From Catajapyx aquilonaris (lineage: Eukaryota): 64,000 bases of DNA. The notes under the pieces are model-generated. The model saw only the letters and a list, made by a program, of their open reading frames with translations. It did no database searches and was not told the origin of the DNA. The stretch spans positions 1-64,000 of the forward strand of contig KZ538058.1 in assembly GCA_000934665.2 (NCBI GenBank), given 5' to 3'. Each line of letters begins with the position of its first letter. Position 1 is the first letter of the stretch. The position numbers and the translations under genes are program-made. Below are positions 1 through 64,000 of this stretch, piece by piece.

Positions 1-94
1 ACCGGTTCTCGTCCGATCCCCGAAGTTAAGCAACGTCGGGCCCGGGTAGTACTTGGATGGGTGACCGCCTAGGAATGCCGGGTGCACTTGGCCA
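1..94 (+). rRNA. 5S rRNA: 5S rRNA gene, 5'-truncated by window edge (starts at about nt 27 of the mature RNA); sequence variant
   Basis: ACCGGTTCTCGTCCGATC-CCGAAGTTAAGCAACGTCGGGC...TAGTACTTGGATGGGTGACCGCCT...TTGGC matches invertebrate 5S rRNA. Box A (AGTTAAGC) and Box C (TGGATGGGTGACCGCC) regions are intact, and an oligo-T follows. Confidence 0.9.
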
Positions 95-98
95 CTCA

Positions 99-105
99 TT
101 TTTTT
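99..105 (+). terminator. RNA polymerase III terminator (T7) of the 5S gene
   Basis: Run of 7 T beginning about 5 nt after the 5S 3' end. Confidence 0.75.
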
Positions 106-791
106 CCTCTTCCAAGTGACAATTGAGTAGAATAAATTCACCCACAATACTGCCGTATTCCAGAAATATGACAACATCAGTGCTGAGTTTTGTATTCAGA
201 CAGGGGTTCATGCGTGCACCACATTTGAAATTCAAAATTATGAGCAAGTTGAGTCGCAGTTTGAGTCACAAGCAGTTACTTCCAAGTCGCGGTTATAATT
301 TCATCTGGTTACGTGTCAGTAGCTGCTACGCTGTGTGTTTGTTGTTTGTCAGAGAAATGTATTGATCGAAGAAATGTCGTCGTCTTTCCTCCTCCAGATG
401 CTGGCCGTTCGAGTGACATCGCAGCTGAAGTTTTTTTGAGTGGAATATTAATTTGATCAAGCGAGCTGCGGACACATTTTTCCCTGCCAGGAAACAGTTC
501 TTCAACTAATTTGAATCACATTGCTGCATGTTCAGTAGTTGTCAAAAAGTTATTGAAGGGAAGTACAACCGAAGCCACTGACACATTTGGACATTTTAAG
601 CAGCACTTCTTTTCTATTGTCGCACTTGAAGGTTGGTTTTACTAAGAACAAATGTGAATGTACACTCTAGGAAGCAGAATCATTAACCATATGTTGCATG
701 TCTTTTACAGCATAATCGACATAACTAGCAATCAATTTTTTTTAAAGAGAAGGACAGTCCCTGGAAAGTAGGGCCATAATCAAGAGAGAAG

Positions 792-1970
792 ATGGCTGAG
801 GAGGTACAAGTCACTCGCACTCACGCCTTGAGCAGTATTAATGAGAGTTGCTTTATATTGCAGAGTATGGATCGGTTCTCTAATTTACCGGAGGAGCTCA
901 AATTGAAGATCTTTTCATACCTGACTCCGTACGAGTTGCTGGCCAGAGCTGCTCCTGTGTGTGTGGCCTGGCATGAAGCCACACGCAATCCTCACTTGTG
1001 GAAGGCCGTCAAGATATATGGAAGGAGGAACGCTGAGATTGCGCTTGAAGCCGTCAGGTGGATGACTCTTCTGAAGCGTCTGCACCTGGAAAAAGTAAGC
1101 AGAGGAGCTGATGACATTCTGGATGCTGTTACCACACATTTAGAGTCGCTGTCGCTGTGCCTTGTCATTATTCATCGGGGCCAAACACTTGCGAGGTTGG
1201 CTGCCAAATGTGATAAATTGAGAGAAGTTGATTTCACTTATGTCAAGTACAGAAATATTCATCCGCTCGATGCTTTTGCGGAGTGCGAGAAACTCAGCAA
1301 GATGAGCCTGAGTCTATTCCACAAACCCTCGGCTTTGAATAAGCCTCATGCATATCCTAGTCTGGAAGAAATTATGTATGATCCGGAAGGGCCTCAAGAA
1401 GTTGAGATGCAGTATCTGCTTAAAAACGCAGTGAAGCTGCGGTCGCTGACTACCTGGTGGCTGAAGCTACCCGAGTCATTTGCACGTGTGGGAAGATGCA
1501 GTCTCGTAGAGGAGCTGCATTTATACTGTGCATTTGACATGACTGATTCCTGCCTCCTAGATAGCATTGGGCGGCTCCGATCACTGCGTGAATTGTCGCT
1601 TGTGCAAGCGGATGGTCTCAGCCGCAAGGCCCTGAGAAGGTTCTTTAGCACACCTGACGTGGTGGGAGGCATCAAGAGGCTTAATCTCACCCTCACACCT
1701 AACGTAGATGATGACTGTTTGGCCGCCATTTACAAGCATTGCAGATCTCTAACTCATTTTGACATTGCTCTTTGTCACAAGGTCACGCCTCAGGGGATTT
1801 TGGACGTGGTGAGAAACTGCCCAGGTCTCCAGGTACTGAACACAACATGCTCCGAACTCGTTGATCAGCATGTGCTTGATATTAATCCGAATGTGAATGT
1901 TCACCCTGAACCTGTACCCAAATTCAGACTTTCCATCAACATCAGTCTCATGTACTGGCCAAAAAGTTAA
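792..1970 (+). CDS. F-box/leucine-rich-repeat (FBXL-type) protein; probable exons 792-803 and 864-1970 (372 aa spliced, 392 aa unspliced)
   Basis: F-box motif FSNLPEELKLKIFSYLTPYELLARAAPVCVAWHEATRNPHLW, followed by cysteine-containing LRRs (e.g. CRSLTHFDIALCHKVTPQGILDVVRNCPGLQVLN). Candidate 60-nt intron 804-863 (GAG|gtacaa...tttatattgcag). AATAAA at 2039-2044. Confidence 0.85.
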   Translation: MAEEVQVTRTHALSSINESCFILQSMDRFSNLPEELKLKIFSYLTPYELLARAAPVCVAWHEATRNPHLWKAVKIYGRRNAEIALEAVRWMTLLKRLHLEKVSRGADDILDAVTTHLESLSLCLVIIHRGQTLARLAAKCDKLREVDFTYVKYRNIHPLDAFAECEKLSKMSLSLFHKPSALNKPHAYPSLEEIMYDPEGPQEVEMQYLLKNAVKLRSLTTWWLKLPESFARVGRCSLVEELHLYCAFDMTDSCLLDSIGRLRSLRELSLVQADGLSRKALRRFFSTPDVVGGIKRLNLTLTPNVDDDCLAAIYKHCRSLTHFDIALCHKVTPQGILDVVRNCPGLQVLNTTCSELVDQHVLDINPNVNVHPEPVPKFRLSINISLMYWPKS

Positions 1971-2733
1971 AATGATAATGATATGAATTTGCTTTTAAAT
2001 CAATATGATTGGCATCATGTTCATGTTGGAAGGTCCAAAATAAAATGTTTTTTTTGTGTGTTATATATCCTCATATGTGCCAGTAAACTGTCAGGTTATA
2101 CTTGTAAAACCATGGAGTCTGTTCATAACCAAAAAAACGTGCTTGCCTTGGTTCTGCTGTGTTTTAATGGAGGCAAGAAATCTAATTTGCACTTACTCTT
2201 AAATACTTAAATGTGATTCCATGACAGTTAAGTCTGAAAATACTGTTCATCACTTGTGAAAAAGACTGCGGGGTTAAGGTTTACATGATATTTTACCAAC
2301 TGGTAAGTTGTGCAAACATAGGCCCTAATTTTACAAAATAGGAATGGCCTCTGAAAATAGAGCGTGTTGAAGTGTGAGAATATTGAGAAACTGAAAACAT
2401 GTTATGGAATGTGAATTAATCCAGTAAAATGCATGACACATGTTTCATCCATATGTTCTAAATGTGTAATTCTGTGCTAATTACTGTTGTTAGAATAATC
2501 ATGACAGTTATTATATGGACATGTCATCCTAATCATGGTTACCGATACATGTTATGGCCTGTTGTCGTGTCCAATATGTATGTTGCACCTCATTGTCAAG
2601 TGAAAGCCTTCCAATCTATATTTAATGTTCAAAATGTTTCAGACCAAATAATATACTTTGTTGTACTGATGTTAATTGCGAGTTTGATGTACCCAACAGT
2701 CCCCAAAATGTGAATTTGGTGCTCCCTATACAG

Positions 2734-2779
2734 ACATATATGGCTGTCATCAACAGACTGCGACTCGTCAGAAGGTCAG
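2734..2779 (+). other. Candidate upstream METTL2 exon with ATG at 2740 and tandem donors (GT at 2775 and 2780)
   Basis: Acceptor ctccctatacag ends at 2733. Donors are AG|GTCAGG and CAG|GTATGG. Downstream acceptor tgctcttccag ends at 3044. An upstream donor TG|GTAAGT at 2303 could supply a first exon. Confidence 0.55.
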
Positions 2780-3075
2780 GTATGGTACTTGTTTATTTTT
2801 GCTTCATATTAGACCAACATTATCGCAATGAGATGAAATGCCACTCATTTCCATGATAATATCATATTGCCGCCAAGATTTGAACATTTGCTTCTGATCC
2901 CACCCCACAGATGGCAGGACCTGTACATAACAACTCTGCTTTGAAATAGCAGTGATTTTAACGTGAGCCAATAAACAGCTACGAGTAACGGCTACACATG
3001 TGACTGAATATATATCTGTGCATGTGGAAACTGTGCTCTTCCAGGCTTCTCCTCCTCCCTGGAAACCGCAGGCTG

Positions 3076-5418
3076 ATGGCCATGGCTTCCTCATCATCAT
3101 CATCATCATCATCATCTGACCCACCGGCCACCAAGGACAAGAAGCCGCAGTTTGGGACCAGGTTCCTCACCGACCCTAAGAATGTCTTCCAGCACAATGC
3201 ATGGTGCTGTGCAGCATCATTTGGACTGTTGTATAGGTTGCTCTTAATGATCTGAATTTGCAGGGACAACGTGGCATGGGATGATGCACAGGAGCAGGCC
3301 GCACGTGAGAAGGTGTCGGAGAACTCATCCCAGTTTGCGTCGGAAGAGCAGCAGGCCACTTACGAGCAGGATGCGGAGAAGCATTGGGATGCGTTCTACT
3401 CGGTGCACCAGAACCGGTTCTTTAAAGATCGACACTGGCTTTTCACTGAGTTTCCAGAGCTGGCTCCAAGCAGCAGGAACGCCTGCAGCAATGGGGTCTC
3501 CCAGAAAGAGTCGTACCCTGGGGAGGGTGCCACGTTGCGGATCCTGGAGGTCGGCTGTGGCGCCGGGAACACCGTGTTCCCTATCTTGCAGACCAATAAC
3601 GACGGAGGGCTCTTTGTGTACTGTTGTGACTTCTCCAAGGCAGCCGTAGACATTGTCAAGGAGTACCCAGAGTATGATCCGCACAGGTGTTGCGCTTTTG
3701 TGTGTGACGTCACTGAAGAGGACTGGGCGGCCCCATTCCCAGCAGGGAGCCTGGACATCATCATACTCATATTCGTACTTTCAGCAATTCATCCAGACAA
3801 GTATGAGTCGAAATCTAATGGTCACATTGGGGGCTGAATATTTTCAAGCATGTTTTCAAAGGACTGCAGAGCGTAAAATTTACGTAGGCGTAGGAGCTCA
3901 GTGAGACATACTGGGAAAAATGAATGACTAAAAGAGGCTATCACTCGAGTGGTCATGATGATGTGTGCTGTAAAGTCAGCCATAATAGGAAGTGAGCAGG
4001 ATTCATGCCTACATCATCAATTACCAGTGATGTGACCCCCCAACGGATTGCAGGTTAACATGGCTTATCAAAAAGGCTTCAGACGTAGGGTCAGCGATAG
4101 TAAAACTGTTCCTTCACGTTGATAAGTTGTGTAGTTATTTCTCAGAGAACATGGGAATGCTAGTAATCATAATGCGCTATGATAACCAGTCATTCCATTG
4201 TGGTTTCCAGCATAATTGATTCAATACCTGATCTCTTATTGTAGTCATTGGCTACAGTCTAAGAAATGCATTTCTGATCTGCTTTCAGGGAGGCCACCCT
4301 CCTAATTCGTAATTACTGCATACATTGTCCTAACAAAAACAAGCAACTGACAGAAGCAATTGGGGGTACACTGTAGCCTCGCCCTGTTTGTAACAGATGC
4401 ATCCGTTTGAAGGCCAACTAGTCCTGTGCAGAAGGTGGTTCCCACTAATTTCCACTAATTACATGGGTATTAAACTGTCGTCTATCAAAATATCCCTTCA
4501 TTGTGTTTCGTGTGCATATCGTTAATCTTGTAGGGAGTAGGTCGTTTAGGTGGACAAGCAAGTGCCTCCAAACGGAAGGGATGTCCACTACCAACTTCAC
4601 CTTAGACTAATTTAATGCACTTTTTTCCTCCCTTGCATCCCCTCACATCAGATGCCAAGGAAAATGGACCCTAAAAATTAGATATACTATAATTGCCTTC
4701 CAAAATAAGAAACACCAGTCAATTACTTTTGAAATCGAGCATGAAACCTGTGTATTGAGGAATTACTCTGTCCTCCAAAAATGCCTCTTACTGAACAGGT
4801 TTCCGTTATATGCTGACAAAAATCTGTTGAAAATCATCCGCCAAGACCTACCAAAAGTCATGTAAGAGGTCAGGTCCATTTTAGACAGGTTTTACTGTAT
4901 TGTAGAACAAAAAGTACCTCAGATATGTATCATACACTCCTGAGGTGAGATAGGCTGCCTTTATTTAAGTTAATGCTGCAAACATTAGCTGTTTTTTGAC
5001 ATATGCATTGCAATAACACTTGCACTTTCATTACAGAATGGCCCATGTTCTGAGGAAGGTGGCCTGGTACTTGAAACCAGGTGGTAAGGTTGTGTTCCGT
5101 GACTACGGTCGCTATGACATGGCACAGCTTCGATTCAAGAAGGGCCGGTGCTTGTCAGAGAATTTCTACGCCAGAGGAGATGGAACAAGGGTCTACTTCT
5201 TCACCAAAGGTGATTTTACCAGAGTGTGACATGAATATATGTCATAAATCTAAATATGTTTTTGGAAACTTCCAGAAGAGGTCTCTCAGCTGTTTCAAGC
5301 AGCCGGTCTGATAGAGGACCAGAACCTGGTGGACCGACGCTTGCAAGTTAATCGCGGAAAGAAGCTGACCATGTACCGTGTATGGATACAAGCCAAGTAC
5401 CACAAACCCTTAAAGTGA
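3076..5418 (+). CDS. METTL2: tRNA N3-methylcytidine (m3C32) methyltransferase, METTL2 family; exons 3076-3203, 3264-3800, 5037-5209, 5276-5418 (326 aa)
   Basis: Spliced protein contains [40 protein letters not shown] motif [48 protein letters not shown] and [23 protein letters not shown]. All introns are GT-AG with matching phases (981 nt total). AATAAA at 5539-5544. Confidence 0.93.
3091..3117 (+). repeat. (TCA)8-TCT microsatellite encoding poly-Ser at the METTL2 N-terminus
   Basis: Direct reading; in frame with ATG 3076. Confidence 0.9.
4740..4897. mobile_element. Degenerate pogo/Tigger-like MITE in the long METTL2 intron
   Basis: Right end TTAGACAGGTTTTACTG+TA (reverse complement TA-CAGTAAAACCTGTCTAA). 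Left end CATGAAACCTGTGTA is a decayed inverted copy. Similar size and terminus to the MITE at 15245. Confidence 0.5.
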
Positions 5419-6871
5419 CACAGGACCTGACCACAAAATCCCAGCCCTTCCATGTTACTGTGTCTGACCTCTCCACTTTTTAGCTGTGACTCATGTAAAG
5501 CTTCTCTCTACCCTCTGTACTGCTGGTTACTATGACTGAATAAATAAATTGCCATTTTATAAGCCACTGTACCGAGCGTCTATTTTCTGCACCGAGGTGG
5601 CCGTGACGGCAGTCAAGACCATGTAACCTGCCATCTGTCTAGGTATCATAGCAACACCGGCAGTTGATTACACACGCCACACATGAGAGGTATTGATCAT
5701 GCATGGCTTCAAATGAGGCCAGATCAGCTACCATGCAAGGTACTCTTAATAAGTATTTGCAAGAATATTCCCCCTACCACGATTTGCATAGCAATTTCCT
5801 AAAATCCATGCATTTGCAAGCTATAAACATAGGTTAGGTGCAGCCAGCAATAAACGAGGAGGGGGCATAAATTCCTGGTCAAAAAAAAGAGGGGGGACGC
5901 ACACACAAAAGAAGTTTGCCTGCACGAAATTTTGCGAGGGCGACGCCCGTTCGGCATGATTTTGCGATATAGGCCAAAATTATTATTTCCCCACCCCCAG
6001 CAAGTTTTACCCCCCACCTTGTTGTTCATCCCTTTTGCTATTCACAGTGTGCTCCATATGTTTGAGCCAGCAGAATTCCGGATTTGCAGCTGTTCAGATC
6101 TTATCATTCGGACCTAGTTATACCGTGGGAAAAAAAAGGCAAGGCAATCTGCACGTAATGTTGAACTACGAGTATGAATGAAAAGTACGGATTTGGACAG
6201 AAAATTGTCAAATATTGGTTAGATTCAGTGCAATTATTTTCTGATCTTGATCTTTGCTGGTGAACTTTTGCTAATTGAACTTGGACTGTCTACATGAGCA
6301 GCAGAGTGGAGAAAATTCTGCGGGCATAATTCCGGAATCAGAAAAAAATGGAAACAAAAGCTAAAAAAAAGTTGCACTAGTTGCGAAAATCATCGGGCTC
6401 CTAATGAGTAATTATCTACTGCACGGAAAGTACATGCCCGAACCTTGTCATTATTGTCAACTGCACAACGATGATTGGACCAAATCTCTGCAAAGACCTC
6501 CATTTAATTGGCTTAATCAGAATATCAAAAAAAAGGTATAGTCGTGCCATTAATTTGTTAGCAACTAGGTCATCAAAACCATTTCCAGTGACCTAGTATT
6601 GAACTTTATCCTGACTTTTCAGGGCAACCAGCACTACACACACGTTGCCTAATTCTCAAGGCACATACGCTCTTCCTATAAAAATTCCATCGAAATTATA
6701 GATCAGTAAAAAATGTTGCATGTCCATTACACTCTGACCTGACACTTTCTATAGAGACCCTCCCCATTCTTCTACACTTTTTTTTTTTTACCTAGTTTCT
6801 TTTTTTGTATAGTTGACTCTCCTCCATGGTCTCTACCCGTCTACCAGGCCCGTTCATGCGCCGTTGCTCAG

Positions 6872-6915
6872 CCAATGAGAATCCGCCATGAGTCAGTGGG
6901 TCCCCGCTTATAAAA
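6872..6915 (+). promoter_or_regulatory. Alpha-tubulin core promoter: CCAAT (6872-6876), AP-1 TGAGTCA (6889-6895), TATAAAA (6909-6915)
   Basis: Motifs read directly, in typical order, about 180 nt upstream of the ATG|GTGAGT exon-1 end. Confidence 0.7.
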
Positions 6916-7089
6916 GAGCGCTGGAACCATCCAGACACGCCCGCTGCTTCTTCTGGTTCAGCATCCCTCACCTGTGTCTCATCGCTCGACACCTCGTGAG
7001 ACTTGCCTCTCCAGACTACAACAGCCCCAAGTCTACATCGACACTCTCGTCTTTTGCACGTCCAGTTTGTTACCAAGTTATCTGTCAAT

Positions 7090-11074
<3,985 letters not shown>

Positions 11075-11123
11075 ATAAGCCACCACCAGCAGCCTTACAA
11101 GCACCAATTTGCAATTTTTTCAG

Positions 11124-11129
11124 AATAAA
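11124..11129 (+). promoter_or_regulatory. Polyadenylation signal of alpha-tubulin
   Basis: AATAAA 50 nt after the TAA stop. Confidence 0.7.
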
Positions 11130-14100
11130 CGCAATCACAGCATGAACACACGGGATAAAACAAACACCCCACTTTTCAGGTACAGGTACTCACAGTCTGC
11201 TGTAACGATCCGCCTGCAACAAGTCAACAAGTTCAATTTCCGCGCTCGCAGCCATCTTGGATATGACGTCACGCAGGGTTGCCAGATTAATCATATGCGG
11301 GTGCTGCCATCTGCTGGGTGATTGCTCTGGTGATGGCGCCACTCTTGAAGAGTACTAAAAACATGCATGCAATTCTTTTGGTTGTGGAAAAATTTTCTAT
11401 GCAAATTTTTTTACAGATCCGTTTTGCAATAAGTATCAACATTGGCGTGTACTGGGCTCCAATAAGAAATTGACATTGCAAAAATTAATTACTCAACAAT
11501 TACCCCTGCGTTTAAATGGAGGTTGTCGGAACCGTCCTTATTGCCACATAAACCTGCAAACCAAAAAAGCTGATCAGCAAAGGCATCGCAGCGGGATGCA
11601 CTCTTATTAGCACCATCCCGCTACTAAAGTTAGCTACAACTATTATGCCTAAAGCAATGAGTTAACTAGTACAGTTTCAACTAAATGGTAAAGAAAAATA
11701 GGCATTCATTGCATTTTTGCAGATTTGGAATGAGTAGGCGATGCTCGCTAATCGCAGTGATGTTGTTCCGCTAACCATGCAAACTATTGGCTCTAACAAA
11801 GACTGATTGGGTGACAGATAGTTCCCCAAGTTGGACACTCAAAATTGGTTTTGCCACATTGCATTTTATTTTTCTCTGTAAAATTATGCACCGTTCATGG
11901 CTGCAGACCGACACTTGGGAATGACGGTCATGCGGGATTGAGGGAAGAGAGGTCTTGGGTCGGGGGTCGGGAGGGGGAAGGAATGTGGGAAGAGAAATAT
12001 AATGCAACGTGTCAGTTATCACTTGGCTCAAAAGTAAAACTTCTACAAATCACAATTGTTCATCATTGGGAGTCCTCGCTCATTTACCTGTCGATCTCAT
12101 GTACCGTATTGCATTGGTTCAAAAACTGCCATTGAAAAAAAAGGTCCAAGCATGAGGAGATAGAGAACAGGTTGAGAAGTGTTTGCAGGGGAAAAAAAAT
12201 AGGGAGCATAAGGATTATTGCACTTCAGGTACACACAATATTAAATACACAGGAAAACAATTGTGTAATTTGTATTTTTTACAGGCAATGTCGACGGCCA
12301 TGAGCCAAAACCATGCCGTCCTTGTTTTACATGGCCCTTTTTTTTTTCTCTCTTTCTGCTCTTGGGTTGTTTTTTTTTCACGTTAGTCGTGGGGATTACA
12401 GTGCAGCGCATGGAACATTGAAACAAGCTGTCTGGTTGTTCTATCAGCAACAACTAGATTATGTTATATTATTTTTGACCATCTAGGAATTTGGCGATGG
12501 ATTCGAAGGTGTGCCAAAGTTAATGGGGAGCTCTTCCCCTCATCAGGCACCACAGTGGTTAAAATGGATCGCACAGCAGCAGAGTAACGAACCAAAGGGC
12601 TGTGTGGAAGATACGGGTTTTTGAGGAACAGGTGGGGACGAGGGGAAATCAAAAAATGAGCAGTTGGTACGTATATGTTCACAAGTGGGTCCATCTTTTT
12701 TTTTTTTTGCGGGAAGAGGAAGAGTCCACACGCGCACTTTTATTTTTCTTAAAAAATGAGGATAGCAGCACCCATCTATCAATTTGAATGTGGCTGCCAC
12801 AAGTGTAAACAATTATGGAAATAACAAAAAAAAAGAAACAAAGTTATAGCTCCCTGCTTACTGAAGTTGGGTCATCCAAGAATCTCACAGCCTCGTACCC
12901 ATTGTTTTCAGCAACTAACCTTCTGCTTCCATGTACATTTATTATTACCGTTTCCAATTCATAATTGAATTGCTTTCTTCATGCACAACTTACGGTTGCA
13001 CCTTGTAAAATGCCTTCTTTGAATGGGAGAGGCGGCTTTTAAATGTCTGCTCCTTACATCGATTATCGATTATCATTTCACGAATAAATCCTACCAGTTT
13101 TGTAAAAAATAACAAAACCCAAAACAACAGCCAACATGATTTTCCACACCACTCTCGCTTTCTAATCTTGCATTCCGTCAGTGACACTTTAAAAAGGCAG
13201 CTATTGTGGTTCAAACGTTTGTGGAAAAAGGATCACAGTTACGAAAGAAAGCTAAAAGAAATCACTTTGACTTGGCTCTTTTCTTCCCTCGGGCCATGCT
13301 AATGCTTTCCCCCAGAGTTACTTAACAAAAAGGGGATCATTTGGGACAAGCGAATGAAGTGGCGGCCCTATGCTTAACGAAGGTCAATAGACTCCATGCT
13401 ATTAGTACAGGGCTGCATAACCTGCATGGCACACCACCGAATGGATGGGGGGAAAAAAACGTTATTCAGTCATGGCAGTTACCAAAAATCTCCCCAAGTT
13501 CCACGAAAGAAAAATTTCAGCAATACGGGTAAGGTGAATGAATTGTGACTTTTGGAAAGAATAGGACGAGTAAAAGAATTTAAGGCCCACATCAATCCCC
13601 CCCCTTTAATTACGTTCGCTACAATTGAGCGCCACTTCTAATCCGCAATGTGTACCTGCACTGGAGCACTCTTCCCCAATCTCTTTGCAAACACACAAGC
13701 TGCTCTTGCGATTCAGAATAGCTTCTCTTTTTTTTTTCCCTCGACTCCCACAATCCCCCCCAAGGTTCCATTGGACCACTAGAAAACAAAAACCAAAAAA
13801 AAAGTGGGGGAGAGAGCAGGTCGCAACCTCGATTTTTGCTTATTCCAGCGAATATTTTTCACAGGATTTTTTTTCCATTTCTCAGTCTAACTCACCCCTA
13901 CTGCCACCATCACTAGAGGGGGTGCGGGTAATGGAGAGGAGGGGGATTAAGGTGAAGGCTAAAGGGTTTGAGGGGGGGCGGAAAGGAGATATTAACATTT
14001 TGAGCAAGCTGCACCAAACGGCTTGCAACTGACCAAAAAAAAAATGAAATAACATAAATTGTCCAGTTTGTTATGTACACCATGCCATCAGCACCGCTGT

Positions 14101-14889
14101 ACCTGTGAGCAATCCCTCCTCTTTTGTTTCTTTCCTTCTTTCCATCGCTTAAGCCAACAATTGTCCTGATTTAGGTTGTCTTCTTTCAGTAAAAAAAAAG
14201 GACCAAAAAAAAAACAAACCAAAAAAAAAGAAAAAGAAAATGTTTCCCATAAAGCTTGTCAACATTTTGGTGTCATCCCTTTCTGATTTTTCAAAAGTTC
14301 AATATAAACAAAAGGACTCTACACAGAGCAAAAATTCCACTACGATATCAATCAAATTCCACTTGACTGTACAAAACACTGATCTTCCTTCGTCTCCTGA
14401 TGATAACTTAGTACGCAGCTAACTTCTCCCACACACTCACATGTGTCTCTTGCACTTTCACACTTTTCATATGCTCACATTTTTCTTGTAGGAAGCTTCG
14501 GGAAGGGCGAAGGGATAGGGAGGTAAGTCACTAGGAATGAGAGGGAAGGAAATAATTGTTGTGTTGTCGGGTCAATAAAATTGTCCACTCCAGTCTTGCA
14601 TAAACCAACATCCTTAAGTCAATATCTTTTTCACTTAAACTTTTCCTTCCATTATTCCTACAGTCTTGCACTAACCAGAAGGGGTAAGGGTGTCGGGGGG
14701 GCTTGGGGATGCGGGGGGGTGGGAAAAACCACTTTGAAATCACACTATTATCGTAGTCCCATTACTTTTGGCGTCACATCCGCATGTAAAACTCACTTTT
14801 TGGGAATCGTGAGACAAGTTGGGTGGTGTGTGTGTGTATGTGTTTTGAAGGGGGGGAGGGAGGGGGTGGTATGTGTGTGTTGACCACTA

Positions 14890-22684
<7,795 letters not shown>

Positions 22685-24205
22685 CTGCAAAGGCAAGAAA
22701 AGACCACCGCTGAGCCTCCATGTTGACAACTCGACGCGAATCCATTTTAAAACTACACCGCCTCCCACCCAACCCCTCCAACCCGTCCTGCCTAGACGAT
22801 CGACTAGATTGCGAAACCCATTTTAAATTACCCCAGAAAAAGAAATACATTATAGCCCTTATATAATGACCTTGCAGTCTTGACAGTTTGGCCCCTCATT
22901 TTTGGTATGTAGTGGGGGACAGTAAGCCCAGGAGACGGGTTTTTGGGTGGGCAGAGGACGAAGTGAGAGAGGGTAGTAGTCTGAGGGAAATGAGGTCAGC
23001 GTACATGAAAATGTCACAAGGACACGCAGGAATGCCATTCCCGTGTCTTGTCTTCGGGAGCACCTCATAATATTTTTGTGCCTGCATTTTTCGGGGGGTG
23101 GACAAGCCGCAGTCAGGTGTGGAGGGGTTTGTTGCATATCAACCTCGACCTCTTTTTATTTGCCTAATCTCCTCCTAGCCGCCAGATCACGTGAATATTT
23201 TGCCCCTTTACAAAATGGCCACCTTGCTTGGCTGGATTTCCTCAGCGCTTCAACCACCACCCCCTCCTTCTCTCCCCTCCTGAGGACCCCAACAGGAGGT
23301 GGAGGAAGTAGTGGTGGTGGAGGTGGGGGGAACGTCATCACAGCTGGAGGAAGAGTATTTGGGAAGTAGGGGTGGTGTCCGGGAAAGGCAAGAGACTGGG
23401 TGGGTGGGTTTTGGGAGGGTGGTGGGGAAGAGGGGAGACCCCAGCCAGAGCCGAGGCCTAAAATCAATTGTTGCGATGCCCACTTTCCACAGCATCTGCG
23501 TCTCAAACTGGCATCCGTATAACGCCAGGGGAGGGTTGGAGAAGAGTAGGAAAGGAGAGAGAGAGGGGGAGGGAGGTTGGGTGAGAGAGAGAGGGTGGGA
23601 GAGAGAGGGCCGATGCGCCGTGGTTTTAATCAATAGTCAGGGGGAGGGAGAGCGAAAAAATCTCTTTGCTCCGCGGCACAGTTTGCGTGGCACAGGGCAC
23701 GGCGAGTTCAGGGAGGGTGGGGGGGTAGGGGGTGAAAAGCCCTCCCTTTCAAAAAAAAAATGTGCAGGCAGCAGGGATGTCCAACCTGTGATGCGACCAC
23801 CACTACCCGTCGTTGCGGGTACCAGCAATCCTCCATGGTGGTTGATGGCGCCTTGGGCGCCACCGTCCACGTCCTCACCAACAGCATCGACTCCAAGGGT
23901 CGGCAGCACGAGTAGTGTCACTCACGCACTCCCGCACTGGGGTCATCATCATCATCATCCGCACCATCCTGGACCACCTCCACCACCACCACCAACCACC
24001 ACCCGCACCACCAGTCATCTTCCGGGCCACTGTCCCCTTCTCTCTGGGCACCTAAAACCGCGCCGCCTGGCAGGCCGCTGTAGCCACGTCCCGCCGGCTA
24101 GGCAAGCAGCTGGATAATCACGGGGGTGGGGATGTGAGGGGGGGAGACTTCTGGTAGAGAGAGAGAGAGCAGGGGAGGAGCAGAGAGCCGGGGTGGGTGG
24201 GTGGT

Positions 24206-24223
24206 AGAGAGAGAGAGAGAGAG
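24206..24223. repeat. (GA)n microsatellite / GAGA tract (others near 23576-23607, 24157-24168, 38863-38880, 57272-57286)
   Basis: Direct reading. Confidence 0.8.
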
Positions 24224-27200
24224 GGTCGCGTTGCCCTTACCTGGCCTGCGTGCCTATCACAGCAACCTCCTCCCCAAAACTCTCCCCCACCAACTCCCTT
24301 TGCGGAACCAGGCCTGACTACTCTCAAGCCCCCCTCATCTCTACACCATTGCGAAGGTCGGCCAACTCCAAGTGCCAAACTGTCCAACTGATTCACACTA
24401 CGCCCCGATATGCAAATCCCCCCCAACAACAACACAACAGTGACCTCTTTCAGGAAGCGCTCCGACTATCCCAGCTTATCGCACTTATCAGCAAAAGTTG
24501 GCGAACTCACTGACTGCCAGATGAAAACTGTACGATCGCCATGTATAAAAATGTCCACAGTGTGCATAGCTATGACACAGGTGGTGGACCCCGGTCAGGG
24601 AGGGGAGAGAAGAAAAAAAACCTGTTTCCCTGGAGCGCACAATGTCTGATAACGTTGTCACATATAAGCAGAGGCCAAGCACAGCATGTGTGCTGGGTGT
24701 AAAAAAGAGGCCGCGTGGCAACCCTGCCAGACGGACAACACTGGCCTGGGGGTCTATTCCAGTTTCGACAGCTCTGCAACATTGCCGAGCGGTAGCCTTC
24801 TCTCTTCTTTTTTTTCCCACCCTTTTCTTCTCCTTCTCCACCCCTCCTATTCTTTCGCCGATGCACAGTTGGGAACCTCCGTGAGAGAGCCCCGATCTAC
24901 CCCCCCGGGTCAACCCCTCCGTAAGAACAAATAACGCCGACCTAAAAATAAATCGCGCACTGCCACCGCGACCTACGCTAAAAATTACCTGACAACAAGG
25001 AGAGCAAAAATTAATATGTAATGAAACTTGCTACTTTGATACGAACAATTTTTTTCCCCCCTTTCCCCAGCCTTATCTGGAAAACTGCAGCCAATTGCGC
25101 ATGCGGTTTTTTTAAACGTACAATCTGCGTAATGTGTCGTGCAAGAATCTCTCATTCATCCGATCCGGCAACGCTGCTGGTAACACCACCCGTGATCCGA
25201 CCGTGAATAGGGGCGGCCACATCCACATAACGATCCCAAAAGGGATGGGAATGACTGCCCCTGTTTTACACGGGCGCCGCTTATCAACAATTACAATGTA
25301 ATTGGCGAAACAAACTAATTCAGGTGCCTGATGGGTCAATACGCACGTACCGGAGAATTTTTGCCTATATACCAGGGCATCGTACGGTAATCCGCGTTTC
25401 GTGCAAAATACGAGTTAATACGGGCTCAGTGAAATCCGTGTTGAGATGGGTCTTCTTTTTTCTCTCTCTTCGCCAAGTGAAAGCGACCGGGAGAGAAAAG
25501 CCTTAGGGCATGTAACGTAAGGGAGTGTGCAAAAAAAAAAAAAAATTGCGGCACGTGATGAAGTGACCTTCCCGCGGATTCATTAACCTCTTGAAAACTG
25601 CCTTATCCTGCGTAGTGTCTACCTAACCAACCCCCCCACCCTTGGGTCCAAAGTGACAGTCATTAGTTCTGCCGGTTGCATCTGTCTGCACCGAGGTCGT
25701 TACGGTGAAACGGTGGAAAGTTATTAGGTTATGAATTAGCTTTTGGGAACTCGCCTTGTTTCGCAAGCCTGCAATTTTCTGCAAATAATCCCTTTTCCTT
25801 TCACGCCTCGTAACTCTTAAAAACCAAGTCGTCTTATTTTATAGTCATCCGCGTGTACGCAATGCACTATTCCAATCCGAGCGACCTTGCCTGGGTTGGT
25901 CACTACTATAGCAGACCTTATAATTCAGGGATGATAAACACGAGGGGAAACTAATTCCATCCCCGGGGGCACGCGCCATTAAACTTTATGGCACTTTATT
26001 ACGGGCACCGATACCCTTTTGCCCAGCTCCCAAAAATCTTCCGACCTTATTCCGCTGCGTCATCTTCGAAGGAAATACCCGGCCCAGGAAGGGAGCACCC
26101 CTCAAGAAAAAGAAAAATCGGTACTAAATACATGCTACCGGTTTTGTAAACTGGAACTACCCTACGTGGCAAGTAAACAATTCTTTTAAGGCCTCCGTGA
26201 CCCAATTTTTGCGACTTTTTCTTCCCCCACCCGCAGCACACTCATTCATATAGAAGTTTTGCCTCCTTTTTTTTACACCGTTTGTCACATAAAAATTGCA
26301 CTGTAGGGTGACCCACATCGAGGGCTTCTTCCAGGCAAAGTTGTGCCACCTTCCGGTCGTCTAGTTACGTCAGCGCGGCGGTGGGCGTCACACATCTGCC
26401 ACATTAACAATCCAGGCAGAAATAGTGCACAAATCTGCCTTTATTAGTACAGGGAGCGACACCCACCTTCTTCCGCGATTATACTTTACTTTTTAAAAAG
26501 TGGGTGCTTGTGCGTAATGACTGACATGTTTCTTCTCTAATTCGGGTGCTGTTGCCCACGCAGTTACTAAGTGCCTGTTGATCCCCCCCTATGATGAGAA
26601 CACATCTCAAGGACGCCTCCCTTTTTTCCACCTCCCCTCCCCTCAATGCACGGGGGGGTTACCAGCTACTAAGCACACAACGGAAGGGGCACCAATGAAA
26701 GAATAAGAGACCGAAAACACCAGGTGCTTCCCACAGTGTGCCCCTTCCATCTTTTTTTCTCTCTCTACCTCCCCCCATTTTTACCTATGGCCACGTTGCC
26801 CCCTCCTCTCCTGGCATTCCCTTCCTACGCTACATATTCATGGCCGTCGCTTTTGATCTGCACAACGGCTTGTGTGTCAGTCTGAGCACTAGATACAAAT
26901 TCATGTGAATGAGCATCCATTCGGACGCTGCAGCCTCCCGTGAAAGTGGATGTAATAAAATATCACCTGCCTTGCACTGCAGGGAAATGAGCTTTGGAAA
27001 TAAATTATTTTTAGCAACCACCCGCCGTATAAACACAAGGTGCGCGCCTCTTAAATGTTCTCCAGGCACTTTTAGCGTGTATTTCCAAGCCAAACTCGAT
27101 GGTTTCGATTCGGCTTGCACTACGTGTACCTGCTATACCGCGTACAAGTACCGTTTCATCATTCTTTGAACATACTCGGTGCGGCAACCAGGCCGTAGTT

Positions 27201-29527
27201 TGTTAGTTTTTTTTTTAATGCGCCGCTAATTTCGCGGTTATGTCACATGCGGCATGACCTCACATCGCTGATCCCAATTATTGCCCCCAAGTGCACAGTG
27301 TTGGACCGTGTGATTAAAACCCGCCCAGACAGGGCACAATGAAGAGTCGCGACTGAGAATAATAAGAACGGGCCATTTCCACCAACGGGAATGTGACGGT
27401 GCTCTCTCACCCTCTTAGAAAGCTTCACCACATAACAACCATTCTATTTTTACACTTAGGCCTCAAGCATAAAAGAATGTTTCCCTCCGATCTATTTTCC
27501 TCGTTGCAACGAATGCTTTTCCTCCGTACACGTCGTTTGTGGTCAAAAGGCACGAAAGGACGTGGGAGGGTGATGGGTCGTGTGTGTCTGCTTCGGGGGC
27601 CAAACTGTTCTGCCACTTGACAAATAAGTGACAAACACATTATGCTAGTCATTTCCATTATCGACTCGATGTCGCCGTGTGTCGCTGTCGCCTGTAATCC
27701 TCTCCACATGACTGCTGTGTGTATCATCGTAATCAAGCGTTTCGTCGAGCCACAATTACCCGAATTATCTAGTTCTGACAGTTTGCTACTGTACAAGTCT
27801 GCTTTGTATACTGCACAGTATATCCTTGAACTAAGAAATTCCTCTTCTAGTCTATAAGAATCGTGTGGATCAGGCACTGCCTCGACTGCATCAAAATAAG
27901 TTCAACTTCATTTATGCCCCGTTATTACTGCATCACTGTTGCAACCCTGCAGATATCTGATACGCGACGATTCTATTGTTCCCAAAGCGTGTTCCTAACA
28001 ATCACTGCAGATACCGATAAGAAGTTTATTATTGTTAGAAACATTATCGGTTACAAAGGGCGAACCCAGCGCATATCACATATCTGCAGTGGCGCAAAGT
28101 GCCGCCTCGACAACTTACCCGACCACCTAAAAACCGTGCCTCCAACAATTCTTGTTTTCTGGGGTCCAGTGCCTGCAAATTCTCCATCTTGATACCAGCG
28201 ATGGCACCTGGAAACAACAAAAAAACAACGCTGTTAATTCAGGGATTACAAACATGCTTTTTCAGTAAACGAGAGGGGACAGGCTATTCTATACGGAGCA
28301 CACAAATCGATAACAACTCGGACGCCTCTGAATGAAGTTTTTATGTGGCCGGGTTGCGCCAACATTACAATGGGCGAGTTAATTTTAAACGCCTAGACCT
28401 GCCGCAGTTGACAACACGGTTAGCCCCCTCGAATAACACGGCGTGAAAGCAAACATGGCCGCGATCAGCGAGGGAAGGACTGGGGGACTACACACTCCCG
28501 AAATAGACGTAATCCACGACATCTAGAGACGGGCAGGGGCAACAACATCCGATTCCCAAATCCCCCGGACATCCCAGCACAAGAATGCAGTCGAGTCTGG
28601 AAATCAATGGGCTCTCTCGCAGGCAGGCAGCAGGCAAAGGGGGGGATGGAAGCTGGGGTGTGGGTGGGAAGCCCCGATGTCGGCCTTGTCTGAAAATCCA
28701 CGGGGGCCTTATCGTGATGAGATGATGACCAGACAGACCTCTCCTTACACTTTATTGCCTCCGGAGCGCTTTAATAACTCACTCGTCACTGCCATTGCGA
28801 TTCCTTTCCCCCCGGTCCGTATCTCCCTGGCAGTTTCCAGCGCCCCTCATCATCATCTCTGACGTCTGCTCTGGGGGGATCGCTCAAATACAACCCGATG
28901 TCTCGCTCCAGCCAGGGGGGTTATAAAATTGGTGCAAAACGGTCCGCGACTCTTTATCCCTGCCCTGATACGATACCCACAAAGCAGGCCACACTTGACA
29001 CCGTAATGAAAGAGAAGGTATATAAATAAAAAATGAGGGGGGCCGGTTGGAATTACTATTTGTTTCCAAGGCAACGCGGACGTCATCCAATACTGGCCAC
29101 TACCGCGACCTCTCCTCAATTTTTCCCTATTGCAATCCCCCCTGTCATGGGTGAGGCGATTTCCCTCTCCCCCCTCCCCTCCCCCATCACCACCCCCTCT
29201 TATTCCCTTCGCATCCCTTAGTCCCGCCAGGCCAATCTCCCCACCCACCCTTCCCCCACTCTCTTCCTGCCGCTACTCACATCCCCACGCAATCCCTCCC
29301 CACCGCACTTTCCTTCACACTGGCAACGTCGCCGTGTGTAAACACTGCCACCAGGCGGTGACTGCCCCTTAGAGTTATGCTGACTTATTGTCCACCCCCC
29401 TCTATAGTTTTTTTTTTTTCGTTGACCCAAATTTTAAGTGCGCAATATGGGGCGAACTATCAGATCGGTCACGTCGAGACAAGGAGGTGGGGGATGGGAG
29501 GGGAAGGTGGGGAAGAGTGGGTGGGTG

Positions 29528-29545
29528 CAGCAGCAGCAGCAGCAG
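29528..29545 (+). repeat. (CAG)6 trinucleotide repeat, apparently non-coding
   Basis: cagcagcagcagcagcag read directly. Confidence 0.8.
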
Positions 29546-32500
29546 AGGCAGCAGCCAGCAAGCACCCTTTTGGCTGCCTGGGGACAAATCGATACGGGAC
29601 CCCAATTAGCTATGCCGAAACCTCAAGGCGCAATCCACCACATCCACCATATCTCCCCCCTCGCTTTCTACATAGCCCACCCAACCCCCACTTTCTGATA
29701 TCTACCCACCCTCAGTATGCACGACATCAACCCCACAATCATGCACTTCAAAAAATATTCCCGATCAGTACAAAAAATCTGGTCGGCCATGTTGAGCCGG
29801 ACTCTCCAGCAGGCCTCCCCTCAAAATATCGTCTTTATTCAGTTCACGTGACGAACATCCGCATAAATGTTGGCTGCCCTGACTGGCGCAGAGAAGGGTG
29901 GTGGGTATGTGGGGGGGTTGCGCGGGGGGGGNGGGGGGCCTGGCAGGGGTGGGTGAGGTACCCCGGATGAAAATCCCGATTCCCAACAAAAATGTGCGGA
30001 AAAGCAGGGATGGCAGTGGGGGAGAACTAGACCCACCAAAAAAACCGTATTAGCCGAAACGGTCACGTGCTTCGGGTGCCAACTGTTGCAAAGGTAGCCT
30101 ACTCGACTAGCAGATCGAAGCTGGGGGTAAATGAATCGTGGGCAGTTTCACCTTTGACCTTACAGCTCTCGGGACACTCCCGGACACTCGCCACAAAAAT
30201 ATCGCACTGGGTTGGGATCCCCAGACCGGTCCCAGACAACACCTCCCTTTATTGAATTATAAACAAAATTACAGCCGATTCATGACTCATATGAATGGCA
30301 TTACCTCACTTGCACGGTTGCCACATCTGCCCGCCCACATGTGTAGGTATTCAGCGCAAAAATGAACTGTAGGAATAACGAATGGCCGGGTTCTTCATTA
30401 CTGTATTTCGTTCCGGCGCGTTTGCATTAGCAAGAGTCATCGCGCTGCTTTTCCCTCAGCCTTTGTTTTTCTCGTGTAAATGAAGTCGGGCTTATTTAGG
30501 TGCCGGCTCATTGTTTGCTAATATGACAGTCCGGCATGATTCAAACAGTAATTTTTACCTTCTCGCCTGTCACGCTGCGTTCGTATCGCGGACTTGCCAG
30601 CACAGGGCCCATTCCAGCGGGTATAAATTTACATCACTTGTTGCTTTCACATTATTTAACTACAGCTACAGTAAAACCTTATGGCGGAAAGCTCTGTAAA
30701 ACAAGCCGGTTACATCGTGTAAAGACGCAAAATTACCGTATTTGATGGCATATAAGATCAGTAGATCATGTTCAGGATAATTGTTTTTGGTGTATTTTCA
30801 CATATAAGATTTTTTGATCAATTTGGGGGAAAGTGCGTGTCATATGGCCGTCAAATACGATTGGGCGGAAAATTGTATTGTTGTCGTACACAGCGGAAAA
30901 TTCCCGTACATTACGCATTTAGGCAACATAATATGTGTGTCCTACTAAACTATCACATGCGATTATCGCATCGATACGCAACACCGCGGAAATCATTTTA
31001 TCGGGCCGCATCGCATCGCATCAGTCCGACCGCTAAGGGGGACTTTCCTCTTGTCCAATCAATGCCCCGTAATTCTCACCCTGCCTGATAATGCGATAAA
31101 ACCGCACCCAATTTGCAACCTCCCAATCACAACTGAGGGGGGGTGCTTCTTTGCAATCGGGGTTATCCTGAAAGTGGCTACAACCCGGCAATCCGGGTAT
31201 GCTCGCCGGGAAGCCCGCCCGCCAGGATCAAGCCAGTAGATTAATATCCCAGGGAAGGCTGGCTTTCGCAAGGGGGAATGCATGGGGTTGGTTGAGTGAG
31301 TGGGGAGGAGGGCAGGCTCCCTCGATTTCACTTCCTCTCAGTCTACTACCCACCCCCCACAACAGAACCGTGAGCAAAACATGGCCGCTTGAGGCCTCCC
31401 GTGTGTCGATGCCTCCTCGATTATCTCCGCCAGCTCCAACCGATACGTACGAACGTACCTATTTCCGGCAGGCTCCACACTAGACACTTGGCCATTGGTG
31501 CTACGAATATGTCTCCGCCGCTACTAGTCCCGCTGACAAAAACCCCCCCTTTTGCTAAAAGAGAGGGGGAAGGCGGTGTGGGAAAGGAGAAAAAGGGGAG
31601 GGAGGGGGGGGGATGTGAAATAGGATGGTATGGTTGGGGAAAAGGGGGGACAGTGCACGGAGGGAAAAACGGTGGTGCTGGCCTCTGAGGCTGTTCCAGT
31701 GAATTACTAGAGCTACTCGGGAGGATCAACCATTTGGTTTCGGTAGAGAGGAGAGAGAAAAGAGAGGGGAGGTAGATAGCACGGGGAGGTGGTGGTGGTG
31801 GGGGGGTCACCCACCCCCACCCTTTGGCGACTGGGGGGTGTGTTCTTAAACTGCCAACATCGCTGCCAGCTCGCGCCTCTCGGAAGGGATTATGAGGTCA
31901 CAGCATATTGCGATTTGGCATTTGGATATTTTCCTAATCCCTCTTCTGCTCCGGCCCTACGGGGTTGGAAAACGAGGGTTAATGTTTGTGTGTCAGTGTG
32001 CCAAATGCAACACTTGTGTTGGGGGGAGGATCGCTCATTTTCCGTTGTGCCACTACTACTTGGGAGGAACAGCTCCACAAGGTTTATGGCTCTTGATCGC
32101 CTGTTACGACTCATTGTTGATTTTATAGTTGGCTGTTAAAGTGATTGATAGGATATGCTGAATAATCATCGCACTTGGGTTACGTCGTGATCAATTTTCG
32201 CACCCGGGCTTTCTGCACCGCTTATTACAAATCCCTCTTTATGCCCACTATTAGGCAAGAAACCCCTGCTGTTGCTATGCCGCCTGCTTCATCCCCATAT
32301 AATTAGAGATGTTTATTACGTAACCACAGGCTGCAGTTCACCACTGCTGGATCGGGAAAAAATTAAAAATACGCAGTGCACTTGGGGAGGATGCTAAGCT
32401 TCCAATCCTGGGCTGACGAGAGGTATGTCAACATGGAGAGAGAAAAGGAGGTGGTGGTAGGGGGGTTGGGGAGGTGATGGTATACACCGTGGGGGAGGGG

Positions 32501-35500
32501 TGGTTGGGTGAGGGGGGTGAAGTGGTGGGGTGGGTGCTCCGGCAAAGTCGATACGCTCACCATTGCCCTGCCGACCGGGAAGTTTTGGGGGAGACTGGCC
32601 TGGGCCTCCGCCCCTCGTCCAAAACCACTGCATAGCGTTATCCCCCCACACACACACCAACCTCCCAACCTCCCCCTACAAAACCCACCCTCAAATGTGA
32701 CGTCACCACACACTTTGGCCACGTTCGGGGGATACAGGCATCTAGGGTGGCGCTACCAACTGCTGCGACTCTGCAAAATTCCGACAATCCGATGTTGACT
32801 CAAAAGGTTGAAGGACTGCGTGCCACGGTCACACCAGAGTGACTCGACGGGTCCCGCACAATAACCCAAATAACTGTTATCAGGACTGCGAGAGACCTGG
32901 GCTGGCCAAGTTCACGGGTCTGTTGCACCACTAATTTTATAGCAATGACTGCCTGGCAAGGTCTGCCTATTAAACAAATGGTTTCTAATTCTGACGTGTT
33001 CCGAGATTACCAGGCCACTATCGATAATCCATAGCTGTTCTATTTTTGGCATCAGAATTTAATCCGGAAGGGACTCACCTGAGGATTCCATCAGAAATCC
33101 CCAAAAACTATGCACCTGATTCCGACAGGGATTACCACGACGAAATCATCCCAACATGCGTCTGTCCCACTTCATATACGCGTCACTACCCTGAACAAAT
33201 TTTGCGTGCCGTGAATTCTATTGCATTCCAAAAGTCAACAATTACAGCAAGAGATCCTGTTCTTCAAAACATTGGCACCACTGCTAGTCAGTCACACGGG
33301 AGTGACAGCTATCGATAACTGACTCAGGATTGAGCGGAAACTCTGATCCGATAAGGAATTTGTGTTTGATACCCGCTGATGACTTATAATGTACTTGTGT
33401 GTCGTGTAATGTCAACTTGTTCAGTGTGCAACATTTTCGACAATTCCCATCACGTGTCCACTATGTCAATTTCCATGTAAATAAAAAAGCATTCAATTGT
33501 AACCATATCTTCCGCATTATGTACAAGGTCAGTGGTTAATTGTGCCGGAAAATGCTAAAATAACGCGAAGTCCGTCTTTAAAAAAAATATATTTCGTTAT
33601 CATACCGGAAAATCAGCCGCTGCAATCACGAAATAATTTTCCGTCAACATTAAAGCGTTTAAAGCATCGCCTTTAAAAACACCGGGAAAATTTTTTAAAG
33701 TCCGGCTATATATTTTTCCAAACTGGCCCACCAAAACAAGCGCCGCATCCCGATCGTCATCTATTCGGTTTCCCGCATCAGGGAGTGCCCCGGCAGCTCT
33801 GCGCTCCCGGAATACCTGCATACAGAAGCGGTTACGTCGTTGCCAACCTTCCAAGGTCACGACACACTTCCTGTTCCACAGAGGATGGAAGCTCCCGGAC
33901 CCAGTCGGCATTGTCCAAAAAAAAGAGAGGAGGAGACCCTCTCTACTCATCGACAATGTTATTCTTTTTAAGTGATATTCCAGTTCGGAAATGGTCCATT
34001 CGGGAAGTGCTCCCTCGTGGCGGTACGGCCCAGAGTTTAAAGGGAAGGCTGGGAGGGTTGAGCAGTGGGGGTTGAGTTGGGGGGTGATGCGCCGTACCGT
34101 ATCCCTACCCTATCCACATGGTCGCACGCGCGCTTTTCCACCCCTCCCCAGCTCTACCCCCTGCGTTGCCACGTGGTGTGGCCGGGAGTATGAATCGGGT
34201 TTGTTGGAGAAGTAGGCGGGGCTTATCTGCCAGGGACTGGCTGGCTGGCAGACCGGCTCGACGCGGCGGGGCTGGGATGGGATGGTGGGGGGGCGGAATG
34301 AAAACAGGGTTGAGGGCGCCCGACCGGGAGCTGCAGTCTGGCAGTGCGCTGGGAACGCACGGGAAGGCAGGAAGGCTCCGTGCAGCTCTCCTGGCTCAAG
34401 GACTTCCAAGTGGCGGTCGGAACGCAGTGATTTCAGTGATTGTGACGCGGACGGGTGCGGGTGAGTGTATCGCGATACGCAGTGTACAGACCAGCAACAG
34501 TGTAATTTTAGACGTTAGCTACACACTACAGTGTCACTCTGTACTACCTGTGACAAGTCTGTTCCAAATGGTGCGAGGTGACACAAGCACACACACACAA
34601 AAAAAACCATATGTAAACACTATGGCGGATGGCGATTTTCCAAGTTGATGTCGCGTACTATTGGTTCCCCGGGTCTCATTTGACGTCACAGACTGGCAGC
34701 AGTGCCATAATGATGTTGACGGCGACAGATGCGACACGCTCTAAATTTATAACCACCGCTTCCCTATTGTGGATCCACACACCCTGCACAGCTTCGATTC
34801 GCAATAAATCACCATGTGGAAACATATAACTGCCCGAGTGTGTTATTGCAAACCCCCTCTCACTCCACCCCCCCCCCCCCCCCNTTCACCCCATTACTCG
34901 CCTTTGCAGCCGCCATGTCAGCGATTTGCAAAAACTGATCTCATGTGGCGGATCAGTGGTCATGTTTGTCACGCCGTGTTCCTCCAGGGGGTCGGAAACA
35001 AGTGCGCGCGCAACCCTCCCAGTGTTGATTTCCCCTCGGCCGTTAAGCGGTCACCGAGCCGATAGGCTTCCCAATCAATAATCCGCTGACCAATTACCAC
35101 ACCCCCCACTGTCGCAACGGTCTAGCCTGAAAAACAACGAAAAAATTCTTTTCCTCCGCTCCTATCATGTGCGACACACACGGCAACATCGCCAGTTTTG
35201 CTCTCTCCCATTCATGGCCAGAAATGGAGTCTCTCATTTCACCTCACCCCGGGAATGACGTCACTCGGATATTGATTTACCCCGATGTGGGCTCCCGGTT
35301 TTAAAATCGGCTTATTTAAACGACTCCCGTTCCGATCGAGGTGTAAGCGGACGGGTTGGACTTTAATTTGCCAACCAGGTTTGCGAGGGGCAATGACAAA
35401 AAAAACTAGGTTGGGTCACTACCTGTTGTGCAGCAGCAGAGTTGCACGGCCATTTAAAGCAGGCTGTCTTATCCGTACTCCAACAAGTCCGCCATCACCG

Positions 35501-38500
35501 ATCCTAAGACATGGCGGCCGGTGGCTCGACCTTCCATCAGCACCAACCAGACACAACTCTGCATTACTAAAGCGCCGTCATCGGGTCGGCGGGGGCTGAG
35601 GTGGAAGGGGACACGATGCGTGAAGACAGATGTTGGCCAGTCTTTTTTTTCTCTCTCTCTAGCTCTAGGAGGCAATACTGAGGCAGGCCAAGGGCATTTT
35701 TCCGCGCAGGCATGCCATCTTGGGAGAAGACACTCAACTAGCATCACCTCCACTATATACCCACTGCACAATTCCCACGCTACCCACCCTCCCACCCACC
35801 ACACCCCTCTCGACGGACTAACCTACCCACTTTCAGGCCGCCAGCTGACAGCTCCCGCCTCCTCCACCAGAGGGTTCAACACGCCTCGAATCCGACTCAC
35901 TTTTCGACCCCCCCTCTACACATTCCGCCACTCCTCTTTTTCGCAATATTGCGGAGCGTGCGATGCTACTTCATCCATGGCGAACCCTCTTTTTTTGTGA
36001 GATCCCCCAAAAAATGGAGGAAGAAAACGCTAATTTGAGTGAGGGCAGTGTTTACCAAGCTGAAACAATGAGCCAGGAAAAATCTTAAAGGAGAATATTA
36101 CCATAATTTTAAAAGTCACCTGTTGCTAAAGTTCGGGATTGACGTCGTGTGTGACATTTACCATGTAAGGCTCTATGAAGTGGGGGGATACGTTTTGGTC
36201 GACACCACGACACTGACGCCCTCAACCCTGGCCGGCATTGCGCCGAATTTTTTTATTCTCCATGTGATTCATGCATGGCCAACCATGTTTGCGATCGATG
36301 CTGCTATACCCCCAGACGGCGTGATCTAACCAATTTTGGAATCATTTGTGTGTTATACATCACGCTTGAGGTGATGACGAAACGGCGCTCAAGAACTTTC
36401 TATTCATTATGGTCGTTGCACAATGTCAACTTTGCAGGAAGCACAGTTTTCACGTACACATGGGACACTTTGACACGTGCCGAGTTGGCAACACTCGCTC
36501 AAAAATAATGCACAGTATGTTATTTTTATACCCTTATATGTCCCCTGCCTTCCCCAACCATTCATTGGCTTGTATCGGGACTCGAGCAAACTTTGCTCCC
36601 ATGGATTTATCTTACATTTCCATATCTATCGTTATCACGCTTGTAGAGCATTCCTGTCAAGGATGGGTACACCACTTTTACTGCTGTACACCACAACAAG
36701 AGATACAACAGCGAAATGCCTAAAAGAAACAATTAAACTGCAATCGTGAAACTGGCTGACGTTAAACGCAGCCCAACTCCGTTTATTTCCATCGCCATAA
36801 AAACCACATGGCAGCACTTATCGAATCACTATGCCAATTACAGCAACGATGATTAGTGGAGTTCCTCACGCAAGTAGTAATGAAGCAATGGGTATTTTGT
36901 CCTATCATTTCGCGGACGGATTTCCCACAAAATGCACCCACATGAAAAAAGCCATGATACACTGCCTTTCTGCCAAATATTTATCGCGACATCTCCACAT
37001 GATATTCGACAGATCCGTGCTGCCAGCCACAAAATATCAAAGGTTAATGCCCTACATTTTTGCTCCGTACACTCGAACACTGGCCCTCCACAAAATGACG
37101 CCTCCATGAGAACTTTATACTCTCACGAAGAAGAAAAAAAAAAAATTACATCACGTTCATTGCGCCGAGTTTCTCAACAGTACGACCAAAATAAAACGGT
37201 TAACTTGTGTGCACGTGGAGCAGCCAGATATTTATCAAAGGACGCCATTGACACCATCGGATGGGGGTGAAACCCCGAGTATTTATTCCAGGACACGAGC
37301 TAACACCGCGTTTTGGGCATCACGTGCGGTATGTGCAGTATTGATCCACAACTGCTGCAACAATTAGACCTATCCACCCATTAGCTAATGAGAGCATCTG
37401 TGGCTTCACATAGGGAAGTTCATACTGGTACTTACACTGCACATGGCACCTGAAAACTTTTAGGAAAATTGCTGTACCCCGCGATATAGTGTCGTAACAT
37501 GCAATCCTATAACTGACTCGGCGTTCAAGCTTCCCAGCAGAGCGGTACACACAAAAAGTTTTACGTCTCTCTGGAGTTAAATTGTATCTTCGTCAGAGTA
37601 ACCATTGCTCGAGCGGAGTTTTCTCGAACAACGTCGTAACAACGTAGGATTAATTGATCTCCACTGTCGTAATTACGCGTGAGAGGACGGTACTTTTTTT
37701 AATTAGAGGCATTATCGTGATAAAACACACTTGATCTTGTTGACGTATACATCGTGGGCGCACTTTCAGTCTAAATTAACAGCTAAAAAAAAGTGTTGGG
37801 AAAACACTGCAGTACTCGTAAATACGTACGGGCGCAAATTACGGAGGAAATCTTCAACCATGTCGGATTTTCCATACGTATTCAGAGAGCTTCACTAATT
37901 TTACTTCGTACAACCAAACGACAAGTTGTACGAAAGCAAATTAGGGGATAAAAATCAGCCTTAAAACAGCAACACGGAGGAGCAATTAATTACTACAAGC
38001 AGATTCATGAGGCATAAAAGAGGCAATCCCATATAGCCTCCATTTATTTCTCAGTGATCACCTCCAGCTATTTTTTCCTTCGAGGCTTCAACCTGCTCCA
38101 AAAAGAGAGCGATCAAACGTTTTTCCTGAACCGTTATTGACGTACAGTATAGTTACTGTCTACCAAGTACAGTCTACAACTAGTCAAATAGGAGGGCATT
38201 GCACTCACGGCATCGGTCCGGTGACCAATCCACAATTCGGCTGATCCTGGGGTCATGGTTCGGAAAAAAGCAATGAAACGAACGCAAACTTCATAACTTA
38301 TTTACGTCCCAATCCGACCACCCCCGCGCCAGATGTCACCCCCAACCCTATTGTTATCCCCGGATCAACAATATGTGCCACTCTAGATGTCACTCGGATT
38401 CAGTCACGCTCCCTGGCGATAACAGGATCACACAGAGAGGGAGGGTAGGCCAGGGGGGTTGAACCTCCTTTTGCCACAACCTGTACAACGTGGCGAAAGA

Positions 38501-41500
38501 TGGCACTGGCCCTGACTTCCGTTCGGCTCATGTATAACGCGAGCCTTGAAAGTCTACGTAAGCTTCCTATTCCCCACCAATCTCTTCCGTCGGCACACAC
38601 AAAATGTCGGACAAGCCTAGGAGAGCGAGAGAGCAGGGGGGCGGAATGGTGGGAGAAAAAAAAAGTGGGGGAGCCCATCCCCAAACCCGCCGCTTTTCAG
38701 ACGGGCATGCACAATATCGACCCGGCGTGATCATGATCCGGCCGGGGTCACATTCGCTAAAATCCGGATTGTGCGATTATTCAGTGGCGGGCCCTTTCCT
38801 GGACGTTTCCTTATTGATTGTTCTTGGTAGCCGTGAGAGACAAGCTCTGCACCATCTCTAGCCTCTCTCTCTCTCTCTCTTTACCCGAAACCCCGCTCTC
38901 TTCCCCCCTTCCTATAACCCCACCCACATCAGGGCACAAACGCAGTCACCCCGGCCGGCCCCGACTTGGAGCTCAGCTTTTGCCCCCACCTCACCCCGCC
39001 CCCGCCTCCCACCTTCCCACCCCCTCGCGCCTCTCAAAGCCTTCCGCAGATACAGTACTTTGGGGCCAAGTGGAAAACTAGGGAGGGCTCCCCACAGGGC
39101 TTCAAGGCACGCGACTTCCATCGAATACGATATCCTCTCCTGCGCTCTCTCTCCAGAGATGCCTTCTCCTCCATCCCCTCTCTGTACGGGGTCTCCCTAC
39201 ACACCCACCCACGACTTCTGCCCTTTATCCCCAACATCCGCTTTGATCAACTCGTCAGTTCGCATACCATGGGATCGAACTCAGGTCCGTACAGGTGTGG
39301 CGGCCTACTGACAATATTTCGCTCATTTTTTTTTCATCCCCATAAGTTCAACCAGAAGGCTAACCCTCAGGGGGCAAATGCGTCAAACTAATCATGGTTC
39401 CCGTCAGGCAGCCTCCCCGCATAATCCTGAACTTAAATGTAACCCAGGGCTCCTAAACTCGTTCAGGGTTCGGCATTAGCGGATCAAGTGCGCTTCGAAA
39501 TGCTTAATGAAACACATTATTGCACCTACAAGTCAAGGTGTGAATTTTGCAGGTATGTAGATGCCTTCCCGGATATGCGGTGTAATACACTCTGTACTAT
39601 ATGAGACCGACACCAACACCACAGCTCACCGATATCAGGTAAAGCCTGTCAATTATGTAAAATGGCAATGGGACCTTCACGCTACGTTTTAGACAGCCCT
39701 TCACTATAGGTATAGAGGAAATAAATACTGCACAAGATTCATGTACAATTTCGGGGCAGGTCTTGTCTTCATTGCAATCAACCAAGTGCATCCTGCTTCA
39801 GAATAAATTGAATTATTGCGCTAATTCGTTGCCCGAGATATTAAAATAAGAGTAACGACCTCAGGTCCTTTCCTGCATCGCATAAAATTTTAAATGCGCG
39901 CTGCGCAGTTGGACTATCCTAGGGACGAAACCATGAACGCATTACTCTTCCGCACAATAGTCGAGCTCTAGAACTACTAATTTCACATCACATCAAAGCA
40001 TAGCTTCATTTGTCTCACTTTACCATTGACTGTAGAGTCATTGGAAGAGACTTGTCACCCTTTGATTAACTTGTCCAAGATTATGGGAAATTATCGTAAG
40101 TAACCAGTTTGTTCGCAATTTCTTCCCGAAGGAAGGGGACGGGGGCTTGGTTTGGTGAAATTGGAGCATGTTATTGTGTAACTTACTCTAAGATATATCA
40201 TGAAAGAAAGAAGAAGAGAAAACTCGAAAGGAGGGTTCAGCCCTCTTAAATCCACCCCCTTGCCCTTCCACCCTCTCTTCCGCCACTGCATCCTAAGTAA
40301 TCAACTTTTCTTGTTTGGGTAAACATCCTCCAATATTACTAGTTTCCTTTCTGAAACCTCGTTTCGTTGGACGTAGGTGCATTTTCTAAATACATCCGGA
40401 GAGACCTATATACCGGTGTGATTTTGTACACTTCAGTGTATTCGTGTGCTTCCATGTGTTAATTTCCGCTTAATTACTTAATGGTTAGTAAATGAATAAT
40501 AACCTGGAGACAGTTCTTCGCCCTACTATTATAGTGGTTTACGCTGTTAATACGATTCATTGCTGGAAAAGCCCTCTAACCAGTGATGTGAGGATAAACA
40601 CGCTCCATCTTTTCCTATAGAATACATCTAGCCAATTTATCATGAGTACTTAATAAAAGTAATTGATGGAATTTACGTGCAAAGTAATTCACATCCCCAC
40701 ACCTTGACGTTATGATTAGAACGCAAGATATTACGTGACTTTGGTCATTACTTACTCTCCGAAAACGCCATTATCTACACCTATATTAAACATTCTTTAA
40801 AACAATTACGGTGAATAAGTACACAAATATGCTGAACAGTACACACATTCAAACAGCCACTGGCTTCGGTTATTTATGTTGTTTTACAGCAGCGTGTTAA
40901 ATTTTTTGGAGAGCAACTGTGCAATAATTTAAGCGTAACCTTTGCTAGCCCAGCACTCACCGTGATTGTTTCGTCGTTTCCCCATTTATAACCCAATAAG
41001 GATATACCTGCTCGTCAACAATGTCAATAGAATCTGAATTAGAGATATCCTATATCTTTGCGCAAACCAATAGCGTTCAGGTAATGTTATGCCTCAGTGA
41101 ACATAATAACCCATCACTGCAAGATAATAGGTCTATAAGAAAGGTTTACGAAGACAGTTATCATCATTTACTAATTATGAAGCAATCAAATGAAACTTGT
41201 CAACTTGTCTTCTTCTCCAACGTTGTTTCGTGGATGAATTCGAAACTTCCTTTGGACTTGTAATGAAAGAGTGAAGCATTTCAGGGTCCAAAAGTAAGAG
41301 CCGCCTCCCTCTAAAGAGAGTAATTCTTCGCGTTATTAAACTCTAAGGGGCCATTTGCAAATTTTAGTCACCCACTTTATAGAGAAGTCTCCAACTGAGC
41401 ATGACTTGTGAACGTGAGAGTGTATCAAGTGTCACTCTGTCATGTGCTGGGATACGACGCCCAAGAAAACAAAACCATTGAATTCGACGATCAAGAAACA

Positions 41501-44500
41501 CATCAGGCATTATAGGCAGAATTACACATGAATGCACACTTCAGTGGCACGTAAGCAAACACAATCTTTCAGCAGGCTTACTTGGATATTCACTGCAAAG
41601 GGACGGAAAGGTCAATCAGTGTATCGGACACAAAATACATGTGTGGCCATATCGACGATGACCAAATGATTACTGCACGCCTGAGCTGCTCTACAATTTT
41701 GGGGCGGTGTTGTATTGCTTTCGATTGCTTGGGCACTTATATTCCGCCCTTCTGGATCAATGCCTATGCAAGTTTATTCAAGAATACACGTTCTGTGGTA
41801 CATGTGACAATGAAATTATCATTGAGATATAACATTCTTTCATATGATAACATATACTTTTTAGACATTACATCATATTAAATTGTTCTGCATATACATC
41901 AGAGAGGAGAATCTGACACTTTCGGTACACTATATGAGCGTTTTCCTTGACACTGCACTGTTATAAAGATATTGCTCATTGAAAGCCATTTCGAGCATGC
42001 GTAAGGCTGTGGCGCTAACCACTACATCACGACCATGGCGCTCTTCTAACAGTAAGGGTCCACTGCTTTTTACAACAAACAAAGCGACCTCTATTTCTTC
42101 GGAGATATTTACTGACAAACCTATATGTAACAAGCCATTTTTGAAGTTTCTGCCTACATTAGAAATAGGTAAAAGCGAGGTGTATACCTGTCGTATTTTA
42201 ATGAAATCAAATCCCCCAGTCGTAATTAATTGTGGCACAACTTTCGGATCAAAACGTCCCCGGACAAGCCTTCAATTTTTCCCTGCTGACCACTGGGCTG
42301 TAATCAAGTGCCTCAAGTGGGCCAACGACAATGGCAATTAGGGATTTCGCAACATCAAGTCACGCATTAAGACACGCCCTGCACACAGTTTGTGACACTG
42401 CAAATCCTCAGTTCTTACTTCCACGTGCAAATAGCCCCAACCACAGCATCATTTTCACTTAGAGCTTCCCCCTCTAATTTTTTTTCCAGCAATTCAATTA
42501 ATCCTGGTCATTCCATCAGGCCCGGAGACTTTCCCCCTGATGGGAGGCTGCGATGTGTGAATATTCTGTCCGGCTCCTCCCCTCCCTGTTTCCCTTCCTC
42601 CCTTCCCCGCCTCCCCTTGCAGCAGGGCAACAGATCGATCTGTAGAGAGAGGCTTGACGTGATAATGCAACAAGTCGGTGAAGCGGAGCCGTAACGAACT
42701 GTACCACTTCCACCGGATCCCAGGCTACTCGTCAGAACGAGGCCTCGTCGAGAGCACATCCAACACCATCCACCAGAGGGGGGCACCGCCATCATGCCCA
42801 CCAGTGCTCTCAACAGCACCGCTCTCCAGAGAAACTTCCTTCCAACCCTTTTATATACACACAGAGAGACCACCCACCTCATTATAAGACGTGTCTTTTG
42901 TCACCCCCGGGTTGACACCGGAACAACACATAACCCTGTTTTATTTTTCACGGGGTGAGGATATCGCTTTCGGGGGGGATAGTTTGGTTGGAAGGGTGGG
43001 TATATATGGCAGGGAGGGGGATCACAACACGGGGCTCCATTTCCATTAGCGTGTGCTCACCGCAAACTCATTTAACAATTCACCGCTTTGATTGTTAGGC
43101 CCTTTGTGCAGGCTCTTCCGCGCAACTAAGCCGCGATCAATCATTTCCAAAAAATACTGATTTATTATCAGTTCAAACTTATTGGCCTCATAAATAAATT
43201 AGCGATCCTGATGACATGTGGCGCCGGGGTGGTCGCTCATCAACTTCGTGATAGCATAATTTAACCCGGTGTTTAAAGAGTACACATTTCGCATTGGCAT
43301 CGTCCACGATTTTTTTTAAATAGTCCCGGACAGTGCACAGAGTTAATATTTAAATACGATGCTAATCAGTATGACAGTGCGAAATAAGACGTCACAGTTT
43401 CATGAGGATGAAGCGGACCTCCCTGGTCGTGGCATTTTGGCAGCCATTGTGGCCCGCGATACATATAGCATTACCGCGGTATCGGCCTTAAAATCAATAC
43501 ATCCGAATTACAGCTGAATGCGGATACCATTTTAAATATTAATTTCAACCAGTTGAAAGGAGCCTTGTTGCTGCTTTTCCATGTAGCTTATGTGGTTCTC
43601 CTGTACCTCAAAACACGATATTGCATGGTGCAGGTCACTATGGCTCTAATGCATACCTATAGATTTGGATAAGCAACATATATCACCTCTGCACACTATT
43701 ATGAAGTGTTTATGACGTTAGTGTGGTTATTGCGAGTTACCGTCGCACTGCAAAAATCAGCCATAGTCGCCCTTTCATGTCCTAAGCCCTACTTTGATTG
43801 CCTTTAAAACTTCGTTTTTATGGGCTGAAGCTGACACTTGGCGTGGTTGAAACCTGTCGTAACCAGCGTTTTAAAGCTTCTCATTTTTAGAAAAAAAAAG
43901 AGTCAACCTGTCCCTCGTTACTTTAAGTACCTTTATTGACTCCAGCCTACCTTTTATTTCAAGCACTCAAAATTCTCAGTAATTTCCAAAATCATTTAAA
44001 TATGCTTACATAAGTGGTTGAATGTTCATGGAATAAATGATTAAAAGTACTTTCCAGGAGACCCGAACACTGCAGATACTGCCAATTGCAAAATTAGCCA
44101 CACTCGCTTGCAAGACCCTTGTAGAATATTCTGCAGTGGGCGTGGTCTCGTAGGGCATTGCCACTATACGCCCACTCTTCCCTGTAGTATCCCCTGTTTT
44201 AGGTGCGTCACATCCTCCAAACTACGCAGATCATACAAATGTATCCTTTAATTTAATATAAGCTCGGTCGTACTTGACTACCGCGAATTCATTACAAGTA
44301 GTTGTTCTTTGCAAAATATCTATATATCGTGTTTACCACGAGAAAAGTTATCATAGTAATATATACCTAACCAATCATGTGTGCTTGGGATTTTAATATC
44401 TCCATGAACTTGAAATAGTTCCCCAAAAATTGTCGTTGAATTAGTTTCAATACCAAAATTTTCATTCTTCCTACTAATAGATATAATGGTGCCACATGTA

Positions 44501-47500
44501 TTCGGTATTTTTACTATTTTACGCTATATCATGCAACCTTACCTCAAGCCTCTCGACTACACAAATTATAATTAACGGTAAAGTAATTCACTGCGTGTAT
44601 CCCATATTATCATAGAAGTATCATATTACCGCGTTACTATACATAGCTACAAAGTAATCAACTGCAATGCCGATCTAACAGTAAGCAAAAGAAGCCCCTG
44701 GCTCCAAGTGGCTGAATAACCTGCTATGCATGACACCATGCCTATATGCTTTGCAATGCCTCCATCATTAGTTTCTAGGTCATATTATCTTACGATGGAA
44801 TGTGTACAACTCGAAAAACTATGGCGTCAAATCTCAAGGAAAGATCAGTATTCAGTACCGCATGGCCTACGATATCTGCGACCAGCCTTGATATCGTGTT
44901 ATGTAGGGATGTAGCCTGGAGGCATACCGATGAAGTTAAGGCTAATCCTTTCACTCACAACTTCTGTTTATTAAAGAATCGAACAATACTGTACTATTCG
45001 CTGTATCAAAATTCGGATTACTTATCATAAAACAGTAGCATTAACACCTCGGTTAACACTATACTGACACTTGTAAGTGATGTCAACATTGTAGGCCTTT
45101 TACTTCGTGGAATAAAACTTGAAACGTCGTTGGAACGAAACAGGTCGTTACAACTCCAGAGAAAAGGTTCAAAGAAAAAGCAACTATCCAATAATGTCGC
45201 AAAATATCGGGCAACGTGCGTCACGAAACATTATCTGGGTCATATAAACGTGCGCTTATAAGTTATCTTGATAATGGTTTTCCCGGATGTCTGCCATACT
45301 TTCATCAGCGTGAATTTGTTAAAGCTGGCATATTTCAGTGAGCAAGTAGCCTAACTAATCCGGTGCAGTACTTGCCAACAGTTGGGTCGTTCACGTGTGT
45401 CTTCCAAAGTCAATAATTGTTAAATTCTAAGCTATATTAAACGTTGTGACTGTGTGCCCGAAAATATTTTCCGGCCAAATACCAGCCAGGAATTAATCAT
45501 CGCGTCGCGTAGCTGCTCCGTAGAATAGAGCGGTGTATCAGTTCTGAAATATCTCGGTCGTACGGACGACCTTGGTGGAAGTTCGCACTGCGAAGTGGGC
45601 AATTCAATAACACAGCTCAAAGGCTATAATATCACAGAAGTCGGAACTTTTGTTCCGCCTCGCGCTTAATTTCACATTCCGGATGGAGGGATCTCGCCAT
45701 TTTGCTTCTCGGAATATTTCGCTGCTCTCCTACCTTGGGCTAATGATCATTTCTCGAGAAGAGGTGTCGCATCCGAAAACTCGCTTAGCACATTATTACG
45801 CCTCATGTATGATTTATGGGCGCTCTCTTGCCAAAGGCACTTGGCCATCACCTCCAGAACCAAAACATGTATGCGTGACTTCCTCCGACTGATGCAAAAG
45901 TACAATATTTTATTAATTTATTCATCAGGCCATACACGATCGACCCGAGAGCCTCATACAGGTGGCGCCTAATGCACTGATCCCTGGGAAAAGTGCATTT
46001 TTTCTCAGGCAAGGCCATGATGCATCGACTTGACGTATACGCAAGTGTTCATAAATACTGCCCGACACAATGCAAACGAGCCATGGCAGCCTCGGCTGAA
46101 TAATATGTTGGTGGGATCGAGCGATACGTCGCTATCGGTAAGATTATTCGGGTGCAAAAATATTGTACGGCTGGTATATCACTATCAAGGCCGACACAGC
46201 GCTGCCTTATCAGACGCTGCAATTATCACTCTCTCTTTTTTTTTTGTAATGAACCCCAGCCGGAGATGGAAGCTGGCACACAACCGAACCACGAGAAAAT
46301 ATTCGTTGCGTGCGATAACAAGTGGGACGAAGCTCGCTTTTTCCACGGGATGCACTTGTGCTTTTTATCACCCTTTTCTGCCAGGCCATAGTATAACTAC
46401 TGGTTAGAACTGTAGCCGAGGGGGAGAAGAGGGAGGAGGGGGGGAAACGGCAGGCGCCCACGCCTATACAGGCCGAGTCCAGACCTACTCAATCCATCAG
46501 GTAGCCTCGCCTGGGAGAGAAAACGAAAGGACGACATGGTGGGGTGGAAGCGCCAGTCTTCTCACGTCCCTATGCATTCGATGGTTGCGAGAGAGAGGCA
46601 GGCAGGCAGGGGCAGAGAGGGTGGCAGGTGGAGGGGAGATGGGGGCAGGGGGGGAGGAAAAGCGCATCGATATCTCCCCAACCGGGCGCAATGGCCGACC
46701 GAGAGACCGACTGACTCACTGCACACTTTCTAGGGTCCGAATATTGTCCGTCCCCCTACCTGTACACACCTCCGGTGACCTCCCGGGCACCTGCACAGCC
46801 AAGGCCATAAGGTTGAACCCAAATGGTAATCCCACAGACCGAAGAATGTGTGTGTGCTCGACGAACTTATTCTCTGGGCTGCCGATTCCACTCCAGAGAG
46901 CGCGTGTGCACGGGTTGGGAAAAGAGAGGTTTACAGGGGTGTGCTGGAGGGTATGCCGAGGAGTTTCTGACCTTGGAGTAGGGGTGGGGAGGTCGACGGG
47001 GAGGAGGAGGAGGGGGTGGCTGCAAATGCTCCCTAACATATTTCCGTGGTTGTCGCGCCAGGGGTGGGTGGGTGGATAGTGGTGGGAGGGCAGCCTGGCT
47101 CGATCGATTGCCATACGGGACTTCCATACGTCAAAAGGGCGACTACATTGACACACCGGCCACCCAACAATGCTCCCGAAATACGCCCGGGTCCTAGTAT
47201 TACGAATATATCAGATTTTATTTTTTGGAGTCGGTCCATCCCCTGCCGGCCGTGCCCTCCCATCCAAATGTGCGATAGAGGGTGTCAAGGAAGGGAAACA
47301 CGATCCCTTATCCATTAACCGGATGTTGAGTCAACTAACCAAGTGGCCTCTCCTCTTTCTCCCTGAACTATTTACAGTTCGCCATGCTTATTATACCGCG
47401 CAGAGGAAGGAGGACTCCCCCCCAACCAGCCAACCTCCCCTTGCCCCGTGCACGCCTGGCAGGTATGCAACACAACATACCCATCAGCAATGTGGGTTGC

Positions 47501-50500
47501 CCACAGGCCAGGATACCATGTGCTGGGGGAAAAAACCGCTCTCGGGTGTGTGCAGATTGTAAAACGTGGAACTTACTTGCGCCCCCTCCCAAGCGATGTT
47601 CCGACATTGTCAGCTCCTTTTCGTCTTCCCGCTCTCTTTTGTTTTTTTGTTACATCCGTCTGTCCTCAGGATTGATGTCTGCTCCACGAACCCGGCCGAT
47701 TACTGCAACCAGACAAGGTGTGGGTGTCAGACCAAAAGTGCATCAAGTCGCCATGTTAGTGGGGTAGAAAAAGCCAGGCCAGGAGAGTGATCACTATGCT
47801 CTAGCGCCTAATGGCGAGATGTGGAATCAGAGGTTGCAAAAGTGGGGGAGAGAAGGTTTCACAGCGAAAGTCCAGCAGCGAGGTCTGACAGCTGGATTCA
47901 TTATTCATGCGTATTTATCGATTACATACACCGCAATAGTAAAATATCCGGGGCCCCAGATATTTGCGTTCTGCCGACAACTACACACACTGCAATGACG
48001 CTTCACGTGCTTCACTCTATCAAGCGAAACCCTGTGATGTAACGTGTTTTACCACTACACGTTGTACAACTCTGCCCCGGCAAATTGCGCATTGCCTCAG
48101 TACAGTTTTGTGAAAAATTATTCGGTTTACGTACTCAAGTTACACCTGCAGAATGCACCGTACAGGCACTATTGATTATCCACTAGTCTGGATTACCACT
48201 GTTCCGCCTAGACTATTAAATATTTCACAACTAAATGCACTCCGAAGCTTTCGTTTCATTTTAACGATGCCGAATACTGTAGTACAGGTCTGCATTATAG
48301 AGGCGAATCTACACTGGCCCCGAAATATTTACTTCTCTTTTTTTTTTTGCCAGCAAACAACCCATTGTGCCGTCAACCGTGGGAAAAAATGGCTGGATGC
48401 TAAGGCGTAAAAGAATCGGCTTGGCAGCGTTCCCTTCTTCCTGACATATTTGCAGTAGCCAGAAAATAAATGCATCAAGCAAAGTCCAACGCACGCACCA
48501 GGAAATGAGGACATCCCGCTCCAAACTTTTCTCTATGCGTAAGCAATCCACATACTTTCAAGCAAGACCATGCCGTCCTTGCTGCAATCCAAGACATGTC
48601 GAAAATAATTATTCCACCCCTTTCTAGTTAAGCCTCACTTTACGATAGAGGTTAATCATGACAACTATCGGCCATGACACCAAATAACTTATTCACTGGC
48701 GCTTCGCGACGGTACGTAGCACGGGGGTGTGTTTCATCTTGTGACGGGTTTCATTCATTAAAATTTAATACAACTGAAGCACCAGATCTTAAAACTAATC
48801 ATGTTATTTCTCTTTCTCATGATTATGCAGGTCATTCGGTATTAACGTCATTGCACCTTCCCATGAGCTGATGAATGAAACCACATCAGGCATAAGCTGA
48901 ATTAGGCAACCTTGGATGACTTAAACAGAGTTATATGACTTGTCGTAAGTCTCAGGACGCGGATTAAGTATCGCATCCTGTACGTTGGCCTATACTTAGC
49001 ATCCTAATAATTTTGTCAAATTCGCCGAGTCGTCCTGCTGTGCAGCATCAACACAATCTATTTACACCAAGGCCGATTCATGACCAATTACACTTCTCGT
49101 ATTTATAAATTCCACTGCTTTTAACAGTAACACCAGCCAATGTAAATTCTTTCATTCATTATCGGGTGCTAATGGAGCCAATTACGTCCTCCGCATGTTG
49201 TATACTTACAGGAATGAATAAAGCAGTGATATATGCTATAGCGTATATGATGGTGACTACTACATAAAAGCCCTTAGCACCACTGGCATTAATTTTTAGC
49301 AACGAGTCATTTTCGGAATTGCGCACTCGTATATAAAACCCGACACAAAAAGTGGCACGACAAAAGACCTGATACTTCCCCTACTAATTTGGAAACAAGC
49401 TTCCCGGGAGCCACCGAAGAGAAGCAAAAATAGAAGTGTGTATCGACCGCCATAAATTCCTTAAGACTCGTGGCGAAGTGGAATCTCCTCCAGCTAGATG
49501 AACCATTCACCCACCAGCTGTCGACTCTTTCGCCTAGTCAAGGTGCCGTGGGTCATCATGCCCAGATTATCGCCGGATTTTTAAAAAAACATGTCTAAGT
49601 TGACAAAGATCCAAAAAAGGTGATCAGTAATGCATGATTTTCCTGTGCATGTCTCGCAAAAGGAAATCGGTATATTTGGATGCTCCGGTGAGTCTCCTCT
49701 ACCGGTAATGCCTTTCTTGCGGCATTGCAATTGATCACTTCCAGTATTGCGCATTTGTAGACATTGATCTGGCTGAATCTATCACCACGAGCGCCGCCGA
49801 CATGGGAGGTCGCCATGGCGCCTACAGCTCCCAGGCTCATAGTCATCATTCCCTATCTCCCACCCCCAACCTTCTTCGGCTCAATACTGCATCGCATTTT
49901 CCGCTGCCTTGCTGCTGCTCAAACCGAACCGAGTGAAAAGCCCTATCGCAGCTTTGTTACCTGAATTCACTTTTTTTTTTCGCGCTCACGTTCCAGATCA
50001 CTATTCAATTGCTGTCTCGAGTAGGTCTCTATAAATACGGTTATACGAATATTTTATAAACATAACTGATTGTTCAATTTTGCTATTGCAGGCCACCAAA
50101 GAAAGCTGCATGATGTATGACAAAATCCATGAAATCACTGAACCGCTTATGTTTATTCCATCCAGAACGAACCCTGTCTTCCAAAATCCTGTATACTATA
50201 ACGAGCCAATGGCATCGTATCACTGCATGTGTATACCATATAGTTCCAGAATTATAGACCTACCATTCGGTTGAACATTTTTCCATTCTCTAGCCAAGAA
50301 ACTACTACGTGTCAAAAATAATGATCTACAGAAATTCAGGTGTGTCCACCTTCAAGGCACTGTACGACAGCATGCACATAAATATCTAATGTTATAACTA
50401 CGCTATGATTTACAGATCTATAACGCCAATGGTTCTTTTGGATGTCTTACGAGAAGTCACGCACCAAATAAGCATTTATAAAGTGGACGAGTGCCACACA

Positions 50501-53500
50501 ACATACTTCTATGTAAGTACTGTGTATTCCTAAAATCGTCATATGTTATTGTGAATCCACATCTGGATTCGTGCCATAAAGGCAGAATAAAAATAAGATA
50601 TCGTTTTTTTAATGTGCGGTTTTTTTTAACTCAGGAAACTACACGTGCAAATTTTCGCATTTTATGTGAACTATACGTAATTTACAAGCTTAAGCTCTTC
50701 CAAAACTGACAATTCTTGCGCAATTCCTTGTTTGCATTTGCGAACACTACTTCAGTCGTAAAAACTTATGTCACGTCCTGCATAATATTAGCAACTTGAT
50801 GACCTAATTACGCAATAAACAGCGGGAAAACTATAGGAGGCCAGTTCACTAATTTTGAATATCCGCTTGACCACATTGTGCATGTTGTGGGCCGCACGTG
50901 TACTAGTTCAACTGCCACAAAATTCATCAGCTAGTTTTGTATATGCACCGTTCACGTCATATACTCACATGGTGCAAATATTTTCTTCTGGAGTAATAAC
51001 AGCGCGTTTGATTAATAAGAATGTCAGATTACAACACAGAGAATCAGTCGGCCAGATAAAGTGCCTGGAACATAGTATTGTGCACAAGTCTGTGAACCGA
51101 CACGCTCCCCTCCATGCGATTTTTCCAGCTTCCTTACTGCAGATTCCCACCTTGCATTCCATTCCCAGCGCCCCAAACCACCCAGTCCAGCTTCCATATA
51201 CGCACGTGCCCTTCTTCCTCCCTCACAATCTCGTATCAAATGTTCGATTATTCTCTATACTGAAGTCTTACTGGCAAATAAAAATTTCCTCATTGGGTGA
51301 GTGCCCAGTGAAGTGTGTGATCTGCTGTCGAAATAGTTTGAGGAAAACTTCCCGGATTTCCCCGCAGTGCAGAAGCCAAAAAACAACCAAAAACGTGGCA
51401 GTCTCCTGTACTTGTTCAAGCCACTATATTGACAAAAAAATATGTTGAATTTATAAAAAAAATTAACACTTTTAAAAAAGACCATTCAAAGTGACTCACC
51501 ATTTCATACTCTGCGGTGAATGGCGGATATGGATTATAAATATCTGACAAATCAGCAGCGTAACTGGGAACTAAACAAGAAGGCGAACAAGTTCGGCTTT
51601 GTGATGCCTGCAGCATGAGAAAATTACAGAAGTTGTTGAATGTAGTTAAATAATGACATAGAGCAGTGCTGTTTCAACAGTATCGTACAAACAAGAGCAG
51701 GCTTACGCCTATTTGTAGTGTCAGACATTAGCAACGTAAAACGTTCGTAACAAGAGAGTACAGTATATGAAACCTACGGCAAATATTCCGTATGCGCCAT
51801 TTATGAACATTAACAGCAGACATGATGAATAAGGGCATGCAATACGTTAATTTGTGTTTCTATATATTCCTCCATCTCACCACAAAACCGAGACTTTATG
51901 TGTACACCTGTGCGAAATCAGTACGATCTCCAAACAACTCTCGTATAAACCTTTACAATGCAATGTGACAGCAATTGTCATTAAATAGTTAATTATTATC
52001 TATTGCCACGACTGAGTAAAGCAAAATATACCTTGCTCTGTAACCACCTTCAACTAAAGTGTTTTAATCATATGATGACTCAATGGGGAAAACATCAGTA
52101 TAGTAAGTGTAATCGTTATCAATTACTGACGTAAAGTTCACTGAAAAGTTGATACGAAACCAACTGATTCAAAGAATCAAATCCGTCAAAATTAAATTGT
52201 AGTACATCTGTATATTGCTTTATGACGGTCATATATACTGTACAAGTAGAGACTACAGGTTCCTATATTGTTAGTATTGGAGAGTGGTTTATAGTCTACT
52301 GATGAAGTGACCTGAATGCTGAGGCTCAAAAATCTATATCCGATTTCTCTATGACATATCCACACAAACTGAGTGATGCCAATCGTCCTCGATAGACCAA
52401 CTGAAAAAATTATACTCCAGCCTATCGCAAAATATACGACCCATGAATTCTGTTTCTCACTGTGCAAATCTCGTGCTTAATAGTTTATGAGGTTTTCCCA
52501 AACTAGTCTCCTTGAATTCATTGTGATGTGATCGATGTGGCAGTTCGATTTCTCTTCCATAGTGGTATGTAATGATGTCAAGTAATCCCATTAGCTCGCC
52601 GAGAAAATACGCTACAAAAAGCCTTATTTTTCCACTCAGACCTAATGTATTACCCACACGGCCCCACAAATCACGAGATCTGCTATCGCTAGCAAGAATA
52701 TTTCCAGGCAGTTACAGTAGCAATCGTGATAGGTCAATAACAACATGATCTTGACAATTACAGGTAATTGTGAGGATGACCTAACTGGCAGTATATTCCC
52801 TGTGATTACCTTACTTGACGCCACATGCAGCAATGACAACGTCCGTCTAAAAATAATGCAGAGTACTAAGTTATTGTCGTGGAATAGATCAAGAATTCGC
52901 CAAAATCCCCATTACGTGGGACTAATTACCCTGTACATGCCGACGTTTCTCGAACTTGGTATGTAAGCCAGTCATATAAGTCTAGACACATCTTGAAACC
53001 TGGAATTCCCATAACCCATAACGAGGGGACTCTGGCATAAGGAGCTCCTCTGAACAGTCAGGGGGTTAAGCTGCTAAAAATGGGTTCACCCATTTCTCAT
53101 GCATGCCCCATGGATTCCAAATGGGCCATTTCCAATGCCCGGACTACGAGGTTCATTGCAATTCAGGGAATACTTCCATTCAACGTAGTATTATAGCAGG
53201 TAATATTATTGACAGGCCAAAAAACTCTTAACTGATTAATAATCCACAGTTTTGTACAAAAAATTGCTAACTGCAATAAATATTAAGTTTGGAACAGGTA
53301 TTTACGACTTGATATTATACTGTAACAATAAGTTTAAATATCAATATTGCACTCTGTCTTAATGTATGAATCGAATGACATGCATCTCATGTGACGCAAG
53401 ATTGTATGGTATGTTACTGAACGCAAGACCTTTGGTGACAAGTAAGTCCACAAGAATATATGTATTTGTTTGTAAATGTCCCGAATGAAGAAACGGTAAG

Positions 53501-56500
53501 GCCATAAACAAGTCGAATAACAATCTGCACCAAAACCCTCCGTGAAAATATTCCTTCAAGTACAACTAAACAATGCGAAGTACAACTCACCAGACACCTG
53601 TTACCCGGATGCTGATACTTGAGAGTGCTCCATTTAAAAGTATATATTCCAGCGCATAATTTTCACATCATTTGCATATACATTATCTGTGCTTAAATGA
53701 TATATGTCCATTTTTACGAGTTTTATTATTCACCCAGTAATCTCTTAACTTTGCGGAAGAATTGGCAAATGTTGGCTTGCACCCGACGTAATCGCATTCA
53801 CTCGACAGCGTAGTTTCTGCATGGGGTCAACAATTTATTCACAAAGTACACAACTTCTCACAACACTAAGAGTCTCCAACACCAACAGTGAGTGCATGGA
53901 AAGTCTCAAACTTTTGCTACTTTCGGCAGGCATTAACGCTTCAATTGTTAGCACCCCAACTGTTAAGCTCGTAGTAGGGAGTGACGTCGTAAAAGGATAG
54001 TAACCTCCTCAACTTGGCAAAATGGCTCGGAACCCCCCCCTTGTTGACTCCGAGGTGCAGAACGGACAACGTCAGCCTGAGATATGACTTTGGACCTCTT
54101 CGTAAAGAGTTCTGCAGCAGTTCAGTACCACGTCAATATTTCTCAGCAATTCGTGTAGAAGCGCCTGATTAATATGACAATAATTTACACTGCGAGTCCA
54201 TAATTTTGTTTCATGACGACGACAGCTCAATGACACGAAGGGAATTCCTAATTACTATCTTATTGGGGGCATCACATGGAGGAGATTTAAACTTTTGGCA
54301 CGAATTCTCAGTCTTCCTTTCTTGGTTTCCTACATTACAGTCACGATATCCTTCCATGTAATGAAAATAACCGACACTATTCCCACACATGAATGCATCT
54401 ACCTGCCGGTGCTTGTACGCAATAAGTATTCTATATATCCGGTTCCTGGTATGGTGTTTGTATTAAAATAATTCTCAATTAACATATTTTGCAAGAGCAT
54501 TGTACAGTTCACAACGATTGAAACCTTGGACAAACCTGGGAATTCTGTGTCATCATCAATCACTTGAGATGTGCCCCTCAGTTGTTGAAAATGGGACCTC
54601 TCTACCAACCGAGAGCAATCAATTCGATCTACTCGGTTCATGGAAGGTGTCACAACGCCACTACGTTTACTCATACGTCTTATTGACTTCGGTGTTCACC
54701 TGCAGCGTCGAGACTGTCGGATGTGTTCAGCTACTATTAGCACTCACCCCTCCTAATTTATGAACAATTTTTTTTGCGACAATTTGATTACAAAAATATT
54801 TAAAAAATGCCCCCAGAATAATACCAGCATACAGTATGTTTCAAATGAAAGTACACGTAGTCCGACAGCAGTATTTCTTAAACTTTAATCGGTGCTAGTC
54901 CACTTGATATCTATTGTTTCCAATTTCACACTTCATCCATATGTAACTACACTGCGTCACTAAGCTTGAAGTACAGCTGGTGTTGTAAACACCCATTACT
55001 GCTACATCTGTACATTACAAACGGTATCATGAACAGGAACTTTTCGTCACAGTTGTTCCACAATATGCAAAAATATTCTCTCCATCAAACCCGATTGTGA
55101 TGTCATTGCTATACGGAAAACCTGTAGCTCATTGTATGAGGCAGGTACGTCAATGTGATGGCGCTTTTATGCATACTGATAACCATAAAGTGGAGTGATA
55201 AAATCATCACATGAAGTTAAATTTTACGCCAAAACAACAAGGTGCCTGCTTAAATTTTCTGACCATGATTCCTCACTGCATTGCCATTGGGCGTTTACAT
55301 TAGCACATTTGATACCCCCATATAGGCCTATATACCCACGATCCTCATGCAGGGCCATGCTTCTAGTTTTGTACAAAATTTATGGCCATATACGTTATTT
55401 TTTAACTTATTAATGCATCAATACAACAGTGATGGAGAAAAGAATGCGTCTGAGGCAATGTTGGCCAGACACACACTGATTTTCCCTTGCCCTAGGCGTG
55501 ATTAGATAAGCCTGACCCTTCCAGCGAGGAACCAAAAAATTCCAGAGTTTCCTTACCCGCAGCCTGCGCCTGCACGAAATCAAACTGCTGTACTCAGAAA
55601 CATCACCATCGAGTACAGAAATGACAAAAATTTCTATACACTTATGTCCTTGAACACCGCATTACGACACCAGAATAACAAGGAGTAAGTTCCATGATGT
55701 CGTATACCCAGAAAGATAAAAAATTCCGCCTTGCTAATGCATGAGCTCGTTGCATTTGTTTCTTTACATGTTAAAGAGGCGCTATAAGCTGTTAAAATAT
55801 TTGCAACTTTCACAACGTCGTTTATACAGCACGTAATAACACAGCCGGTTATTCAGTCTGGCTTGCGAAGGAAAGTGAAGCTGCGGGATATATCCTTCCC
55901 TTCGCGCATAAGGACACAGGGTCGCATTACGAATTAACCAGATATTTTCCGCCGACACGTACAGGTTTACTCGGACAGGGTGGAGAGGGTCAATGTACGA
56001 ATTCATCCAGCTTGCTGCATTCTCAGTTGCAACCTGCCGTGTGAGACTCAAGTCGTGAAAAAAGGCCCATGTTGCACTCGAGAGAATCCATCCTTTTTTA
56101 AAAATCTTTTAATCTGGTCAAACACTCATTTCACTCTGCATGGTTATGCTTATGTCGGTAAGATAATCCTGCGTAACTGACTCGTTGCTATGCCACAAGT
56201 GGCACGCACTTCCCACATTTACTTACTGATCACGTGGAAATATTCCCAAGAGTCGAGATTCCATACAGCGTTTGGTTATCAAGATTGATACCACCTCGTC
56301 CCCACAAAAAAAAAAAAAAAAAAAAAAATGCAGACGTTCACATCATCTACTGCTATATGCTCAAACCTGTGCGTCTACACAAAGTTCCAGCCAGTCTGGG
56401 GGGAAATGCATGGTACCAGCGAAAATTGCAGAAAGATGTGTGACAAGTTCAACTGAGGCACGGAAGGGGAGCCTTACTAATTTAAGGCAAGTATGAAATT

Positions 56501-59500
56501 TTCAGCAGCTAACTCCCCGGGGAACAACTCACCCGAAATTAAAGTTCCGAGTAAATTCTATCCTCCAGTCAGAACCGTATAATTCTGCAAGTATCTCAGA
56601 ATTTCACACCCATGGCGTCTATTCCAATGGGTGAAATAATTATCCCCACTATTTCTCTCCAACAGGTTGGAAAGCAATATCTTGCTGGAACGTCATCATC
56701 TTCTACTCTCGAATGTAATCTTGGGTATCGAAATCATGGCTGGAATTCGCAGAAACGCGCGGAATTTTGGGGGGGATCCCACGCAAAAATTTTACCCGAG
56801 TGTCGGACCCCCCTCGACCATCTCTCCCGATTTACGTTCCACTAGGTGGTACCTGTGTTGCCAAATTTTGTGCGCCGAGATGCAAACTGGGGGCCCAATC
56901 TGCCCATCTTCCTCTCCACTGCGAGCTTATACATTGTCGCTTTTATGGGGCCAGCCTGCTGGCAGTTACTGCGCAAGTCGTCCTTTTTTGCAGCACCTCT
57001 TTATTAAGGCTTACAAGGTGTGCCTGCGTCCCGAAGGAATAATACAAACACTTTCCCTACTCCCAGCAAAGCTGGCTATTGTTTTCACTCGCCACATTTT
57101 GACGTCCCGAGGGACCAGTAGTCGCCTCCAATTTTGTCGACAGTGCCGGTGTGGGCACAAGTACTGCACACTTGTCTCCCCAATTGTTATTTTTCATTAC
57201 ACCTGCTACCTGCTTGCTCCTGCACTTGTGCGACACCGATTCAAAATGGCAGAAAGGAGAGTGGGGGGGCTTCTCTCTCTCTCTCTCGACTCTGGCTGCT
57301 TCCTGTGTCACCGGGTCTCACGTGACCCTGCGGCTCGTTCCACGCTAAATGCCTGCTTCCTGTGCTGCTCTTAGCAGCCTGCCAGGTATTAGTGCTCATA
57401 TTAAGCCGGTCGAAGCAAAGATTATAAGCGGTAATAATGGCACCACTGAAGATGGGCTCCGGTATCTACACCGAACCATCAGGGCTGCTCGTTCACACGC
57501 AGCTGAAATCGTGCGCCTCGGCTATATTCACTTCTTCCCCTTCTCGACACGTATTTAAGCTGCACGAGGATATAATAATGACTATGAAATATTAAAACAA
57601 CGGTATATCAGACATTGGAACGAAATGAGCATTAAACTTAATTTGATTAAACTGGTATAGGCCTACTCCCGAATAGTTACTTTTCTGGGTACAGCTATAC
57701 GTAATAGGCTATTATCATACTTCCACTCCTACTGTTTTAGCCTCAGTTGCCTTGGCTTATTCCATTAAACAAACTATAGGTCCTGAACTGAAGTTTCTGT
57801 AAGATATCGGGAATGACCCATTTGGAATCACTGACATTGGAGATCAAGGATCAACGCCATTTCCCCGGGTCAGCCCTGCTTCCATCCAATGAAATAAAAT
57901 TATATCAGCTCCTTTTAGTAACTGATAATGTATAAATAATAAAATATGCTAAGCACCAAAGTTTCAATAAGAAATGACACTGTATTTAGGAAATAGATTA
58001 TTTTACATTTTGTTTAGAAATAATCTTTGTTACTGCGATTTCCATGTAATGAATTTCTGAATCAAAGTGAACAGAAGATCCGACAATGTCCAATTCATTC
58101 GTATCACGAGAATCCATCTCACATTAGCCACACGCAAAATGACGTCCTCGCGAAACTAGTGCAAAAGTACTATAGAAGGTCACGGAGTATACCAAACTTG
58201 CTGCACAAAGGTCTATTGCGCATTACTCGACCATCAAAATGCAGCCCGTGATGCTACACTAACAACCTGCACCCAATCATTCCATCATACGTCCTTGAAC
58301 TACCCTTATAAGATATAGACTCATCAATTAAGGAATATGTCGTAATAGTGGCCTATTCCATACTTTCATTGGTATGGCTAATCAGTTATTTATGTTTCGT
58401 GCATGTCCGTGTGGGCCTTTGGTACCGGAATGTTCTATTTACGTAGATAGCCATGCATGAAACTGCACACGAGTACGTGTATAGAGAGGCGTTAACGCTT
58501 TCTCTATCAATAGAAGCTCAAACTGTAGGCAACAGTTTATCAAAGGTCACATTTACTAGTACGCTAGAGCCGAGTGTAACCCTGCATCCGATTAATCAAA
58601 CGTTAATTTATGAGCTCGTTAAATTAAAGTGCTATAACAATAAAATGGTTTATTAACGAAGTAAATGAAACGTGGGATATGCACAGAGGTATTAAAATTC
58701 AATGCGAAAGAATTAATGCGAGCACCCTCGTTGCAATGACTTCGTAACTGGAATGGCACGGTGTCATTACCGCTGTACATTTTGTTGCTGCTCCTGTGCG
58801 AGTAGCACGTCGTGTAAGACACGGTCGATAAATCGTATCAACAACACTGGCAGAAATGGTTTCAATCACTTCACGCAACCAAAACCTCCAAGATGGAGCC
58901 ATTACCCCCTATACCGCCCACCAAATACCGATAAGAAAAAAAAAGAAGAAGAAGAATCTGAAGGCATCTCCTTTCTCTGAGGAATCCTCTTTCCACCTGG
59001 CACGAATTCACCTTGGAAAGTTATGCTTGCCAACTTCCACCTGAAGACTTTCGGCCTGGAAACCTGCCGAATAATTACCTCTTTCCACCCCTCCCTCACC
59101 ATCTCTTCCCCCAGCCTCCTCCCCCAATCCACCCTTGCTTGCCGGGACTGCTGCCATACAAGGAAGGAGGACGAGTGTGGCAGTCAGCTAGGACCCTTCC
59201 CAGACGAGCACCGCAAAATGTCCCCTCGGATGGCAGCCTCCACGACTACACCAGAGGTGGCCAGAAACACCATCATGCTCCAAACAACATGGGGGACCTC
59301 TCTTATTCTGATTTAGTGGTCGGAAGGACCCGAGGCATTCCTTGACAGACCACTTAACATTATGACAGTGTTGCCACGTATTCGACACAACGCGGCATTA
59401 TTAGCTATTGCCAGGATCTGGCTGATTCACACTGTTCGAGCTGTGATTACGACACAATGGTTTTTCACGTTGCATATGAATATACTCTGGAATACTGTAC

Positions 59501-61514
59501 GCACTGGGCCCGCAGTTATATATAAAACTAGCCACCACGTGACTCGCGTACAGTAAGCTGACTAGTGCATTTCGTACAAAGACCCCTCGCACCGTACGCA
59601 CGTTGTAATAATTCTGCAATTAAAATTCCCCAAAGTTAATAGCCGAACCCAGTTTGCATTGCAAAAGTATGTTACAATGCAGTCGCGTTGGAATTTCTCT
59701 GTGCATATAAGGTACATGTCAACGCATAATAGCACTTGGCACAAGACTATTTATGGGAGTGAAGGAGAGCTCTTGCATGATGTATTCTTGATGTCTACCA
59801 GACGTGGTGGCAAATTGCTACTACTCGCAATCTGAAGCGTCATTCTCGGAATAAATTAGCCTTGTCCTTCACTAAAATTCTACCAACAGTTCCACAAACG
59901 CGGGCATAAGCTTGTGCTAATTAGCAACGTCTCCATATTAAGCACCCTAAGCTGTATCTTATAAAGGTTCATAAACACGTGCAGTGACCCACTGATAGGT
60001 GGAATTGTTCGATTAGGCATAAAAACCAATATTAATAATTAAACGTGACAGAAAAAAATCCCCGTGCCTTTTTGGTCGTGGTAATTCCCACATGTTCAGG
60101 TACAGTACAACTGCGAGAAAAAAATATGAGAGACGACTGGTGGCACACAGTTTTGGTTCATTTTATTAGCCGAGGCAACTAAAGCTACCAGATATTACCG
60201 GTATTCAGGTATGACTTCGTGTACTGTACAGGAGCACACTGCTAATGATATCTACCAGCATTCCAAGAAACTCGCAATATTTACGTCACCAACAGTCTAC
60301 AACGCTACATCATTTTTCTAACTATGGTGCTGCATCTTCTGTAAGAGAATTTACTCTCTCTTGCGAAGCATATTTCTATAAAAGTGAAAATTATATATCA
60401 GTACTTGTTGTGTATATCATACCAGTTACTTTTCTGATTCACAATTTAAAATAGATATGCTTGCAACATTTAGTGAGTGTAAGCAGAGCTGTATGCTTCA
60501 TGGCAAATACACTGGGAGGTATGTTACTAACCAATTTCCCATTCTAAACTGAGCTGTGCTGCTTACATCGCCAGTCCCATGTCACTCTGCTTCATTCACT
60601 TCCATCTCATGTTTGCCCACCCCGTTCTATATTTAGCATTAAAAATCGGTATACAGGTATCACGAAAAGTTACTTCATCACTAAATTAGTTAAAATGTTC
60701 CTTCTGGAATAAGCATGCATGCATAATTAGATGTACATATTTTCTCATAAAAGTAACTGGAAGTCTGCTGAAAAATATCCCGATTTACTGATTAAAAGTT
60801 TTCATATCAACCGAGAAAATAGGTGTCACAGAAAAACTATACTTAGAAAATGAAGAAGAGTTTGACACAAGTCAGCGCCTTTACTACAATACTTCGGAAG
60901 TGCGGAAGAATCGGGAGAATTACCGAAGAAATCGGCACGTGCACGGAGAGAACAAATAAAAACGCGTTTCATACGAGAAAATCCATTTCCCTATCCGACC
61001 ATATAAATGATGATATCAGATACCAGACCTATAAACGATTTATACTACCATGCCTCCCTTGATGCCTCCCTCATTTGTTGAATGCCATGGTCGAAGGTTC
61101 AACAATCAGGTAAACCGTGTAATGGCATTTATTCACGGGTTGGCAACAATTATTATTCCTTTCGGAAGATGATCAAGCGTAATCATAATCAAGTGCACAC
61201 TTGAAGAAGAGTGGCCAACCCATCGGTCATCATTGAGAAATGAGTCAAGTACACTTTGTAGCACTGCAGGCCTTGCACAGCCTTCCTCTCCCGATTAGCA
61301 AGTAAAATGATGAATACCAGCACGGTTACAGTCGTGTACAAACAAATTTCCCCCATTATTTTGTCCGGAGACAAGCCGATATCCGTGCAAAAATAATTGT
61401 CCCCAGGCAACATAGTCCACAAAGGGTAATTACAGCTTATAAATCCCACGCTAATTTAAGCTGCAGTATTGAAATTATTTGACTTTATGGCATATCATGT
61501 CACTACTGCTATTC

Positions 61515-61620
61515 CGATGATTCTGGGTTCGATTCTCGCTAAGCAACACCCTCGCCCAGATTTTGTGTGGCCATTTCCGTGTGAATATTGGAGTAGATCT
61601 CACAATGGCCCATAAAAGGT
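61515..61620 (+). mobile_element. Possible tRNA-derived SINE fragment
   Basis: B-box-like GGTTCGATTC at 61526-61535, followed by caccctcg...ttttgtgtgg reminiscent of arthropod SINE bodies. No cloverleaf or clear A box found. Confidence 0.3.
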
Positions 61621-62064
61621 GAATACGAATCCCCCTCCTAAATCCCACCTTTGAACAGAAACGATATGATAGCGTATAACTGAAATATAGGTTTCCCTAA
61701 AAATGTTTCGTAAATTTTAATAATAAATAGTCTATACTCTATAGTGACTCATATTGCAATACCAGAGCTCGGAAAATAACCGCAGCAACATAGAGTCCTA
61801 CCTGTAACCAGCAGCATTCACTCGCAGCATAGAGGACCACTAAGTGAATGAATTACTATTAAACTGTTAAACAGCAACACGTAAAATATCACACCTTCCT
61901 GTACACACATTGCACTATCCGTACAGTAACTTGAAACGTTGCAATTCCAACGTAAACTAAAGTTAATGTAAACACTCTATGTGGGCCATCCCATCACCCT
62001 ACATGGACACCTTTAATGCAGTAGTATTAGTACATATTAATACATCATCATCGTAGTGGTCCAT

Positions 62065-62102
<38 letters not shown>

Positions 62103-62115
62103 ATTATTATTATTA
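62065..62115 (+). repeat. Compound microsatellite (TTG)12(TTA)5
   Basis: Direct reading. Confidence 0.9.
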
Positions 62116-62949
62116 CGTCCAACAGCATCTCTAGATTATATCTGATGTCACCTCAGCATCATCACTGCAAGCTATATGGACCAATTACTGAGAAAGTAGT
62201 CTTGTCTAAGTAATGCTACCTTCGAGTTAGCAAAAACTATGGTCCACATGATAGAAGGAATTTTTATTCTGAACAGTCACAGCACGAATGAGACGTTGAA
62301 AAAAATTTATTATAGAGATACTTCAATTCGCCCGAATGTTTGTGCCTGACAAACAAGCATACAGTACCTATATTTCCAGGTATAAGTGATTTCATTCTGT
62401 TGCTCCCACTTGTTGAAAACTAATGCAATTGCGAAATATTCACAAGAACTAACCCCCTAATATTTGCTTAAATCCCAAAGTAGTTAGCGCAAAAAAAAAA
62501 AGCACGCTTCCTGTAAGTCACATTGGAATCCACTCTGCCAGGAAACCCAAGTTGTTATAAAATGGCTTTTATGTGCACCGAGTGGTAAAAGTCTGAGAAA
62601 CTCGTCCTGTTTCACGGAATACAGCCATGTCTTGGAGACGCCACCTCAACATTTGCCGTGGTTTTGCCTCCCCTTCCGTCAGAGGCTATATTCTCTCCGC
62701 TCAATAAGCGAGCTTCAGCAGAAATTCTCACAAAGTGGTTTATAAACAGGCCCTAATTTCTTTTTAAATCCTCCGACTAATCGGCAACGACAGCTGAAAT
62801 ATTCTCAGCATTATTCCGATGTCTTAAAACAGTAAGTATCAATTAATCGTACGAGCCCGTACTAACCATGCATAATACCAAGATAATACTCATGTGATAA
62901 TCACAGGTGTAAATAAATGTATTCATCACTAAACGTTGCACAAAAAAAA

Positions 62950-63135
62950 ACTCCGAATTTTAAAGACACAGAATCAATTTCGTATGAGAAGCAGTTAATG
63001 GAGGCGATTAAGAAAGTTTTTCCCATGTGTTTGGCTGGGAAACTCTTCCATATAAATGAGATCGAAATGTTATATGGTCTATATCCTTTAGGGAAAAAAT
63101 TTGTCTCGCAAGCAACATGATCAAGAACTAGGAAG
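62950..63135 (+). pseudogene. Probable decayed Mutator (MULE) transposase fragment
   Basis: SYEKQLMEAIKKVFPMCLAGKLFH resembles the MULE motif D(F/Y)ExAxxxAxxxVFPxxxxxxCxFH. After a frameshift, NLSRKQHDQELG resembles the usual downstream WRKIQELG. The catalytic D and the C are lost. Confidence 0.4.
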
Positions 63136-64000
63136 CAACTGGTTGTTCGTGTCAAGAAAGAGACGGATTTCTTGTCACTTGGATTTCGTCGAATGCTTCC
63201 CTGGCCACATGGAGTTTTTTTTTTTTTTCGCAAACTATTTGACGAATAGCACAAGATATTGAACAGTTTTAAATCACTACCTATAGCTAGCAGGGCCATA
63301 AATCGTATTAGTAATCACTGCTTGTATGGTTATTATTGGCATAAACATGTGGATGAGGGGGGTTTCGAACCACCCTGTGTAATGTAAAATCCTTGTCATT
63401 AGCTATCAAGTCGGCTTAAAAGTAAAGCTTTTAATAACAATATAGTTAATGGCAATTTATCTTGCCCAATCTCTGTGACGTTAACTCATATTAATACGTC
63501 AAATCCTCCTTATAAGCTCAAAATATTTTGCTTCGAAATGAGCAAGAATATCAATTACGCCAATACCAGATGTTTTCCTATTTCTACCACCCTACACATA
63601 TCAATCTCTAGATTAAAAATTTTCTCTACAATTTCCCCGCATGATTTTATGGATTCCATTCACATACCTGAACCATGTCTAATAGGTGCTGAATAAACCT
63701 GTTCAGTGGGCAATGTAGAACAATGCACAACAAAGGCGACAAGGTCATTTCATCCAGCCAGCAGAGAGCACTTTTTCTGCAGTAGTAATCTCAACTAGGA
63801 ACAGATTTCCGCTTCATGCTACACTCACTGGACAACTACTGAACAACTGAGCAATAAAAGGTATGGCAGGGTATGAACCTGCTAAGAGGTGATCCACACA
63901 AACGGGACAGAAACTAAAACACTGGCTGAAGAAGTTCAATATTTTTGTGTACTGAGTCAACAAATAGTGGGTACTTTTTTCCCTCGAAAGTTTGTGCAGT

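What the first reader, a model, noticed from the sequence alone, without database searches (positions are those of the whole stretch)
2734..3078. Tandem 5' splice sites may switch METTL2 between mitochondrial and cytosolic forms
Seen: exon 2734-2774/2779 has an ATG at 2740 and two donors 5 nt apart. Donor 2775 (AG|GTCAGG) spliced to acceptor 3044 gives an in-frame 22-aa extension, [29 protein letters not shown]. It has 6 Arg, no acidic residues, is Leu-rich and ends in RRL, like a mitochondrial presequence. Donor 2780 (CAG|GTATGG) shifts frame into a 24-codon uORF whose TGA (3074-3076) overlaps the A of the main ATG (TGATG), suited to reinitiation of a presequence-free protein. Known: vertebrates split m3C32 writing between cytosolic METTL2/METTL6 and mitochondrial METTL8, whose targeting depends on alternative splicing. 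Inference: one METTL2-type gene here serves both compartments through a 5-nt donor shift.
Basis: partly seen in the sequence, partly recalled or inferred. Interest (0 to 1): 0.8.

Follow-up and report, generated by a model that had tools for sequence, protein, structure and literature searches.

The report
METTL2 gene with possible mitochondrial leader
An arthropod gene for a tRNA-methylating enzyme (METTL2 type) has, just upstream of its normal start, sequence that could add a short mitochondrial import tag; relatives in many invertebrates have such tags, but whether this gene uses the proposed splice switch is unproven.

Summary
The gene is a METTL2-type m3C32 tRNA methyltransferase: 326 aa in 4 coding exons, 3076-5418. 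It sits in an arthropod set on a tree, with no close relative in the databases.

The 2740->2775/3045 leader is the only one of 51 in-frame upstream options with a usable donor. Its charge, amphipathicity and TOM20-like motif match annotated leaders of relatives. A leader this good arises by chance in 1-3% of resampled upstream regions and in 6-7 of 114 real tiles.

The strongest support is comparative. 27 of 110 alignable homologues carry a basic, acid-poor leader. In Macrobrachium and Asterias the leader and leaderless forms are isoforms with identical bodies. METTL8 is reported as chordate/vertebrate-only (PMC8662637, PMC8980813).

The splice switch itself is unproven. No transcript data or related genome could be reached. 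Donor 2780 (out of frame) looks stronger. An in-frame ATG at 3022 and a CCAAT/TATA pair near 3009 offer rival routes.

Verdict: observation confirmed, interpretation partly supported.

The parts
2740..2774 (+). Candidate 5' exon segment from ATG 2740 to donor 1. It encodes the first 11 2/3 codons of the proposed leader (4 Arg, no acidic residue). Where the exon starts is unknown (acceptor-like AG at 2732-2733, or a transcription start upstream).
   Evidence: Sequence. It is the only one of 51 in-frame options with a donor score >=3. ATG context is T at -3 and G at +4, which is weak.
2775..2783 (+). Tandem donor-like sites: GT at 2775-2776 (AAG|GTCAGG, in frame with the main ORF) and GT at 2780-2781 (CAG|GTATGG, shifts the frame).
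   Evidence: Matrix scores 3.18 and 4.39; the gene's own donors score -1.97, 0.91 and 4.51. U1-consensus matches.
2775..3044 (+). Proposed intron (270 or 265 nt). Contains AATAAA/CCAAT at 2968-2975, TATATA at 3009 and an in-frame ATG at 3022.
3022..3075 (+). Open frame directly upstream of the main ATG. From ATG 3022 it reads MWKLCSSRLLLLPGNRRL (stop TGA at 3001-3003 upstream). The last 10 codons (3046-3075) are shared with the spliced leader.
   Evidence: An equally good contiguous leader occurs at 35 of 2381 ATGs in the window. Features are weaker than the spliced leader: hydrophobic moment 0.38, no TOM20-like motif.
3043..3044 (+).
   Evidence: Pyrimidine fraction 0.55 at -20..-3, similar to the gene's real acceptors (0.55-0.65).
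3070..3071 (+). Second acceptor-like AG, 27 nt downstream and in the same frame, behind the CTTCTCCTCCTCCCT tract. With it the leader would be 13 aa, and the uORF would still end at the same TGA.
   Evidence: pyrimidine fraction 0.70, the highest of the six acceptors scored; candidate c.
3074..3084 (+). TGA of the uORF overlapping main ATG 3076 (TGATG), followed by a second in-frame ATG at 3082 in a GCCATGG context.
3076..3203 (+). Coding exon 1 of the leaderless form: Ser run, then the conserved [22 protein letters not shown] block.
   Evidence: The decapod leader-exon profile hits only this ORF (E 1.2e-6).
3264..3800 (+). Coding exon 2: the methyltransferase core, including EVGCGAGN.
   Evidence: Pfam Methyltransf_12/25/11. 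958 homologues; the best named ones are METTL2. PDB METTL6 at E 5e-35.
5037..5209 (+). Coding exon 3.
   Evidence: Splice enumeration against the homologue pattern.
5276..5418 (+). Last coding exon, including the stop codon.

Best explanation
The locus is a single METTL2-type tRNA m3C32 methyltransferase gene of an arthropod. It most likely makes two protein forms that differ only at the N-terminus.

The leaderless form starts at ATG 3076 or 3082 and would work on cytosolic tRNAs. A minor form would carry a short Arg/Leu-rich, acid-free leader that acts as a mitochondrial presequence, so the same enzyme could also methylate mitochondrial tRNAs in an animal that has no METTL8.

Shown: the gene's family, the sequence features, their moderate departure from chance, and the existence of leader and leaderless isoforms in relatives.

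Inferred: that the exon is transcribed, that donor 2775 is used, that the leader imports the protein, and that mitochondrial tRNAs are substrates. The leaderless form could come from any of three sources: donor 2780 (uORF mRNA), leaky scanning past the weak ATG 2740, or a proximal start near 3040.
For: Family:
- Pfam methyltransferase domains.
- 958 homologues, the best named ones METTL2.
- PDB METTL6 at E 5e-35.
- The conserved N-terminal block is present.

Leader candidate:
- It is the only one of 51 in-frame options with a usable donor.
- Chance is 1.1-3.2% (Markov resampling) and 6-7 of 114 real tiles.
- Features are net +6, no acidic residue, maximum hydrophobic moment 0.68 and one TOM20-like motif. 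For 35 annotated leaders the medians are net +4, 0.66 and 1. For 33 acidic N-termini they are net -2, 0.39 and 0.

Room for a promoter: the upstream F-box gene has AATAAA at 2039 followed by a U/GU-rich tract, so about 1 kb is left for the METTL2 promoter and 5' exon.

Relatives:
- 27 of 110 anchor-bearing homologues meet a leader rule.
- Macrobrachium X1/X2 are identical at 337 of 337 positions after the anchor, and Asterias X1/X2 at 387 of 387, so one gene gives both N-termini.
- Leaders occur in malacostracans, in a Logan transcript (P0066) that groups with thrips, and in oysters, gastropods, a leech, Owenia, amphioxus and a hemichordate.

Literature:
- METTL8 was found only in Chordata (PMC8662637 passage).
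- METTL8 arose within vertebrates (PMC8980813 passage).
- Invertebrates have two homologues, vertebrates three (PMC4986895 passage).
- The human METTL8 MTS is 22 aa and isoform-specific (PMC9023283 passages).
Against: - No transcript evidence of any kind, and no related genome to test conservation.
- Donor 2780, which breaks the frame, scores higher (4.39 against 3.18) and pairs better with U1. Donor 2775 has C at +3, which I recall to be rare.
- ATG 2740 has a weak context. Short upstream ATGs at 2687 and 2708 would precede it if transcription starts further upstream.
- Part of the acid-free, stop-free frame (3046-3060) is simply a pyrimidine tract, which cannot encode stops or Asp/Glu.
- The chance estimates use thresholds set after the fact, and 5-6% of real tiles do as well.
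- Many arthropod models (wasps, sawflies, a termite, a tick, horseshoe crabs, a millipede) show no leader.
- Leaders in database models could in some cases be over-extended ORFs.
- No validated targeting predictor was available. The features come from my own script.
Confidence: 0.38

Rival explanations
1. There is no leader. The gene makes only the leaderless enzyme from ATG 3076/3082. The upstream ATG, the donors and the open frame are chance features of a promoter or 5'UTR region. Transcription starts near 3040, downstream of a CCAAT (2968) and TATATA (3009) pair, at the pyrimidine tract.
For: - CCAAT at 2968 and TATATA at 3009 are spaced about as expected for a start near 3040.
- 51 in-frame joins exist by chance.
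- 6-7 of 114 real tiles give an equally good leader.
- 6 of 197 good GT sites have a partner 5 nt away.
- The pyrimidine tract explains part of the open, acid-free frame.
- Many arthropod METTL2 models have no leader.
Against: - Two separate presequence-like readings lie directly upstream of the start. The contiguous one is matched at only 35 of 2381 ATGs. The spliced one is matched in 1-3% of resamples.
- Leaders are widespread in relatives, including pancrustaceans.
- TATA[AT]A and CCAAT matches are weak evidence in AT-rich DNA (2 and 3 matches in 1130 nt).
Confidence: 0.32
2. A leader exists but is made without splicing. Transcripts starting upstream of 3022 translate from ATG 3022 (MWKLCSSRLLLLPGNRRL, then the normal start). 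Leaky scanning past this very weak ATG, or a downstream start site, gives the leaderless form. This is the classic alternative-AUG route of dual-targeted tRNA enzymes.
For: - The frame is open from 3004, with an in-frame ATG at 3022.
- The leader has 4 K/R and no acidic residue, a combination matched at 1.5% of ATGs.
- Leader and internal Met lie in one exon-level ORF in several relatives (P0123, P0127-P0131 against P0124/P0126).
- Oysters have the same leader-then-internal-Met layout in the protein.
- The ATG context is T at -3 and T at +4, which would allow leaky scanning.
Against: - Presequence features are weaker than for the spliced leader: hydrophobic moment 0.38, at the low end of annotated leaders, and no TOM20-like motif.
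- An ATG-TGA mini-ORF at 2998 lies just upstream.
- If TATATA 3009 is the promoter, ATG 3022 is not transcribed.
- No conservation data.
Confidence: 0.12
3. One reading: the choice between the two donors 5 nt apart is itself the regulated switch. Donor 2775 gives the presequence form. Donor 2780 gives an mRNA whose 23-codon uORF ends at TGATG, and the cytosolic form is made by reinitiation. This is a sub-case of the best explanation.
For: - Both donors are consensus-like.
- The frame arithmetic is right for acceptor 3044 and also for 3071.
- TGA overlaps the main ATG, and a strong second ATG follows 6 nt later.
Against: - Nothing shows that either donor is used.
- The 5-nt tandem follows naturally from the donor consensus: 6 of 197 good sites have one.
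- Simpler routes to the leaderless form exist (leaky scanning, a proximal promoter).
- Reinitiation efficiency at an overlapping stop-start is unknown here.
Confidence: 0.14

Closest known systems
Human METTL8 (mitochondrial m3C32 writer; Iso1 with a 22-aa MTS, other isoforms nucleolar)
   Same: Same enzyme family. The mitochondrial form depends on an isoform-specific N-terminal presequence of about 22 aa produced by alternative mRNA processing (PMC9023283 passages; PMC8752778 and PMC8980813 passages).
   Different: METTL8 is a separate paralogue reported only in chordates/vertebrates. Here a single METTL2-type gene would supply both forms. No METTL8 sequence was in my tree, so orthology was not tested. 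Import and activity are untested here.
METTL2-type gene models of other invertebrates with alternative N-termini (Macrobrachium nipponense X1/X2, Asterias amurensis X1/X2, crab/lobster/krill leader forms, oyster and gastropod extended forms)
   Same: One gene, identical bodies, and either an acidic short N-terminus or a basic acid-poor leader. The oyster and thrips-clade layout, with the leader directly in front of an internal Met, matches the window's layout.
   Different: Decapods and krill swap a whole first coding exon that carries its own RRPQGGGR..W block, and the window has no such exon. The leaders share no sequence similarity with the window's. Their localisation is also untested, and I found no paper describing them.
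Dual-targeted tRNA enzymes made from one gene by alternative starts or 5' exons (yeast Mod5, Trm1 and Cca1; human KARS) - recalled, not checked here
   Same: The same logic: a longer form with a presequence goes to mitochondria, and a shorter form from a downstream AUG or alternative 5' exon stays in the cytosol or nucleus.
   Different: Those cases are experimentally established; this one is a sequence-based prediction. A 5-nt tandem-donor frame switch coupled to a uORF is not, as far as I recall, the mechanism in any of them.
Human METTL2A/B and METTL6 (cytosolic m3C32 writers)
   Same: Conserved N-terminal block and methyltransferase core.
   Different: Human METTL2A/B and METTL6 were predicted to have under 3% probability of an MTS (PMC8980813 passage). 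The window gene may have one.

Membership tests
Trm140 / METTL2 / METTL6 / METTL8 m3C32 tRNA methyltransferases | Class I SAM-dependent methyltransferase core with the glycine-rich SAM motif | tested here: met
   Pfam Methyltransf_12 (E 3.7e-11), Methyltransf_25 and Methyltransf_11 on exon 3264-3800. EVGCGAGN is seen. PDB METTL6 chains match at E 5e-35.
Trm140 / METTL2 / METTL6 / METTL8 m3C32 tRNA methyltransferases | Family-specific N-terminal block (K/R-R-P-Q-F-G-x-R-x-L ... V-F-x-H-N-A-W followed by D-N-V-x-W) | tested here: met
   Present at 3136-3203/3264 onward. It aligns with 110 of 120 homologues through the W anchor.
METTL2 subfamily (as opposed to METTL6) | Closest named relatives are METTL2; tree placement is among METTL2 sequences | tested here: met
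   The named hits among the 120 best are almost all METTL2 or METTL2-like; the rest are unnamed, 'hypothetical' or fused models. The window row sits inside the arthropod METTL2 set, SH-aLRT 96 (63 of the 121 available rows were used). No METTL6 or METTL8 rows were in the tree.
METTL2 subfamily (as opposed to METTL6) | m3C32 activity on tRNA-Thr/Arg | not testable with these tools
   Needs biochemistry or modification mapping.
METTL8 (mitochondrial m3C32 writer) | Orthology to chordate METTL8 | not tested
   No protein named METTL8 was among the 120 listed hits, so none was in the tree. The literature places METTL8 in chordates/vertebrates only.
METTL8 (mitochondrial m3C32 writer) | Cleavable N-terminal mitochondrial targeting sequence | tested here: inconclusive
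   My own feature script puts the spliced leader inside the range of annotated leaders. No validated predictor and no experiment.
Alternative-first-exon METTL2 of decapods and krill | A second first coding exon with its own RRPQGGGRxLKDW...NNW block | tested here: not met
   A profile of 9 such exons run against the six-frame window hits only the known exon 3004-3252 (E 1.2e-6); the next hit is at E 0.16.
Tandem alternative 5' splice sites | Two consensus-like GT donors a few nucleotides apart | tested here: met
   2775 and 2780, scores 3.18 and 4.39. U1 matches.
Tandem alternative 5' splice sites | Both donors used in vivo | not testable with these tools
   No RNA data were reachable and no genome is held.
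uORF with overlapping stop-start (termination-reinitiation) | The uORF stop overlaps the main AUG | tested here: met
   TGATG at 3074-3078, in the frame produced by donor 2780. Function is untestable here.

The most novel reading that the evidence does not exclude
Animals without METTL8 supply mitochondria with the m3C32 writer from their single METTL2-type gene through an alternative presequence-bearing N-terminus. This dual-targeted state would be ancestral, and vertebrate METTL8 would be the duplicated, subfunctionalised mitochondrial half. In this arthropod the choice would be made by a 5-nt tandem-donor shift that converts the same short exon from a presequence into a uORF.
Probability: 0.14. 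Interest if true: 0.7.

Novelty: new variant of a known kind. Interest (0 to 1): 0.5.

Why it matters
m3C32 in mitochondrial tRNA-Thr and tRNA-Ser(UCN) is written in mammals by METTL8, a paralogue reported only from chordates/vertebrates. Which enzyme, if any, does this in other animals is not addressed in the papers I could search.

Gene models from at least ten invertebrate lineages show METTL2-type genes with alternative basic leaders. This window may be a further case with a compact, testable layout.

If real, it would give a simple origin story for METTL8: duplication of a dual-targeted ancestor. It would also predict m3C32 in invertebrate mitochondrial tRNAs, and it would add a neat example of one exon serving either as a presequence or as a uORF.

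If the leader is not expressed, the locus is an ordinary METTL2 gene.

Tried and rejected
- Own genome: none is held, so I could not search for a second METTL2/8 paralogue or read the mitochondrial tRNA genes.
- Close relatives to test conservation of the exon and the tandem donor: none found. The best METTL2 identity is 68%. The first-exon ORF query returned 11 proteins that match only through the conserved block. The neighbouring F-box ORF has only distant partial matches (7 hits, 25-38% identity).
- Decapod-type alternative leader exon in the window: not present.
- Repeat or transposon origin of the upstream region: no direct or inverted repeats of 40 nt or more in the window.
- The idea that 2734-2779 lies in the neighbour's 3'UTR: unlikely, because a canonical poly(A) signal with a U/GU-rich tract sits at 2039-2062. 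A second AATAAA at 2970 leaves a long-3'UTR isoform possible.
- The bacterial promoter/terminator scan does not apply to a eukaryote and was ignored.
- Earlier scan notes: nothing on this genome, these words or this sequence.
- Literature: four searches found no paper on an invertebrate METTL2 mitochondrial isoform. The library lacks most subscription journals, and no supplements were read.
- No validated targeting predictor and no MaxEnt splice model were available. I used my own feature script and a recalled donor matrix.
Full report
**1. The observation**

- ATG at 2740.
- GT donors at 2775 (AAG|GTCAGG) and 2780 (CAG|GTATGG).
- Acceptor AG at 3043-3044.
- TGA at 3074-3076 overlapping ATG 3076.

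In-script translation confirms both readings. Donor 2775 joined to 3045 gives an in-frame 22-residue extension with 6 Arg, 7 Leu and no acidic residue. Donor 2780 gives a 23-codon upstream ORF that ends at the overlapping TGA.

- An in-frame ATG at 3022 inside the proposed intron. Its frame is open from the stop at 3001-3003 and reads MWKLCSSRLLLLPGNRRL before the main start.
- A second acceptor-like AG at 3070-3071, 27 nt downstream and so in the same frame. It follows the best pyrimidine tract of any acceptor in the gene.
- A second in-frame ATG at 3082 in a GCCATGG context.
- A CCAAT (2968) / TATATA (3009) pair that would place a proximal transcription start near 3040.

**2. The gene and the organism**

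The coding exons are 3076-3203, 3264-3800, 5037-5209 and 5276-5418, giving 326 aa.
- The large exon carries Pfam methyltransferase domains.
- It has 958 homologues at E <= 0.001. The named ones among the best 120 are almost all METTL2 or METTL2-like.
- It matches PDB METTL6 chains at E 5e-35.
- The family's N-terminal block ([22 protein letters not shown], then DNV.W) is present.

No genome is held for the window. On a quick maximum-likelihood tree the window protein falls in the 29-row arthropod set (SH-aLRT 96). The tree had 63 rows: 62 of the 120 hits plus the window, and fusions, partials and most vertebrate duplicates were left out. The window protein sits with the pancrustaceans on a long branch of its own; best identity is 68%, to a thrips.

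Neither the first-exon ORF nor the neighbouring F-box ORF has a close relative in the protein database. "Arthropod" therefore holds, but nothing nearer can be said, and conservation of the upstream exon cannot be tested.

**3. Is the leader more than chance?**

In-frame joining alone is not. 51 ATG..GT combinations between 1971 and 3044 join 3045 without a stop. Only 2740>2775 has a usable donor (3.18; next best 1.42), and it also has the most Arg/Lys. For comparison, the gene's own donors score -1.97, 0.91 and 4.51.

| Test | Control | Result |
|---|---|---|
| Spliced leader at least as good | 3000 Markov resamples of the upstream region | 1.1-3.2% |
| Spliced leader at least as good | 114 real non-overlapping tiles of the window | 6-7 tiles |
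| Contiguous ATG-3022 leader | All 2381 ATGs in the window | 35 (1.5%) |

These numbers are optimistic. The thresholds were set after seeing the data, the donor matrix is recalled and approximate, and the two readings share ten codons that partly lie in a pyrimidine tract, which cannot encode stops or acidic residues.

The 5-nt tandem follows from the donor consensus. 6 of 197 good GT sites in the window have a partner exactly 5 nt downstream.

**4. Does it look like a presequence?**

No validated predictor was available. In my own feature script:

| N-terminus | Net charge | Acidic residues | Max hydrophobic moment | TOM20-like motifs |
|---|---|---|---|---|
| Spliced leader (2740-2774 + 3045) | +6 | 0 | 0.68 | 1 |
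| Contiguous ATG-3022 leader | +4 | 0 | 0.38 | 0 |
| Leaderless form (ATG 3076) | 0 | 2 | 0.12 | 0 |
| 35 annotated leaders of relatives (medians) | +4 | 0 | 0.66 | 1 |
| 33 annotated acidic N-termini (medians) | -2 | 4 | 0.39 | 0 |

The spliced leader falls inside the range of the annotated leaders. The ATG-3022 leader is weaker.

**5. Comparative evidence**

Among the 120 best homologues, 110 have the W anchor. 27 of those meet a simple leader rule: Met start, anchor at residue 50 or later, at most one acidic residue and net charge of at least +2 in the first 22 residues. By eye the leaders occur in:
- crabs, lobster, prawn and krill;
- a Logan transcript (P0066) that groups with thrips;
- oysters and gastropods;
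- a leech and Owenia;
- amphioxus and a hemichordate;
- many frogs and a salamander.

A sea star also has an alternative basic N-terminus (P0068), seen by eye; it falls short of the leader rule because its anchor lies before residue 50.

In two species the leader and leaderless forms are annotated isoforms with identical bodies: Macrobrachium nipponense X1/X2 (337 of 337 positions after the anchor) and Asterias amurensis X1/X2 (387 of 387).

Three layouts exist:
- Decapods and krill swap a whole first coding exon that has its own RRPQGGGR..W block. A profile of that exon finds nothing in the window except the known exon.
- Oysters and the thrips-clade transcript have the leader directly in front of an internal Met, as proposed here.
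- Several exon-level ORFs, gastropod-like by their conserved block, have the leader and the internal Met in one uninterrupted ORF, as in the ATG-3022 reading.

Caveats: many arthropod models show no leader, some database leaders could be over-extended ORFs, and none has been localised.

**6. Literature**

I read passages only, except where stated.
- Invertebrates examined have two homologues and vertebrates three (PMC4986895).
- Human METTL8-Iso1 has an experimentally defined 22-residue MTS, and other splice isoforms are nucleolar (PMC9023283).
- Human METTL2A/B and METTL6 had under 3% predicted MTS probability (PMC8980813).
- m3C32 in mitochondrial tRNA-Thr/Ser(UCN) is described for mammals (PMC8752778).
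- Four full-text searches found no paper on an invertebrate METTL2 mitochondrial isoform. The library lacks most subscription journals, and no supplements were read.

**7. Mechanism and odds**

The upstream F-box gene has a canonical poly(A) signal at 2039 followed by a U/GU-rich tract. About 1 kb is therefore free for the METTL2 promoter and 5' exon.

My estimates:
- About 0.6 that this locus makes some presequence-bearing form.
- About 0.38 that it does so through exon ...2774 joined to 3045 or 3072. This is the best explanation.
- About 0.12 that it does so through ATG 3022 without splicing.
- About 0.32 that there is no leader and transcription starts near 3040.

The out-of-frame donor 2780 looks stronger: 6 contiguous U1-consensus matches against 4. 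If the exon is real, most transcripts would carry the uORF and the leader form would be minor, which is plausible for a mitochondrial isoform. Leaky scanning past the weak ATG 2740 (T at -3) or a proximal promoter would give the leaderless form equally well.

**8. Verdict**

The window itself remains an untested prediction.

The wider pattern deserves a proper study. Single METTL2-type genes with alternative basic leaders occur across animals that lack METTL8. That pattern looks real in the database models, and I could not find it in print.

Novelty: a new variant of a known kind, namely dual targeting of a tRNA-modifying enzyme through alternative 5' ends.

Noticed in passing
window 792-1970 (+), poly(A) signal 2039: Intronless 392-aa F-box/LRR ORF (Pfam F-box-like, E 6.6e-13) with a canonical AATAAA followed by a U/GU-rich tract. 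It has no close homologue in 5.8 billion proteins: 7 hits, 25-38% identity over partial lengths, from plants, a kinetoplastid and a nematode.
   Followed up: partly
window 9437-11074 (+): Alpha-tubulin ORF that reads through a short in-frame insert after ...DLEPTVV, probably a small intron. It lies about 4 kb downstream of METTL2 on the same strand.
   Followed up: no
window 14890-15327, 19896-20291, 21863-22303 (-): Exon-like ORFs that resemble Tousled-like kinase (coiled-coil and basic N-terminal regions; the resemblance is recalled, not searched). They are separated by long introns. As I recall, human METTL2A also neighbours TLK2, so this may be old microsynteny.
   Followed up: no
homologues P0030, P0032, P0040, P0041, P0049, P0062, P0070, P0083, P0091, P0097, P0100, P0106 (frogs), P0069 (salamander): Amphibian METTL2A models carry a basic N-terminal extension of about 45-80 aa in front of an internal Met. 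It includes a motif conserved across frog families (..ADW.F.R.F..). Whether this is a real mitochondrial METTL2A isoform, and whether these species keep METTL8, was not checked.
   Followed up: no
homologues P0034, P0047 (oysters), P0001 (Lutzomyia): Oyster models named '2-hydroxyacyl-CoA lyase 1-like' (975 and 1203 aa) contain a full METTL2 body and are probably fused neighbouring genes. The 567-aa sand-fly model scores as if it holds two METTL2 units.
   Followed up: no
window 2968-3015 (+): CCAAT (2968, overlapping an AATAAA at 2970) and TATATA (3009) lie 75 and 35 nt upstream of the 3044 acceptor and pyrimidine tract. This is a possible proximal core promoter that would make the leaderless mRNA without any splicing.
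   Followed up: partly
window 29932 and 34884: Two single N bases in an otherwise complete window. The 22-48 kb region is rich in low-complexity Pro/Gly-type ORFs on both strands and has no long exact repeats.
   Followed up: no
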